A stretch of DNA of 64,000 bases, taken from the NCBI GenBank assembly GCA_965205975.1, contig OZ242195.1:2272001-2336000 (forward strand). The letters run 5' to 3'. This document shows positions 1-64,000 of the stretch, one piece after another. Position 1 is the first letter of the stretch; every line of letters starts with the position of its first letter. The notes under the pieces were generated by a model that saw nothing but the letters and a program-made list of their open reading frames with translations, had not been told where the DNA came from and did no database searches. The translations under genes were made by a program, and so were the position numbers. This DNA comes from Candidatus Latescibacterota bacterium (lineage in GTDB: Bacteria > Latescibacterota > UBA2968).

Positions 1-916
1 ACGCTATCCCGAACTGGTCTCAATGCGACCGTTTTATCTGCCGATTTATCGCAAGAGTCCGCGTCCCGTCTGGAGGTTGTGGACGGGCATCAAGCTCTAC
101 GACGCACTGGCGGGGCGACACAATATCTATCGGTCTCGCAAAATATCTCGAAAGCGATTTACGCGTGAATTCCCCGCATTAAAGCGAGAAGGAATTCGGG
201 CGGTACTGCGCTATTACGACGGCAAGACAAATGATCTCGCACTCACAAAGCGCGTGGCAGAAGACGCGCAAGAACTGGGATGCGTATTTCGCGAAGGGAT
301 AGACATTCAATACGTGGCATGGGACGAAACCGAATTTGTAGTGTCGGTTGGGGAAACAAAATACCGCAGTCACACCCTGATCAATGCTACAGGACCGTGG
401 ATTGATGAAGTCATAGCGCGCTATCAGTTCCCCTCGCGATTTCAGATTCGCAAAGTGAGCGGCATCCACATTTTTGCAGATGGACTGCTTACACCCCACC
501 CCTTGTTTTTGCAAACCCAGGGCAAGCGCATCTTTTTTCTTATACCCGAACCAGAACGCGATCAGACAATAATTGGCACAACCGAGCGCGAAGAGCACGG
601 ACGGATTGATGACGTAGTGGTTCAAGAGGAAGATATCGAGTATTTGATTCGGGCAGTAAATGCGTACCTGACCCCAAACCGCCAACTTCGACGTACAGAT
701 ATAACAGATGCCATTGTGGGCGTTCGTCCTCTCGTAGAAAAAAAAGGCGACGCAACCGCGCTCTCGCGGGAATACGAACTGGACTTGCACACGCGCGGGC
801 AAACTCAATTACTCAATATATTCGGCGGAAAACTGACGACGTACTTATCGCTATCGCGTCGCGTCGCCAAAACACTCGGCATCAAAGAAATTGTGTCGAT
901 AGCACTGCGGGCTTAA
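1..916 (+). CDS. glpD: FAD-dependent glycerol-3-phosphate dehydrogenase/oxidase, 5'-partial
   Basis: The frame is open from the window start (RYPELVSM...). Motifs GIKLYDALAG, YYDG, INATGPW, IIGTTE, GVRPL, LSREY and IFGGKLTTY are typical of GlpD. Confidence 0.85.
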   Translation, partial: RYPELVSMRPFYLPIYRKSPRPVWRLWTGIKLYDALAGRHNIYRSRKISRKRFTREFPALKREGIRAVLRYYDGKTNDLALTKRVAEDAQELGCVFREGIDIQYVAWDETEFVVSVGETKYRSHTLINATGPWIDEVIARYQFPSRFQIRKVSGIHIFADGLLTPHPLFLQTQGKRIFFLIPEPERDQTIIGTTEREEHGRIDDVVVQEEDIEYLIRAVNAYLTPNRQLRRTDITDAIVGVRPLVEKKGDATALSREYELDLHTRGQTQLLNIFGGKLTTYLSLSRRVAKTLGIKEIVSIALRA

Positions 917-928
917 CCGGAGGAATAG

Positions 929-2341
929 ATGCTAAAAAAATTGGACAATTTCAAAACAGCCGTTCTGCCCGAACGCAAATTTGGATTTTGGCAAATGGTG
1001 GGACCGGGTGCCATCCTGGTCGGGCTATCCATCGGCGCGGGCGAGATCATTGTGTGGCCTCTTGTAGTCGCCGAATACGGAGCGAGCATGATCTGGGCTG
1101 CGGTACTCGGTGTATTTTTGCAAATGTGGATCAACTTTGAGGTCGGGCGATGGACAATTGCCACGGGTGAAACAGTATATACGGGATTTGCGCGCGTGTG
1201 GCGTGGTTTTGCACCGCTATTTATACTGATCACATTATTCTCCTGGATCGCCCCGGGATGGGGACGCGCTTCGGGATTGGCTCTCAAAGCACTGCTGGTC
1301 GGTCCCCATGGTTGGGGATCGGACACGTTTTGGACCGTGATTACATTTATCGGCGTCGCACTGATATTGTTTGGCCCCAAGCTCATTTACAATTCAATGG
1401 AAAAAGCCGTTGAACTGATGGTGGCGATTGTCACCATAGGATTAATTATGGTAGCTTTTGCCGTGGGCACGGCAGAAACGTGGATCGACCTGGGAAAAGG
1501 AATCGCGAACATCGGTTACAAAGATCCAAATATGTCCGTAAAGGCACTATTTATCGCCATCGTATTTGCCGGCGCTGGAGGAACGGCAAATTTGTTTTAC
1601 ACCTTCTATTTGCGCGACAAACACATCGGCATGGGCGCGCATGTGCCAGTCATGCAAAATCCATTGCGAAGCCGCGCAGAAGCCGTTCCATCTACCGGAT
1701 TTGTATTTGAAGAAACAGAAGAAAACGCAACGCGGTTCAAGGCGTGGTGGGATTATATAAAAAAAGATCAGATGTTGTTTTTCTGGGGATTAAACTCCGT
1801 TACAATGATGTTATTCATCTTTGGATCCCTCGCAGTCCTGCATCCCCAGGGCATTGTTCCCGCGCGCGGCACGCTGATTTGGGACGAAGCCGCTATTCTG
1901 GGCGAAATTTGGGGCGACATAGGCCGCGTTATCTTTCTCCTGGTGGGGCTGGCAACGCTGTTTGGCACACAACTCGCCCTCGTAGATGGGGTCTCGCGAT
2001 CAATCGCAGACATTGTATATACCAATTTTAAAGGCGCGCAAAAACGAGAACTGAGCTGGTGGTATCTTCTGGTCGCGGGAATATGGATTGTGGCCGGTTG
2101 TGTGATCACTTTTGTGATGGAACAATACGGTGTAAGTGAATTGGGCTTTCTGTTCAATGCGGCCTATATGGGCGGATTTGCCATGGCGATTTACGTACCG
2201 CTGATGCTGTACATAAATTATCGCTACTTGCCAAAAACCGCCCGACCGGGCAAAGGATGCACCGCGATGATGGCGATTGCATCACTGGTCTATGTGGTAT
2301 TTGCCATAGCCTGTATTTTGTGGGAAGTGGGTATTGTATAG
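929..2341 (+). CDS. Nramp-family (MntH-like) divalent metal/solute transporter
   Basis: Multi-TM protein with N-terminal GPGAILVGLSIGAGE..WP and E.GRWTIATGE motifs. SD GGAGG upstream. Confidence 0.75.
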   Translation: MLKKLDNFKTAVLPERKFGFWQMVGPGAILVGLSIGAGEIIVWPLVVAEYGASMIWAAVLGVFLQMWINFEVGRWTIATGETVYTGFARVWRGFAPLFILITLFSWIAPGWGRASGLALKALLVGPHGWGSDTFWTVITFIGVALILFGPKLIYNSMEKAVELMVAIVTIGLIMVAFAVGTAETWIDLGKGIANIGYKDPNMSVKALFIAIVFAGAGGTANLFYTFYLRDKHIGMGAHVPVMQNPLRSRAEAVPSTGFVFEETEENATRFKAWWDYIKKDQMLFFWGLNSVTMMLFIFGSLAVLHPQGIVPARGTLIWDEAAILGEIWGDIGRVIFLLVGLATLFGTQLALVDGVSRSIADIVYTNFKGAQKRELSWWYLLVAGIWIVAGCVITFVMEQYGVSELGFLFNAAYMGGFAMAIYVPLMLYINYRYLPKTARPGKGCTAMMAIASLVYVVFAIACILWEVGIV

Positions 2342-2350
2342 GAGATCTTT

Positions 2351-3502
2351 ATGCCCAGAGAAATAGAAGCATCGTGGGAAAATGGGATTCGCAGCGTGCG
2401 CCGCGATGAAATGGGGCGTTTGTGTCAGCTACTCGACAACGTATTTTTTGAGGGGCTGTCAGATATGCAACCACACGCCTTCAATGACGATAATATGCAC
2501 AATTTGCGCGTGGTCGTGGAAAACGGCGAAGTCGTATCGCACATCGGCACAATTCGGCGGAACATATCCATTATGGGATGCACACTCCGCGTAGCGTCTC
2601 TGGGAGGGGTGGCGACTTGCGAAGCCCATCGGGGCAAGGGCTATGCCACGGCACTCCTGCGAGATACCATGCACCACTGCCGCAAAGATGACGTAGATTA
2701 TATCATGGTATCGGGCTATCGCAACATGTACCACCGATATGGGTGTCGATATGTGGGGCGAGACTGGATGTTTCAAATCGCGCGTGAGAGAACAAACGAT
2801 TTTGACGATACAACCTGGACGATAACACAGGCATCAAAGGCAGATGTCGAAACTATTGGAACCATCTACCGACGCGAACCCGTGCGCTGGCTGCGCCCGC
2901 CTTCGGACATCGCCTTTGGCATAGATGGATGGGTGCAGAACCGTCCGGCAAAAACCTATCTGATTTATCGTGGAGACCAACCCGTCGCTTTTGGGGTCAT
3001 GCAGCAGGCACGCGAGCGAGATGATGGGCAAGTGCACTTGCTCGATTATGCCGGTGAGCGGTCTGCAATCGTCGGCGCATTGGGCAAGTTTATCGAAAAG
3101 CAGCATTTGAATCGACTATCAGTGCACGTCAAAGAATTCGACACCGTATTGCGCGGCTTGCTCGAAGCGCGCGATTTGCCAGGCGAACCAGCCAATCTAC
3201 CCGGCACGACGATGATCATTCATTTCGAACAATTACTCAAAAAAATGCGTCCTTATTTTGTCGAACGAGTCGGAGAACACGCCGCCTATGGGCTGGTATT
3301 TCGGGAATCAGGTGATGAATATCACATCTACTACGGCGGTGACCGCGTGGTGGCCGAAAGCCGCGGTGCAGCGGCACAACTGATTTTTGGAACCCAAGAA
3401 GAAACTGAGAACGCGATGTTGGATGCCGGCGGACATGCAGGTGAGATTTTGCGCGCCTGCCTACCGATTCCGGGAGTTTGGTACGGGGTGAATCATCTTT
3501 GA
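2351..3502 (+). CDS. GNAT family N-acetyltransferase (Eis-like)
   Basis: Acetyl-CoA motif A LGGVAT...HRGKGYATALL, followed by Y.RYG. 383 aa. SD AGGAG. Confidence 0.8.
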   Translation: MPREIEASWENGIRSVRRDEMGRLCQLLDNVFFEGLSDMQPHAFNDDNMHNLRVVVENGEVVSHIGTIRRNISIMGCTLRVASLGGVATCEAHRGKGYATALLRDTMHHCRKDDVDYIMVSGYRNMYHRYGCRYVGRDWMFQIARERTNDFDDTTWTITQASKADVETIGTIYRREPVRWLRPPSDIAFGIDGWVQNRPAKTYLIYRGDQPVAFGVMQQARERDDGQVHLLDYAGERSAIVGALGKFIEKQHLNRLSVHVKEFDTVLRGLLEARDLPGEPANLPGTTMIIHFEQLLKKMRPYFVERVGEHAAYGLVFRESGDEYHIYYGGDRVVAESRGAAAQLIFGTQEETENAMLDAGGHAGEILRACLPIPGVWYGVNHL

Positions 3503-3544
3503 GCGAGCCAGATAGCTAATCCGCATCTCAAACTCTATTTTATC

Positions 3545-3573
3545 TTGCTATCTTATATTGTGTGCCTTATAAT
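3545..3573 (+). promoter_or_regulatory. sigma70-type promoter
   Basis: TTGCTA-17 nt-TATAAT upstream of the 3617 ORF. Confidence 0.55.
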
Positions 3574-3616
3574 TACGGTGCAAATCTAATTTTCATAAAT
3601 TTGTAAGGATATTTTC

Positions 3617-4018
3617 ATGGCAACTCCAGATGGTGATTCCACAGACATACTCTATGAGCAAGTCCTCGATAATGCACGTCGGGAAATTGAAGATGCACTG
3701 GCTATGATGGACGAATTACGCCAATCGATTCGTCAGATAGAAGCCCGGGTCGAAGCTGCCCAATCGATTTATAACGCCGTTACCGCGAGATTGAATTTGG
3801 AAGATGAACTCGCCGAGGAAATACAACTGGACATACCTCCTGTTGCGCCACCTGAAGTAGCGCCAGAACCGTCGCCACCATCCGAGCCATCTGAACCGGA
3901 AGAACCCCTGGAGGTCGATGAGGTAGAATCCCCATCCGAACAAGAGGATACGCCAGTGCTCTCTGAAGCTGAGCGCGCGCTTATCAGTGAGCATCTGCGC
4001 TCAAAGCGCAAAGGATAA
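3617..4018 (+). CDS. hypothetical protein: coiled coil plus Pro/Glu-rich linker
   Basis: 133-aa ORF with SD TAAGGA and its own promoter. Heptad-like N-terminal half and an acidic Pro-rich tail. Confidence 0.75.
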   Translation: MATPDGDSTDILYEQVLDNARREIEDALAMMDELRQSIRQIEARVEAAQSIYNAVTARLNLEDELAEEIQLDIPPVAPPEVAPEPSPPSEPSEPEEPLEVDEVESPSEQEDTPVLSEAERALISEHLRSKRKG

Positions 4019-4043
4019 GTACCCATATACCTATCATTTTCAT

Positions 4044-4080
4044 AGAACAGGGCTTCTCATCTTGCAGAAATCCCTGTTCT
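4044..4080 (+). terminator. inverted repeat / probable terminator
   Basis: AGAACAGGG...CCCTGTTCT followed by a T-rich tract. Confidence 0.45.
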
Positions 4081-4137
4081 TTATATTTTAGGGGATGGCT
4101 TTTAGAAAATGCAAACACGCCAATCGAAGGAATTTTT

Positions 4138-5580
4138 ATGAGCATGTGTGACACGGAGAAATCCGTTGACGAGATGGACGCCCGGGAACGGGCACGCTAT
4201 ATTGACGCTCTGACGCCCAGAGGTGGTTTATATACCGAAGTACAACGCGAGGTACATCCGCAGTCGAATAGTTCGTGGCGCGTATCGCCCGATCCGTGGT
4301 GGCTACCGCCCCCGGTTCTATCACACCTCGAGGCATTGGGGCAGCATCTCTATCAGTTTTACAAAGCACTGAATCTATTGTATTCGCAAAGTATAAGGGG
4401 TATTCAGCCCACATGGATCGCACGGTATCTGGATCAAGGCAAATCGGAAGAAGTGATCAAATTTGGACAAATGAGCCGATTCAAAAGCCATGTGCCCCTC
4501 GTGATTCGGCCCGATGTGATACCCACGCGAGCGGGAATGATTGCAACGGAATTGGATTCCGTACCCGGTGGGATTGGATTTACTGCAAGCCTGGCAGAGC
4601 GATATGCCAAACTCGGCGATCAAATTGTGGGCGGCGCGAACGGGATGGTCACTGGATTTGCACAGATGGTTCGTGACGTTGCCAACACAGACGCGCCTGT
4701 GTTGGGCATAGTGGTCTCGGAAGAAGCATCGGCTTATCGACCCGAAATGGCGTACCTGGGCGAACGATTGAATGCCGCCGGTCTGGAAACATATGTCATT
4801 GGCCCCGAAGCAATATCTTTTATCGAAGATGGGCTATTTGTCGATGGAGAGCATGGTCGCCGACGCATAAACGTGATATACAGATTTTTTGAGTTATTCG
4901 ATTTGCGGAACCTGCCCCAAATAGATTTGATTTTATACGCAGTGCGTAAAGGCCTCGTCAAAATCACGCCCCCCTTAAAAGCATATCACGAAGAAAAGAT
5001 GATGATGGCACTATTCCACCATCCCTTGCTATCGAATTTCTGGCATCAACATTTGGGCAAAAAATCCGTGGCCTTTTTGCAACAAACCTTTCCCAAAACG
5101 TGGATCTTAGATCCCGCGCCATTGCCACCTCAGGGCATTATTGCGGGGTTGGAAATTGATGGGCAATCCTTTTCCGATTGGCGTGCGCTGGGGCACCTGG
5201 GGCAAAAACACCGGCAACTGGTCATCAAACCCTCGGGATATTCGGAAATGGCCTGGGGCAGTCGCGGTGTAACCATTGGGCACGACATGGCCGAGCGCGA
5301 TTGGCAAGGCGTGATCGACGAGGTGCTATGCGCTTTTGAACAAACGCCCCATATCATGCAGGAATTTCACAATGGCGCGACTTTTTCTGCTTCGTATTAC
5401 GATTACGAAACCGATCAAATCGAAACATTCAGAGGACGGGTGCGATTGCAACCCTATTATTTTGTCATAAAAAACAAAGCAGTACTTTCGGGCTTACAGG
5501 CGACAGTCTGTCCCGCAGACAAAAAAATATTGCACGGAATGGTAGATGCAGTGGTGATACCTGGCGCGGTTAAGAAGTGA
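4138..5580 (+). CDS. circularly permuted ATP-grasp (glutathionylspermidine synthase-like) ligase of unknown substrate
   Basis: IRPD...TELDSVPGG and LVIKPSG...WGSRGVTIG motifs, plus IMQEF, resemble CP-ATP-grasp ligases. Confidence 0.6.
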   Translation: MSMCDTEKSVDEMDARERARYIDALTPRGGLYTEVQREVHPQSNSSWRVSPDPWWLPPPVLSHLEALGQHLYQFYKALNLLYSQSIRGIQPTWIARYLDQGKSEEVIKFGQMSRFKSHVPLVIRPDVIPTRAGMIATELDSVPGGIGFTASLAERYAKLGDQIVGGANGMVTGFAQMVRDVANTDAPVLGIVVSEEASAYRPEMAYLGERLNAAGLETYVIGPEAISFIEDGLFVDGEHGRRRINVIYRFFELFDLRNLPQIDLILYAVRKGLVKITPPLKAYHEEKMMMALFHHPLLSNFWHQHLGKKSVAFLQQTFPKTWILDPAPLPPQGIIAGLEIDGQSFSDWRALGHLGQKHRQLVIKPSGYSEMAWGSRGVTIGHDMAERDWQGVIDEVLCAFEQTPHIMQEFHNGATFSASYYDYETDQIETFRGRVRLQPYYFVIKNKAVLSGLQATVCPADKKILHGMVDAVVIPGAVKK

Positions 5581-5586
5581 GCGAGG

Positions 5587-6426
5587 ATGAAAAACATGAC
5601 ACTTGATGAAAAACTCACACGGCTGAATGATTTGTTCAAAGACATGGGCAGTGTAGTCGTGGCATTTTCGGGCGGAGTTGACAGCGCGTTTTTGGCAGCG
5701 GCAGCGCATCGGGTTCTGGGCGACCGCGCACTGGCAGTAACCGCGGTCTCCGCGAGCTATGCCTCTGGCGAACTCGAAAAAGCGCAATCACTGGCCGAGC
5801 AAATTGGCATTCGACTCGACATTGTCTATACCCGGGAGATGGAAAACCCCGACTACGTAAAAAACGATCCCGATCGGTGTTTTCACTGCAAAAGCGCGCT
5901 GGCCGATAAGCTGGACGAAGTAATCAAACACTATGCAGGAAAGTTCGAGTATCTGCTCTACGGCGCAATAGCCGACGATGTAGGCGACTATCGCCCGGGT
6001 ATGGCTGCCGCTGAATCCCGGGGTATTCGCGCGCCGATGGTCGAATTGGGATTCACCAAAGACGATGTCAGAACATTGTCAAAGCAATGGCAGCTCCCCA
6101 CCTGGGACATGCCCGCATCGGCGTGTTTGTCTTCTCGAATACCCTATGGCACAGCCGTCACAGAGGAAGCATTGCGTAAAATTGATCGCGCCGAACAATT
6201 TTTGAAATCCCGTGGATTTGTGCAAGTGCGCGTTCGGCATCACGAAGACATTGCCCGAATTGAAGTTCCGCCTGAGGATCTGGCGCTGTTTTTTCAAGAT
6301 GGTACAAACGAGGTAGTGGCCCAGGCACTCAAAAATATCGGGTATCGCTATGTCACTTTGGATATTCAGGGATATCGCACGGGCAGCTTAAATGAAGCGT
6401 TATTAAGGATAGATATGAAGGACTAA
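5587..6426 (+). CDS. larE: ATP-dependent sulfur transferase LarE (PP-loop, TIGR00268-like)
   Basis: VAFSGGVDS PP-loop, RCFHCK, DYRPGM, ACLSSRIPYG, RVRHH and GYRTGSLN. Confidence 0.9.
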   Translation: MKNMTLDEKLTRLNDLFKDMGSVVVAFSGGVDSAFLAAAAHRVLGDRALAVTAVSASYASGELEKAQSLAEQIGIRLDIVYTREMENPDYVKNDPDRCFHCKSALADKLDEVIKHYAGKFEYLLYGAIADDVGDYRPGMAAAESRGIRAPMVELGFTKDDVRTLSKQWQLPTWDMPASACLSSRIPYGTAVTEEALRKIDRAEQFLKSRGFVQVRVRHHEDIARIEVPPEDLALFFQDGTNEVVAQALKNIGYRYVTLDIQGYRTGSLNEALLRIDMKD

Positions 6427-6436
6427 ACTGATAAAC

Positions 6437-6973
6437 ATGGCCTTACTCGAAATAAAAAAATTCGGTTGCCCAACATTGCGAAAAAAAGCAACTCCCGTTC
6501 AAGATATAACCGATGAAGTGCGGCAGCTTGTTGAGGACATGTTCGCAACAATGTATGAGGCGGAAGGCGTTGGCCTTGCGGCGCAACAGGTGGGCTATAC
6601 AGGACGACTTCTGGTACTGGATGTGCGCCCGCGCGATCCCATGTCGGAACCTCTGGTATTTATCAACCCGGAAATTTTATGGACAGAGGGTGAATGTGCT
6701 GGCGAAGAAGGTTGTTTGAGTTTGCCGGAAATTGTCGGAGATGTCAAACGCCCGGCACAGGTGCGTGTACGCGCGCTCAATGAGAATGGAGGTGCATTTG
6801 AGACGACACTGGATGGCATTGCCGCCAAAGCACTTCAGCACGAAATTGACCACCTGGATGGCGTGCTAATCCTCGAACATTTCAACGCGATCAAGCGCAA
6901 TTTGTTGCGAGGTCAATTGCGCAAACTACAGCGCGAAGGCAAAAAACAGACACCGGGATTGACGTACGTATAA
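6437..6973 (+). CDS. def: peptide deformylase
   Basis: GVGLAAQQVG, EGCLS and QHEIDHLDG motifs. Confidence 0.95.
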   Translation: MALLEIKKFGCPTLRKKATPVQDITDEVRQLVEDMFATMYEAEGVGLAAQQVGYTGRLLVLDVRPRDPMSEPLVFINPEILWTEGECAGEEGCLSLPEIVGDVKRPAQVRVRALNENGGAFETTLDGIAAKALQHEIDHLDGVLILEHFNAIKRNLLRGQLRKLQREGKKQTPGLTYV

Positions 6974-6993
6974 CACTGACCACTGACTTTTCT

Positions 6994-7815
6994 ATGACAT
7001 CTTATATTGATTTGCACCTGCATTCGACGCAATCGGATGGCTCTTTCTCCCCCACACAGGTTGTTCAGCGAGCAGCCAAATTGGGACTATCGGCCATCAG
7101 TCTGACGGATCACGATTCGGTTGCCGGCGTGCAAGAGGCTCAGAATATCGGTCAGGATATCGGTGTAGAAGTAATTCCCGGCATCGAATTGAGCGCACAG
7201 GAAGCCGGTATAGACATCCATATTTTGGGCTATTTTATCGATCCTGAAAATTCGAATTTGCTGGTGTATTTGCAAAAATTTCAAGATGCGCGGCGCAATC
7301 GCGCTGAAAAAATAGTGGCCCGGCTCAATCGTCTGGGCGTGCGGATCACAATGGCGCAGGTGTTATACAAAGCGGGCGATGCTACTATCGGACGCCCCCA
7401 TGTGGCAGACGTGCTGGTCGAAGAGGGTTTTGTGTTTTCCCATAATCACGCATTCCAAAAATATCTGGGATATGGCAAACCCGCGTACCAACCCAAATTT
7501 GTATTGACGCCGCGCGAAGCGGTAGAAGTCATCCACGCGGCTGGTGGGCTGGCCAGTCTGGCACATCCCATTTTATATCGCCGCGACGCTCTGATTCCCG
7601 ACTTGATCAAACAGAGATTAGACGGTATAGAAGTGATGCATGTCAAACACGACCGCTCGGATATGCGTCACTATTCAGATATGGCAAAACACTATGGCTT
7701 GCTCACAACGGGCGGATCAGATTGCCACGGTGATGGTCGCGGTCAAGCCGTAATGGGAACCGTTCGGGTTCCTTCGACATTTTTGGATGTAATGAAGGAA
7801 AAATTGACGCAGTAG
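6994..7815 (+). CDS. PHP-domain metal-dependent phosphoesterase (TrpH/YciV-like)
   Basis: DLHLHS..SDG, LTDHD, GIELS, HILGY, GRPH, LAHP and GGSDCHG. Confidence 0.9.
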   Translation: MTSYIDLHLHSTQSDGSFSPTQVVQRAAKLGLSAISLTDHDSVAGVQEAQNIGQDIGVEVIPGIELSAQEAGIDIHILGYFIDPENSNLLVYLQKFQDARRNRAEKIVARLNRLGVRITMAQVLYKAGDATIGRPHVADVLVEEGFVFSHNHAFQKYLGYGKPAYQPKFVLTPREAVEVIHAAGGLASLAHPILYRRDALIPDLIKQRLDGIEVMHVKHDRSDMRHYSDMAKHYGLLTTGGSDCHGDGRGQAVMGTVRVPSTFLDVMKEKLTQ

Positions 7816-7854
7816 AGGCGGCATCTTTTTGCCTGCCTACTCCGTATTTTAGAT

Positions 7855-8829
7855 ATGAATGACATCCCATTCCTGGACAGACACCGGACAGATCAGTATT
7901 TTCTAAATACCCTCGAAGTACTTAAAGCCGAAAACCGCAATCCATCGGTAGTTATGGAGGTATTTCCCAATGCCGATGGACTCTTATGCGGCATCCGCGA
8001 GGTCCTGGAAATTTTGCGTCAGACATTGCCCAAAGATGCAGAAATTTGGTCGCTGGATGAAGGATCACCAATAGCGCGCAAAGAAGTAGTATTGCGCCTT
8101 CACGCAGATTATTGCGCTATCGGAATTTTTGAAACGGCATTGCTGGGCACGCTCGCGCATGGCAGCGGCTGGGCCTCTGCGGCGCGCGCCTGTGTGGAAG
8201 CTGCGGGAGAGATTCCCGTGATCAGTTTTGGCGCGCGGCACGTACATCCCGCCGTATCAGACCGCATGGAATACGCCGCATTGATCGGGGGTTGTGCTGG
8301 CTGTGCAACACCGGCAGGCGCTGCCCTATCCGATCAAAAAGCATCGGGCACCATGCCACACGCTTTGATGTTGATTTACGGCGATACAGTAGCCGCTGCC
8401 CGAGCTTTTGATACCCACATGCCCGATTCCGTACGGCGTGTTGTACTGGTAGATACATTTCGCGACGAAGCCGAAGAAAGCGTGCGCGTTGCGCGTGCAA
8501 TGGCCGGGCGGTTGTGGGGCGTCCGCCTGGATACACCCTCGGAATTGGGTGGGGTAACACCCGATCTGGTCTGGCGCGTACGCAAAGCATTGGATAGCGC
8601 GGGCTTTGACCAGGTGGGGATTTTTGTAAGTGGTGGATTAACGCCCGAGCGGATTTCAGAATTTGTGCGGTTGAAATGTCCAATTGCCGGTTTTGGTGTG
8701 GGCAGCGCGATCAGCGGCGCATCGCCAATTGATTTTACGGCAGATATTAAACAAATTGACGGCAAACCCATCGCCAAACGCGGTCGCAAAGCGGGTCTTC
8801 AGGATAACCCGAGGCTTAAAAAAAATTAA
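7855..8829 (+). CDS. nicotinate phosphoribosyltransferase (short type)
   Basis: SFGARH, GTMPHAL, LVDTF, GVRLDTPS, SGG and FGVGS motifs. Confidence 0.85.
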   Translation: MNDIPFLDRHRTDQYFLNTLEVLKAENRNPSVVMEVFPNADGLLCGIREVLEILRQTLPKDAEIWSLDEGSPIARKEVVLRLHADYCAIGIFETALLGTLAHGSGWASAARACVEAAGEIPVISFGARHVHPAVSDRMEYAALIGGCAGCATPAGAALSDQKASGTMPHALMLIYGDTVAAARAFDTHMPDSVRRVVLVDTFRDEAEESVRVARAMAGRLWGVRLDTPSELGGVTPDLVWRVRKALDSAGFDQVGIFVSGGLTPERISEFVRLKCPIAGFGVGSAISGASPIDFTADIKQIDGKPIAKRGRKAGLQDNPRLKKN

Positions 8830-8854
8830 AAAATCGTCTCTTGTGGAGTAAAAA

Positions 8855-9100
8855 TTGAATATTAAAGTACTTTTTTTTGCATCTTGTCGCGATTTGATTG
8901 GCACTGGTGCGCGGGAAATGACACTGCCAGACAGCGCGACAGTAACGGATTTGATATCAAAGCTCGCATCGGAACAGGCGCGATTTATAGACATGGCACC
9001 GAGTTTGATGGTATCGATCAATCAAGCGTATGTGGAACGGGATGCGAAACTTCAAGATGGCGATGAGGTGGCATTTATCCCACCTGTAAGTGGTGGATAG
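8855..9100 (+). CDS. moaD: molybdopterin synthase sulfur-carrier subunit
   Basis: 81 aa with IKVLFFA...DGDEVAFIPPVSGG and a C-terminal GG. Confidence 0.95.
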   Translation: MNIKVLFFASCRDLIGTGAREMTLPDSATVTDLISKLASEQARFIDMAPSLMVSINQAYVERDAKLQDGDEVAFIPPVSGG

Positions 9101-9132
9101 GGCCTACTTGTTAGTCTTTAGGGGAAATTATT

Positions 9133-9576
9133 ATGGCTGGTGATGTGTATAAAATCCAGGACAAAAAAATAACACCAGATGCGTTATACAATGCGGTACT
9201 GGCGGATTCGGACGGCGCAGTAACCACATTTGCGGGCGTGGTGCGAGACAATACAAAAGGGCGCGGAACCTCCTATCTCGTCTATGATGCGTATAGAGAT
9301 ATGGCTAAAAAGAAAATGCGGGAAATTGGAGATGAAGTAAAAGAAAAGTGGGAGGTGGATTGCGTGGGAATACTACACCGCGTAGGACGGTTGGAAATTG
9401 GGGAAATCAGCGTCCTAATTGCGATTTCTTCTCCACATCGCAAAGCGTCTTTGAAAGCGTGTCACTACGCGATTGATCGGTTAAAACAGACCGTGCCTAT
9501 CTGGAAAAAAGAAGTGTGGACAGACGGAGGTGAAGCCTGGATCGAGGGCGACCCATCTGCTCTGACTTCGCGCTGA
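9133..9576 (+). CDS. moaE: molybdopterin synthase catalytic subunit
   Basis: GAVTTF.GVVR, HRVGRL.IGE, SSPHR and LKQTVPIWKKE. Confidence 0.95.
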   Translation: MAGDVYKIQDKKITPDALYNAVLADSDGAVTTFAGVVRDNTKGRGTSYLVYDAYRDMAKKKMREIGDEVKEKWEVDCVGILHRVGRLEIGEISVLIAISSPHRKASLKACHYAIDRLKQTVPIWKKEVWTDGGEAWIEGDPSALTSR

Positions 9577-9665
9577 AAAAATAGCGGAGAATTTCAAAAA
9601 AACCGCAGGACTTACATATAAGCTATGGGACTTCCCTTGCATCACCACCTTCCCGCTTCGCTGCA

Positions 9666-10886
9666 TCAATCACCTCTGACCGCAGTCCGCACCACCATGC
9701 CTTCAGTTGCGACCTGAATCCCGCCTATGACGACCGCCTGGCCGGCTTCCAGAGTGCCGGTTACGAACACTTTATCATCGGAACGCTGAAGGACGCGCAC
9801 CGGGACGATGGTCAATCGTTTGTCATCGCGCACTGCCCAAATCTCGTTGCCTGGCCTGAGTGCTGACCGTCGCAGGATGAAGTACCGGTCTGGGATGATT
9901 CCCTCAATTCGTACTTTCACAAACTTACCCACAAGAAGGGGCGGACCTGGACCAGCATTTGCATTATCGCCATCTGCTCCAGCCCAGGTGCCGCTTGCAA
10001 AGGGGTCCGGAACGCGTACGATGACGTTGATGGTGCGCGTCTGTTCGTCCAAGGATGCCTCCGCCCGATCTACATAGCCCTCCCAGGCATAGCTCCCTTT
10101 GCCGTATTCAGCTATGACGTGAGCCTTGACCCGCCGGTCTCCGTCGCCCGCTTCCAACTCCCATAGGCCGGGGATGAGAACCGCGTTGGCGTCGGACAGG
10201 GGAACCACTACTTCGACGGCGTTGGCCGCGTAAAGTCGCCCTGCGCTCTGGCCAGCTACCACGAACTGCCCCACATCTATCGACTCGATCCGCACGACTC
10301 CGCTGAAGGGCGCACGTATCTCTGTGCGGGACAAAGCCAATTCAGCGTCAGCGAGCATGGCACTATCTCTACCTAAAGCGGCTTGGGCAGCCTCGAGCTG
10401 AGGCTGCCGCAATACCAGAGGACTGGCCTCCGTCAGAGACGTGCGATCCGCCTGACGGCGTTTATATTGTGCGTATTCAGCGCGTGCGATCCGGGCCTCT
10501 TCCTCCTCCTGAAGAAGTACTACCTGCTGTGCGGCCACGTTGGCACGTGCCTGCTGCACTCTGTTGCGATAGTCGGCGTCCTCAATGCGGAAGAGAACCT
10601 GCCCTTCGCGAACTCGTCCGCCACTCTGAAAGGCCGGATCCACCCAAACAACCTTACCATTGATTTCGGCAGCGACATCTATCTCTGCGACAGGTCGAAC
10701 CGTCCCGGCTCCGTACACGGGAATTGCACTGGTACCGACCACTGCAGGCGTTGCGGTTACGAAGGGAATCTGGGTGGGAAGAGGTCGGAGTTCCGGATTG
10801 GGCTTCAACCAGACCATAAGGCTGGCAAAAAACAAGGATATGAGAAGGACGGCACCGGCCGTGAGTAAGCTTCTTCCTCGATTCAT
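9666..10886 (-). CDS. RND efflux periplasmic adaptor (membrane fusion protein)
   Basis: N-terminal TM, lipoyl-like GGRVREGQVLFRIE, hairpin coiled coil, RTEIRAPFSG and DEQTRT. Confidence 0.9.
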   Translation of the reverse strand: MNRGRSLLTAGAVLLISLFFASLMVWLKPNPELRPLPTQIPFVTATPAVVGTSAIPVYGAGTVRPVAEIDVAAEINGKVVWVDPAFQSGGRVREGQVLFRIEDADYRNRVQQARANVAAQQVVLLQEEEEARIARAEYAQYKRRQADRTSLTEASPLVLRQPQLEAAQAALGRDSAMLADAELALSRTEIRAPFSGVVRIESIDVGQFVVAGQSAGRLYAANAVEVVVPLSDANAVLIPGLWELEAGDGDRRVKAHVIAEYGKGSYAWEGYVDRAEASLDEQTRTINVIVRVPDPFASGTWAGADGDNANAGPGPPLLVGKFVKVRIEGIIPDRYFILRRSALRPGNEIWAVRDDKRLTIVPVRVLQRSDDKVFVTGTLEAGQAVVIGGIQVATEGMVVRTAVRGD

Positions 10887-11052
10887 CTCTTTTCTCTTTT
10901 CAGTACAGGCTGATTCGGTGTGCGGCTTGGCATTGATAAGCTAAAAGGGAATGTAAACGTGCCAATTACTTGTCCCTATATACCATAGCATACACTTTTA
11001 CAAAATGCAAGATTTTTAAATCTGATTAGTATTAGAATGTCTTGCGGTTTTT

Positions 11053-12480
11053 TTATGCTTCTTGCAATGCGGCGTGGAAGGTCCAGAGACGCCATTGGGC
11101 ATTATCGAAATTTGAGAGTTTGATTCGTATTTCAGAAGGTCCAACGGGAAGTTCACATGGAATATAGTCGATGGCGAACCCATTCTCATGTTCCTCCGCA
11201 TGGATCTCCGCACCATTGACCCACACGCGCATCCAGTCGTCATAACCGATGGCGAGGGTGTACGCGCCCGCTTCAGGCGGAGTAATTTGTCCTACTGCAT
11301 AAGCGGAGACATTGGCGGGTTGAGTACCGACATTGGTGCGTTTGCGACCTCGAAGGTGCCGCGTAAAATCGCACCAGCCGCGTTCTGAATCCGCTTGAAT
11401 GGGCAGAGAAAGTGTAGTGGGCGCATTATCACCCATGTAAATGTCAAAATCAGCAGTATGCGTGTTGGGCCAATCGGAGACGGATTTTTCGGCCCATTCG
11501 GACCGATTGAAATCTTCGCGTGTATTGCAGGGAAAAGGCCCGGCGATTTGCCATTGATCTGGGGTGAGAATAGCCGGAGGATCAGCGGGATTGACATAGG
11601 CGTAAATAACGCTTTCGAGATCATTCCCACGAGATCCAAAACGAATAATAGCCGAGTGATCAAACCATATTGGATCGGGACCGAAAAAGCGGTACATCAC
11701 CCCTTCGTAACCAGAACCTCCCGCTGTGTGTTCAGCACTCCGATGGATATGCGGCGCGCCTACCCAATCGGTTTGTATCTTCCATATCCCAAAGCTCATA
11801 TTGAAAATATCCTCACCCCCAATGCCGCGCAGGGCGTGAGGATCGCTTTCTCCATCAAGCAGCCACAAGTCTCCGCCGGTATGATACCAGCTATCAGCGC
11901 GATCCCTTACGACCACCCCCTTGACCATACCCGCGATAAATCCACTGCCCGAATAGTCAGCCATCAGCATACTACCCAGCGATTGAGCGGGGTATTCGCC
12001 GCGGGGCGTGACGTGGAGGCGCAATGGAGTTAATTCGGTATTGTCATACGACGACCAATCGGCCATAAACCAGAGCGGAATAGCGCGACCACTATTATTC
12101 GTAATTTCGAGACGCAGCGATTTGAAAGGGATGGGCAAATAACAATTGAGCGCGTTTTTGGGAAGGATTTTGATGACCGCGCTATCAATGGGATAAATAT
12201 CGTGTTCAAAGAGAATGGCAAAAAAACGGGCGAGGGGAAGATCGACAGCGGGATCGTCCTCCCCATCGCAATAGAGGCGGAGTTGCAAATCGTGGATGGG
12301 ATCGCGCGCATCGCCTTCGCGCTTATACCCATAAGTGAGCCACCAGTGATGGATGCACCCTGGACCCTCTTCATCAAAGAGAACTGCCGTTTCGCCAGAA
12401 GCCACATTGGGACGACGGGTAACGCGCTGACTTTTCCCGCGAATGGGCAATTCGAGCTCTGCGTGAAAAAGGCGATTCAT
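11053..12480 (-). CDS. DUF2961 / glycoside hydrolase family 172-like protein with C-terminal beta-sandwich
   Basis: GPGCIHHWW, LRLYCDGED.P.VD.PL..FF, NCYLPIPF, G.GGEDIF and YRFFGPDPI.F. Start placed at ATG 12480. Confidence 0.75.
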   Translation of the reverse strand: MNRLFHAELELPIRGKSQRVTRRPNVASGETAVLFDEEGPGCIHHWWLTYGYKREGDARDPIHDLQLRLYCDGEDDPAVDLPLARFFAILFEHDIYPIDSAVIKILPKNALNCYLPIPFKSLRLEITNNSGRAIPLWFMADWSSYDNTELTPLRLHVTPRGEYPAQSLGSMLMADYSGSGFIAGMVKGVVVRDRADSWYHTGGDLWLLDGESDPHALRGIGGEDIFNMSFGIWKIQTDWVGAPHIHRSAEHTAGGSGYEGVMYRFFGPDPIWFDHSAIIRFGSRGNDLESVIYAYVNPADPPAILTPDQWQIAGPFPCNTREDFNRSEWAEKSVSDWPNTHTADFDIYMGDNAPTTLSLPIQADSERGWCDFTRHLRGRKRTNVGTQPANVSAYAVGQITPPEAGAYTLAIGYDDWMRVWVNGAEIHAEEHENGFAIDYIPCELPVGPSEIRIKLSNFDNAQWRLWTFHAALQEA

Positions 12481-12491
12481 CACTGGAATAT

Positions 12492-12587
12492 TCAATCTGA
12501 TTTTTTGTGTTCAGAAGAAATAACAATAAAACCAATGACGAACAAAGTCACTATAAATGTCATAAACAGCATCATTCCAACAGGCAT
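12492..12587 (-). CDS. 31-aa single-pass small membrane protein (not in the ORF track)
   Basis: MPVGMMLFMTFIVTLFVIGFIVISSEHKKSD*, with SD AAGGAG 7 nt upstream. Ends 11 nt before the DUF2961 start. Confidence 0.6.
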   Translation of the reverse strand: MPVGMMLFMTFIVTLFVIGFIVISSEHKKSD

Positions 12588-12779
12588 TGTGTGTCTCCTT
12601 TTAAAATGTGAATGTCAAATCAGCATATTAATCGAAACTATGCGACAAATTTGAGCAGGGTATGGCTTTCCAATGTCAGCAATGTTGTGATCTACATCCA
12701 TCTTTAAATTTGTTCAGTTTTCTGCTGTATAACTGTCCAATGCAACTCCAACGAATTATTAGCAGAACAGGATAGTGCC

Positions 12780-13352
12780 CTATGTTTCTTCAAGAGGTGT
12801 GTATAGAACACCATCTTTCCTGTCCCCACTGATCTCACCTATGCAATTCAAGAATCTTATACCAACACTGTTTGTATCAACGAGAACAAATTGTTGATTT
12901 GTACGCATACCTATTGTCACCGAATGCATTTCTATTCTTTTTATTGAGTTCACTACCTGTTGTCCAGCTTGGTAGGTCAAATTCAGTAGGCAATTTTCAG
13001 CCTCAAGCTTTTGTTGAATACGGGGCCACTGGGCATTGACAGATTTGATCAACTCGGCATTGAAATGCTGTCGGGCACAAGAGAAGGTCGCTTCTTTTGA
13101 GCAATTATGAAGGTCAAGGATAACTTGATACCCAAGAACCTGACGTCTTTGCCACTCGGCATCAAAGTGTTCGACAACTTCCTTCTCTGGATTAGTCGTC
13201 ACTGGAAGCGAAAATGAAGAAAGATAGTCCTGATAAAAGTCATTGAGGCTTCCGGAACCGGTGTAATACCTTGCCACAACAGCATAACTGCTTAGGACAC
13301 ACGATCCGTATCGCTGGATAAAATCTTTAGGCAGCCTTGTAATATCAATCAT
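12780..13352 (-). CDS. hypothetical protein, putative C39-like/papain-fold cysteine peptidase
   Basis: QRYGSC..S near the N-terminus and MHSVTIG...FVLVDTN (His to Asp 16 residues) near the C-terminus. Alternative TTG start at 13385. Confidence 0.55.
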   Translation of the reverse strand: MIDITRLPKDFIQRYGSCVLSSYAVVARYYTGSGSLNDFYQDYLSSFSLPVTTNPEKEVVEHFDAEWQRRQVLGYQVILDLHNCSKEATFSCARQHFNAELIKSVNAQWPRIQQKLEAENCLLNLTYQAGQQVVNSIKRIEMHSVTIGMRTNQQFVLVDTNSVGIRFLNCIGEISGDRKDGVLYTPLEET

Positions 13353-13381
13353 TTTGTTTATCCTACATTTAAAAATCCGAT

Positions 13382-13624
13382 TCAAACAGTTGTGTACTTA
13401 TGTCCAGGGGGTGTGGAGACCGGCTTCAGTATGTATATCTTGCCCTGCCGTGCTGCTGACTCAATATCTCCGCGGCGAAGAGCTGCTCTTACCTCGTCGA
13501 GCTTGTAAGCGTCTTGCAAAGAAAGATAAGGCGACCACTCATCCTCGGTTTCCAACAACTCGACATCAACCTCAGCGACATACTGACCTTCATGAATCAG
13601 TTTTGTACGGCTTCGCTTTTTCAT
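13382..13624 (-). CDS. small conserved partner of DUF4258 (putative antitoxin)
   Basis: MKKRSRTKLIHEGQYVAEVDVEL...WSPYLS..DAYKLD.VR.AL. ATG overlaps the DUF4258 stop (TGATG). Confidence 0.7.
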   Translation of the reverse strand: MKKRSRTKLIHEGQYVAEVDVELLETEDEWSPYLSLQDAYKLDEVRAALRRGDIESAARQGKIYILKPVSTPPGHKYTTV

Positions 13625-13944
13625 CAGCGTCTCCTGAGAAAATCGTTTTCCCACAACTCTATATCTGGCCTATAAGCCGTCACCAGAACCGCAGGACTGG
13701 CATGGCCTTTCGGTATCCCCCAGACAACATGGACTGGCTGACTGTTCGTGTCTCGTTGAAGCACGAGAACACAAGGACCTTTTGGATAGTGCGGATAATC
13801 TTCCACAACGACGGCATCAGTGACCCCCTCCACCAATTCCCGAGCTAAGAGAGCGTCCTCCGAAAGTTCACTGTATCCATGGACTGAAATACGCACTTCG
13901 CCTTTTTGGATCAACATCTGGATATTTGCAAGCGTTTCGCTCAA
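13624..13944 (-). CDS. DUF4258 family protein (putative RelE-like toxin)
   Basis: RISVHG, VEDYP, PCVLVL, PVHVVW and LVTAYRPD..W motifs. Confidence 0.8.
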   Translation of the reverse strand: MSETLANIQMLIQKGEVRISVHGYSELSEDALLARELVEGVTDAVVVEDYPHYPKGPCVLVLQRDTNSQPVHVVWGIPKGHASPAVLVTAYRPDIELWENDFLRRR

Positions 13945-13980
13945 CAGATTCTCTCATTTTTTGAACGAGTTAGAATCCCA

Positions 13981-15705
13981 TTACGCGGTGAAGATAGCGA
14001 CGACGGTCCAGCAGATTGCGGCGAGTCCGGCGGCAATAGAGGCTTGCGGAATTTGCGTTTTGACGTGATCCATCAGGTCGCAACCCGTACACATAGAACT
14101 TAGAACCGTAGTATCTGAAATTGGCGAACACTGATCGCCGTAAACACTACCGTCTATGACAGCGGCAAAACACAGCGTCATAAAAAGTTCGGGATGTGAC
14201 AGGCCATTTGCCATTGCGACCGCCCAGGCCAGTGGCATAGCCAGTGGAAAAGCCACCGCATACGTGCCCCAACTCGTACCTGTGGAAAAGGCAATCGCCA
14301 TCGTGAGAATTTGGAGCAAAACCGGCAAAATGAAATACGGAATGGTATCCCCGAGTTGCTCGACCAGGAAGATGCCTCCACCCGTTTCCTTGCTGATGCC
14401 ACCAATAGTAATAGCCAGCAAGAGAATAACCGAGCCGAGCACCACGCCTTTGAGACCATCGTGAAATCCCGAGACAATATCCTTAAGCGACATGCCCTTG
14501 GCAAGAGCCATACCCACGGCTATCAGAAGTGCGATGCCAAAAGCCCATTGCACATTCGGAGATCCGCTGATGATAAAAGTCCCGATAGCAATGGCGATAA
14601 GCGCGCCCAGAGGCAGGAAAAACTCGAGAACATGCGGCGTGTAGCCTTCGGGCACATTGCTTCCCTGCAGTTCTTTGGCACTCAAAGGATCGGCATCGTC
14701 GGCGTCGAGTTGCCCTGTCTCTCGAGAGCGCTGCATAGCATCCTTGAGTTGCTTGCCCAAAAAGAGGGGTTTTTCAATACTGAGCAAGAACGTGCCCAAC
14801 ACGGCGAAAATCGCGTAGAAGCAGAACGGGACACTCTTAAAAAAGAAGAGAAGACGGTCGGCTTCAGTAGCTAAAAAACTGACACCTGCGACAAAAATAA
14901 AGGCCTGAACATAGCCCGGCCAGGCATTGAAAGCGAGCTGTGAAGCAATCGGTGAAGCGGTCGAATCGACGATGTAGGCCAATTCCTCGTGGCTGATTTT
15001 TTCCTTATCCGCAATGGGTTTGACAGTCGTACCGACCAGCACCGTACTAACGGTGCCGCCCTGAAAGAAGATGACACCGAGCATCCAGGCGACGAGCTTG
15101 GCACTCTTGGGACCGCGAACAAAACGCACAGTCATAAATTCGGCAAAAGCTTGCGCTGCACCCGTGCGCGACCATATCCCCATAAGCCCACCCAGGAGCC
15201 ACAAATAGAGCAATAAGATACTCGCGGCATTTGACGTTGACAATGAAGGGATTAAGACCTCGCCCGTAAAGTCATAGCGGGTCAAAATAAGCGCGCCAGA
15301 GATAATACCACCCAAAAGAGCTGTGACGGGTTCTTTGGTAATCCAGCATAAGAGCACGGCCACCACCGCGGGCAGCAGTGACCAGTAGCCCCAGTGGTGT
15401 TTTGCCAGGAGTTGATAATATTTGATTTCTCCATCCTCTACCGATGAGACAAATTCCTCTTTGATGGGAGGCGTTTCATTCGAGCCGTGTATTCTCGAGC
15501 GATTGAGCTGCGCTTGTTCAATCGGCACCGCATCGAAATAGGCGGGTTTGCCTCTGTAGATGTAATACAGTTGGCCACTATCGTCTGTGAGAACGTCTAA
15601 GGTAATTTGTTCAACGGTCCATGTGGGCGGCACAGTTGACCCCACAATCCACGATACAATTATGGCAACGACAAAAATGACAAAATTGCGAATACCAGTA
15701 GGCAT
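13981..15705 (-). CDS. NhaC-family Na+/H+ antiporter-like transporter
   Basis: [28 protein letters not shown] and [15 protein letters not shown]...DHVKTQ. ATG 15705 has SD GGAGG. Confidence 0.85.
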
Positions 15706-15827
15706 ATACTCCCTCCGGAATAAGGGTATAAAAAATGCGGCGAGAAGGCGCACCAAAATAAGGCGGTAAAATGCACTTGTCAATTGCTTTGGCACAGGAT
15801 AAACATAGAAAAATGGGATAAAACAAG

Positions 15828-15855
15828 TTGACTTTGTACATAAGTTTGTTACATT
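15828..15855 (+). promoter_or_regulatory. sigma70-type promoter with degenerate LexA-like box in the spacer
   Basis: TTGACT-16 nt-TACATT with extended -10 TG. The spacer contains GTAC-ATAA-GTTT. Confidence 0.45.
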
Positions 15856-15958
15856 ATCTTTAAATTTACCCCTTGGCCATGACCACCCCTATTTATGGCC
15901 GAAAGGGTTGTGTGCATGGCGAGATTTTTTTAAAGACGCCAGTGGCGAGGAGGGTCTT

Positions 15959-16150
15959 ATGGAGCAAGCGTTTCCACAGTGTTTGAAGTGCAACACGGGT
16001 ATTTTGCTACCGCTGTCGGATTATGGGCGCGATGGGGCATCTATCATGTACAAAGCATGGGTATGCAACAATCCCAACTGCGGATTTAATTTGCGGATTG
16101 ACAACGGTGAAATTAGCACGGGCCGGGATATTACCGAGTCCTACAAGTAG
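15959..16150 (+). CDS. 63-aa zinc-ribbon protein (CxxC...CxxxxC)
   Basis: MEQAFPQCLKC...WVCNNPNCGFNLRIDNGE. Strong SD GAGGAGG, own promoter and terminator. Confidence 0.75.
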   Translation: MEQAFPQCLKCNTGILLPLSDYGRDGASIMYKAWVCNNPNCGFNLRIDNGEISTGRDITESYK

Positions 16151-16155
16151 AGCTC

Positions 16156-16196
16156 CCATTTCGGTGGGGTATTCCTCACCGAAATGGTTGTTTTTT
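16156..16196 (+). terminator. intrinsic terminator
   Basis: CCATTTCGGTGGGG...CCTCACCGAAATGG followed by TTGTTTTTT. Confidence 0.75.
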
Positions 16197-16312
16197 CCCT
16201 CACCGGTTTGCCGTTTCACCTTCTCCCAAAAAGGGCGGCACCGGTTTCTTTCTTTTTTCCCCTTCGTATGCCGATACACTCCCCTTAATTTTTCAACAAC
16301 TGATACATACTT

Positions 16313-17362
16313 ATGAGCATTTCTGATCGGCCCATTTTAGGTATTGAAACATCCTGCGACGAAACTGCAGCTGCCGTGGTAGCCGATGGACATATCTATT
16401 CCAACACAATTTTTTCCCAAACAGAACACAGCCTCTACGGCGGCGTGGTGCCCGAATTGGCATCTCGCAACCACATACGAACACTCCTGCCCATCGTCGA
16501 TCGGGCACTTTCAGAAGCCGACCTGAAACTGGACGACTTAGGTGGTATTGCTGTGACACAGGGGCCAGGATTGGTGGGTTGCCTGCTTGTGGGCATTTCC
16601 GTGGGCAAAGGGCTTGCACTGGGTTCGGGGCTACCCCTCGTAGGTGTGCATCACATAGAAGGACATTTATTTGCAGGCAGTATGGCACATCCCGACCTGG
16701 TGCCGCCTTTTATGGCCCTGGTGGTTTCAGGAGGGCATACGGAATTGATTTATGTCTGTGCATGGGGTAATTACGAGCGCTGGGGACGCACGCGCGACGA
16801 TGCCGCAGGTGAAGCATTTGATAAAGTGGCTAAAATACTGGGACTATTGCGCGAGGGGGAGGTCACCATGGGCGGACCGCGCATTTCGATGCTCGCAGAA
16901 GAGGGAAACCCCGAAGCCTTTGATTTTCCGCGTGCGTTGATCAACAATCCGGGATTTGATTTTAGTTTTAGCGGATTAAAAACGTCTGTACTCTATCGGA
17001 TTCGCGATCTCGCCGTAGAGAATATTGAAGCTATCGGAGCAAATATTGCGGCGAGTTTTCAGGCGGCTGTAGTCGATGTATTGGTGGATAAGACACTCAG
17101 GGCCGCGCGAGAAGCAGGTACAGAGCGGGTATTGCTTTCGGGTGGTGTGGCCGCCAATCGCGCGCTGCGAGCACAACTCGATGATGATGCTTCCAAACTC
17201 GGGATGGGTGTATTTTATCCGCCGACGGCCCTGTGTACAGACAATGCGGCGATGATTGCTGGCGCAGGTGCTTTTCGCCTGGCCCGAGGTGAAATTGCCA
17301 GGGGTAATTTGAATGCGGCCCCGCGGTTGCCACTGCCTGGACTGCGCGAGCGGCAGGTATAA
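16313..17362 (+). CDS. tsaD: tRNA N6-adenosine threonylcarbamoyltransferase
   Basis: ILGIETSCDET, GGVVPELASR.H, HHIEGH, SGGHT, DDAAGEAFDK and CTDNAAMI. Confidence 0.97.
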   Translation: MSISDRPILGIETSCDETAAAVVADGHIYSNTIFSQTEHSLYGGVVPELASRNHIRTLLPIVDRALSEADLKLDDLGGIAVTQGPGLVGCLLVGISVGKGLALGSGLPLVGVHHIEGHLFAGSMAHPDLVPPFMALVVSGGHTELIYVCAWGNYERWGRTRDDAAGEAFDKVAKILGLLREGEVTMGGPRISMLAEEGNPEAFDFPRALINNPGFDFSFSGLKTSVLYRIRDLAVENIEAIGANIAASFQAAVVDVLVDKTLRAAREAGTERVLLSGGVAANRALRAQLDDDASKLGMGVFYPPTALCTDNAAMIAGAGAFRLARGEIARGNLNAAPRLPLPGLRERQV

Positions 17363-17364
17363 CA

Positions 17365-19503
17365 ATGCTGCGCGATATTGGGTTTTCCATCTCAGACGGA
17401 TGGCTGCTATTACTCGTTGGCTGCGCCGGAATTTATCTCGCTTTTTTAATGTATCGCTCGCGCCTTACGGGCATACATCAATTGTTGTTGAGCTTACGCG
17501 TCGCGGCACTCGTTTTGTTAATTGGCCTTTTAATAGAGCCGATTCTTGCGCTGACGTTGCACACGCAGCGTTTGCCCTTAGTCGCCGTGCTCATCGACGA
17601 CAGCGAAAGCATGAAAATTGCAGATGGCGATACCGCGCGTTTTGAAGTTGCAAAAGCCGTGCTGGACGATCCCACACTCAAAAATTTGCGTGCGCGAGTG
17701 ACTCAGTTTCGGTTTTCCGATGTTTTAACGCCCCTGCGAGATAAAGAAGAACTTACCTGGGCGGGGCGAGCGACTGATCTGGCAGGTGCATTAGATGGGT
17801 TGCGCGAACGTACAATGGGTGAAGGGCTTGCTGCCGTAGTGCTCATCTCAGACGGCGGACAAAATTTGGGTGGACGCCCCGAGCGGGCAGCGGTCGATCT
17901 GGGCGCGCCTGTGCTCGCGGTGGGAACAGGTGACCCGGTTCCCCCGAAAGACGTGTCCATTGTATCGGTGGTTATTGATCCTCTGGGCTATGTGGGCAGG
18001 TCGCTTGTGATGCAAGTCCGCGTGCTTTCTTCCGGATTTGAACGGGTGCGCGAGCAGGTGCGCGTGCTCTTGGATAATCGGGAAGTAAGTGCCCAAACCA
18101 TTGCGCTGTCCGATGGCGAACAGACCCTTGAATTTGAGATCAGCCCCGAGCGATCCGGGCGGCATGCATTTTCAGTACAGATTGCGGCACAGACAGGCGA
18201 GCGCACAGTGGGCAACAACCGCGTAGTGGCCTCGACAGATGTGCTCGAAAGTCGCGTGCGAATTTTAATACTTGCGGGCAGTCCGAGTGCCGATCTGGGC
18301 TATTTGCGGCGCGTGCTGCAGGAAGATGTCAATCTGGAACTTGAAGTGCTGGTACGCACATTGACGGCCGGGTGGGAAAAAGACGTGCATCGCGCGCTGC
18401 GCTCATTGGACGAGCGCGATATTGTCGTGTTGATCAACTCTCCCTACGAAGTACTTGCAGGTATGCCTGAGCAGACACTTGTCGCCTTTGTGCAAAAAGG
18501 CGGGGGACTGTTGACCCTGGGGGGCAATGCCGCTTTTGGTGATGGATATGCGCGCTCGGCATTGGCCGATGTTTTGCCCGTGCAGTTTTTGGGATCGTCA
18601 GACACATTTCAAGAACGCGCCTTTGCCCTTTCGTTTCCCGATTCTCGCCACCCCATCTTGCGCGTATCCGACGATCCACTAAGCGACCGCGATGCCTGGG
18701 AGGCATTGCCGCCACTACTGTCTTATAATCGCGTGGGAACTGCTGTTTCCAACGCAACTGTGTTAGCGCATCATCCCACAGAGCGCGTTGATGGTAAACC
18801 GATGCCCGTACTGGCAATTCGCCGCGTAGGCGCAGGAAAAACCGCGACTGTAGCGTATCATACATTTTGGCGTCACGGGCTAATGATGTGGGGCGACGGC
18901 AAGACCGATGCCGTGGCACGCGCATTTTGGAAAAATATGGTGCGCTGGCTGGTCACGCGCGACGAGGTCTCACGTCTAAAAATCACGACTGAAAAGCCCA
19001 CGTATCGAAGCGGTGAGGCAGTCGCGGTACATGCAAGCGTTTTTGACCGTCTATTGCAGCCGCGTCCAGGTGCGCGGGTTCTCGCGCGAGTCGGCGACAG
19101 CCTGGGTGTAAGAGAAGTTCTCCTGCGTGATTTGGGCGGTGGACGGTATGCTGGCAATTTGGGGCGTTTTCCACAAGGCGATTATGAGCTTCAGGTACAG
19201 GCACGGGCCGATGATGGTGATCTGGGTACGGGTATGGGGCGTTTTACTGTGGGAAGATACAGCCTGGAATACGAAACCGTGCGCATGCGTGCCGAACTGC
19301 TCGGCGATATTGCGACGCGCAGTGGCGGGCAATATGTGAGACCGGGTGATCTGAAGACCGCGCTCGATTCGCTTATTCTGGCTCCTGAGCCTGTTATCAC
19401 CCATCACCGGTTCATGTTGTGGGGGCATGAGTGGCCGCTATTTTTGCTAGTGGGGCTGCTGGTATTTGAATGGACTATTCGACGAAGATTGGGGATGGTA
19501 TAA
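17365..19503 (+). CDS. membrane-anchored vWA + Ig + GATase1-like domain protein
   Basis: N-terminal TMs, MIDAS-like IDDSESM / TDL / ISDG, GGGLLTLGG and C-terminal EWTIRRRLG. Confidence 0.75.
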   Translation: MLRDIGFSISDGWLLLLVGCAGIYLAFLMYRSRLTGIHQLLLSLRVAALVLLIGLLIEPILALTLHTQRLPLVAVLIDDSESMKIADGDTARFEVAKAVLDDPTLKNLRARVTQFRFSDVLTPLRDKEELTWAGRATDLAGALDGLRERTMGEGLAAVVLISDGGQNLGGRPERAAVDLGAPVLAVGTGDPVPPKDVSIVSVVIDPLGYVGRSLVMQVRVLSSGFERVREQVRVLLDNREVSAQTIALSDGEQTLEFEISPERSGRHAFSVQIAAQTGERTVGNNRVVASTDVLESRVRILILAGSPSADLGYLRRVLQEDVNLELEVLVRTLTAGWEKDVHRALRSLDERDIVVLINSPYEVLAGMPEQTLVAFVQKGGGLLTLGGNAAFGDGYARSALADVLPVQFLGSSDTFQERAFALSFPDSRHPILRVSDDPLSDRDAWEALPPLLSYNRVGTAVSNATVLAHHPTERVDGKPMPVLAIRRVGAGKTATVAYHTFWRHGLMMWGDGKTDAVARAFWKNMVRWLVTRDEVSRLKITTEKPTYRSGEAVAVHASVFDRLLQPRPGARVLARVGDSLGVREVLLRDLGGGRYAGNLGRFPQGDYELQVQARADDGDLGTGMGRFTVGRYSLEYETVRMRAELLGDIATRSGGQYVRPGDLKTALDSLILAPEPVITHHRFMLWGHEWPLFLLVGLLVFEWTIRRRLGMV

Positions 19504-20360
19504 TGGATAGAATACAAAATTTGGTAAACAAAATGTACTCAGTAGTTCTCGCATTGTTTTGTTATACGACCCTGCTGACCGTGGAAGTCTCCGCACAGGT
19601 GGTGATCAACGAAGTGATGGCACGACCTGTCAATGGATCAGAGTGGGTCGAGCTGTACAATCGCTCGTCAGACGCAGTTCATCTATCCGGGTGGACGCTA
19701 TCCGATTTGCGAACAACGGGACAATTTAAAGCAAGTGCAGTTATTGGTGGCGGAGGATATGTGATCGTCGCAGAAGATGCAGATGCTATTGGTCTGCAAT
19801 TCCCCAACCTCGATGTTCCCATATTGTCGCTTACCCGCTGGCCCCGGCTAAATAATGGAGGCGATGGCCTCATTTTGCGCGATGCGATGGCAACACTTGT
19901 CGATAGCATCTTTTATCCAGCACAAGAGGCTTCTATAAGTCTGGAACGCATTGATCTCACTGTAGCAGGTGATCAGGACAACTGGCTCGACAGCCAGGAT
20001 CCGCGGGGGGCGACCCCTGGGGCTGCAAATAGCGTTCAGTTTAACGACGACATAGCGGAGTTATCTGTGGCGGTTGCCCCCAATCCCTTTGTCGATCAAG
20101 TCGCCATTACATATCGGGTGCCCTCCCCCAGACTCCACGCAAATTTGTGGGTGTTTGATCGCACGGGGAGGCGCGTGGCATCCTTACTTGAAAGTGTTGG
20201 AAGTGGCAGTCAGCGCGTTGTAAATTGGGATGGGAGCAACGATAATGGACAAATTTTGAAGCCCGGTATTTATGTTATCTACCTGGAAGTTGGCACGCCA
20301 GAAGGCAAATTATTCCGCACCCGAAAGCCTGTGGTGCTGGCAAGAGGAATCAGTCAATAA
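19503..20360 (+). CDS. secreted lamin-tail domain + FlgD-Ig domain protein
   Basis: Signal peptide, VVINEVM...EWVELYN, LNNGGD, TPGAANS, then PNPF...WDG.N..G..L.PGIY. Confidence 0.8.
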   Translation: MDRIQNLVNKMYSVVLALFCYTTLLTVEVSAQVVINEVMARPVNGSEWVELYNRSSDAVHLSGWTLSDLRTTGQFKASAVIGGGGYVIVAEDADAIGLQFPNLDVPILSLTRWPRLNNGGDGLILRDAMATLVDSIFYPAQEASISLERIDLTVAGDQDNWLDSQDPRGATPGAANSVQFNDDIAELSVAVAPNPFVDQVAITYRVPSPRLHANLWVFDRTGRRVASLLESVGSGSQRVVNWDGSNDNGQILKPGIYVIYLEVGTPEGKLFRTRKPVVLARGISQ

Positions 20361-20415
20361 AACCGATGTCCCCACATCGGATATATTCTCCCCTTTGATG
20401 CTGTGAGGAACGGAT

Positions 20416-22938
20416 ATGGAACAGTCATCGAAGGCATTACCTGAGACACAAAAAGATCGGCTAGCATTACCCTTTCAAATTTTAGGTGTGTGCTTGATTG
20501 CTATCGCACTATTGATGGCTTTGAGCTTGCTATCGCACTCGCCAGAGGACCCGCCCAATTCGACGCGCCCCAACGAGTTGGCACAAAATCTGGTCGGATG
20601 GCTCGGCGCACACGTCTCCTACCACTTGCTATTTAGCGTGGGCTATGGTGCTTACGCACTGATAGTGTTGGCAGTTGTGTGGGGATGGAACCACCTCAGG
20701 ATGTCGAGCGTCAGATCGCTTGTGATGTACAGTGTCATCCTGTTTTCACTAATGGTGATCTACTGTGGCGCGACAGGCGTGCTTTTTTGGGAGAGGCCCA
20801 CAATGGCCTGGAAATTGGGAGGTTGGCTGGGCTTTATGCTATCGTCTTCCCTGCTGGTCCCCTATTTAGGTGCTGTTGGTTCTTATATTTCTTTGGTAAC
20901 GCTATTTGTGGTGTTGTTAATGGTTGCCACCGATAGTCCGTTTAACCGAATTCCCGAATGGACTTTTTTCAAAAAGCGTGAGGAGAAATCCGACAATAAC
21001 GGGATACCGCCCGAAGCGGTACAAGTTGAGGATACCGATCAAATCGAGGACACCGATCAAAAAAAAAATATAATTGAAGAAGAAATTGTTGCCGATCCCA
21101 TTTTAAATAATTGGGAAAAGGATGAATTGACCGAGGTACCCAAATCCGATATCTCCGATGACATTGATGAATTATTAGAGAAGCACACAAGAGAGACAGT
21201 TGCTGACCCCATTCCAGATATAGCACAGGTTGAGAAAGAAGAAGACGAATTGGTCGAGGTGCCCAAACCTGAGATCGCCGATGACAAGTCAGAAAAGCGC
21301 GAAGAAAAAGAAGAGATTGTTGCTGACCCTATTCCAGATGTGGCACGGGTTGAGCGGGAAGAAGACAAATTACCTGAGGTGGAATTTGAAATAGTAGATG
21401 AAACGCCAGAGCCAGAACCAGAACCTGTTCCGTCAAAACCCAAAAAGAAAAAGAAAATCGTGCGCAAGCGATCTTCGACATATCTGTTACCCAATTTGAA
21501 GCTGCTGGAAGATCCCCCTCCGGGTGATGGGATTATAGACCGCGAAACCCTGTTAAAAGGGGCACAGGCGTTGGAACAAAGCCTGAGCAATTTTGGCGTT
21601 CAGGGCAAAGTGGTACAAGTCAACCCTGGGCCTGTTATTACGACATACGAAGTTGCGCCTCCCCCAGGCGTGAAAGTCAGCAAAATTGTCGGTCTTGCAG
21701 ACGATCTCGCCCTCGTGATGAAAGCGCAGAGCATTCGCATTCAGGCTCCCATTCCCGGCAAGGCTGCGGTTGGTATTGAAGTGCCCAATCCAGAACCTTA
21801 TACAGTCTTATTAAAAGAAATTTTGGAATCGCGCGCATTTGAGCAGTCCGATTCAAAATTGATGCTCGGGTTCGGCAAAACTGCTTCGGGTGACCCCTAT
21901 TGTGCCGATCTGGCAAAAATGCCGCATTTGTTAATTGCCGGCGCGACCGGGGCTGGTAAATCGGGGTGTATCAATGCGTTGATTTCCAGTATTTTGTTCC
22001 GCTGCACGCCAGAAGAAGTGCGTTTTATTATGGTGGATCCCAAAATGCTGGAATTATCAATTTACAACGATATTCCACATCTCTTAGCCCCTGTTGTCGT
22101 CGATCCCAAAATGGCGTCGGGTGCGCTCAAGTGGGCGGTGTCAGAGATGGAAAACCGATATCGCACGATGGCGCAGTTTACAGCGCGCAATATTACTGAT
22201 TTTAATGCCAAGATGGCGCGGCTGCGACAGGAAGCACCCACCGAGGAAGACCGCGACGAGATTCCCGATGCCTTGCCCTATATTGTCGTGGTGATCGATG
22301 AATTGGCCGATTTGATGATGACTGCACCGAGCGATATTGAAAGCTCACTGGCGCGATTGGCACAAATGGCCCGCGCTGTGGGTATCCATCTCATCATTGC
22401 AACCCAGCGTCCTTCAGTAAATGTGATTACTGGTACAATCAAAGCCAATTTCCCAACGCGTATTGCATTTCGCGTGGCGTCCAAGGTCGATTCGCGCACG
22501 ATTATTGACGCCAATGGCGGTGAAAAACTCCTGGGTCGAGGTGATATGCTATTCTTGCCTCCTGGACAACCAGAACCCATTCGCCTTCACGGGGCGTGGA
22601 TCGATACTGAAGAAACCGAACAATTAGTGGCCTGGGTGCGCGATCAGGGCGTCGAACTCGATGGCGTTGAATTTGAGGGTGAAAATAGCGATCTTTCTGT
22701 TGCAGATAACGAGCGCGATGCCCGGTTTGACGAGGCATTGCGATTGGTGGTTATTCATCAACAGGGTTCCGCTTCTCTCCTGCAGCGCCGGATGAAGGTG
22801 GGCTACTCGCGGGCCGCCCGCCTTGTTGACGAACTCGAAGCCGCCGGGATTGTTGGTCCGCCCAATGGGTCGAGCAAGGGGCGCGAAGTCCTCGTTGACG
22901 AAGATTATTTAGAGGAACTCGAGGAGTTAGATGTATGA
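20416..22938 (+). CDS. ftsK: DNA translocase FtsK
   Basis: N-terminal 4TM domain, acidic linker, PHLLIAGATGAGKS, IDELADLM, ATQRPS and a gamma domain (SLLQRRMKVGYSRAARL). Confidence 0.97.
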   Translation: MEQSSKALPETQKDRLALPFQILGVCLIAIALLMALSLLSHSPEDPPNSTRPNELAQNLVGWLGAHVSYHLLFSVGYGAYALIVLAVVWGWNHLRMSSVRSLVMYSVILFSLMVIYCGATGVLFWERPTMAWKLGGWLGFMLSSSLLVPYLGAVGSYISLVTLFVVLLMVATDSPFNRIPEWTFFKKREEKSDNNGIPPEAVQVEDTDQIEDTDQKKNIIEEEIVADPILNNWEKDELTEVPKSDISDDIDELLEKHTRETVADPIPDIAQVEKEEDELVEVPKPEIADDKSEKREEKEEIVADPIPDVARVEREEDKLPEVEFEIVDETPEPEPEPVPSKPKKKKKIVRKRSSTYLLPNLKLLEDPPPGDGIIDRETLLKGAQALEQSLSNFGVQGKVVQVNPGPVITTYEVAPPPGVKVSKIVGLADDLALVMKAQSIRIQAPIPGKAAVGIEVPNPEPYTVLLKEILESRAFEQSDSKLMLGFGKTASGDPYCADLAKMPHLLIAGATGAGKSGCINALISSILFRCTPEEVRFIMVDPKMLELSIYNDIPHLLAPVVVDPKMASGALKWAVSEMENRYRTMAQFTARNITDFNAKMARLRQEAPTEEDRDEIPDALPYIVVVIDELADLMMTAPSDIESSLARLAQMARAVGIHLIIATQRPSVNVITGTIKANFPTRIAFRVASKVDSRTIIDANGGEKLLGRGDMLFLPPGQPEPIRLHGAWIDTEETEQLVAWVRDQGVELDGVEFEGENSDLSVADNERDARFDEALRLVVIHQQGSASLLQRRMKVGYSRAARLVDELEAAGIVGPPNGSSKGREVLVDEDYLEELEELDV
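21028..21400 (+). repeat. in-frame repeats in the FtsK linker
   Basis: An 18-nt tandem (GAGGAYACCGATCAAA..) x2 at 21028-21063, plus three degenerate units starting GTTGCYGAYCC at 21088, 21199 and 21319. Confidence 0.8.
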
Positions 22939-23615
22939 TGAGTGAAAAGTACCACAGGCGCAACCTGCATACGTTTCTCGCCATTCTCGGTATTTTATTT
23001 TACACGGGAACTGTGCAGGCCGATACGCGCGGCTCAGAGGTAGTCGAGAAATTGCAAAAAAAATTTGCGGATCTCGAGACGCTTTCCGCTCACTTTGTCA
23101 AGCAACACTACTGGCGCGTGATGGACCAGCACCAAGAAGTCAAAGGCAAGTTGCTGGTTCAGCGCCCCGATCAGTTTCGAATGGATTCGGATGTACAGGT
23201 AGTGGTGAGCGATGGCAAAACCGTGTGGCATTACGCGCCTGCCAATGCCCAGGTGCTGGTGAGCGATTACACCGCGATGGAAAATGATCGAAACTATGAA
23301 AAATTGTTATTTGATCTGATTTTTTGGGGTGGGTACGACGAAAATTATGTGCCTGTTTATGTGGGCGAAGAAAAGATACATCGCAAAACGTGTTACGCGG
23401 TTGATCTATTGGCAAAAAAAGAAGATACGTATATCCATAAAATTCGCCTGTGGATAGACAAACGCCTCTATCTGGTACGGCAGGTAGAATATCGCAATAT
23501 CCACGAAGATGTGACAACATTTGTGTTGTCGGACTTAAAAGTCAATAAAAAAGCCAGGCCCGATCAATTTACATTTCACATACCCAGCGGAGTGGAATTG
23601 ATCGATTTGCGTTGA
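22935..23615 (+). CDS. lolA: outer-membrane lipoprotein carrier LolA
   Basis: Signal peptide, AHFVKQ, QRPDQFR, VSDGKTVWHY and C-terminal FTF.IP.GVE.ID. Conserved position after ftsK. Confidence 0.85.
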   Translation: MMSEKYHRRNLHTFLAILGILFYTGTVQADTRGSEVVEKLQKKFADLETLSAHFVKQHYWRVMDQHQEVKGKLLVQRPDQFRMDSDVQVVVSDGKTVWHYAPANAQVLVSDYTAMENDRNYEKLLFDLIFWGGYDENYVPVYVGEEKIHRKTCYAVDLLAKKEDTYIHKIRLWIDKRLYLVRQVEYRNIHEDVTTFVLSDLKVNKKARPDQFTFHIPSGVELIDLR

Positions 23616-23651
23616 TATGTCGTTATGAATACAATGGGAAAGGAACAAATA

Positions 23652-24768
23652 ATGGCTGTGGAAATTCAGGTGCGCGAACTACAAGACGCACTATCCGATT
23701 ATATCGCACGCGTGGATAAGCTCGGGAGGTATCTTTGACCTCGATCAAAGACGGGTCAAAATTGCCGAATTTGAAAAACTAATGGAAGCACCAGATTTCT
23801 GGAATGACCGCGAAAATGCACAGCAGATTATCGATGCCTGCAATGCGGAGAAATACTGGGTTGAAAGTTGGGAAAATTTAAATGCACAAGCGGACGATCT
23901 GGACGTGCTTTTTCAATTGGCATACGAAGAAGGCGATGCCGAATCTCTATCGGAAGTCGCCGCCGAATTGCCCGATGTTGGCGCAGCTTTAGACGCACTT
24001 GAATTGCAGCACATGTTGGGCGATCGAGAAGATCGCAATGACGCGATATTGACCATTCACCCAGGTGCTGGGGGTACTGAAGCGGCAGATTGGGCGCAAA
24101 TGTTGATGCGTATGTACACGCGATGGGCAGAGCGGCGCGGGTTTCAAACCAATGTCCTGGATACGCTTCCAGGCGAAACAGCAGGGATTAAGAGTGCGAC
24201 AATTGAAGTGAAGGGCGATTACGCTTTTGGCTATCTCAAGTCCGAATCAGGCGTACACAGATTGGTGCGAATTTCGCCTTATGATTCCAACAATCGTCGC
24301 CACACATCATTTGCATCTGTTTTTGTCTATCCCGACGCCGAAGGCGATATCGAGGTGGAGATTAATCCCAATGATTTGAAAGTAGATACCTATCGCGCTG
24401 GGGGTGCCGGAGGACAACACGTGAACAAAACCGATTCAGCAGTGCGTATTACCCACGAACCCACGGGGATTGTGGTGCAATGCCAGAACGAGCGTTCTCA
24501 GCACAAGAACCGCAATACGGCCCTGAAAATTCTCAAGGCGCGATTGTATCAACACATGCGGGAAGAAGAAGACAAAAAGCGTGCCGAACTCGAAAGCACC
24601 AAAAAGCGCATTGAATGGGGTAGTCAAATCCGCAATTACGTTTTCCAGCCCTATCAGATGGTAAAAGACGCGCGAACAGGCTTTGAGACATCGGATGTTT
24701 CGGGAGTTATAGATGGCGATCTCGACCCGTTTATCCGCGCGTATTTACTGACGTCGGACTCCACGTGA
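23652..24768 (+). CDS. prfB: peptide chain release factor 2, with programmed +1 frameshift
   Basis: ATG 23652 reads 28 codons to CTT TGA C (23733-23739). The +1 frame continues into the ORF with GAGGTE, SPY and GGQ motifs. Confidence 0.97.
23724..23739 (+). promoter_or_regulatory. prfB +1 frameshift site
   Basis: GGGAGG-TAT-CTT-TGA-C: internal SD followed by the canonical slippery site. Confidence 0.95.
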
Positions 24769-24806
24769 ACTGAGTTTTAAGCGGTGATCGCAAGTGGGCA
24801 ACGCGC

Positions 24807-24835
24807 TTGACTTGAATATACATATTGGTTATAGT
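24807..24835 (+). promoter_or_regulatory. sigma70-type promoter of lysS
   Basis: TTGACT-17 nt-TATAGT. Confidence 0.55.
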
Positions 24836-24894
24836 TTTATGACCTTCATAACGTTTAATCTTATAGATATTAGAGGGGTTGGGAGGCTTCTGTC

Positions 24895-26427
24895 TTGACT
24901 CGGGTTGTGGGACAAACGCCAGAATCTCAATTAATCGAACAGCGCCTGCAAAAACTCGACACCATTCGGGATTTGGGCATTGAGCCTTATCCGTATCGCT
25001 TTGAGCCTACGCACTATTCTGTGGATATTGTCGCGTCTTTTGATGCACTGAGCGCATCGGACGACGAGGTGCGGGTTGCCGGTCGATTGATTGTTACGCG
25101 TGGTCATGGAAAAGCGGCCTTTGCCGATTTGCGGGATGCCGTGGGCCGGCTTCAAATTTATGTGCGGCTCGACAATGTTGGCGATGATGCTTTCGCGCTG
25201 TGGAAATTGCTGGATATCGGTGATTTTATCGGCGTATCTGGCCCGGTTTTTAAGACCCGCACGGGGCAAATATCCGTTCAAGTACAAACGATCGTGTTGT
25301 TGACCAAAGCCATTCGTCCGCTGCCCGTCCCAAAAGAAGAAATACGCGATGGCAAGCGCGTTGTACACGATCAATTTAGCGACAAAGAACTGAGATATCG
25401 CCGTCGTTATCTGGACCTGGCGCTTAACCCCGATGTGCAGGCGGTGTTTCGCAAGCGTAGCGCAGTCGTATCTGCAATGCGCGAGTTTTTAGATGCACGC
25501 GGTTTTCTCGAAGTCGAGACACCGGTGTTGCAGCCGCTCTACGGAGGGGCTTCAGCCCGTCCTTTTGTCACACATCACAACGTGCTGGACATGCCGCTGT
25601 ATCTGCGGATATCCGATGAATTATATCTCAAGCGCTTGATCGTAGGCGGGCTTGAGCGAGTTTATGAGATCGGCAAAAATTTTCGCAATGAAGGCATTGA
25701 CCGAACTCATAACCCCGAGTTTTCGATGCTCGAATTGTATCAGGCTTATGCCGATTACTCAGATATGATGGCAATAGCCGAGACACTCTACGCCTTTGTG
25801 GCCGAAAAGGTGAATGGTGCAACAACACTCGAATATCAGGGACAAAAAATTGATCTTACCCCTCCCTGGCCGCGCATTCCCATGCTCGACGCCATCGAAA
25901 AATACGGCGGTATCAATGTGGCGCGTTCCTCAGATACCGACCTGCGTGCTGCATGCAATCGCTTTGATTCCGATATCGAACCGAATGCAGAGCGAGGTTT
26001 GTTGATCAACGCATTGTTCGAAGCGTGTGTCGAGCCTGAATTGATTCAACCGACCTTTATTACCGACTACCCCATTGCAGTGTCTCCCCTGGCCAAACGC
26101 CATCGGACCGAAAAAGGCCTCACCGAGCGGTTTGAAATTTTTATCAATGGTTGGGAAGCGGCCAATGCATTTTCGGAGTTAAACGATCCGATTGATCAGC
26201 GGCAACGGTTCGCCCATCAAAAAACCTTGCGCGATCGAGGCGACGACGAGGCACAAGTTCTCGACGAAGATTTTTTAATGGCACTGGAACACGGGATGCC
26301 GCCGACGGGTGGGTTGGGCATTGGTGTTGACCGGATGGTCATGTTGCTCGCAGACGCGCCTTCGATTCGAGACGCAATTCTGTTTCCGCACATGCGCCCA
26401 AAAGAGGGCCTTAACGACCATGAATAA
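24895..26427 (+). CDS. lysS: lysine--tRNA ligase (class II)
   Basis: OB-fold, RYRRRYLDL, EVETP, FRNEGID.THNPEF, ELNDP and GMPPTGG.GIG.DR. Confidence 0.98.
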   Translation: MTRVVGQTPESQLIEQRLQKLDTIRDLGIEPYPYRFEPTHYSVDIVASFDALSASDDEVRVAGRLIVTRGHGKAAFADLRDAVGRLQIYVRLDNVGDDAFALWKLLDIGDFIGVSGPVFKTRTGQISVQVQTIVLLTKAIRPLPVPKEEIRDGKRVVHDQFSDKELRYRRRYLDLALNPDVQAVFRKRSAVVSAMREFLDARGFLEVETPVLQPLYGGASARPFVTHHNVLDMPLYLRISDELYLKRLIVGGLERVYEIGKNFRNEGIDRTHNPEFSMLELYQAYADYSDMMAIAETLYAFVAEKVNGATTLEYQGQKIDLTPPWPRIPMLDAIEKYGGINVARSSDTDLRAACNRFDSDIEPNAERGLLINALFEACVEPELIQPTFITDYPIAVSPLAKRHRTEKGLTERFEIFINGWEAANAFSELNDPIDQRQRFAHQKTLRDRGDDEAQVLDEDFLMALEHGMPPTGGLGIGVDRMVMLLADAPSIRDAILFPHMRPKEGLNDHE

Positions 26428-27094
26428 GTTGCTTCGCGCAACAGGTATTTGCAAGCACTATGTCATGGGGGATACCCACATTGAGGTACTCAAAGGTGTT
26501 GACCTCAGAGTTGTTCGCGGCGAAATTGTAGCAGTGGTTGGGGCTTCCGGTGTTGGAAAAAGTACTTTGTTGCACATTATGGGCGGGTTAGACCATCCGG
26601 TTTCAGGGACGGTTGTCATCGATGGCGTCGATATATTTGCCCTTTCAGATACTGATCGCGCCAAATTTCGCAACCGTCAGATTGGGTTTGTTTTTCAGTT
26701 TCACCACTTATTGCGCGATTTTACCGCGCTTGAAAACGTGATGATGCCCCTGATGATTGCCGGGGTTTCGCCCGATGAAGCGCGAGCACCTGCGCAAAAA
26801 CTGCTACGGGATGTGGGTCTGGAAAAACGGCTTGCACATTTGCCTTCCGAACTTTCTGGCGGGGAAGCACAGCGCGTTGCTGTTGCGCGGGCATTGGTGA
26901 CACAACCCGCTGTTGTTCTGGCTGACGAACCTTCTGGTAATCTTGATGTCGCGCGCAGTGCAGAGCTTCACGCACTAATATGGGAACTTGCCAGAACCCG
27001 ACATCAAACGTGCATTATTGTAACACACGACCAGCATTTGGCCGCTCGCGCTGATCGGGTGGTCGAGATGGAAGACGGTCGTCTCGTTGCTTAA
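26420..27094 (+). CDS. lolD: LolD-like ABC ATP-binding protein
   Basis: GASGVGKST, GFVFQFHHLL, LSGGEAQR and ADEPSGNLD. ATG 26420 overlaps the end of lysS. Confidence 0.85.
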   Translation: MNKLLRATGICKHYVMGDTHIEVLKGVDLRVVRGEIVAVVGASGVGKSTLLHIMGGLDHPVSGTVVIDGVDIFALSDTDRAKFRNRQIGFVFQFHHLLRDFTALENVMMPLMIAGVSPDEARAPAQKLLRDVGLEKRLAHLPSELSGGEAQRVAVARALVTQPAVVLADEPSGNLDVARSAELHALIWELARTRHQTCIIVTHDQHLAARADRVVEMEDGRLVA

Positions 27095-27127
27095 ATAACA
27101 AAGCATGTGGGACCAAAAGAAACTGTG

Positions 27128-27156
27128 TTGAGTTTTCCTTTATAAACTGTTATACT
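27128..27156 (+). promoter_or_regulatory. sigma70-type promoter of clpC
   Basis: TTGAGT-17 nt-TATACT. Confidence 0.5.
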
Positions 27157-27209
27157 GGGAATCAACATCACGCTTCGTCAGATTTCTCGTTAGGCAAGAG
27201 GAGTATTCG

Positions 27210-29801
27210 ATGAATAGTATGTTTTCAGACCAGGTAAAGCAGGTCATGCAACTCGCTCGCGAAGAGGCAGCGCGCCTGGGACACAATTACATCGGTACCG
27301 AGCATTTGCTGCTGGGCATCATACGCGGGGGTAAAAGTACGGCCGTTCAGGTGTTGACAAATCTAAATTTAAATCTCGAAAGTATCAAGCAATCCATTGA
27401 CGATTTTGTCGCTTCTTCTGGCAGTTCAATGACGATGGGTGAAGTGCCTTTTACGCCCCGTGCAAAGCAAATTCTCGAAATCGCTGCCAATGAAGCCAAA
27501 GAAATGAAAAGCCGAGTCGTGAGAACCAGCCATCTGCTGTTGGCACTATTAAAAGATAAAGACGGGGTTGCCGCACAGATTTTGGTCACATTCGGCGTAG
27601 ATCACAGAACCGCTAAGGAGGAGGTGATTGCCGTTTTGCAGGGAAAATCTTCGTCGGGTAGGCGCGAAAAAAGAAAAAGCAAAACGCCTTTCCTCGATCA
27701 TTTCGGACGCGATTTAACCGATCTGGCGCGGCAGGGCAAATTGGATCCGACTATCGGTCGCGATCGCGAAATCGAACGGGTTTCACAGGTGCTGGCCAGA
27801 CGTAAAAAGAACAACCCGGTGCTGGTAGGCGAACCCGGTGTGGGCAAAACTCAGATCATCGAAGGATTGGCACAGCGCATTGTGGAACGGCGAGTCCCAC
27901 AAATTTTGCTGGACAAGCGCGTGGTCACGCTCGATATGGGTGGCATTGTCGCCGGTACAAAATATCGAGGGCAGTTTGAAGAGCGTCTTAAAGCCGTGAT
28001 GAATGAACTGCAACAAAGTCAGAATGTGATCATTTTTATCGATGAGTTGCACACTATTGTCGGCGCCGGCAGTGCCGAGGGTACGCTCGATGCTTCTAAT
28101 ATGTTTAAGCCCTCTCTCTCCCGCGGCGAATTGCAGTGCATTGGTGCAACAACCTTAGACGAATATCGAAAATATATTGAAAAGGATGGCGCGCTTGAGC
28201 GACGGTTCCAGACGATTGTGGTCGATGCGCCTTCAGTGGATGAAACCATTGAAATCCTCAAGGGACTAAAAGACAGTTATGAAACACATCACAAAGTGTC
28301 TTTTTTACCCGAATCTATCGAAGCAGCGGCGCAAATGGCCGACCGCTATATCAGCGATCGGCACTTGCCCGACAAGGCCATTGATGTGATCGATGAAACG
28401 GGAGCGCGGGTGCGATTGTCCCGTCTCAACCCCCCCGAAGAGATCAAAGAAATCGAGATGGCTATTGGCGAGATTACGAGAAAAAAAGATATAGCTGCCG
28501 AAAATCAGCAATTTGAAGAGGCGGCCAGCTTGCGCGACCGCGAGCGAGAACTCAAAAGCGAACTCGAAAATATGCGCCAGGCGTGGGAAGTACAGGTAAC
28601 AGATGATGTGGTAGATGTGACAGAAGAACACATTGCCGAAGTGATTTCGAGCATGACGGGCATTCCCGTGTTTCGGCTGGCACAGGCCGAGTCCGAAAGA
28701 CTGATCAACATGGCGTCCGAGTTACAAAAGCGCGTGATCGGTCAAGAAGAAGCTGTTTCTACGGTGTGTCGCTCCATTCGGCGCACGCGCGCAGGTCTCA
28801 AAGATCCCAATCGCCCAATCGGCACGTTTTTGTTTCTGGGTCCCACGGGTATTGGCAAAACGTATTTGGCGCAAGCACTGGCACAGTATCTGTTTGACGA
28901 TGAAGACGCTCTCGTAACCGTAGATATGTCGGAATATATGGAGAAATTTGCGGTATCTCGGCTCGTGGGTGCACCACCTGGTTATGTGGGATACGACGAG
29001 GGCGGACAGCTAACGGAAAAAGTGCGCCGGCGTCCCTATTCGGTGGTTTTGCTCGATGAAATTGAAAAAGCTCATCCCGATGTGTTCAATATCCTCTTGC
29101 AGGTATTGGATGAAGGGCGTTTGACAGATAGCTTTGGGCGCAAGGTAAATTTCAAAAATACCATTTTGATTATGACATCCAATCTGGGGACCAAAGATCT
29201 GCAAAATGCAGGTGGCTTGGGGTTTGGTCGATCAGATAAAAAATCAATTCGCGAAAAAATGGAAGAGCGCATCAACGAAGAGGTCAAAAAGACATTTAAT
29301 CCCGAGTTTATCAACCGCCTGGATGAAACGGTAATTTTCAATCCGCTGGATCGAAAGGAAATTATTCAGATCGTCGATATCGAGCTTGAAAAAATTCTCG
29401 CGCGCGTTGCAGAACGCGATATCGAGGTACGCCTCACACAAGGAGCCAAGAGCTTAATCGCCGAGAAAGGCTATGATCCGACTTATGGCGCGCGGCATCT
29501 GCGGCGCACCATTCAAAAGATGATTGAAGATCCCCTGGCCGAAGAGATCATTATGGGCCATTTTTCGGATGGATGCAGCGTTCGGGTGAGCAAAAAAGGC
29601 GATGCACTCAACTTTGAGGGACATTCTATCGCGAAAGAAGAACCGGAAGACACGGCCGAAGTGCAGATGAGTGAAAAAAACAATAATCTCAAATTCGCCG
29701 ATGAGAGCGAAGCCAGTGATCTCAGTAAGAAAGTAGGAGACCAGGACAAATCGGGAGATCCTGTCGGCGAAGAGGAAGTGGTAAACAAGGACAAAGCATG
29801 A
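27210..29801 (+). CDS. clpC: ATP-dependent Clp protease ATP-binding subunit ClpC
   Basis: Clp-N repeats, two AAA domains ([16 protein letters not shown]), UVR middle domain and an LGF ClpP-docking loop. Confidence 0.95.
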
Positions 29802-29823
29802 TCGTGAAGGTGCGGTCAATACC

Positions 29824-29855
29824 CAAACGGCCCGGACTCCCGTCCGGGCTGTTTG
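29824..29855 (+). terminator. hairpin / probable terminator
   Basis: CAAACGGCCCGGA-loop-TCCGGGCTGTTTG. Confidence 0.65.
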
Positions 29856-29939
29856 TCGTACGGTCGGAACATTTTTCCATGTTGGGCGTTTGAGGCTTAC
29901 AAAGTCCCAATAATCTGTTTTAGATAGGTATTTCGCAAC

Positions 29940-32234
29940 GTGAAAAAATTTTGTACATACAATTTTTTAGTCCTCATTGTACTATTGGGCGGGAGCACGG
30001 GCGCACAAGAAGGCCCGGTGATTCAGGAGATCCGCATTCGAGGCAATGATTGGGTCGAGATTTCTTTTATCGAATCTCAAAGCGGCTTATTCAAAGGACA
30101 GAATCTGGTAGAAGGCGAAGTCGCGCGGGTGATCCGCAATCTTTATAAAAGCGGTCTGTTTTCCGACATAAAGATCTCTATAGATAAGGTGCCAGAGGGT
30201 GTGGCTGTCATTATTGATTTGAAAGCCGTGCCGCGTTTGGGTGAGGTGATCTTTAAGGGCAATCGCGCAATAAAGGATAAGACACTAAAGCGCGAATCGA
30301 AATTGACTGAAGGCCAGTTAATAAAGCACCGAGAAAAAAAGAGAACGGTCAACAAGCTGGTCGCGCTCTATCGCAAAAAGGGCTATTTGCTCGCCTCAGT
30401 AGATGTACAAGAAGAGGCGGTTGATAAAGATGGGCGATTGCCACTGACCTTTGAAATTCACGAGGGCGAAAAGGTCAATTTGAAAAAGATTCGTTTTCAC
30501 GGCAATACGGCATTGACCGGGAAGCAACTGCGCAAGCAAATGAAAGAGACCAAACAAGACGGCTGGTGGTTTGGGGGAGGTAAATACAGCGAGGAGACTT
30601 ATCCCGACGACAAAGAATTGGTCCTGGCCTTTTACCGGCAAAAAGGATATCGAGAAGCGGCAATTGTATCCGATAGCTTGTCCTATGGCCCAGATAAAAA
30701 AAATATGTACCTCGATATTGCGATCGAAGAAGGGCCGCTTTATCGCTTTGGCGCAGTGAGTTGGTCGGGCAATGAGAAAATCACCGATGCCGGTTTTTCT
30801 CACTTTATTGTAGTCGATTCAGGCGCGGTTTACAACGAAGAGCGCGTCTTAAAATCGCGAGAGCAATTGCAAAATGCCTATATGGACATTGGGCATATTG
30901 GCGCGCAGGTTTTTCCACAACAAAAACCCATTGAAGGTCACGTCGTCAATGTGCATTTTGACGTAGTCGAAAAAGATCCGTGGACAATTCGCAAAATTTT
31001 GATTACGGGCAATACCAAAACCAAAGACCGCGTGATTCGACGCGAATTGCGCGTGCGACCAGGTGATACGTTTAGCCGCGCACTTTTGGAACGCAGCGTG
31101 CGCGAAGTCATGCAACTCAACTTTTTCACCAATGTGTTGCCCGAACCTATTGCCGTAGAAGAAACATCAGAGATCGATCTCGAGTTCACCATAGAAGAAA
31201 AGTCAACGGGTACGGCGTCTATTGGGGCGGGGTATAGCGAACGCGACAAGCTCATTGGCACCATTGGATTGCAAATTCCCAATTTTAGAGGCAATGGACA
31301 ACAACTCGATTTTCAGTGGGAGTTTGGATCGCGCCGCGAAACCTTTAGCATTGGATTTACCGAACCGTGGTTCCGCAACACCCCCACGAGTATATCGGCA
31401 TCGCTGTTCCGAAGCACCATACGACTGGCAACTTATGGTGTAGCAGACTTCGACCAGCGTACAGAAGGCGGTGCATTTCGCCTCGGACGCAGACTGCGCT
31501 GGCCAGATTATTCGCGCATTTCTGGAGGATATCGCATCGAGAAGGTTGCTTTTATCAATTTTTCCGACAGTACAGATGTAAACAATCCCTTTTACCAGGA
31601 CAATATAACCAGCAGCATCAGCGCGAACTTGACCCGCGACAGCCGCGATTTGCCGATTTTTCCCACATCTGGAGGCGTAATTTCCTATTCGCCCGCATTG
31701 GCTGGCGGATTTTTGGGCGGTAATAGAGATTTTCACAAGCACGATATTGTCACGAGTTTTTACTTTCCCATATTCTGGCGATTGGCCTTAAATGTGCGAT
31801 CACAATTGGGCTTTGTCGCCAGTTATGGCACCGAGCGTGTCCCGTATCAGGAATTGTATCTGCCGGGTGGCGTTGACATTTTTGAAGGCACCATGTTGCG
31901 CGGTTATCCCGACCGCTCAATTGGCCCTCGTAATATTGCAGGGGAGCCAACTGGAGGTGTCGCCCAGTTGTTGTTTAACGCAGAGATCAGCATTCCCATT
32001 GTGCCCAATCAGTTTTACGGTCTCATTTTTGCAGATGCGGGTAATGCCTGGGACAATCTGGATCGGATCAGCCTGACGGATATGCGTCGGTCAGCCGGTT
32101 TTGGCATTCGGATTGTAGCACCTGTAGTGGGTATTATGGGATTTGATTTTGCATGGGGATTTGACCGTCGGCGTGTCGATGGTCAGTCCGTACAGATGAT
32201 GACGCATTTCCAATTCGGTCCGCAATTTTATTAG
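29940..32234 (+). CDS. bamA: outer membrane protein assembly factor BamA
   Basis: POTRA repeats (GNTKTKDRVIRREL), FTEPW, LRGY motif and an aromatic C-terminal strand. Confidence 0.95.
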   Translation: MKKFCTYNFLVLIVLLGGSTGAQEGPVIQEIRIRGNDWVEISFIESQSGLFKGQNLVEGEVARVIRNLYKSGLFSDIKISIDKVPEGVAVIIDLKAVPRLGEVIFKGNRAIKDKTLKRESKLTEGQLIKHREKKRTVNKLVALYRKKGYLLASVDVQEEAVDKDGRLPLTFEIHEGEKVNLKKIRFHGNTALTGKQLRKQMKETKQDGWWFGGGKYSEETYPDDKELVLAFYRQKGYREAAIVSDSLSYGPDKKNMYLDIAIEEGPLYRFGAVSWSGNEKITDAGFSHFIVVDSGAVYNEERVLKSREQLQNAYMDIGHIGAQVFPQQKPIEGHVVNVHFDVVEKDPWTIRKILITGNTKTKDRVIRRELRVRPGDTFSRALLERSVREVMQLNFFTNVLPEPIAVEETSEIDLEFTIEEKSTGTASIGAGYSERDKLIGTIGLQIPNFRGNGQQLDFQWEFGSRRETFSIGFTEPWFRNTPTSISASLFRSTIRLATYGVADFDQRTEGGAFRLGRRLRWPDYSRISGGYRIEKVAFINFSDSTDVNNPFYQDNITSSISANLTRDSRDLPIFPTSGGVISYSPALAGGFLGGNRDFHKHDIVTSFYFPIFWRLALNVRSQLGFVASYGTERVPYQELYLPGGVDIFEGTMLRGYPDRSIGPRNIAGEPTGGVAQLLFNAEISIPIVPNQFYGLIFADAGNAWDNLDRISLTDMRRSAGFGIRIVAPVVGIMGFDFAWGFDRRRVDGQSVQMMTHFQFGPQFY

Positions 32235-32304
32235 CGGTCAGACTCCTCCTGTACCCATGGATGGCAAGGGAGGGCCAAAAGCACTATTCACGGAGGGAAT
32301 TTTG

Positions 32305-32853
32305 ATGACACGCTGTCGCTTACTTTATGTCGCGCTATCTCTGGCACTAACTGGAATAGCCAGTACTGCTGGCGCGGAGCTAAAGCTGGGGTATATTGAT
32401 TCGCAGAAAATTTTGGATCAATACAAACCCTATCAAGATGCTTTGAGAGAATATAGCCGTTACGAAGATGAACTCCAGCGCAAGATGAGCACCATGCAAA
32501 ACGATCTCGCCAAGATGCAAGACACCTACGAACGCCAATCTCTGCTTTTGAGTGACAAACGCAAACAAGAAGAGCAGCAGGCCATTTTGAAAAAACAGCA
32601 GGAACTGCAGCGGTTTGTACAAGACACCACCTCGCCACAAGGCAGTCTCGCGCGCAAGACCGCGGAATTGTCCGAACCTATTATTCAAACAGTGAATGCG
32701 GTTATCAAACAAGTGGCAGAGGACGAAGGCTTTGATTTTGTACTCAATTCGACTGCGCTGGCCTATGCGAAAGAGACACACGATTTGACCGATAAGGTCC
32801 TCGAAGCACTGGCCAAAGATCTCGAGGCCAAAGCGAAAACCGAGGGACCATAG
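32305..32853 (+). CDS. skp: OmpH/Skp periplasmic chaperone
   Basis: Signal peptide, KLGYIDSQKI, coiled coil and DLTDKVL. SD GGAGG before ATG 32305. Confidence 0.92.
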   Translation: MTRCRLLYVALSLALTGIASTAGAELKLGYIDSQKILDQYKPYQDALREYSRYEDELQRKMSTMQNDLAKMQDTYERQSLLLSDKRKQEEQQAILKKQQELQRFVQDTTSPQGSLARKTAELSEPIIQTVNAVIKQVAEDEGFDFVLNSTALAYAKETHDLTDKVLEALAKDLEAKAKTEGP

Positions 32854-32945
32854 TACATTATCTATATATGTTGTTTTCTATTGAAAGTCTCTGATTTACC
32901 CAGCAGGGTGACCGGAGACTTTTTAATATAATATTGGAGGATGTC

Positions 32946-33383
32946 GTGACTTTGGATATTAGAGATATTGAAAAAATTCTTCCGCATCGTTATCCTTTTC
33001 TCCTGATAGATCGCGTAACCGAGTTGGTGCCCGGCGAGCGGCTGGTCGCGTACAAAAATGTGTCAGCTAATGAGCCGTTTTTTCAGGGACATTTTCCCGG
33101 CAATCCCGTGATGCCGGGCGTGCTTATTATCGAAGCACTGGCTCAGGCCGCTGCAATTTTGATGAGTGATGGGCAGGAAAGCGATTTGATCCCATTGTTT
33201 ATGGGCATTGACAAAGCGCGTTTCCGAAGGCAAGTTGTGCCCGGTGATCAACTCCAGCTAAAAATCGAAGTAGGCCAAAAACGCCGCAATGTGTGCAAAG
33301 GAATTGGCGAAGCCACAGTGGATGGCGATGTCGCTGCACAGGCGGAATTGATGGCGATGTTTGCAAAGCGCGAAGATTTGTAG
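32946..33383 (+). CDS. fabZ: 3-hydroxyacyl-ACP dehydratase
   Basis: LPHRYPFLLIDR and NEPFFQGHFP..PVMPGVLIIEALAQ. GTG 32946 follows SD GGAGG (alternative TTG at 32934). Confidence 0.96.
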   Translation: MTLDIRDIEKILPHRYPFLLIDRVTELVPGERLVAYKNVSANEPFFQGHFPGNPVMPGVLIIEALAQAAAILMSDGQESDLIPLFMGIDKARFRRQVVPGDQLQLKIEVGQKRRNVCKGIGEATVDGDVAAQAELMAMFAKREDL

Positions 33384-33399
33384 CACCTATCCTCATTCT

Positions 33400-33442
33400 A
33401 ACAAAAAACTCGGCACCAATCTAAAAGCCGAGTTTTTTGTTT
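33400..33442. terminator. bidirectional intrinsic terminator
   Basis: AACAAAAAACTCGGC...GCCGAGTTTTTTGTT between convergent fabZ and ABC-F genes. Confidence 0.85.
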
Positions 33443-33477
33443 TATAAAAGTGTTCAGCGAAAATATCCGCGCGCCAC

Positions 33478-35349
33478 TCATTTTTCTCTTTCCAAAACTT
33501 CCCATTCCTCAAATAAGTGATCCATTCTATTTTGAATCCCTTCCTTTTCCTGTGCCAGTTCTTTCAGGCGATGCCAGTCGGTAGCGAGGTCTTCTCTCGC
33601 CATTTCTTCCGTTAGCTGGATAGCCTGATCCTCAAGTATAGCTATCGCTTCTTCTATTTCGGCTAAGCGGCGTTCTCGTCTTTGCTGCTGCCGCATTGCA
33701 CGCTTGCGATTTTTATAGTCGGTTTGCGTTTTGGGTGCATTCTGTACGGTCGGTATTTCTACACCCTGTATCTGACGCTGGTAAGTATCGTAATTGCCGT
33801 CCACCAGTTGCCACTTTCCGTCGCCAAGCACGATCAGGCGATTGACCAGACGGTTGAGAAAATATCGGTCGTGTGAAACCGCGATTACAGTCCCCTCAAA
33901 AGTCTCAAGCGCGTTTTCCAGCACATGGCGGGAGGCGATATCCAGATGGTTGGTGGGTTCGTCGAGCACCAGCAGATTGAGGGGGGAACGCATGAGTTTG
34001 GCCAGGGCAACACGGCTTTGTTCTCCCCCACTGAGCGAACCCGTCTCGCGTTCCACGTCGTCCCCAGAAAAGAGAAAAGCACCCAGAAAGTTTCTAATCT
34101 CCTCTTCCGGAACATTGGGCGTGAGTGACCAAATTTCTTCGAGAACGCTCAAATTGGGATTCAGGTCCTGACGGGTTTGCGCGTAATATCCAATCTCGAG
34201 ACCTTTGCCCGGAATAACGCGTCCCGAGTCCGGTGCGAGTTGTTCCATAAAAATTTTCAAAAGTACGGATTTGCCCGAACCATTGGGACCTATAATGCCA
34301 AGGCGCTCGCCCCACCACAACGTGAGATTGAGATCGGCAAACAGAGGATGGTCAGGATAGGCTTTGGTAAGATTTTCAACCTGTAAAACGCGATCTCCCC
34401 CCCGTGAGGTGGCGTCAAATTTGAGCGCGATATCGCGTTGTTGTACAACGCGTTCTACGCGATCGAGTTTTTCAAGTGCCCTGCGTCGGCTCTGCGCCTG
34501 CTTGGTCTTTTGTCCGGCGATATTCCGGCGGATATACTCTTCGGTTCGCTCAATATGCGCTTGTTGCGCACGATAGGCTTTTTGCTGCTGCGCACGACGC
34601 TGTTCTTTTTCGTAGATATAAAAGGAATATGTTCCCGAATACTGTTCGACCACGCCTCGTTCCAGATCTACAATTTTGGTCACAGTGCGCTCGAGAAAAG
34701 TGCGGTCATGGGAAATAATGACAAAGGCTTTGGCATAATCCGAAAGAAAGTACTCGAGCCACTCTATAGCCTGCAGATCGAGATGATTGGTAGGTTCGTC
34801 CAGAAGCAACAAACCGGGTTCTCTTGCGAGCAATTGGCCAAGAGCCAGGCGATTTTTCTGCCCGCCACTGAGCACTTGCGTTGACAATTTCAGATCGGTT
34901 TCGCAAAAACCAAGACCGAAAAGAATGGCTTTGGCACGGGCTTCTGTCGCATACCCACCCATGTGCTCATACTGGTCTCGGAGATGCCCGTAATCATCGA
35001 GTACTGCATCGGAATTTTTACCCTCAGCCATAGTTTTTTCCAAATCCTGAAGGCGGTGTTGCAGAGCCAGAATATCGGCAAAAGCATCGAGTGCCGCGTC
35101 CATAACTGTGCATTCTGGATCAAATGTGGGTTCCTGTGTCAGAAATCCAATATTGAGATCGCGCTGCCTGTGCAGTTGCCCTCGATCGGGTAGGCTTTCT
35201 TCGGTTATGAGCCGAAGCAACGTGGTTTTGCCACACCCGTTGGGACCGACAAGCCCAATGCGATCACCTGGATCAATTTGCCAATGAATACCAGTGAGCA
35301 CATCGTACGCGCCGAAAGATTTCCAGATATCTTCGAGTTGGATAATCAC
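33478..35349 (-). CDS. ABC-F family ATP-binding protein (YdiF/YheS-like)
   Basis: Two ABC domains (GPNGCGKTT, LSGG, DEPTNHLD x2), linker, no TM and a C-terminal coiled coil. Confidence 0.93.
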   Translation of the reverse strand: MIIQLEDIWKSFGAYDVLTGIHWQIDPGDRIGLVGPNGCGKTTLLRLITEESLPDRGQLHRQRDLNIGFLTQEPTFDPECTVMDAALDAFADILALQHRLQDLEKTMAEGKNSDAVLDDYGHLRDQYEHMGGYATEARAKAILFGLGFCETDLKLSTQVLSGGQKNRLALGQLLAREPGLLLLDEPTNHLDLQAIEWLEYFLSDYAKAFVIISHDRTFLERTVTKIVDLERGVVEQYSGTYSFYIYEKEQRRAQQQKAYRAQQAHIERTEEYIRRNIAGQKTKQAQSRRRALEKLDRVERVVQQRDIALKFDATSRGGDRVLQVENLTKAYPDHPLFADLNLTLWWGERLGIIGPNGSGKSVLLKIFMEQLAPDSGRVIPGKGLEIGYYAQTRQDLNPNLSVLEEIWSLTPNVPEEEIRNFLGAFLFSGDDVERETGSLSGGEQSRVALAKLMRSPLNLLVLDEPTNHLDIASRHVLENALETFEGTVIAVSHDRYFLNRLVNRLIVLGDGKWQLVDGNYDTYQRQIQGVEIPTVQNAPKTQTDYKNRKRAMRQQQRRERRLAEIEEAIAILEDQAIQLTEEMAREDLATDWHRLKELAQEKEGIQNRMDHLFEEWEVLEREK

Positions 35350-36164
35350 CTTTTACCGCCTCTTGCGCTATTAAGCACCTGACGCAGATCTTCCGCAGAT
35401 TGTCGAGCGGCGTCTGCAAAATCAATACCACTGGAAGCGTAGAGGATGCTGCGCGACGAGTTGACGAGAATACCGCTGCCTTTTCCGTTCAGACCATTTT
35501 GGACAATTGCATTAGTCTGACCACCTTGCGTTCCCACGCCGGGCAAAAGGATGGGGAGGTCAGTGGCAATCGCACGAATGGTTTTTAAGTCGTTGGGATG
35601 TGTTGCACCCACAACGAGACCGCAGGGTCCTATTTCCGACCATTTCACAGCTTTTTGCGTGAGCACCTCATACAGCACGCCCAGATCTGTGTTGAGGCGC
35701 AAAATATCAGCCGACCCGGAATTGGATGTGAGACACAAAAGGAAAGCACAGCCGTTTTGATAAGCCAAAAAGGGAGCAATAGCATCTGTTCCCATCAGAG
35801 GGTTGACAGTCACGGCATCAACGCCGAGTTGGCAATATGCCATGTATGCATAGTGTTCTGCTGTATTGCCAATATCGCCAGCTTTGAAATCGAGTATAAT
35901 TGGCATATCGTTGGGAATAGCATGGATCGCACCTTGAAGTGCCTCCCACCCCGCTATACCCTGCGCGCCAAAAAATGCAAAATTGGGTTTATACGCACAT
36001 GCAATATCTCGCGTGGCGGCTATAATTTCCTTGAGAAAAGCGAGTGTGGGATTGGATTTCCCTTTGAGGTGTTCGGGCAGTTTTGCCGGATCGGGATCAA
36101 GCCCCACGCACACAAAACTATCGTTGCGTTGTACCGTATCACTGTATTTCTCTAAAAAAGACAT
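35346..36164 (-). CDS. pyrF: orotidine-5'-phosphate decarboxylase
   Basis: CVGLDP, YKPNFAFF, DFKAGDIGNT, GLVVGAT, PGVGTQGG and NSSRSILYAS. Confidence 0.96.
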   Translation of the reverse strand: MSFLEKYSDTVQRNDSFVCVGLDPDPAKLPEHLKGKSNPTLAFLKEIIAATRDIACAYKPNFAFFGAQGIAGWEALQGAIHAIPNDMPIILDFKAGDIGNTAEHYAYMAYCQLGVDAVTVNPLMGTDAIAPFLAYQNGCAFLLCLTSNSGSADILRLNTDLGVLYEVLTQKAVKWSEIGPCGLVVGATHPNDLKTIRAIATDLPILLPGVGTQGGQTNAIVQNGLNGKGSGILVNSSRSILYASSGIDFADAARQSAEDLRQVLNSARGGKR

Positions 36165-36183
36165 TCAATCTCTCCGTTAAGCA

Positions 36184-36214
36184 AATGGCGGACCCCTCGT
36201 GGGAATCCGCCGTT
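36184..36214 (-). terminator. hairpin downstream of rnpB
   Basis: AATGGCGGA...TCCGCCGTT inverted repeat. Confidence 0.55.
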
Positions 36215-36248
36215 ACTGAATAACACCGCTTCAGCACATGCTTTGAAA

Positions 36249-36616
36249 CAAGCGGGCCTGTAAGCCGAGTTCTGTCGTTTGGTAGCCCAAACGGATGGTC
36301 ATTTATCTGGGACGCCGGTTACCCGACGCCTCTTGCGGCCTACCCGAGCGTAATAGCGAGACGGGCCATCTCTCCGCTCCTATTCGGCCTTGCTCCAAAT
36401 GGGGTTTACCGTGCCGCGCTCGTCGCCGAGTCGCGCGGTGGGCTCTTACCCCACCGTTTCACCCTTGCCCGCAGCGCGAAAAATCGCGCCCGCTGGCGGT
36501 CTGTTCTCTGTGGCACTTTCCATCGGGTCGCCCCGCCTGGGTGTTACCCAGCATTTTGCCCTGTGGAGCTCGGACTTTCCTCATCCCGAAAGGGATGCGA
36601 CCACCCAGCCCACTTG
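36249..36616 (-). ncRNA. rnpB: RNase P RNA (bacterial type A)
   Basis: Minus strand carries GAGGAAAGTCC near the 5' end and ACAGAACTCGGCTTAC near the 3' end. P1 is CAAGTGGGC / GCCCGCTTG. Confidence 0.97.
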
Positions 36617-36624
36617 TAATATTT

Positions 36625-37047
36625 TTATTTTTTAGACGTATCGGCACTGTCTTTTGTTGCAATGCCCTGATTTGCCAATCGGTCAGCTTCTCTATTTTGC
36701 TCTCGGCGCACATGTCTGATCCGAAAGCCATCAAAAGTTCTACTCTGCATCTGGGCAGTTTGATAAAGCGGCAAAAGCCCCCCACTTTTGACTTTGTATG
36801 TCCCATTCATCTGGTGAACCACGAGTTCGCTGTCGGAAAAAACTGTCACCCGATTGGCTTTGAACTGTGCCGCTATTTCGAGCCCCTTGATCAGCGCGCG
36901 ATACTCTGCAACATTATTGGTCGTACAGCCAATATATTCACAGTGTTCTGCGAGCAACTCTCCACCTGCTTCAATGCGAATACCAATACCAGCATGCCCG
37001 GGATTGCCCTTGGATGCCCCATCGATAAATAGGGTCAATTCGGTCAA
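36625..37047 (-). CDS. ribonuclease HI family protein
   Basis: FIDGASKGNPG.AG, TNNVAEYRAL, SDSELVV.Q and REQNREADRLAN. Confidence 0.92.
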   Translation of the reverse strand: MTELTLFIDGASKGNPGHAGIGIRIEAGGELLAEHCEYIGCTTNNVAEYRALIKGLEIAAQFKANRVTVFSDSELVVHQMNGTYKVKSGGLLPLYQTAQMQSRTFDGFRIRHVRREQNREADRLANQGIATKDSADTSKK

Positions 37048-37766
37048 GCCGCAGCCTCTTCGTCACTCCACACCAGAAGGCGACCACAACTTTCGCAACG
37101 CATGATGCTATCGGCACGTCTGACTTCCACCAGGCGTTGAGGAGATAATTGGCGGTAACAGCCGCCACAGGACCCTTTGCGAACTGGCACAATAGCAATA
37201 CCGCCTTTGACAACTTTGCGAATGCTATTGTATATGCTTAAAGGGCGGCGTTCCACACCGGGTTCGATGGCTGACCGTTTCTTTTTCCAGGCACGCACAT
37301 CTTTTTCTACAGAATTGAGTTTGACCGTTAATTCGTCAATGCGTTTTTGCCGGTCTTCTTCAATTTCCCGGTAGTAATTTTCGTCTTCGCGGAGTTTTTC
37401 CACAATTTTTTCAACTGTATCGATACTTTCCAAAATGGCGGTTTCGTGTTGGTCCTTGCGGTCGTGGAGGGTCGCAATTTCGATTTGCAAGGCATCGTAT
37501 TCTTTGTTGGTCTTTACCTCATAAAGCCTATCTTGATGTTTTTTCAGGTCTTCTTCTATTGCGCTGAGTTCTCTTTCGAGTGCCCGGCGATCTTTTTCCA
37601 GTTCTTCACTGCGCTGTTTTTGGGCGTCGAGTTGATCGCGTGCATCTTGCAGTTCACCGTTGAGACTGTTGATTTCTTTGGGATAATCGGTTTGAGATTG
37701 GTGCAACGCGTTGATTTCTTTATCGATTTCTTGAAGTTTCAGCAAATTAACCAAACTCTCTCTCAT
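37044..37766 (-). CDS. coiled-coil protein with C4 zinc ribbon (DUF164/CT398-like)
   Basis: LLKLQEID, long coiled coil, CGGC...CESCGRLL. Confidence 0.9.
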   Translation of the reverse strand: MRESLVNLLKLQEIDKEINALHQSQTDYPKEINSLNGELQDARDQLDAQKQRSEELEKDRRALERELSAIEEDLKKHQDRLYEVKTNKEYDALQIEIATLHDRKDQHETAILESIDTVEKIVEKLREDENYYREIEEDRQKRIDELTVKLNSVEKDVRAWKKKRSAIEPGVERRPLSIYNSIRKVVKGGIAIVPVRKGSCGGCYRQLSPQRLVEVRRADSIMRCESCGRLLVWSDEEAAA

Positions 37767-37788
37767 GCGTGGGTCTCCTTGTGAAGCG

Positions 37789-37828
37789 AAAAAAGAAAAG
37801 GTGCTACCCTGAGCAGGTGCACCTTTCT
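37789..37828 (-). terminator. intrinsic terminator after the tRNA
   Basis: Minus strand AAAGGTGC...GCACCTTT followed by TCTTTTTT. Confidence 0.65.
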
Positions 37829-37876
37829 ATGGCCGTCTTTGCTACAACTTGAACCTCTTGATCAGAGGCATTGTAA

Positions 37877-37953
37877 TGGTGGGCGATACTGGATTTGAAC
37901 CAGTGACCTCCGGTATGTGAAACCGGCACTCTAACCAACTGAGCTAATCGCCC
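37877..37953 (-). tRNA. tRNA-Val (anticodon CAC)
   Basis: GGGCGATTAGCTCAGTTGGTTAGAG..., anticodon stem-loop CCGGT-TTCACAT-ACCGG, T-loop GGTTCAAATCC and 3' CCA. Confidence 0.97.
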
Positions 37954-38103
37954 AATTTTGCAATAATACCGCACAGAACAGCCAACCTATTTTTTAAAAA
38001 TTAAGAGCAGGACAGAAAATTTTACAACGCATTTTAATTAACAAAAGATAGTTTGGGATGTCAAGCCCGATTCCTGAAATCAGGCTCTGGCTACCCCCCA
38101 CAT

Positions 38104-38868
38104 TTACGCATTTTCTTCTAACTGCACAGTATCGGGCCGCCGACCTATTGACGGTGGAGCCATTAAGCGAATCTGTTGTGCCGTCAAATTTTCATAATCA
38201 TCGACATTGTAATACGTATTTGCCCACGATGAATGTCCGGGACTGTATTTATACAGAAATGCGCGCCGCTCGTGACCGGCTGTCCACGGCATCGTTCCAT
38301 GTACCAGTGCCTCTGTAAAAATCAACGCATCTCCCGCGTTCACTTCGGGCTGTACCACATAGTGAGGCGCCCGTTCATACTCCCGCACATCCTGTGGAAT
38401 GCTGTTCAAAAAATTGGTCTTGTGCGTGCCGGGAATACAACAAAACCCACCATCGCCTTTGCGTGCAGGCATCGTAAAAAAGGTCACCACCGTCAACCCG
38501 GTTCGAATAACACCATCGCGGTATTTGTACCAGTGGTCGCCCTCGCGTCCATTATCGCCCCCGTGCAATCGCCCTCGTTGCCCACCTTTTTGCATAAAAA
38601 TGCTGTAATCGTGATCAATTCGCACCTTTGGTCCCAAAAATTCCAGCAGATAAGGCATAATCTTCGGGTGATCCAACAACCTCTGAAAAGGTATCCCCCA
38701 CGTTGAGGGCCGCCCCACATTGCGATATTTGCCATCGACCTTTTTCATCTTCTCATCGGCAATCGCATTGAGTTCATCCACTTCCCGCTCTGAAAGCACA
38801 TTCTCAATGACAATATAGCCATCTAAGTCAAATACAAATTTCTCTTCAATATCCACCGATAACGGCAT
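38104..38868 (-). CDS. phytanoyl-CoA dioxygenase (PhyH)-family Fe/2OG enzyme, LHGG variant
   Basis: FDLDGYIV, LLDHP, GGF..IPGTHK, AGD.LIF.E.L.HG and ERR. Confidence 0.85.
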   Translation of the reverse strand: MPLSVDIEEKFVFDLDGYIVIENVLSEREVDELNAIADEKMKKVDGKYRNVGRPSTWGIPFQRLLDHPKIMPYLLEFLGPKVRIDHDYSIFMQKGGQRGRLHGGDNGREGDHWYKYRDGVIRTGLTVVTFFTMPARKGDGGFCCIPGTHKTNFLNSIPQDVREYERAPHYVVQPEVNAGDALIFTEALVHGTMPWTAGHERRAFLYKYSPGHSSWANTYYNVDDYENLTAQQIRLMAPPSIGRRPDTVQLEENA

Positions 38869-39058
38869 GCTTTACTCCTTATGGATATGGACACAAAACA
38901 ATCGGATTTTAAAAAAGATAATAGCCTCAACAACCCTCGTCAATGAAGTTCCTTAAAGTGAGGTTCCATGATACAGAATGCTTTGTTCCTTGCCTATGTT
39001 GATAAACTGAAGTATTTTTTACAGGATATTTTGAATATCGGGCCTGAAGGAATTAGAC

Positions 39059-40852
39059 ATGAAACCCGAAGATAGTGCCAGAAAGAACATTGACAGGCAA
39101 CTGGAAGCCGCAGGCTGGCGTATCCAGGATCGTGAGAATTTGAATCTCGGTGCCTCGCTGGGCGTGGCTGTCCGGGAATTTCCACTGAAATCCGGTCTGG
39201 CGGATTATCTGCTTTTTGTCAACCGAAAAGCCGTTGGTGTGGTAGAAGCAAAGCCTGAAGGTACGACACTGAGCGGCGTAGCAGAACAATCCTATAAATA
39301 TCTAACAGGGGTTCCTGAAGGTCTCCCACATGTAGGAGATCCGCTTCCTTTTGCCTTCGAGACTACTGGTATTGAGACGTTCTTTCGGGATGAGCGTGAT
39401 CCGTATCCGCGTTCCAGACGGATATTTGAATTTCACCAGCCTCAGATCCTTCAGGAATGGGTGGAAGAGAAAGAAACGCTTAGAGCGCGGCTACTGAATC
39501 TACCACTGCTGATCAAAGCACCGCTGCGGGACTGCCAGATTGAGGCCATTGAAGGACTGGATCAGTCGTTTAAGGAAGCCCGCCCAAGAGCACTCATTCA
39601 GATGGCTTCTGGCAGTGGTAAGACATACACGGCCATTTCCTTTATCTATCGCCTGATCAAATTTGCCGGAGCCAAACGTGTCCTGTTTCTGGTAGATCGT
39701 AGTAATTTGGGACGTCAGACAGCGCGGGAGTTCCAGCAGTATAGCCCACCCGACGATGGTCGCAAATTTACAGAATTATACAATGTCCAGCACCTGCGCT
39801 CCAATAAAATCGACAAAGTCAATAAGGTATGCATCACGACGATCCAGCGCTTGTATTCAATGCTAAGTGGTGAGACTGAATATCACACAGAAGATGAGGA
39901 AGGTTCTCTGTTCGACACTTCCCCAGTGCGTTTCGACCGTGAGCAACAAAAGGAAGTCATTTACAATCCGAGTATTCCTGTTGACACGTTTGATTTCATC
40001 GTCACCGACGAGTGCCACCGCTCAATTTACAATGTGTGGCGCCCGGTACTGGATTATTTCGACGCCTTTGTGATTGGTCTGACAGCAACGCCTTCCATGC
40101 AGACCCTGGGATTTTTCGACCAGAATCTGGTAACGGAATACAGCCATGAGCGCGCTGTAGCGGATGGCGTGAATGTCGGCTACGAAGTGTACAGGATCAA
40201 GACCCAGATTACGCAGGAAGGCAGCAAGATCGAGGCTGGTTTCCATGTGGATAGACGCAACAAGTTGACGCGAGCGCGGCGGTGGAAACGCTTGGATGAG
40301 GACCTGGAGTATGAGTCTCGCCAACTCGACCGAGAGGTAGTTGCTCCCGACCAGATCAGGACTGTGATCAAGACGTTCAAGAGCCGGTTGTTCACTGAGA
40401 TTTTCCCGGGCAGAACCGAAGTACCAAAAACACTCATCTTTGCCAAGGATGACTCACACGCAGAAGATATAGTCCATATCGTGCGAGAGGAATTTGGCAA
40501 AGGCAATGAGTTTTGCAAGAAAATCACCTACCGCACCACAGGCGAGAGTCCCGAAGACCTAATCACCAGTTTTCGCAACTCCTATAATCCCAGAATTGCG
40601 GTAACCGTGGATATGATCTCCACCGGCACGGACATACGCCCCCTTGAGTGTTTGTTATTTATGCGTTCAATCAAGTCACGGGTGTATTTCGAGCAAATGA
40701 AAGGCCGTGGAACACGCACGATTTCAGATACGGATATCAAGGCAGTAACGCCGGATACCGAGCACAAAACGCATTTCGTAATTGTCGATGCCGTAGGTGT
40801 GTGCGAGGACGACAAGACCGATTCCCGACCTCTGGCTTTCTATCTCCATTAA
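39059..40852 (+). pseudogene. hsdR: Type I restriction enzyme R subunit (EcoAI/EcoEI-like), 3'-truncated
   Basis: Nuclease ADYLL...VEAK, MASGSGKT, DECHRS, GLTATP and FEQMKGRGTR are present. The protein stops at 597 aa just after the helicase core and runs into hsdS-like sequence. Confidence 0.85.
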
Positions 40853-42000
40853 ATAAAATACAGAGAGGAACAAGCTATCCCGCTGTGAGAGATTCTGATG
40901 TTTTTTCACAGATAGTGCCTATTCCACCAGAAAATGAGCAAATTCGCATCGTCACCAAAATTGAAGAGCTTTTCACCAAACTCGATGCGGGCAAAGAAGA
41001 ACTCTTGCAGGCGAAAGCGCGATTGAAACGCTATCGTCAGTCTGTCTTGAAAGCAGCCATGGACGGAAAGCTGACGGAAGATTGGCGAAAGAAGCATGGG
41101 GACGAGGTTGAACCAGCGTCTATATTACTGGAGCGGATTCTCAAAGAGCGGCGAGAGAAGTGGGAAGCAGAGCAGCTTGAGCAGATGCGGGCAAAGGGGA
41201 TGATGCCCAAAAATGATAAGTGGAAGAATAAATACAAGGAACCACCAGGACCGTATACCTCGAAACTATCCGAGTTGTCGGAAAGGTGGATGTGGGTAAC
41301 GCTACCTCAAATTGGCGAATTGAACCGTGGCAAGTCAAAACATCGACCGAGAAATGCATCTTTTTTATATGGCGGTCGATACCCATTCGTACAGACTGGA
41401 GACATTAAACAGGCAAATGGTCTAATAGGACATTATAATCAGACATATAGTGAGGAAGGTCTTAAGCAGAGTCGCTTATGGCCTTCAGGTACACTCTGTA
41501 TTACTATCGCTGCAAATATAGCTGATACAGCAATTCTTGGATTTGATGCATGTTTTCCGGATAGCGTGGTTGGTTTTTTGCCAGAAATAGGACATTGTAA
41601 TATACGCTTTGTTGAGTTCTTCTTGCGGACAGCTAAGGACGACCTTGAGCGATATGCTCCTGCCACTGCTCAAAAAAATATCAATCTGGGGACATTAAAA
41701 GATTTAGCTATTCCTTTTCCGCCATTAGCCGAACAAAATGTGATCACTGAAGAAATAGATCGCCACCTCTCTGTTGCCGATGTAGTCGAAGCAACTGTTG
41801 ACGCCGAACTCAAACGATCTGATGCGCTCCGTCAATCTATTCTTAAGCAGGCGTTCTCGGGCAAACTGGTTCCGCAAGACCCCAATGACGAGCCAGCGGA
41901 GAAATTGCTTGCGCGTATTAAAAAAGAAAAAACTAAACTGGAGACCGAGCAGAAGACCAATAGAAAAGCCAAAAAGCAATTGGCGTTATTTGAGCATTGA
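40828..42000 (+). pseudogene. hsdS: Type I R-M specificity subunit, 5'-truncated (end of TRD1, conserved region, TRD2, conserved region)
   Basis: PIPPENEQIRIV..IEELF, RQSVLKAAM.GKL, EPAS.LL, then PPLAEQ..I, RQSILKQAFSGKLVPQDP.DEPA. Only one complete TRD. Confidence 0.85.
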
Positions 42001-42026
42001 AGATGGAATAAAAAAAGGATAGAACG

Positions 42027-42317
42027 ATGGGAAAAACCACACTTAAAATGCAGTTTCACCTTCCGATTGAAAACATCTCCAAAAAGCATCAAATGGTAGC
42101 GACAAAAAAGGCAAAAGCTGCCTTCGTACTTGAACTTCTCCGACAAGGGGACATCAGCGCGGGAAAAGCAGCAGAACTTCTCAACGTTTCCCGATGGAAA
42201 CTCTCGAAAATGATGGCTGATGCAGGGATTTCCGCCTTTGATGAAAGCCAGACAGCAGAAACCTTACAGGCGGAAGTTGACAACGCCCTGCAAGACTTCG
42301 AAAATTCCACACCATGA
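42027..42317 (+). CDS. UPF0175 family antitoxin-like HTH protein
   Basis: L.L...G.IS.GKAAELL.VSRW motif. 96 aa. Confidence 0.85.
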   Translation: MGKTTLKMQFHLPIENISKKHQMVATKKAKAAFVLELLRQGDISAGKAAELLNVSRWKLSKMMADAGISAFDESQTAETLQAEVDNALQDFENSTP

Positions 42318-42526
42318 AGGTTGTCGCAAATAGTACACCGCTAATTGAACTCTCGAAAATCCGCCAATTGGAACTCCTTCGGGATGTATATGGCTCAATC
42401 ATCATTCCAGAAGAAGTGTACACCGAAGTGGTCATTGATGGTGCTGGTGAATCGGGAGCCGCAGAAGTGGCAGCGGCACAGGAGAGTAATTACAAAAATG
42501 CCATCAGAAGTTTCCAGATTAAATGA
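42314..42526 (+). pseudogene. DUF3368-type PIN-domain toxin, truncated
   Basis: MKVVANSTPLIEL.KI..LELL...Y..I.IP.EVY.EV. Similarity ends at about aa 56, and the ORF overlaps the hsdM start. Confidence 0.75.
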
Positions 42527-44036
42527 TCCAGCGTCAATTGTGCAAAAATTGTGGAATTACTGCAATGTCCTGCGCGATGACGGCGTCAGTTATGGCGATT
42601 ATGTCGAGCAGTTGACCTACTTGCTTTTTTTGAAGATGGCCGACGAGCAGACCTGGCCGCCCTACAATAGGGAATCAATTATCCCATCAAATAAAGACGG
42701 CAATGCGCTTGATTGGCCCAGCTTGATTGAAAAAGATGGTGATGCCCTCGAAAACCATTACCGACACATCCTCACTGAGCTTGCCAGAGCTGACGGGATG
42801 CTGGGTGTGATCTTTCGCAAATCTCAAAACAAAATACAGGACCCGGCCAAGCTCAAGCGCATCATCTATCTCATTAATGAAGAAACCTGGATGGGAATGG
42901 ATATTGATGTGAAAGGCGAGATTTATGAAGGACTCTTGCAGAAAAACGCCGAGGATGTCAAGGGTGGTGCCGGTCAGTATTTTACCCCACGTCCCCTCAT
43001 CAAGGCGATGGTTGAGGTAATGCAGCCAAAACCCGATATGACGATCTGCGACCCAGCCTGTGGCACGGGCGGTTTCTTTCTGGCCGTGCACAAATATCTA
43101 TCAGAGAACTACAGGCTTGATCGGAAGCAAAAGGAATTTCTGCGCTTCAACACGTTCACCGGTACGGACATCGTTGACGGCGTCGTCAGACTGTGTGCGA
43201 TGAACCTTTATTTGCACGGCATCGGCGGAGATGAAAGCCCGGTCACGGTGGGTGACAGTCTGATCAGCGATCCTGGTGATCGCTTTGACATGGTGCTCAC
43301 CAATCCTCCCTTTGGCAAGAAAAGCAGCGTCACCATCGTCAACGACGAGGGCAAGGCCGACAAAGAAGCCCTCACCTATGAGCGCGAAGACTTTTGGGCA
43401 ACCACCTCCAACAAGCAGTTGAACTTTTTGCAGCACATCAAGACCCTGCTCAAGATCAACGGCAGTGCGGCAGTGGTACTGCCCGATAATGTGCTCTTTG
43501 AAGGGGGGGCTGGCGAGACGGTGCGCAAGAAACTGCTACAGGAAGCCGACGCACATACCCTTCTTCGCCTACCCACGGGCATCTTTTACGCGCAGGGCGT
43601 GAAAGCCAATGTCTTGTTCTTTGACCGCAAGCCAGCAAGCGAGCATCCCCGGACAGAGAAGTTGTGGATTTACGATTTGAGGACGAACAAGCATTTCACG
43701 CTCAAGAAGAATCCATTGCGCTTTGAGGACTTGCATGATTTCATCGAATGCTACAACCCTGAAAATCGACACGACCGCAAGGAAACCGAGCGGTTCAAGT
43801 CCTTTGCGTATGATGAGTTGATGCAACGGGACAAGGTGAGTCTGGACATCTTTTGGCTGCGAGATGAAAGCCTCGAAGAGTCCGAGAACCTTCCAGAACC
43901 AGACGTGATTGCTGCGGAGATTACTGAAAATCTGGAGGCAGCATTAGAGCAGTTTGCGAGTATTTACGAGGAGATTGCTCCCAACGAGGATGAGACAACC
44001 GAAGAGTACCTCGAATCTCTGACCCAAACTAATTGA
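42498..44036 (+). CDS. hsdM: Type I R-M methyltransferase subunit
   Basis: IVQKLW..C.VLRDDG, GAGQYFTPR, DPACGTGGF, NPPF and LRLPTGIFYAQGVKANV. SD CAGGAG before ATG 42498. Confidence 0.95.
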   Translation: MPSEVSRLNDPASIVQKLWNYCNVLRDDGVSYGDYVEQLTYLLFLKMADEQTWPPYNRESIIPSNKDGNALDWPSLIEKDGDALENHYRHILTELARADGMLGVIFRKSQNKIQDPAKLKRIIYLINEETWMGMDIDVKGEIYEGLLQKNAEDVKGGAGQYFTPRPLIKAMVEVMQPKPDMTICDPACGTGGFFLAVHKYLSENYRLDRKQKEFLRFNTFTGTDIVDGVVRLCAMNLYLHGIGGDESPVTVGDSLISDPGDRFDMVLTNPPFGKKSSVTIVNDEGKADKEALTYEREDFWATTSNKQLNFLQHIKTLLKINGSAAVVLPDNVLFEGGAGETVRKKLLQEADAHTLLRLPTGIFYAQGVKANVLFFDRKPASEHPRTEKLWIYDLRTNKHFTLKKNPLRFEDLHDFIECYNPENRHDRKETERFKSFAYDELMQRDKVSLDIFWLRDESLEESENLPEPDVIAAEITENLEAALEQFASIYEEIAPNEDETTEEYLESLTQTN

Positions 44037-44048
44037 CAAAAAGGAGCA

Positions 44049-45839
44049 TTGATGCAGAAAGATTATTCTGAAGTCAAAGGTCAACTGCGAAGTCAAGAGT
44101 GGTTCAACAACCCGCACAACATGGGCATGACAGCCGTCTATGTCGAACGCTACATGAACTACGGCTGGACGCGCGAAGAACTCCAATCGGGCAAACCCGT
44201 TATCGGCATCGCGCAAACGGGCGGCGACCTTACCCCCTGCAACCGCATTCACGTCGAATTGGTCGATCGCGTCAAAGCCGGTATCCGCGACAACGGCGGC
44301 ATACCCTTTGAATTTCCCGTACACCCCATTGCCGAACAGGGCAAACGCCCCACCGCTGCCCTCGACCGCAACCTCGCCTACCTCGGACTGGTCGAAATCC
44401 TGCACGGCTATCCCATTGACGGCGTCGTGCTCACCACCGGATGCGACAAAACCACACCCGCCTGCATCATGGCCGCCTGCACCATGAACCTGCCCGCAAT
44501 CGTCCTCTCTGGCGGCCCCATGCTCGACGGGCACTGGCGCGGTCGTCTGGCCGGATCAGGCACAGTTGTATGGGAAGCCCGCGAACGCTACGCGGCTGGT
44601 GAAATCGACTACGACGGATTCATGGATATCGTCACATCATCCTCGCCCAGTGTGGGCCATTGCAACACAATGGGAACCGCCCTATCCATGAACTCCCTGG
44701 CAGAAGCCCTTGGACTATCGCTTACCGGATGTGCGGCCATCCCCGCACCCTATCGCGCCCGCAAGCAAATGGCCTATCGCACGGGCCTGCGCATCGTCGA
44801 TATGGTCAAAGAAGATCTCACCCCCGACAAGGTCCTCACGCCAGAAGCCTTCCAAAACGCCGTTGTCGTCAACTCTGCGCTCGGCGGTTCGACCAATGCG
44901 CCGGTCCATATCACCGCCATGGCGCGACACATCGGGCTGGAACTGCCAGCAAAAGACTGGCAAACCCAGGGTCACCACATTCCCCTGCTCGTCAACTGTC
45001 AGCCCGCAGGCGAATACCTCGGCGAAGCCTTTTACCGCGCCGGTGGCGTACCCGCCGTCATGGCCGAACTCGTCAAAGCCGACAAACTCCACCTCCACTG
45101 CCAGACCGTCACAGGCAAAACCATAGGCGAAAATCTCAAAGGCATCGCCATTGAAGACGAGCGCGTCATCAAGCCCTATGAACAACCCTTAAAAGAAAAC
45201 GCTGGATTCATCGTACTCAGCGGCAATCTCTTTGAAGCGGGCTTGCTCAAAACCTCTGTGATCGGCGACGACTTCCGCAAAAAATATCTCCAGCGCGAAG
45301 GCGACGAAAACGCCTGGGAAGGCATAGCTGTGGTCTTCAACGGCCCCGAAGATTATCACCACCGCATCAACGATCCCGATTTGCCCATCGACGAAAATTC
45401 CATGCTCTTCGTGCGCTATTGCGGTCCCGTAGGCTATCCCGGCTCAGCCGAAGTCGTCAACATGCTCCCGCCCGACCGCCTCGTGCAGGCCGGCATTTCC
45501 GAACTGCCCTGTATCGGCGATGGGCGTCAAAGTGGCACCTCTGCCAGCCCGTCTATACTCAACGCCTCGCCCGAAGCCACAGTAGGCGGTGGCCTTGCCT
45601 TTCTCAAAACGGGCGACCGCGTGCGCATCGACCTCAACACATGCACGGCCAATGTCCTCATCAGCGATCGGGAACTCGCCCAGCGCAGAAAAGACTGGAA
45701 ACAACCCGACCTGGTCCACCAGACGCCCTGGCAGGAAATCTATCGCCAAAATGTGGGACAACTCGCCGATGGCGCATGTATGGAACTGGCAGTCAAATAC
45801 CAGAATGTGCGCGACAATACCCCGCGGCATTCGCATTAA
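44049..45839 (+). CDS. IlvD/Edd family sugar-acid dehydratase (D-xylonate dehydratase XylD-like)
   Basis: RS..WF.NP...MTA.Y.ERYMNYG..EEL.SGKP.IGIAQTG.D.PCN, GCDKTTPA, CNTMGTA and DGRQSGTS. Confidence 0.88.
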   Translation: MMQKDYSEVKGQLRSQEWFNNPHNMGMTAVYVERYMNYGWTREELQSGKPVIGIAQTGGDLTPCNRIHVELVDRVKAGIRDNGGIPFEFPVHPIAEQGKRPTAALDRNLAYLGLVEILHGYPIDGVVLTTGCDKTTPACIMAACTMNLPAIVLSGGPMLDGHWRGRLAGSGTVVWEARERYAAGEIDYDGFMDIVTSSSPSVGHCNTMGTALSMNSLAEALGLSLTGCAAIPAPYRARKQMAYRTGLRIVDMVKEDLTPDKVLTPEAFQNAVVVNSALGGSTNAPVHITAMARHIGLELPAKDWQTQGHHIPLLVNCQPAGEYLGEAFYRAGGVPAVMAELVKADKLHLHCQTVTGKTIGENLKGIAIEDERVIKPYEQPLKENAGFIVLSGNLFEAGLLKTSVIGDDFRKKYLQREGDENAWEGIAVVFNGPEDYHHRINDPDLPIDENSMLFVRYCGPVGYPGSAEVVNMLPPDRLVQAGISELPCIGDGRQSGTSASPSILNASPEATVGGGLAFLKTGDRVRIDLNTCTANVLISDRELAQRRKDWKQPDLVHQTPWQEIYRQNVGQLADGACMELAVKYQNVRDNTPRHSH

Positions 45840-45850
45840 ATCTTTACCTC

Positions 45851-46531
45851 GTGATCTTTCCAACACCCGAAGAATACACCGTCCTCTTTCTATCGCTTAA
45901 AGTGGGCCTGCTCTGCGTGGTTATAAGCCTGCCCTTTGCCGTATTGTTGGGCTGGGTGCTGGCGCGCAAAAGCTTTCGCGGCAAGCTCATCCTCGACGGT
46001 CTGTGTCACCTGCCCCTTGTGTTGCCACCTGTGGTTGTCGGGTATCTGCTCCTCCTCCTGTTGGGTCGCCGGGGGGTTCTGGGTCAAATTTTGAGCGACT
46101 GGTTTGGAATGCAAATCGCATTTACCTGGCGAGGTGCTGTATTAGCCGCCGCTGTAGTGGGTTTTCCACTCATGTTAAGAGCCGTTCGCCTCGCCATCGA
46201 AAGTGTTGACCCCCGCCTCGAACGCGCTGCTCGCACCCTGGGTGCCAATCCGATCCGCGCCTTTTTCTCTATAACGCTGCGCCTGGCCGCGCCCGGTGTA
46301 CTCGTCGGTTCTCTCCTTGCATTTGCACGCAGTCTCGGCGAATTTGGCGCCACCATCACCTTTGTCTCCAATATTGCTGGCGAAACCCGCACACTTCCAC
46401 TCGCCATTTTCACGTACATCAACCAGCCCGACGGCGAAGCCGCTGCCGCACGCCTCGTCTTACTCTCCATCATCCTATCTCTGGGTGCGCTCATCGCCAG
46501 TGAAGCCATCGCCCGCAAAATGAAAAATTAA
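45851..46531 (+). CDS. modB: molybdate ABC transporter permease
   Basis: LPLVLPPVVVGY, AARTLGA, FARSLGEFGAT and TLPLAI. Start placed at GTG 45851. Confidence 0.93.
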   Translation: MIFPTPEEYTVLFLSLKVGLLCVVISLPFAVLLGWVLARKSFRGKLILDGLCHLPLVLPPVVVGYLLLLLLGRRGVLGQILSDWFGMQIAFTWRGAVLAAAVVGFPLMLRAVRLAIESVDPRLERAARTLGANPIRAFFSITLRLAAPGVLVGSLLAFARSLGEFGATITFVSNIAGETRTLPLAIFTYINQPDGEAAAARLVLLSIILSLGALIASEAIARKMKN

Positions 46532-46536
46532 ACACC

Positions 46537-47598
46537 ATGCTCACCCTTTGTGTACACAGGCAACTCGTCGAATTTACCCTCGAAATCGATGTGACGTGTG
46601 CCTATCTCGTCACCGCAATATTTGGACCTTCGGGCTGCGGCAAAACCACCCTCTTGAATCTCATAAGCGGCCTGATGCGACCAGATAGCGGTCAAATCAG
46701 TATTGATGACACCATTTTATTTGACGCCAAAAAAGGCATTGACCTGCCACCGGAAAAGCGACGCATAGGCCACGTATTTCAAGACGATTTGCTTTTTCCA
46801 CACCTGACCGCGCGCCAGAATCTCCTGTATGGGTATCAATTTCTCGCGCCATCAGAACGCAAGTTTCATCCCGACACCATTATCGACCTGCTCGAACTAA
46901 ACACCCTGCTCGACCGTCTCCCAAATCTCCTCTCAGGTGGTGAACGCCAGCGCGTCGCCCTGGGGCGAGCCATCCTGACTTCTCCCAGACTGCTCATCAT
47001 GGATGAACCCCTGACCGCGCTCGATCAAGAGCTCAAAGACCGCATCATGCCCTATCTGCGCCACATTCGCACGGATTTGGGCATACCCATGCTCTACGTC
47101 AGCCACGCAATTGGCGAAATTCTGCAACTCACCGGACAGGTCATTGTGCTCAATCGCGGGCAAGTACTCGCGCATGGAGATTTCTTTTCTATCGCTCATC
47201 AGCCCAAAATTCTGCCCCTGCTCGAAGCGCATGGTTTTGAAAATGTCCTGCCCGTTGAAGTCATCTCATCCAATCGCGTGCAATACAACAATCAAATCCT
47301 CCATATCCCCCCCTGTGACCGCGCATCGGGCACACAGATCTTTATAGGCATCCGGGCAAACGACATCATTTTGTCCCGGCAGCGACCTGCGGGTTTAAGC
47401 ATTCGCAACGCCCTCTCCGGACGGATTCTCGACATCGTTGAAACGCATGGACGACGCCTCGTGTACATCGATGTGGGCAAACGCCTCGCCGCTGAAGTTA
47501 CGCCCGAAGCGATAGAAGAATTGGCTTTAAAAATCGGCGATTCCGTAATTTGCCTGATAAAAACACACGCCATTCGCATAGGCCCAGATGTCTCTTGA
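46537..47598 (+). CDS. modC: molybdate ABC transporter ATP-binding subunit
   Basis: FGPSGCGKTT, LSGGERQR, MDEPL and C-terminal TOBE (SIRN). Confidence 0.93.
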   Translation: MLTLCVHRQLVEFTLEIDVTCAYLVTAIFGPSGCGKTTLLNLISGLMRPDSGQISIDDTILFDAKKGIDLPPEKRRIGHVFQDDLLFPHLTARQNLLYGYQFLAPSERKFHPDTIIDLLELNTLLDRLPNLLSGGERQRVALGRAILTSPRLLIMDEPLTALDQELKDRIMPYLRHIRTDLGIPMLYVSHAIGEILQLTGQVIVLNRGQVLAHGDFFSIAHQPKILPLLEAHGFENVLPVEVISSNRVQYNNQILHIPPCDRASGTQIFIGIRANDIILSRQRPAGLSIRNALSGRILDIVETHGRRLVYIDVGKRLAAEVTPEAIEELALKIGDSVICLIKTHAIRIGPDVS

Positions 47599-47772
47599 GA
47601 CCTGCGCCACCTCCACTTTCTCAAAAAAACCAAAATTTCTGAAACCCATTCTCAACTTGCACTGTCTATTGTATGTGACATTGGGTAACTATTTTCTTAT
47701 TTTTCGTTCTAAAGTGCATCCAAAGGTATGTAACAGTGAAGATAAAATTTGCAAAAAATTCCAATTTCTTCC

Positions 47773-47801
47773 TTGACGTAATGAAGTTCTCTAACTATCT
47801 T
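47773..47801 (+). promoter_or_regulatory. sigma70-type promoter heading the structured leader
   Basis: TTGACG-17 nt-TATCTT. Confidence 0.5.
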
Positions 47802-48065
47802 TTTAAAGCTAAACATTATTGTTGCAATTCACCAACCTCAAACAGGGAATCCATCGTGTATATTCGTAAACCCGCACCACAGGGCTGAGTTTCCTGGAAC
47901 GACATCCAGGGTAACACCTTTACACAAGAGATTTTCGTGTTCAATCTCGCCATTGTTGCCTTTAACAGTCCTATCCAGGATAGCTCGCAATTTAATTAAA
48001 TTGCACGCGCTCTTATTGCGCCTGGGGAGGACTATATGGCTTGTTGAATGCATCAAAAAGACACT

Positions 48066-48131
48066 GCCATCCTCTCCGGATGGCTTTTTTAATGGCCACA
48101 GCGCAAAACGAGACGCGGTGGCCCTTTTTTT
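48066..48131 (+). terminator. two tandem terminator-like hairpins
   Basis: GCCATCC-5-GGATGGC-T6 and GGCCAC...GTGGCC-C-T7. Confidence 0.7.
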
Positions 48132-48223
48132 CAAAGGAGGCACTATGATTATTTGACAAATGATTGGTAAACAAATATCTGGCTCACCATTTCTCCCCCT
48201 TCATCAGAAAAAGGAGATCTGAT

Positions 48224-48328
48224 ATGAGGTCAGTACAAACAGAAAGGCCCTCACGCGAGTCTTTGGCGGGACGACGTGAGGACCCCAGATCACACCGACA
48301 AGTACATGCGGTGTTCCGCATAATTTAG
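48224..48328 (+). CDS. putative 34-aa Arg-rich small protein
   Basis: SD AAGGAG 7 nt upstream. MRSVQTERPSRESLAGRREDPRSHRQVHAVFRII*. Confidence 0.3.
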   Translation: MRSVQTERPSRESLAGRREDPRSHRQVHAVFRII

Positions 48329-48379
48329 GACAAATTTCCGATAACTGCAAACGAAATCACAAACTTGTAGAGAAATTAG

Positions 48380-48577
48380 ATGCAAACCTGGAAGGATGTA
48401 TTCCGCAGAAAAGAAGAATTGCAAAATCTGAAAAACATCGGATTCTGCTTTCTGATCGTCGTTGCCCTTATCACGGGGTCTTATGCCCTGACGGGGTTGC
48501 GCGACATCTTTCAAGTCTCGCTTGCGGAGCCTACCGAATGGGAAGTCACCGCAACGCCTGACGATATTGACGAGTAA
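48380..48577 (+). CDS. 65-aa single-pass membrane protein
   Basis: Basic N-terminus, hydrophobic IGFCFLIVVALITGSYAL and an acidic tail. Directly upstream of the ECF sigma gene. Confidence 0.55.
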   Translation: MQTWKDVFRRKEELQNLKNIGFCFLIVVALITGSYALTGLRDIFQVSLAEPTEWEVTATPDDIDE

Positions 48578-48611
48578 ATAGACAATCATTCACAGAGGGG
48601 GGATCCTAACC

Positions 48612-49193
48612 ATGGAGTACGCAGAAGAGCGGGATCTGGTGCGTCGCACGTTAAATGGCGATGCCGGGGCCTTCAACAGCCTTTATAAACGCCATCACGC
48701 CCGGATTCTCGCCACACTGATTGGGCGAACCAGAAATCGACACGATGCTGAAGATTTGATGCAAGTGACTTTCCTGCGCGCCTATCGCGGCTTGTCTGGA
48801 TTCCGCGGGGAGGCCGCATTCTCAACATGGCTAATGCAGATTGCCCTGAACGTGTGTACCACGCACATGCGATCCAAACAAGCCCGCAGATCCTGGCAAC
48901 AAACTATTGAAGATACACAACTCGGTTATCGAGATACGTGGGAGCCAGCCAGTACAGAGCGCCCCGACGATGCGTTGTCTCGAAAAGAATGCCGCGAAAT
49001 GCTCGAAGAAAGCATAGAAGAACTGCCACAGCGATATCGCCATGCCGTGCGATTGCGCTATGTAAAGGATCGATCTTATGCAGAAATTGCCAGAGAACTC
49101 GGCGTGCCAATGGGCACCCTGAAAACCTGGCTTCATCGCGCGCGACACCAGTTGCAAGAATCTCTTAACGACACGGAACTTGCGGCAATGTAA
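48612..49193 (+). CDS. ECF RNA polymerase sigma factor (sigma24/SigW-like)
   Basis: AF..LY.RH, DAEDL.Q.TFLRAY, FSTWL..IA.N and SYAEIA..LGVP.GT.KT.L.RAR. Confidence 0.93.
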   Translation: MEYAEERDLVRRTLNGDAGAFNSLYKRHHARILATLIGRTRNRHDAEDLMQVTFLRAYRGLSGFRGEAAFSTWLMQIALNVCTTHMRSKQARRSWQQTIEDTQLGYRDTWEPASTERPDDALSRKECREMLEESIEELPQRYRHAVRLRYVKDRSYAEIARELGVPMGTLKTWLHRARHQLQESLNDTELAAM

Positions 49194-49258
49194 AACGTCT
49201 TACAAGGTGTTATCGCAATAGCTGTCAAATTTTAATAATCAAAGGAGAAATTCATTTT

Positions 49259-49471
49259 ATGCACTGCGACATTTGCGGGCGTGAAAACGCGCACATCCAC
49301 AAAATCGACCGCATGTATGGCAAGGGGAAACACACCGTCACCATTCGCAATATTCCCCTTGCGATATGTTCGACCTGTGATGAACGCTATTTTGCGCCTC
49401 GCATACACGACAACGCCGAGCAACTGAGTCCAGCACTTCAAAAACACTCAGAATCGACCTGTCTTGTATAA
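49259..49471 (+). CDS. YgiT-type zinc finger protein (MqsA N-terminal-like)
   Basis: MHCDICG...I.NIP..ICSTC.ERYF. SD AAGGAG. Confidence 0.75.
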   Translation: MHCDICGRENAHIHKIDRMYGKGKHTVTIRNIPLAICSTCDERYFAPRIHDNAEQLSPALQKHSESTCLV

Positions 49472-49483
49472 ACAAACAGCTTT

Positions 49484-49520
49484 AAAAAAAGCCGCCGGTA
49501 CATCCATCGGCGGCTTTTTT
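49484..49520. terminator. bidirectional intrinsic terminator
   Basis: A7-GCCGCCG-loop-CGGCGGC-T6. Confidence 0.85.
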
Positions 49521-49559
49521 GTGTTCATTTTCGGACACTACTGTATCAAAATCGGACAC
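49521..49559 (+). promoter_or_regulatory. putative enhancer (bEBP) binding sites
   Basis: Two TGT-N-TCGGACAC imperfect palindromes 21 nt apart, about 170-200 nt upstream of the sigma54 site. Confidence 0.45.
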
Positions 49560-49720
49560 TTGCCCATGTAATTAAATTTTGATGAGGCCAGTTATTTTTT
49601 ATTTTACGCCAGTATTTAAAAGTTCTTTCAAAAATTAAACGATTTATTTTCAGCAGGTTATAAATACAAAAAGTGATTCCATCATCAAAAATGTGCCTGA
49701 ACCACCGACTTATAAAAAAG

Positions 49721-49738
49721 TTTGGCACGATTTTCGCT
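49721..49738 (+). promoter_or_regulatory. sigma54 (-24/-12) promoter
   Basis: TTTGGCACGATTTTCGCT matches TGGCAC-N5-TTGC with one mismatch. Confidence 0.65.
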
Positions 49739-49782
49739 TAAGATAATCCAAACAATCTTTCCAATTTTCAAAGGAGGTTCTC

Positions 49783-52326
49783 ATGCTCAAAAATTACCTG
49801 ACCATAGCCCTGCGAAATCTGGTGCGCTACAAAATATACACCGCGATCAATGCCTTCGGCCTGGCAACGGGCATTGCGTTTTGCCTCCTCACATTTCTCT
49901 ACGTGCGGCACGAATGGACTTATGATCAATTTCACGAAAAATCAGACCGCATTTTCCGACTCGGCATGTCTGGCGGAATGTTTGGCGGAAGAGACAATGT
50001 CAGACATGTCCGACTATCGGATCAAATTGGACCACTCATGCGAGATAACATCCCGCAATTTGCCCATGTTGTGCGAATCCATGAAGGCCCAGGCACTGTG
50101 TCTCAAGGCAACAACACCTTTGAAGTGAAATCTCTGTTCACCGACGAAGACTTTTTTCAATTATTCACGTTTCCGCTCATTCACGGCGATCCCAAAACCG
50201 CACTCGCAAACCCAAACAGTATTGTCTTAACGCAAAGTGCGGCAAAAAAATATTTCGGACAAACTGATGTTGTGGGACGAGAAATCAACATCCGCGACAA
50301 AATCTGGAACGAGGAAGAGAAAACTTTTGTCGTAGCGGGTATCGCACAGGATCCTCCTGAAAATTCCTGCATCCAATTCGATCTGATTTTTTCTCAGGCA
50401 AGCCGTCCTCCTTCGAAAAATAAAGTAACGTCATTTATCATGACACCAGACGGCAAAACCGAACGCAAAGAAATTGCCCCGCCCGTCTTTTCGAAGGGAA
50501 GAAATGTTACCTATATACAGCTAATTGACAACATACAATTGACAGACATGGCTCCTGTCCTGAATGCATTTGTTGAAGCAAACAAAACCCCCGCTCCTTT
50601 AAGTAGAGGCAATTCTAAACGCAGTTTTTTGGACCCGGATGTGAACCTGCACCTGCAGCCCATTGCGGATATCCATTTTGATCGCGAAATAACAAATGGA
50701 CTTTCAGCGCCGAGTAACCCCGCCTATTCCTACATCCTCGCGGGCATTGCCCTCTCCGTATTGCTGGTGGCGTGCATCAATTTTACGAACCTCGCCATTG
50801 CGCGATCTGCAACCCGAGCGCGAGAGGTAGGAGTACGCAAAGTGGTCGGGGCGATGCGTTTTCAACTGATGAAACAATTTTGGGGCGAATCTCTGCTGCT
50901 CACGGGTGTGGGAATGTTACTGGGGCTTGCACTAACAGAGTTTTTTCTCTCGACCTTCAATGCTTTAACACAGGTAAATTTAACACTGAATTATCAACCT
51001 TCCCTATCTGGCTTACTCTTTGGCATGGTGCTCTTATTGGTTATCAGTCTGGTATCGGGCATCTATCCGGCACTCGTACTATCGGGTTTTGACCCCATTG
51101 CCGTTTTGAAGAACCGATTCAATATCGGCGGCAGGTCCTGGTCCGGTCGCATGTTGATCGTTGGTCAGTTCGTCGTTGCGATTTTATTTTTAATTGCCAC
51201 CCTTGTCATGTCTCGGCAGCTAACATTTTTAAAAGAAAAGAATCTGGGCTTAAATGAGTCGCAGGTCGTGTTGATAACCCCGCGCTACTCGTCACCAGAC
51301 CGTCAAGAACGCCATCGGATACTGCAACTCTTCAAGCAAGAACTCAAACGGCACCCTCAGATCGTAAACGTGACGCAATCGCGTTTGTTCTCCCACCTGG
51401 AAGCAGACTCAGACACCCGCAAAAGCAATATTACATTTCCCAATGGAGAAATCGTGGAAAAAGCAGAAATTTCCGTGGATTACGACTTCTTTGACACATT
51501 GGGTATCAATCTACTGGCGGGACGCAACTTTTCGCCAGATTTTGGCACAGATGCAACACAGGCCGTTCTGGTCAATAAAACATTTGTCGAACGCGCGCAA
51601 TTGGAACAACCCCTGAACGCGACCTTGCCCATGACAAAAATGAGGGCTTCTTTTGCGACGGGAGACAGCTTACCAAAAGTTCAACAAATAAAAGATCCCA
51701 AAATTATCGGTGTCGTTGATGATTTTCATCTACGGTCACTGCATCATGCCCTGCCCCCTCTGGTGATATTTTTAGACGCCTTTAGCTTAAGCAGCGATTT
51801 CCTTGTACGCATTCGCCCAGAACGCATACCTGAAACGCTCGCCTTTATGGCTGAAAAATGGCAGTCTATTGCGGGCGATTCACGGTTTGATTACGTCTTC
51901 CTCGACGAAAATTTTGATCGCCTCTACCGCGAGGAAGAACGCTGGGGCACCATCGTCCAATACGCCTCCTTCTTCGCGCTCTTTGTCGCATGCCTCGGGG
52001 TCCTGGGCCTCACATCTCTCGCCATTACCCGACGCACCAAAGAAATCGGCATCCGCAAAGTACTCGGCGCATCGAACCATCACATCGTCGCCTTATTGTC
52101 CAGAGAATTTGTGGTGCTTATTCTCATCGCCAACCTGATCGCCTGGCCCATCGCCCATTACGGCGTCGAGCACTGGTTGCGAGATTTTGCCTATCGCATT
52201 GATGCGGGTATGGGCCTCTTTCTGCTCGGCGGATTGCTCGTCTTTTTAACAGCCCTGCTCACCATTGGCGTTCAAGCCCTCAAAGCCGCACAGCGCAATC
52301 CCGTCCACGCCCTGCGATATGAGTAA
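49783..52326 (+). CDS. ABC transporter permease (duplicated MacB/FtsX type)
   Basis: MLKNYLTIALRNL, HLQPI.DIH, IACINF.NL, REVGVRKV.GA, RTKEIGIRKVLGAS and NPV.ALRYE. Confidence 0.93.
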   Translation: MLKNYLTIALRNLVRYKIYTAINAFGLATGIAFCLLTFLYVRHEWTYDQFHEKSDRIFRLGMSGGMFGGRDNVRHVRLSDQIGPLMRDNIPQFAHVVRIHEGPGTVSQGNNTFEVKSLFTDEDFFQLFTFPLIHGDPKTALANPNSIVLTQSAAKKYFGQTDVVGREINIRDKIWNEEEKTFVVAGIAQDPPENSCIQFDLIFSQASRPPSKNKVTSFIMTPDGKTERKEIAPPVFSKGRNVTYIQLIDNIQLTDMAPVLNAFVEANKTPAPLSRGNSKRSFLDPDVNLHLQPIADIHFDREITNGLSAPSNPAYSYILAGIALSVLLVACINFTNLAIARSATRAREVGVRKVVGAMRFQLMKQFWGESLLLTGVGMLLGLALTEFFLSTFNALTQVNLTLNYQPSLSGLLFGMVLLLVISLVSGIYPALVLSGFDPIAVLKNRFNIGGRSWSGRMLIVGQFVVAILFLIATLVMSRQLTFLKEKNLGLNESQVVLITPRYSSPDRQERHRILQLFKQELKRHPQIVNVTQSRLFSHLEADSDTRKSNITFPNGEIVEKAEISVDYDFFDTLGINLLAGRNFSPDFGTDATQAVLVNKTFVERAQLEQPLNATLPMTKMRASFATGDSLPKVQQIKDPKIIGVVDDFHLRSLHHALPPLVIFLDAFSLSSDFLVRIRPERIPETLAFMAEKWQSIAGDSRFDYVFLDENFDRLYREEERWGTIVQYASFFALFVACLGVLGLTSLAITRRTKEIGIRKVLGASNHHIVALLSREFVVLILIANLIAWPIAHYGVEHWLRDFAYRIDAGMGLFLLGGLLVFLTALLTIGVQALKAAQRNPVHALRYE

Positions 52327-52412
52327 GAGCGATTTTCCCATTTGACAGAACGGGATAAATCGTGAATATTTGAACAAGAGAAAACAGAAATATTGTTGAT
52401 CAGGAGACTCAA

Positions 52413-52712
52413 ATGGCTCGCATAGATATTCCCCGAATCGCGTATCCCCATATCGAACGGAATCCAGATATCCTCTCAGGCGAACCCATTATACGAGGAA
52501 CACGCATTGGCGTACGGCACATCGCAGAATGGGACCGCCGTGGATACAGTGTGGATGAAATTATCGCACAATACCCTCACTTGACCCATGCACAGGTTCA
52601 AGATGCCCTATCTTATGCTTTTGATCACAAGTCTGAAATTGATCAACTCATTCGGGCAAATACAAAAGATGCTGTCCGATCAAAATATCAAGATAGTGCA
52701 TGGATGCCATAA
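52413..52712 (+). CDS. DUF433 family antitoxin-like protein
   Basis: I.RNP.ILSGEP.IRGTRI.V, G.S.DEI...YP.LT..QV.DAL.Y. Confidence 0.9.
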   Translation: MARIDIPRIAYPHIERNPDILSGEPIIRGTRIGVRHIAEWDRRGYSVDEIIAQYPHLTHAQVQDALSYAFDHKSEIDQLIRANTKDAVRSKYQDSAWMP

Positions 52713-53053
52713 AGTTATATTTAGATGAAGATATTTTTCGAATATTAGCACCAGTGTTGAGAAGTCGCGGTTATGATGTCCTCAGTGTCTATGATGTTGA
52801 AATGACAGGCAAAACAGACCGTGAGCAACTTGAGTGGGCTGCTGCTCAGGATCGCGTGATAGTTAGTTTTAATGTGCGCCACTATGCCGATTTAGCAGAA
52901 ACATTTTACAATGGAGGCAAAACACATGCAGGTATTCTTGTCTCTCCTCAGATTAGCTTTTCCGATCTGTTGCGATTAATTTTGAATGTCCTATCAAAAA
53001 GCAAACCTGAAGATTTGAGGAATACATTTCAATGGTTACAAGGTTGGCGTTAA
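52700..53053 (+). CDS. DUF5615 PIN-like toxin
   Basis: KLYLDED, LR.RGYDV, D.EQL..A...DRVIVSFN...Y and HAGI. Overlaps the DUF433 gene. Confidence 0.88.
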   Translation: MDAIKLYLDEDIFRILAPVLRSRGYDVLSVYDVEMTGKTDREQLEWAAAQDRVIVSFNVRHYADLAETFYNGGKTHAGILVSPQISFSDLLRLILNVLSKSKPEDLRNTFQWLQGWR

Positions 53054-53114
53054 ACCATTGATTTTATTTTTTTAGAAAAGTTTAATTGTTTTCCATTAAA
53101 CTGTAAAATTTCCC

Positions 53115-53143
53115 TTGACACCTGTTCTTTTGTTTAGTATTTT
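53115..53143 (+). promoter_or_regulatory. sigma70-type promoter with degenerate LexA-like box in the spacer
   Basis: TTGACA-17 nt-TATTTT. Spacer CCT-GTTC-TTTT-GTTT-AG. Confidence 0.5.
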
Positions 53144-53187
53144 TGTGCATAGAACGTTGAGACATAATCCTTCGACAGGAGGTAATC

Positions 53188-53511
53188 ATGGCAAGCATTG
53201 AGGTTCAGACCGAGCAGGGAACGGTGTACAACTGCGATAGCAGTTCAATTAGTGAAATTCTATTGTCCGATTTGAGTCGGGATTTGCTCAAAGTTGCCGA
53301 TCGCATTCAGGCCGAGATGCCACATGTACCTTTTGATGCCATTCGTCCCGAAGCCCTGGCGCGCGTCGAAGCCGCCGAGCAAGCTGTCGATACTCTGGCA
53401 CAAGATTTGTGCAAGGGGCAAGGAGAACTCACTGAGTGGCACGGTGCCCTGACGGCTTACGAATCGGCCTGGTTTCAGGTTATAGAGTCTTTAGGCGTCC
53501 GCAATAATTAA
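53188..53511 (+). CDS. hypothetical helical protein
   Basis: 107 aa with strong SD AGGAGGT. No recognised motif. Confidence 0.75.
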   Translation: MASIEVQTEQGTVYNCDSSSISEILLSDLSRDLLKVADRIQAEMPHVPFDAIRPEALARVEAAEQAVDTLAQDLCKGQGELTEWHGALTAYESAWFQVIESLGVRNN

Positions 53512-53592
53512 ATCACATATACTCACGTTTATTTTCGGCAATAAATAACCCGTCGTATTGCCGATTTCCACGAAAGCAAAGGAGAGATAGCA

Positions 53593-54330
53593 ATGTCCCA
53601 GCGAGATATGAAAACGAATAACTCAAATATGAAGGCGACAGCAACCCAACCCATCGACCATATCAAAACTCAGATTGCAGAATCCGAAGGTTTTCCCACC
53701 GAGAAAATCGATGAGTTTGTGATATTCATCCAGAACGATCCCTACATCACGTCTGCGGGGTTGCAGTACAAAATGTTGCAAACCTATAAGGCTGGCAAAT
53801 TCGCTGTGCAGGCTGTAATGCCTACCAAAGAAGAATACGCTTTATTGCGGCAAATGATGGGATTAAAAGATGAGGAACCGCTGGTGGTAATGCGCGGTGA
53901 AGTGTGGGTTGATGGGCTTGCGCGGCCTTTTGTCGATTACGGCACTACAACACCTAAAAATCTCAAAGGATTTGTGCGGTTTTCAGATTATCCACTCGAA
54001 ATGGCGACGCGACGCGCCACCAATCGGGCGATGCGTTTGGCTACTGCGACGGGAATGTGTTCTGTCGATGAGCTACAGGTAGCCACAGACGCCGCACAGA
54101 CCAACGGCGATGTTGAAGCGATGCACAACGGTTCATCTGCTACGCAAAGTCAAATTGATCTGATTAAAAATCTGGGGCGCAGTCCACGGCTAACCGAGCG
54201 AGAACGCGAGCGATTGAAAACCCAGATTGAAGGTGGATTGGACAAGCGTCAAGCATCGGAATTGATCCAAAAAATAAAAGCGAGGTTAGACGCCCGGCGC
54301 AAAGCCGATGCACAACCTATCGCGGCTTGA
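53593..54330 (+). CDS. putative single-strand annealing protein (Rad52/Sak/Red-beta superfamily-like)
   Basis: IQ..PYIT.AGL, YG...P.N and EMA.RRA.NRA.RLA...GMCS.DEL core. C-terminal AT..Q...I..L...L.K..AS.LI motif seen in phage SSAP tails. Confidence 0.6.
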   Translation: MSQRDMKTNNSNMKATATQPIDHIKTQIAESEGFPTEKIDEFVIFIQNDPYITSAGLQYKMLQTYKAGKFAVQAVMPTKEEYALLRQMMGLKDEEPLVVMRGEVWVDGLARPFVDYGTTTPKNLKGFVRFSDYPLEMATRRATNRAMRLATATGMCSVDELQVATDAAQTNGDVEAMHNGSSATQSQIDLIKNLGRSPRLTERERERLKTQIEGGLDKRQASELIQKIKARLDARRKADAQPIAA

Positions 54331-54401
54331 TTTTGAGCCGGTTGTCGCGCGCATTCTTTCGTCAGGGGAGAGGGGAAGGATTTAGCGTACAACCGGCACT
54401 T

Positions 54402-54447
54402 AACAAAAAAGCGGGAGCTCTTTGAGAGCCCCGCTTTTTTGTTTTTT
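54402..54447. terminator. bidirectional intrinsic terminator
   Basis: AACAAAAAAGCGGG...CCCGCTTTTTTGTT. Confidence 0.85.
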
Positions 54448-54539
54448 CGGTGAATAGTGCCCTCTTGTGCTTTCGTTTCCTTTTGTGTATCATGGGGCAA
54501 TTGGCAGACGATCAAAAATGCGATAAAAGGTATATTGTT

Positions 54540-56897
54540 ATGAAATCAATAATACTGGGAATTTTGTGCATTGCGCTAACGGCAACAGATGGCCTGGCAA
54601 AAGATGCTTCGCCAGAAGCCATTGCCGCGGCAGAGAGAGCATATCGTGAAGGGATGAAACACTTTGAGGCAGAAAATCTGGACGCGGCACTTGTATCGTT
54701 TCAATCTGCGATTGCCCAGAACGAAAAGTACGCACCCGCCTATGTAGGCCTGGGTCATGTCTATTTGAAACAGGGCGATTTGGCCGAAGCGGAAAAGGCG
54801 TTTAAGACCGCAGTCTCAAAAAACAAAAAATACGCGCCGGCTTACAATGGATTGGGCCTGGTCTATAGCCGCAAAAAGAACGAACTGCGTCGGGCAATTG
54901 CGTATTTTCGGGATGCAAATCGAGCAGATAAAAAATACTCGGAAGCGCAATATAACCTGGCGCAAACCCTGGAAAATTACGGCAGCAGTGAGACTCTCAA
55001 AGCCTATCGCAATGTCTTAAAGATCGATCCCAAACACCCCAATGCAAACTATCGCATAGGGATATTGCTCGATAAAGATGGAGAACGCGAAAAAGCCGTG
55101 CAAGCGTATCGCGATCAGCTACAAGCAAAACCGGATCACCGCGGGGCGCGCTTGAATCTGGGCATTGATCTGAAATTGCTCGGGCAATTACAAGAGGCAC
55201 TTCAGCACCTGCTCAAAGTTGCAACCGTTGCCAGCGATTTTCAACGCCGCGCCGTATTGGAATTGGCGCAGGTATTTCAAAGGGCAAGGGCATTTGAACA
55301 ATCAGCGCGATTATTTGAATCATATATCAAACAGTTATCCGAAAAAGAACAAGAAACGTATTGCGATCTGAATCTCGTCGCATCGGGTCCCATTCTCAAG
55401 GAATACAACGATGCCGAGACACTTCCAGCAAAAAAACGCGTTTTTAGAACATTCTGGTCGCGCTTAGACCCGGCTCCCGTCACCGAAGCCAATGAACGGT
55501 TATTGGAACACTATCGCCGCGTTGCGTACGCGCGTGAATTTTTTGGGACACTTCGATTTCCCTGGGACGCGCGCGGCGAAGCCTATATTCGCTATGGCCC
55601 GCCCGATCATGTGAGCAATTCGGGCAATATTCAATTGGAGCGGACAAAAAAATTGGTTGACGTAAAAGAGCGGCTCATTCAAAAAGCCGGACCAGCGGTA
55701 GATCGATTGCTCAGAGCGCGGGCCGACGCGGTCGCATCGAGCATGGTGGGTATGCGCGGACAATTGCAGCGCACAGGGGACCGAAGTCCCGGCGCGCGCG
55801 GCGACCGACAGCAAGTAACCAGTGGAACGATTTTGGGCTGGCCGGTATATCCGGTAGATGGGATATGGGAATACTGGATCTATGCCGATGTTGGCGATGG
55901 TATAGAAGTCGTATTTGAACAGCGCGTAAACCAGGGAGCATGGGATTATGCCGATATACCGCTCGGCAGAGGGCGGATTGCGAGAATATGGCAGGACATG
56001 CATCCAGAAATTGTCTTGAAGGGAATTGCAGCTATTACACCAATGACATATCGCCCCGACTTTGCGACTGGTGCGTTGGATTTTTATCTCGCCTCATCGG
56101 CTTTCCGAGGACAAGATGGTCTAACCACGCTCGAAATTTATTACGGTATTCCAACCCCGCAATTGCACTTTGTGGCCGGGCAAGATGGCGCGAGGATCGC
56201 ACAATTAGACCGCGGCATTGTCGTTTACAATCAGGCGGGCGATCCCATCTATCGCACGAGCCAGGAAATGCTACTGGCCGCGTCGGGTGAGGCTACTCAG
56301 GCACCTGGCGCATATATGCCTGAAATGGACCGCTTATTTTTAACACCGGGCAATTATCGCATTTCCGTGCAAGTTTTGGATCGTCGTTCGAGAAAATCAC
56401 AGGTATATCACATCAACCGCGTCGTACCCGAATACGATATAGACGACGAGTTAAAAATCAGCGATGTGGAACTCGCCGCCACCATTGATATAGCCGACAA
56501 GAGCCGGTTCCAAAAGGGCGATATCGAAGTGATTCCCATAGCCTCAAAAACTTATTTGCCCGCGCAGCCCGTATTTATCTATTTCGAAATTTACAACTTA
56601 AAACGCAATGCCTTCGGCCAGACCAAATACCGCGTATCTTATGTCGTGCGATCGCGCGACCAAAAAACCATCGGCGCGCGAATTTTAGGCGGCGTAGGCA
56701 AAATGCTCGGACAAAAGAGCGAGCAGGGCGTTGTCTCAATCGAATACGAGCAGGTGGGAACAGAGACACAAGAACCGGGATATCTCGAATTGGATATGTC
56801 GCGCTCTGAACCGGGCGAAAAAATCGTAGAAATCGCGGTTGTGGATGAAACAACAGGCCAGACAGCAACCGCGACAGCGACATTTGTCACTCAATAG
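54540..56897 (+). CDS. secreted TPR + GWxTD-domain protein
   Basis: Signal peptide, several TPRs, FW...DP.P.T..NE.L.EHYRR..YA and WD.RG..YIRYGPPD. Confidence 0.85.
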   Translation: MKSIILGILCIALTATDGLAKDASPEAIAAAERAYREGMKHFEAENLDAALVSFQSAIAQNEKYAPAYVGLGHVYLKQGDLAEAEKAFKTAVSKNKKYAPAYNGLGLVYSRKKNELRRAIAYFRDANRADKKYSEAQYNLAQTLENYGSSETLKAYRNVLKIDPKHPNANYRIGILLDKDGEREKAVQAYRDQLQAKPDHRGARLNLGIDLKLLGQLQEALQHLLKVATVASDFQRRAVLELAQVFQRARAFEQSARLFESYIKQLSEKEQETYCDLNLVASGPILKEYNDAETLPAKKRVFRTFWSRLDPAPVTEANERLLEHYRRVAYAREFFGTLRFPWDARGEAYIRYGPPDHVSNSGNIQLERTKKLVDVKERLIQKAGPAVDRLLRARADAVASSMVGMRGQLQRTGDRSPGARGDRQQVTSGTILGWPVYPVDGIWEYWIYADVGDGIEVVFEQRVNQGAWDYADIPLGRGRIARIWQDMHPEIVLKGIAAITPMTYRPDFATGALDFYLASSAFRGQDGLTTLEIYYGIPTPQLHFVAGQDGARIAQLDRGIVVYNQAGDPIYRTSQEMLLAASGEATQAPGAYMPEMDRLFLTPGNYRISVQVLDRRSRKSQVYHINRVVPEYDIDDELKISDVELAATIDIADKSRFQKGDIEVIPIASKTYLPAQPVFIYFEIYNLKRNAFGQTKYRVSYVVRSRDQKTIGARILGGVGKMLGQKSEQGVVSIEYEQVGTETQEPGYLELDMSRSEPGEKIVEIAVVDETTGQTATATATFVTQ

Positions 56898-56913
56898 GAC
56901 AGGAGCAAATTCA

Positions 56914-58257
56914 ATGCGTATTTTCAATGTTGAAACCATGCGCACACACGCGCGTGAGATTTTTGATACCGCAGTCAAAGCAGTTGATGCCGAACAGTGC
57001 GTGCGGCAATTTGTATCGCTGGATGGCAATATTTTGCGCGTGGGCGATCAAAATTATGATTTAAGTGTTTACCACCGCATCCTGGTCATGGGCACGGGCA
57101 AAGCCTCACCGCAAATGGGCGTAGCTCTGGAAGACATATTGGGTGATCGCATCTCCGGTGGATCTATGAATACAAAATACGACCATGCATTGCCCTTAAA
57201 ACATATCGACACAGTGGAATGCGGCCATCCCGTACCCGACGAATCGGGAGTTGAAGGCGTCGGACGCATGGTTCATTTGCTGGAAGAGGCGGATGAAAAC
57301 ACGCTGGTGATCTGTTTGATCTCCGGGGGTGGCTCGGCACTTGCACCCGCACCTGCTGATGGATTGACGCTTGCAGACAAGCAAGAGACGACGAGCCTAT
57401 TGTTGGCTTGTGGTGCAAATATTGTAGAACTCAATGCCATCCGCAAACATCTATCGCGCCTAAAAGGTGGGGGGTTAGCGCGTGCGGCGTTTCCCGCAAC
57501 AGTTATCGCACTAATGTTGTCAGATGTGATTGGCGATCCCATGGATGTCATCGCATCTGGCCCCACAGTGCCGGATACCGCGACATTTAAAACGTGTATG
57601 GATATTCTGGACAAATACGAATTGGTCGATAAAATACCCGAAAGCGTTCGACTGCGACTAAAAGCCGGTTTGGCCGGGGATATTGAAGATACGCCCAAGC
57701 CCGGCGATGCAGCACTCTCCAAAGTCCAGAATCTCGTGGTCGGCAGCAATGGTCTGGCCGTAGCTGCGGCGAATAACAAAGCAATGGAATTGGGATATAA
57801 TACGCTGGTATTATCCACGCGCATTGAGGGCGAAGCGAGAGAAGTCGCTTATGTGTATGCGGGTATTGCCAAAGAAATTGTGACATCTGAACAACCCATT
57901 GCTGCACCGGCCTGCGTGATTGCCGGCGGAGAAACAACCGTGCTGGTGCGCGGAGACGGCAAGGGCGGGCGCAATCAAGAAATTCCGCTATCGGGCGCAA
58001 TTCAGTTGGCCGGGTGGAACAATGTCGTACTGTTTAGTGGAGGTACCGATGGCACAGATGGCCCAACCGATGCCGCGGGCGCCGTAGCCGATGGACAAAC
58101 CATAGCGCGAGCAGAGACACTGGGACTTTCCGCGATCGCACATCTTAAAAACAATGATTCCTACCACTTTTTTAAACCACTGGACGACCTGATCATCACG
58201 GGAGCAACCGGAACCAATGTGGCAGATGTCGCGCTGGTAATGGTCGGAAATGCATAA
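56914..58257 (+). CDS. glycerate 2-kinase (class II, DUF4147/MOFRL)
   Basis: GKAS, GHPVPD, LISGGGSAL, RKHLSRLKGG, SDVIGD, GGETTV, GGRNQE, TDGTDG and TGTNV.D. Confidence 0.93.
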   Translation: MRIFNVETMRTHAREIFDTAVKAVDAEQCVRQFVSLDGNILRVGDQNYDLSVYHRILVMGTGKASPQMGVALEDILGDRISGGSMNTKYDHALPLKHIDTVECGHPVPDESGVEGVGRMVHLLEEADENTLVICLISGGGSALAPAPADGLTLADKQETTSLLLACGANIVELNAIRKHLSRLKGGGLARAAFPATVIALMLSDVIGDPMDVIASGPTVPDTATFKTCMDILDKYELVDKIPESVRLRLKAGLAGDIEDTPKPGDAALSKVQNLVVGSNGLAVAAANNKAMELGYNTLVLSTRIEGEAREVAYVYAGIAKEIVTSEQPIAAPACVIAGGETTVLVRGDGKGGRNQEIPLSGAIQLAGWNNVVLFSGGTDGTDGPTDAAGAVADGQTIARAETLGLSAIAHLKNNDSYHFFKPLDDLIITGATGTNVADVALVMVGNA

Positions 58258-58275
58258 CTTCGAAAAATATGTCTC

Positions 58276-59049
58276 ATGTCCAATTTAACCGAACCCATCC
58301 TCAACGAAGTCGAAGTCGATTATTTCCGGCGTCATGGGTATATCGTGCGCACCGATTTATTCACCGATGAGGAACGCGACGAATTTATCGCCTTATTCGA
58401 CCGTGACCGCGAGCAATTTGTGTTTCGCTGGCATCCCTATGGCTACCATCAGCAAGCCAATTACGACGCACTCGTCACCACGCCCGAATTTGACCGCGTG
58501 ATCCGTCACCCAAAAATTCTCGCTGCCATCGAACAACTCATGGGGGGACCGGTTTGCTTTGGCGAAATTGGCGCGCGTTACATGCTCCCTTACGACGGCG
58601 AACTACACCGCAGTTGGCACCGCGACCGCCCTCACTGGGACGAGCATCCATTTCGAATGGACTATATCCAGCTCATGCTCTATCTCACAGACGTCGGTGC
58701 AGACACCCACTGCTTCTCACTCTCTCCCGAATCGGTTTACGAACCCACGCTCAAAGATAACGAGGCACAAATTAAACGCGGGGGCATCACCGATATTCAC
58801 GGTCCCGCAGGCACGGTCTGTCTTTTCAATGTCGCGGCACTACATACAGCCACCACGCGGCCGACGAAATGCGACCGCAAAACCCTGCAAATCTACTATG
58901 GACACCGCGATCGCAAATACCTGGCCAACGACTCCGTCATCCCCCCCATCTTCTGGCGCGACCACAAAAACCCGGAAGTGCGCGCCTTTTACGGCAACCT
59001 CAACGAAGTCTCCAATATTTACAACAAAGCATTTGGAATCCGGTTGTAA
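58276..59049 (+). CDS. phytanoyl-CoA dioxygenase (PhyH)-family protein
   Basis: F.R.GY, WHRD (HxD), YLTDV, GPAGT..LF...LH and R. Confidence 0.85.
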   Translation: MSNLTEPILNEVEVDYFRRHGYIVRTDLFTDEERDEFIALFDRDREQFVFRWHPYGYHQQANYDALVTTPEFDRVIRHPKILAAIEQLMGGPVCFGEIGARYMLPYDGELHRSWHRDRPHWDEHPFRMDYIQLMLYLTDVGADTHCFSLSPESVYEPTLKDNEAQIKRGGITDIHGPAGTVCLFNVAALHTATTRPTKCDRKTLQIYYGHRDRKYLANDSVIPPIFWRDHKNPEVRAFYGNLNEVSNIYNKAFGIRL

Positions 59050-59071
59050 TCTTCCAAATTTCCGACTAACC

Positions 59072-61060
59072 ATGGCAGCAACATCTCCCCAACAAGAACA
59101 CATTCCCTCGCGCATCACGGGACGCTCTGTCTTCTTTGGCGCGCTCACCGCCATTGTTCTCAATGTGTACACCGACCACGCCGGGCTGGTGATGGGATCG
59201 TCATCCCTGGTCAAATCGCAATACCCCATGGCCATGTTGCTGCCCTTTGTACTCTGGTTATTTGCCAACATCGGTCTCAAAACCTTCTGGCCCAAAGCGG
59301 CACTTTCGGGCACCGAACTGCTGGTCATCTACGGCATGTCCTGGATCGCGGGCGTTATTCCCCTCGAAGGTTGGGCAGCTTATTGGACGAGTACAATGGC
59401 CGTACCCACCTATTATGCGTCACCTGAAAATCGCTGGACCGAAATTATCTTTGACATCTTGCCCTGGTGGACCCTGCCAGACATATCGCCTGCAGTTATT
59501 CGTCCTTTCTACGATGGATTGCCTCCCCATGGTTCCATCCCCTGGGCGGGCTGGTTGCAACCCCTATTCTGGTGGACCGCCATCTCATTGGCTGTTTTTG
59601 CAGCGGGATTGTGCTTGTGTATTCTCTTCCAACGCCAGTGGGAAGACCACGAGCGACTCGCCTTCCCGCTCGCGCAATTTGCAGTAGAACTGACCTCTGG
59701 CTTTGACCAACCCGGACGCGTCCCCGACATATTTCGCAACAAAATTTTCTGGGCGGGTTTTTTTACTGTTTTTGGCGTCTTCGCCTGGAATATCCTCGGT
59801 TATTTCGCCACGGGCTTACCGAGCATCACCATTTATGCCGGGTACCTGAGCAAACAAATCGACCTCGCCCGCGACTTTCCACCCATCTACCTCCGCATTC
59901 TGCCCCCGGTAGTCGGCCTCACCTACTTCTGCAATCTCGACATCCTCTTCAGTTTTTGGGTTTTCCGCCTCGTCGCCATAGTCAAACTCGGTATTATGGA
60001 CCGCACGGGTTTCACCCTGGGCCTGGCCAACCAACAGGCAAAATCATCCGAAATCATCAATATCGAAAGCCACGGCGCCCTTGTTTTGCTGGCACTCTGG
60101 TCTATTTGGGCCGCTCGGGGGCACCTGTCCCGCGTCTGGCAAGCTGTTGTGGAAGGCCGACAGTCTGTTCATAACGACGGCATTATATCCTACCGCATGG
60201 CGTTTATCGGCTTTGTTCTGGCAACTGCCTTCATCATCGGCTGGATGAGTGCAATGGGCATGTCTATCCCCATTGCGCTCTTGCAAACCGCGCTACTCTA
60301 CACGGCATATCTCACCGTCGCCAAATTCACAGCCGCCAGTGGTTTTCCCCACCTCCTACCCATATATGGTAAGGGCGGAGGCATGGTCTATACCTTTGCC
60401 GGCACTGCCAACTTGACCCCCTCGGACTTTGTGGGTACTGAGTTTGTCAACTCCAGTGCCTTCTTTGGCAACGCTCGCATTCCAGCATGGCCCGCGCTAC
60501 CCCACCATCTGAAATTGCACGGCGCAACGCCAAACGCCCGCATTGCCCATATCGCCGCGCTCGCCTTCGCGGCGGGCTTGCTCGCATCCTTCATCTTTAT
60601 TATTTATTTGGCATACGCCCACGGGGGACAAAATCTGCACACAGCCCCATTTTCTGGCCGCTCAAACTCGGCCTCGGTCCGCCTCTACAGCAACATGACC
60701 AACCACATTCTCAACGAACAAAAAACCGTCTTTGATCCATATAAAATGTCCGTATGGTTCATTGGCATCTTTGAAGCGCTCGTACTCATCGGCTTGAGAA
60801 GCCGCCTGCCCTGGTGGCCCTTGCACCCCATTGGACTCGCCTTTCAAAATACCTCTGGTCCAAGAATCTACAGCTTCTCCATTTTTCTTACCTGGGCGGC
60901 CAAATCACTTTTCCTGCGTATCGGCGGCATTGCTCTATACCGCCGCGCAGCACCTTATTTTATTGGCCTGCCAGTGGGCTATGTCACCGGTGTCATCGTT
61001 TCGTCTATTGTCGATCTCATCTGGTTCCCAACGGGTGGGCACTGGACACATGGATGGTAG
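59072..61060 (+). CDS. DUF6785/DUF6784-type (OPT-related) multi-pass membrane transporter
   Basis: ELLVIY, YYASPEN.W, IPW.GW..PL..W, RQW...ERL.FPL, WWPLHPIG and GG..LYR...P.FIG. ATG 59072. Confidence 0.75.
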   Translation: MAATSPQQEHIPSRITGRSVFFGALTAIVLNVYTDHAGLVMGSSSLVKSQYPMAMLLPFVLWLFANIGLKTFWPKAALSGTELLVIYGMSWIAGVIPLEGWAAYWTSTMAVPTYYASPENRWTEIIFDILPWWTLPDISPAVIRPFYDGLPPHGSIPWAGWLQPLFWWTAISLAVFAAGLCLCILFQRQWEDHERLAFPLAQFAVELTSGFDQPGRVPDIFRNKIFWAGFFTVFGVFAWNILGYFATGLPSITIYAGYLSKQIDLARDFPPIYLRILPPVVGLTYFCNLDILFSFWVFRLVAIVKLGIMDRTGFTLGLANQQAKSSEIINIESHGALVLLALWSIWAARGHLSRVWQAVVEGRQSVHNDGIISYRMAFIGFVLATAFIIGWMSAMGMSIPIALLQTALLYTAYLTVAKFTAASGFPHLLPIYGKGGGMVYTFAGTANLTPSDFVGTEFVNSSAFFGNARIPAWPALPHHLKLHGATPNARIAHIAALAFAAGLLASFIFIIYLAYAHGGQNLHTAPFSGRSNSASVRLYSNMTNHILNEQKTVFDPYKMSVWFIGIFEALVLIGLRSRLPWWPLHPIGLAFQNTSGPRIYSFSIFLTWAAKSLFLRIGGIALYRRAAPYFIGLPVGYVTGVIVSSIVDLIWFPTGGHWTHGW

Positions 61061-61088
61061 GCCTGGAGCTACTACAGAAAGGTTTGTC

Positions 61089-61808
61089 ATGTCCGAACAA
61101 AAAAACATTCTCATCACAGGTGGTGCGGGCTTTGTCGCTGGCATGTTGCGCCAGCATTGGGGCGCGACCTATCGCCTTCGGCTTGCAGATGTGAACCCGG
61201 TTGAAAATCTTGCAGATCACGAAGAATTTGTCCAGATGGATATTACCAATCTCGACGAATTTCAAGCTGCTTGTCGAGGCATTCATACCGTCATACACCT
61301 CGCCGCCGATCGCAGTCCGCGCGCCGACTTTTACGAAACCTTGCTCAACCTCAATATTATTGGCGCATACAACGCCTTTCACGCTGCACACCTGGGCGGT
61401 TGCAAGCGCATTGTTTTTGCCAGTTCGGTCAATGCCGTGTTGGGCTACCCGGGCGATTCCTCCATCGAATGGGATGTACCCGTATTTCCCACCAATGTCT
61501 ATGGTGCCACCAAATGCTGGGGTGAAGCCCTTGCGCGGGTATATTCCGAAACCCACGGACTATCCTGCATCTGTGTGCGCCTGGGCGGCCCGAGATGGAA
61601 TGCCAATGAAATTTACGACCCCGACAAACCCAGCATACTCATCAGCCCACGGGATACCGCACAGCTTTTTCAAAAATGCGTGGAAGCAGATACCGACTTT
61701 GCCATTGTACATGGCGTATCTGATCACAAAAAATCCTATCTCGGAATTGATGCCACCAGGGAAGTATTGGGCTACACGCCACAAGACGGCACTGCAAAAA
61801 ACCAGTAA
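61089..61808 (+). CDS. NAD(P)-dependent oxidoreductase, uronate dehydrogenase-like extended SDR
   Basis: LITGGAG, HLAA, VFASS, YGATK, VRLG and SPRD. Confidence 0.8.
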   Translation: MSEQKNILITGGAGFVAGMLRQHWGATYRLRLADVNPVENLADHEEFVQMDITNLDEFQAACRGIHTVIHLAADRSPRADFYETLLNLNIIGAYNAFHAAHLGGCKRIVFASSVNAVLGYPGDSSIEWDVPVFPTNVYGATKCWGEALARVYSETHGLSCICVRLGGPRWNANEIYDPDKPSILISPRDTAQLFQKCVEADTDFAIVHGVSDHKKSYLGIDATREVLGYTPQDGTAKNQ

Positions 61809-61823
61809 ACAGAAAGGATCCCC

Positions 61824-62276
61824 ATGGGAAAGGGAAAGTTCTCATCGACAAAAACATATCACGATCTGCCCTGTGCACACCGTCAGGGGTATCACGACGG
61901 ACACTGTCGCTTTATTCACGGATACAATCGCGAGATCACATTTTATTTTACCTGCAACGAACTCGACGAAAACCACTTTGTCGTCGATTTTAGCAAGCTC
62001 AAAAAACTCAAAGCATGGTTGGAGCACATGTTTGACCACACGATGCTCATCAACGAAAATGATCCCGAACGCGAATTTTTTAAAGAAATGCACCGCCGGG
62101 GTCTGATTGATCTGCGAATTATGCCCAACGTCGGTATGGAAGCGTCATCAAAATATGTCTTTGATTATGCCGACAAACTCGTGCGCGACATGACCCACAA
62201 CCGATGCTGGGTCTATAAAGTTGAAACCCGCGAAAACATGAAAAACTCGGGCATATACGAACTTGTAGATGGCTGA
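61824..62276 (+). CDS. queD: 6-carboxytetrahydropterin synthase (QueD/PTPS)
   Basis: CAHRQ...GHC.FIHGY, VVDF, FDH and C-terminal E..KNS. Confidence 0.85.
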   Translation: MGKGKFSSTKTYHDLPCAHRQGYHDGHCRFIHGYNREITFYFTCNELDENHFVVDFSKLKKLKAWLEHMFDHTMLINENDPEREFFKEMHRRGLIDLRIMPNVGMEASSKYVFDYADKLVRDMTHNRCWVYKVETRENMKNSGIYELVDG

Positions 62277-62339
62277 TCTATACACCTGGAGGGCGCTTTT
62301 TGCCCTACTGCACAAAATACTGCACATATTTTTTCTTTT

Positions 62340-62378
62340 AACACAATAAGTTGTTTATAAACAAATATTTATTGTGTT
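62340..62378. repeat. nested AT-rich inverted repeat
   Basis: AACACAATAA...TTATTGTGTT enclosing the perfect palindrome TTGTTTATAAACAA (62351-62364). Confidence 0.7.
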
Positions 62379-62387
62379 ATTTTTTTC

Positions 62388-62416
62388 TTGACTTATGAAC
62401 AAATGTTCACTATATT
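62388..62416 (+). promoter_or_regulatory. sigma70 promoter with putative LexA (SOS) box
   Basis: TTGACT-TAT-GAAC-AAAT-GTTC-AC-TATATT with a 17-nt spacer. Palindrome TGAACA-AA-TGTTCA. Confidence 0.7.
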
Positions 62417-62497
62417 CTTGCTCAGCCATAACTGAGGCCAAAGCAAACAGATGTTCCGCACAGGGTATAGGACCTCAGAACACCATAAGGAGGAAAC

Positions 62498-63487
62498 ATG
62501 ATTTCCGAAATGAACCAGCATCGCACCCCAGTCCTGCAGGCCTTTCGCAAAGCTTCAGATTGTACCTCGCCCTATGTGGGTGATGAGCCCTCTCTGGCTT
62601 ATTACTACAAGGAGATCGAACGACATCCACTGCTTACGCCAGACGAAGAAAAAGCACTGGCAGATCAAATTGCTCTGGGCGACCTGCCAGATGCGGGTGC
62701 TCGTGCTCGGCGAGCAGGAGAGCATGCTCGCGAAAAGCTCATCACCAGCAACCTGCGCTTTGTTATTCACATTGCCAAAAATTTTAAGAATCAAGGGCTA
62801 CCCATGGCCGACCTCATCAATGAAGGCAACATGGGTTTGATGACTGCCGCCCGCAAATTCAAACCCGAAAAGGGTTACAAGTTCATTACTTACGCAGTCT
62901 GGTGGATCAGGCAGAACATCCTCAAAGCCCTCGAAGTTCAAACACGATCCATCCGGATTCCCGGTAATGTTGTCAACGACCTCAACAAACTGCGCAAAGT
63001 CGAAGCTGACCTGACTCAGCACCTCGACCGACAACCCGATGCCGATGAACTCGCCCGGGAAACCGATCTGCCTATAAAAAAAGTTACACACACCCTCGAA
63101 TCGGCTTACAATACCGTATCTCTGGATACCCCGATGTACGATGAAGCCGCAAACTCCGCACCACGCGCTATCACCCTGCAAGAAACCCTATCGGACCCCC
63201 AAACATTGTCTCCGGAAGACGCCTATATTCAAGATACTATGCACAGTGATATACACAACGCGCTCAGTGCCCTGCCCGACCGTGACCGGCAAATTCTACA
63301 TCTCTATTACGGTTTCAGCGACCCGGCAGAACGCGCCGAAGTTAGCAGTTCAAAACCCGCAACCTATCAACAAATAGGCGACAAACTGGGAGTAAGCCGA
63401 GAACGGGTGCGCCAACTCAAAGAGGAGGCACTCAATCGGCTGCGGCATCCCACTCACAGTAAGCGACTTGCCACCTATTGCAGTTAA
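62498..63487 (+). CDS. RpoD/SigA-family sigma factor lacking region 1.1 (group 2-like)
   Basis: YYKEI...PLLT.DEE, NLRFVI.IAK, DLINEGN.GL, KFITYAVWWIRQ, IRIP and GVSRERVRQL. Confidence 0.93.
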   Translation: MISEMNQHRTPVLQAFRKASDCTSPYVGDEPSLAYYYKEIERHPLLTPDEEKALADQIALGDLPDAGARARRAGEHAREKLITSNLRFVIHIAKNFKNQGLPMADLINEGNMGLMTAARKFKPEKGYKFITYAVWWIRQNILKALEVQTRSIRIPGNVVNDLNKLRKVEADLTQHLDRQPDADELARETDLPIKKVTHTLESAYNTVSLDTPMYDEAANSAPRAITLQETLSDPQTLSPEDAYIQDTMHSDIHNALSALPDRDRQILHLYYGFSDPAERAEVSSSKPATYQQIGDKLGVSRERVRQLKEEALNRLRHPTHSKRLATYCS

Positions 63488-63537
63488 AATGAGAAATTAT
63501 ACACCGCTTGCCTTGTAACACATAGCCCTAAAAAAAT

Positions 63538-63570
63538 CAGAGCGTCGGCAGACCGCGTCGGCGCTCTTTG
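63538..63570 (+). terminator. probable terminator
   Basis: AGAGCGTCGG...TCGGCGCTCT followed by TTG. Confidence 0.5.
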
Positions 63571-63717
63571 TGCTTCTACACCCTTGTATTTCTACTTGCG
63601 TTTAAAGCCGAAACCTTGCTATTTATTATTCAATCTTCTTGGAACTTTGCAAACTGCTGCTCGTCCAGAATATAGCTCATACAGTAAATCATCTATGAAA
63701 ATCATTCTCTCTACACT

Positions 63718-64000
63718 ATGAAAATCCTCATCCTCTCCACACTCGGCACACTCATCCTGCTCGGCGTGGGTGTGTACATTGTTTTTTATATTTCAGAGCG
63801 CGATAAAATTGAAGGCAAATCCTTCTTCCGCCTTGAAAATCGTTGGCTCTACGGATTTTTGGGCTACGCATCTGTCATTGTCATCACTTTTCTGGTCCTG
63901 ATTTTGCAAACCTCGCTCACGCGCCAGGAGAAAACCCTTGAAAATACCCAGGCGCGGTTCCAGCAAGAACTCACAGCTTTTCGCGAGCGACTCGGCGACC
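63718..64000 (+). CDS. hypothetical membrane protein with coiled coil, 3'-partial
   Basis: Open from ATG 63718 to the window end. Two hydrophobic segments followed by a Gln/Glu-rich helix. Confidence 0.65.
   Translation, partial: MKILILSTLGTLILLGVGVYIVFYISERDKIEGKSFFRLENRWLYGFLGYASVIVITFLVLILQTSLTRQEKTLENTQARFQQELTAFRERLGD

Follow-up and report, generated by a model that had tools for sequence, protein, structure and literature searches.

A predicted Rad52/Red-beta-type annealing protein kept as a chromosomal gene behind a candidate LexA operator in Latescibacterota

The 64-kb window analysed here (the whole stretch of DNA, from the genome, which we call G000, of an uncultured bacterium associated with sponges) contains a two-gene unit bounded by a promoter and a terminator (53115..54447, forward strand), the second gene of which encodes a 245-aa protein that, judging from its structure model, very probably has the annealase fold. 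Our preferred explanation, in which we have somewhat better than even confidence, is that a phage-derived annealing protein has been turned into a vertically inherited host gene and now stands under a LexA/SOS operator; towards an annealing-based repair role we lean slightly less strongly. Apart from DdrA, bacterial annealases outside prophages are usually dismissed as unannotated debris of phages; this gene, which is lineage-wide, selected and apparently SOS-wired, would extend the damage response of bacteria by a Rad52-like activity. The gene is accompanied by a candidate LexA box and a small regulon for an uncultured phylum and by a new candidate SOS protein family and, as an annealase of an unnamed family, it is directly testable for recombineering. 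The promoter, the two ORFs, the intergenic hairpin and the terminator all lie where a sequence-only reading of the same DNA had placed them, and the terminator is strong, as that reading had claimed (Table 1).

Table 1. Features of the two-gene unit and its promoter region (positions in the window)
Feature	Position	Strand	Remarks
Second palindrome, TTAA-N10-TTAA	53081..53100	+	14 nt 5′ of the -35 element; candidate site for a second regulator
Sigma-70-type promoter, TTGACA-17-TATTTT	53115..53143	+	sequence match; kept in relatives
LexA-box-like operator (predicted), in the promoter spacer	53121..53138	+	degenerate; 3 departures from TG(A/C)AC-N4-GT(G/T)CA
Small acidic three-helix protein, 107 aa	53188..53511	+	ORF; unnamed family seen so far in Latescibacterota
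27-nt in-frame insert within the small gene	53221..53247 (borders approximate)	+	copy of a short dispersed repeat
Intergenic hairpin	53535..53564	+	8 consensus pairs
245-aa single-strand-annealing protein (predicted), Rad52/Red-beta superfamily, unnamed family	53593..54330	+	fold model and profiles
Annealase core, residues 22-161	53656..54075	+	beta-hairpin, helix, three-stranded sheet with inserted helix, crossing helix
Basic three-helix C-terminal domain of the 245-aa protein	54136..54312	+	candidate SSB-tail binder
3′ stem-loop with GGGGAGAGGGG motif	54337..54397	+	z -5.4; conserved
Intrinsic terminator, bidirectional in form	54402..54443	+	z -6.1

The model of the 245-aa protein (pLDDT 89.6) has a Rad52/Red-beta fold. 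Its elements (strands 43-46 and 49-52, helix 54-65, strands 70-75, 98-106 and 113-119, helix 134-151) follow the order b-b-a-b-(a)-b-b-a, which fits the conserved annealase fold in the accessible part of PMC11611040, and they include the beta-hairpin and the three-stranded sheet crossed by a helix by which the accessible parts of PMC11783212 and PMC11611040 define the superfamily. The annealase fold suspected in the earlier reading was borne out by two PDB structure searches, both topped by annealases with modest scores: the first 11 rows of the Foldseek search are all RAD52, Mgm101, Red-beta or Sak, and a VIA search of 48161 chains places Red-beta first and RAD52 third and fourth. Among viral structure models, 59 match at E<=0.001, and the named ones are RecT, Bet, Erf or Sak3. 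The motifs from which that reading had started, PYITSAGL (given as PYIT.AGL), EMATRRATNRAMRLA and GMCSVDEL, are present and largely invariant across the family, and R140, R141, N144, R145 and R148 are invariant on the crossing helix, where the arginines hint at a basic groove for ssDNA in a ring-shaped or helical oligomer.

The sequence link to a named annealase, RecT, is indirect and runs through the protein P0216, which is matched by an HMM of the core alone (E 1e-4, over positions 14-140) and which exceeds the Pfam RecT cut-off, its match to Bet being weak. The C-terminal helices (185-195, 202-213 and 218-240) form a domain with a pI of 10.6, and the tail HMM matches P0260, a member of Pfam ERF, at E 1.6e-16; this type of basic domain is also fused to an Erf-family annealase. 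The Pfam annealase families Rad52_Rad22, RecT, ERF and SSAP_Sak gave no match for the window protein at E<=0.5 and none for 36 close homologues at E<=0.1, and the 245-aa protein has no match in Pfam, NCBIfam, PDB sequences or GenBank phages (tblastn). Its PHROG matches are confined to families without assigned function, phrog_22961 being matched by 54 of the 108 members of the wide family. For a close homologue, the nearest Atlas clusters consist of 94-98% viral hypothetical proteins and the nearest named Atlas families are Slr1353_N (Pfam PF27148) and SSAP_Sak, all of these being leads with no alignment behind them; phrog_22961, the Atlas clusters and Slr1353_N carry no functional assignment in those libraries. 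With Red-beta (PDB 7ujl), RecT (7ub2), Sak (8qe9/8pq8) and RAD52/Mgm101 the protein shares its predicted fold, the order of its secondary-structure elements and a small helical C-terminal domain, but it matches none of the Pfam families of Red-beta, RecT, Sak and RAD52 and has an extra helix inside the sheet. It would resemble Red-beta, Sak and RAD52 in working but fits none of the named families.

The annealase is a real, selected and domesticated host gene. One full-length copy is found in each of the 21 genomes of the genus, while across the phylum an intact annealase is present in 29 of 168 genomes and only a remnant or a remote relative in 4 more. Compared with G000, its dN/dS lies between 0.05 and 0.15 in 19 of 20 genus comparisons, the remaining genome being nearly identical to G000 at this gene, and its pairwise distances follow those of recA (rho 0.95 for 406 pairs, 0.84 for the 210 genus pairs, the pairs not being independent). 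In f1/f2 relatives, the locus is set among rnpB, tRNA, LysR and TPR genes, and its position is conserved across two families. The window itself has an ABC permease, a DUF433/DUF5615 pair and a TPR-GWxTD protein as flanking genes, and the earlier statement that no phage genes lie nearby agrees with the 25 ORFs between 33 and 63.5 kb, none of which matches a head, tail, packaging or integrase PHROG; the ORFs of 1-33 kb were judged by eye only. Beside the annealase, no 5′-3′ exonuclease gene of the kind found in Red/RecET-type pairs was seen. The domestication that had been proposed finds support in the single copy per genome and the purifying selection. A single-copy chromosomal gene with a lexA/recA-type operator suggests that the host has taken over a viral recombinase for its own repair.

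Phage ancestry, which had also been proposed, is supported by relatives outside these chromosomes, which are 42-65% identical and lie in phage-like settings. For instance, L219 (65% identical) adjoins a phage replication initiator, L224 lies near DnaB, L227 near a terminase and L228 behind a Cas4-like exonuclease, while viral L082 is near a methylase and an initiator and L083 adjoins a PD-(D/E)XK nuclease. In contrast to phage annealases, the members of this family among which adjoin PD-(D/E)XK nucleases or replication genes, the 245-aa gene is chromosomal and single-copy, has no adjoining exonuclease and carries a host LexA-type operator. In the core tree (93 rows), phage-like L219 is nested among chromosomal copies and viral L082 falls, with weak support, between G141 and the rest; a single chromosomal clade is not rejected by the AU test (p 0.425), and these sequence trees do not separate one capture from several. 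The annealase is dispensable, since there are complete relatives without the gene and the copy in G029 is broken. What is left of that copy (L023 / L074) is the first codons, a stretch of GCAGGC-rich repeats and a tail that is out of frame, and the small gene, the box and the hairpin are kept despite the break. Between G008 and G000, dS is 0.007 for the annealase and 0.17 for recA, hinting at a recent local exchange. A remote related family (L157:4353-5679, L158, L159) adjoins an SSB gene in G141 and PD-(D/E)XK and DUF932 genes in G143, and the G149 copy has in its vicinity a gene that looks DUF932-like by eye; L024 (G009:C2) is a 1022-residue open frame with two weak matches to the annealase tail domain.

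The operator is new beyond the sequence-only reading. The promoter TTGACA-17-TATTTT alone is at chance level (3 found against a shuffle mean of 4.7); it is kept at all 21 loci of the genus as well as in sister genera, and alignment of the upstream regions reveals a palindrome in the spacer between its -35 and -10 elements. The pattern TG(A/C)AC-N4-GT(G/T)CA was found de novo in all 17 lexA upstream regions outside the genus, in a constant spacer register, and reciprocally a matrix made from small-gene promoters outside the genus picks the lexA and recA promoter sites of G000. The lexA gene is autoregulated as a general rule, and for this reason LexA is the presumed binder of the shared palindrome, which resembles GAAC-N4-GTTC and the Myxococcus and Fibrobacter boxes. 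G000 encodes a canonical LexA (TIGR00498, above cut-off), and recA, recO and SSB are all found. With a matrix built from 26 distinct lexA/recA promoter sites only, the window operator scores 6.8 and ranks 9th of the 725 promoter-like sites of G000 (median -24). Ahead of it come the lexA and recA sites and those of genes for a radical-SAM relative of spore photoproduct lyase, a primase-polymerase, a sigma factor, an ankyrin protein, an efflux adaptor and a small-gene paralogue. Only 2 of 20000 shuffles of the window operator score as high; what counts against it are its three departures from the consensus, the 573 genome positions that reach its score and the 4.7% of 3805 ORFs that are preceded by a score of this size.

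Within the genus, the operator scores 6.8 in 13 copies, 8.4 in two, 11.0 in one and 13.5 in five, the last being one base nearer to the consensus, and in six annealase-bearing f1/f2 genomes outside the genus it scores 8.3-18.1. The strongest independent point for the predicted operator is the distant lineage of G140 and G141, in which the annealase occurs without the small gene and its own promoter is boxed at 16.1 and 18.3. Phage-like loci are without a box in the promoter spacer (best scores -0.7 to 5.1). Among promoters outside the training set, a box was found in 5 of 5 for lexA and 6 of 9 for recA, one of the recA misses being cut by a contig end and the other two being those of G140 and G141. 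In 23 distinct promoters the T-G-x-x-C and G-T-x-x-A positions hardly change, in contrast to two of the four central bases, which vary freely; the recA site of G000 departs from the consensus in its left half. As in LexA/SOS regulons, the palindrome of the lexA and recA promoters overlaps the core promoter. The candidate operator of the two-gene unit is in the right register but has a low score in G000, and SOS control of this unit is likely. We did not find TG(A/C)AC-N4-GT(G/T)CA reported for Latescibacterota in the open-access literature, and the SOS members given in the accessible part of PMC8565304 include no annealase.

A further palindrome, TTAA-N10-TTAA, lies upstream of the same promoter. 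It is the sole exact match in the window (0.12 expected) and the best genome-wide match to its own matrix, and of 44 small-gene promoter rows, among which some loci recur, 36 have the pattern 13-16 nt from the -35 element; it is absent from all inspected f3/f4 rows. As its reader, the LysR gene found downstream in relatives was considered and set aside, its best G000 match being 31% identical and no close orthologue. Another strong copy (G000:C1 2552644) lies between divergent genes, one of which is QueE-like by eye.

RNA contigs of close relatives fit a two-gene transcript from promoter to terminator. X1 covers 53076-54397, X4 53160-54397 and X5 53157-53883 plus 53927-54378, whereas of two X7 contigs one covers 53905-54376 and the other extends upstream into the DUF433 pair; starts at 53157 and 53160 come from two studies, the others lying further upstream, and the ends fall at 54376-54397. 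These contigs come from 4 of 18 runs in 3 studies (8 of the 18, with a share <0.2, were not counted) and carry no strand, level or single-molecule information; depth was not used to rank expression. The runs covering most of the window are labelled sponge metagenome. The intergenic hairpin has an ordinary folding energy (z -1.05), but across 14 loci compensatory changes occur at 4 of the 8 consensus pairs. The GGGGAGAGGGG motif of the 3′ stem-loop is kept across two families and is also found downstream in loci without the annealase; the stem-loop has no compensatory pairs in its consensus core and no Rfam family at threshold, and is a possible undescribed RNA element.

The small protein has 107 aa in the window and 98 aa in its orthologues because of the 27-nt in-frame insert, which is missing from 18 of 18 aligned homologues and from the RNA contigs of relatives. 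Its model (pLDDT 70.8) consists of helices 21-46, 54-75 and 81-106 with a pI of 4.3, and no Pfam, PHROG or NCBIfam family and no Atlas match was found for it. The sequence-only reading had made it a dedicated partner of the annealase, which finds no support: the family is present in 89 of 168 genomes, paralogues included and mostly without an annealase, against 29 with an intact annealase, and each gene is found alone. Conservation of the pair, which that reading had named as a check, stands in part. The small gene precedes the annealase in all 27 f1/f2 genomes with an intact annealase, but 8 of the orthologous loci that were inspected have the small gene and no annealase after it (box and 3′ stem-loop motif being mostly kept), and in G140/G141 a small-family gene is located elsewhere. 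The small-protein HMM found 5 matches in 22 loci, all chromosomal-type and none phage-like, and strong boxes precede 2 of 4 further family members that were checked. The best reading of the small gene is that of a candidate SOS gene in its own right, and we infer that it is older and separately boxed, the annealase sharing its promoter without needing it as a subunit. From its charge, a role as a modulator that mimics ssDNA or the SSB tail is conceivable but unsupported. One small-protein paralogue in G000 (G000:C1 4011280-4011609, L150) has its own box, and there are two copies throughout the genus.

Most likely, the protein is induced by damage and anneals strands in an SSB-coupled manner, alongside RecA and RecO. 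LexA, bound in the promoter spacer, would damp transcription of the two-gene unit, with repression that is probably leaky in the genus because the operator is degenerate, and DNA damage would lead through RecA-stimulated cleavage of LexA to more of the two-gene mRNA. The annealase core would then form rings or helical filaments, in which the arginine-rich helix could hold ssDNA while complementary strands are annealed, and the basic C-terminal bundle might dock on the acidic tail of the host SSB, giving access to SSB-coated DNA. Since no partner exonuclease lies beside the gene, the protein presumably uses ssDNA made by the host at resected breaks and gaps, and it would act alongside RecA and RecO in break or gap repair. 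The "RecA-independent" module of the earlier reading can be kept as a description of family biochemistry only, given that the host has recA, recO and SSB and that a LexA-controlled promoter would need RecA to be induced.

Several known systems come close to this one. Deinococcus DdrA is likewise a Rad52 homologue that is kept by the host and damage-linked, by its description in the accessible part of PMC515370; it differs, again by description, in its shown protection of 3′ ends and in its control by IrrE/DdrO, its regulon being independent of LexA in what is accessible of PMC8072749. The Rac RecET system of E. coli also provides a phage annealase usable for host recombination, but it sits in a defective prophage with its nuclease, which the 245-aa gene does not. 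The accessible part of PMC8987985 portrays captured annealases as occurring sporadically and with phage genes on their flanks, neither of which applies to the 245-aa gene, and a survey of Firmicutes (PMC8093625, accessible part) takes chromosomal annealase copies to be probable prophage remnants. In the open-access literature, we found nothing beyond passing mentions on the 245-aa family or on an SOS-controlled chromosomal annealase; members of the family may stand among the candidates listed for PMC11783212. A wider joint reading, which we regard as speculative and rather doubtful, is that recruitment of phage annealases into the LexA regulon has recurred in bacteria, forming an overlooked Rad52-like branch of the SOS response. 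Latescibacterota would have captured at least two (one behind the small gene in f1/f2 and one alone in G140/G141), each gaining a LexA box that phage copies lack; a portable C-terminal domain would couple different annealase families to the host SSB, and the small three-helix family would be a second lineage-wide SOS protein.

Other explanations deserve weight to different degrees. The protein may have kept the fold and, like DdrA, serve mainly to bind and protect 3′ ssDNA ends or to help load RecA rather than to anneal. DdrA, a domesticated Rad52 homologue, shields 3′ ends from nucleases according to the accessible part of PMC515370, and both the missing exonuclease partner and the RecO that the host already has would suit such a role. 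We nevertheless consider it unlikely, as the core is still 42-65% identical to copies in phage replication and recombination modules and the phage-type C-terminal domain is retained, so that little remodelling is visible. Alternatively, the annealase may work as proposed while its operator has decayed in the genus, leaving the operon constitutive or run by the TTAA-N10-TTAA site. This would account for the three departures from the consensus and the low score (6.8), for operon RNA in libraries of three studies that name no damage treatment (their depth cannot rank genes), and for the top genome-wide rank of TTAA-N10-TTAA against its own matrix. The near invariance of T-G-x-x-C/G-T-x-x-A in 23 distinct promoters, the score of 13.5 in 5 of 21 genus copies and the departure of the G000 recA site itself from the consensus make us give this reading little credence.

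An obligate two-protein module, with the small protein as partner of the annealase, would explain their adjacency in 27 of 27 f1/f2 genomes and the pairing of an acidic small protein with a basic C-terminal domain; the solitary occurrence of each gene (8 inspected loci and G140/G141, respectively) and the lack of an HMM match in phage-like loci among the 22 render it improbable. Somewhat less credible still is a defence-linked role, be it chromosome repair after restriction or CRISPR cutting, aid in spacer uptake or interference with phage annealases: box-like sites in G000 do precede cas3, a CRISPR-associated primase-polymerase (above the NCBIfam cut-off) and methylase loci, but the annealase locus evolves slowly and has its fixed place next to housekeeping genes (rnpB, tRNAs, LysR, TPR proteins), outside defence islands. 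Finally, a decaying prophage remnant, for which the phage relatives and the broken G029 copy could be cited, is barely tenable against purifying selection, a position conserved across two families and the absence of phage structural genes nearby, and it is already contradicted by the dN/dS of 0.05-0.15 and the recA-tracking distances.

Other observations concern the surroundings of the unit and the wider set of boxes. The DUF433 and DUF5615 genes (window 52413-53053) form a toxin-antitoxin-like pair, of which the genomes of the genus have all, a part or nothing at this position, and window 39059-44036 holds type I restriction-modification-like genes (HsdR-like helicase, N6 methylase) with short ORFs between them, which are possibly disrupted. 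The best LexA-type box of the whole genome (21.8) lies at window 62394-62411, in the promoter of a group-2-like sigma-70 gene (62498-63487) that is thereby a candidate for SOS induction, with a weaker box 38 nt further upstream. Boxed promoters at G000:C1 2370011, 3496420, 3101321, 2942104, 33798, 5392763 and 5318226 belong to genes for an SPL-related radical SAM protein, a CRISPR-associated primase-polymerase with TPR, an ankyrin protein, an efflux adaptor, cas3, a DUF5131/C5-methylase pair and an AAA ATPase, and several defence genes of G000 may, from these sites, be damage-linked. A conserved element 5′ of the small gene (L062:3740-3830, L060, L063, L071, L076), with the chance translation LWDGPIGILEH, matches no Rfam family in its L062 copy and gave no blastn match to G000. 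The dispersed repeat that supplies the insert in the small gene has the core GGTGTACAACTGCG followed by AGCAGTT, with 5 exact 13-mer copies in G000 and 5-18 related copies depending on the pattern; it lies in frame in the small gene of both the window and G019, and at the annealase start in G010 (L020, L012 coding starts).
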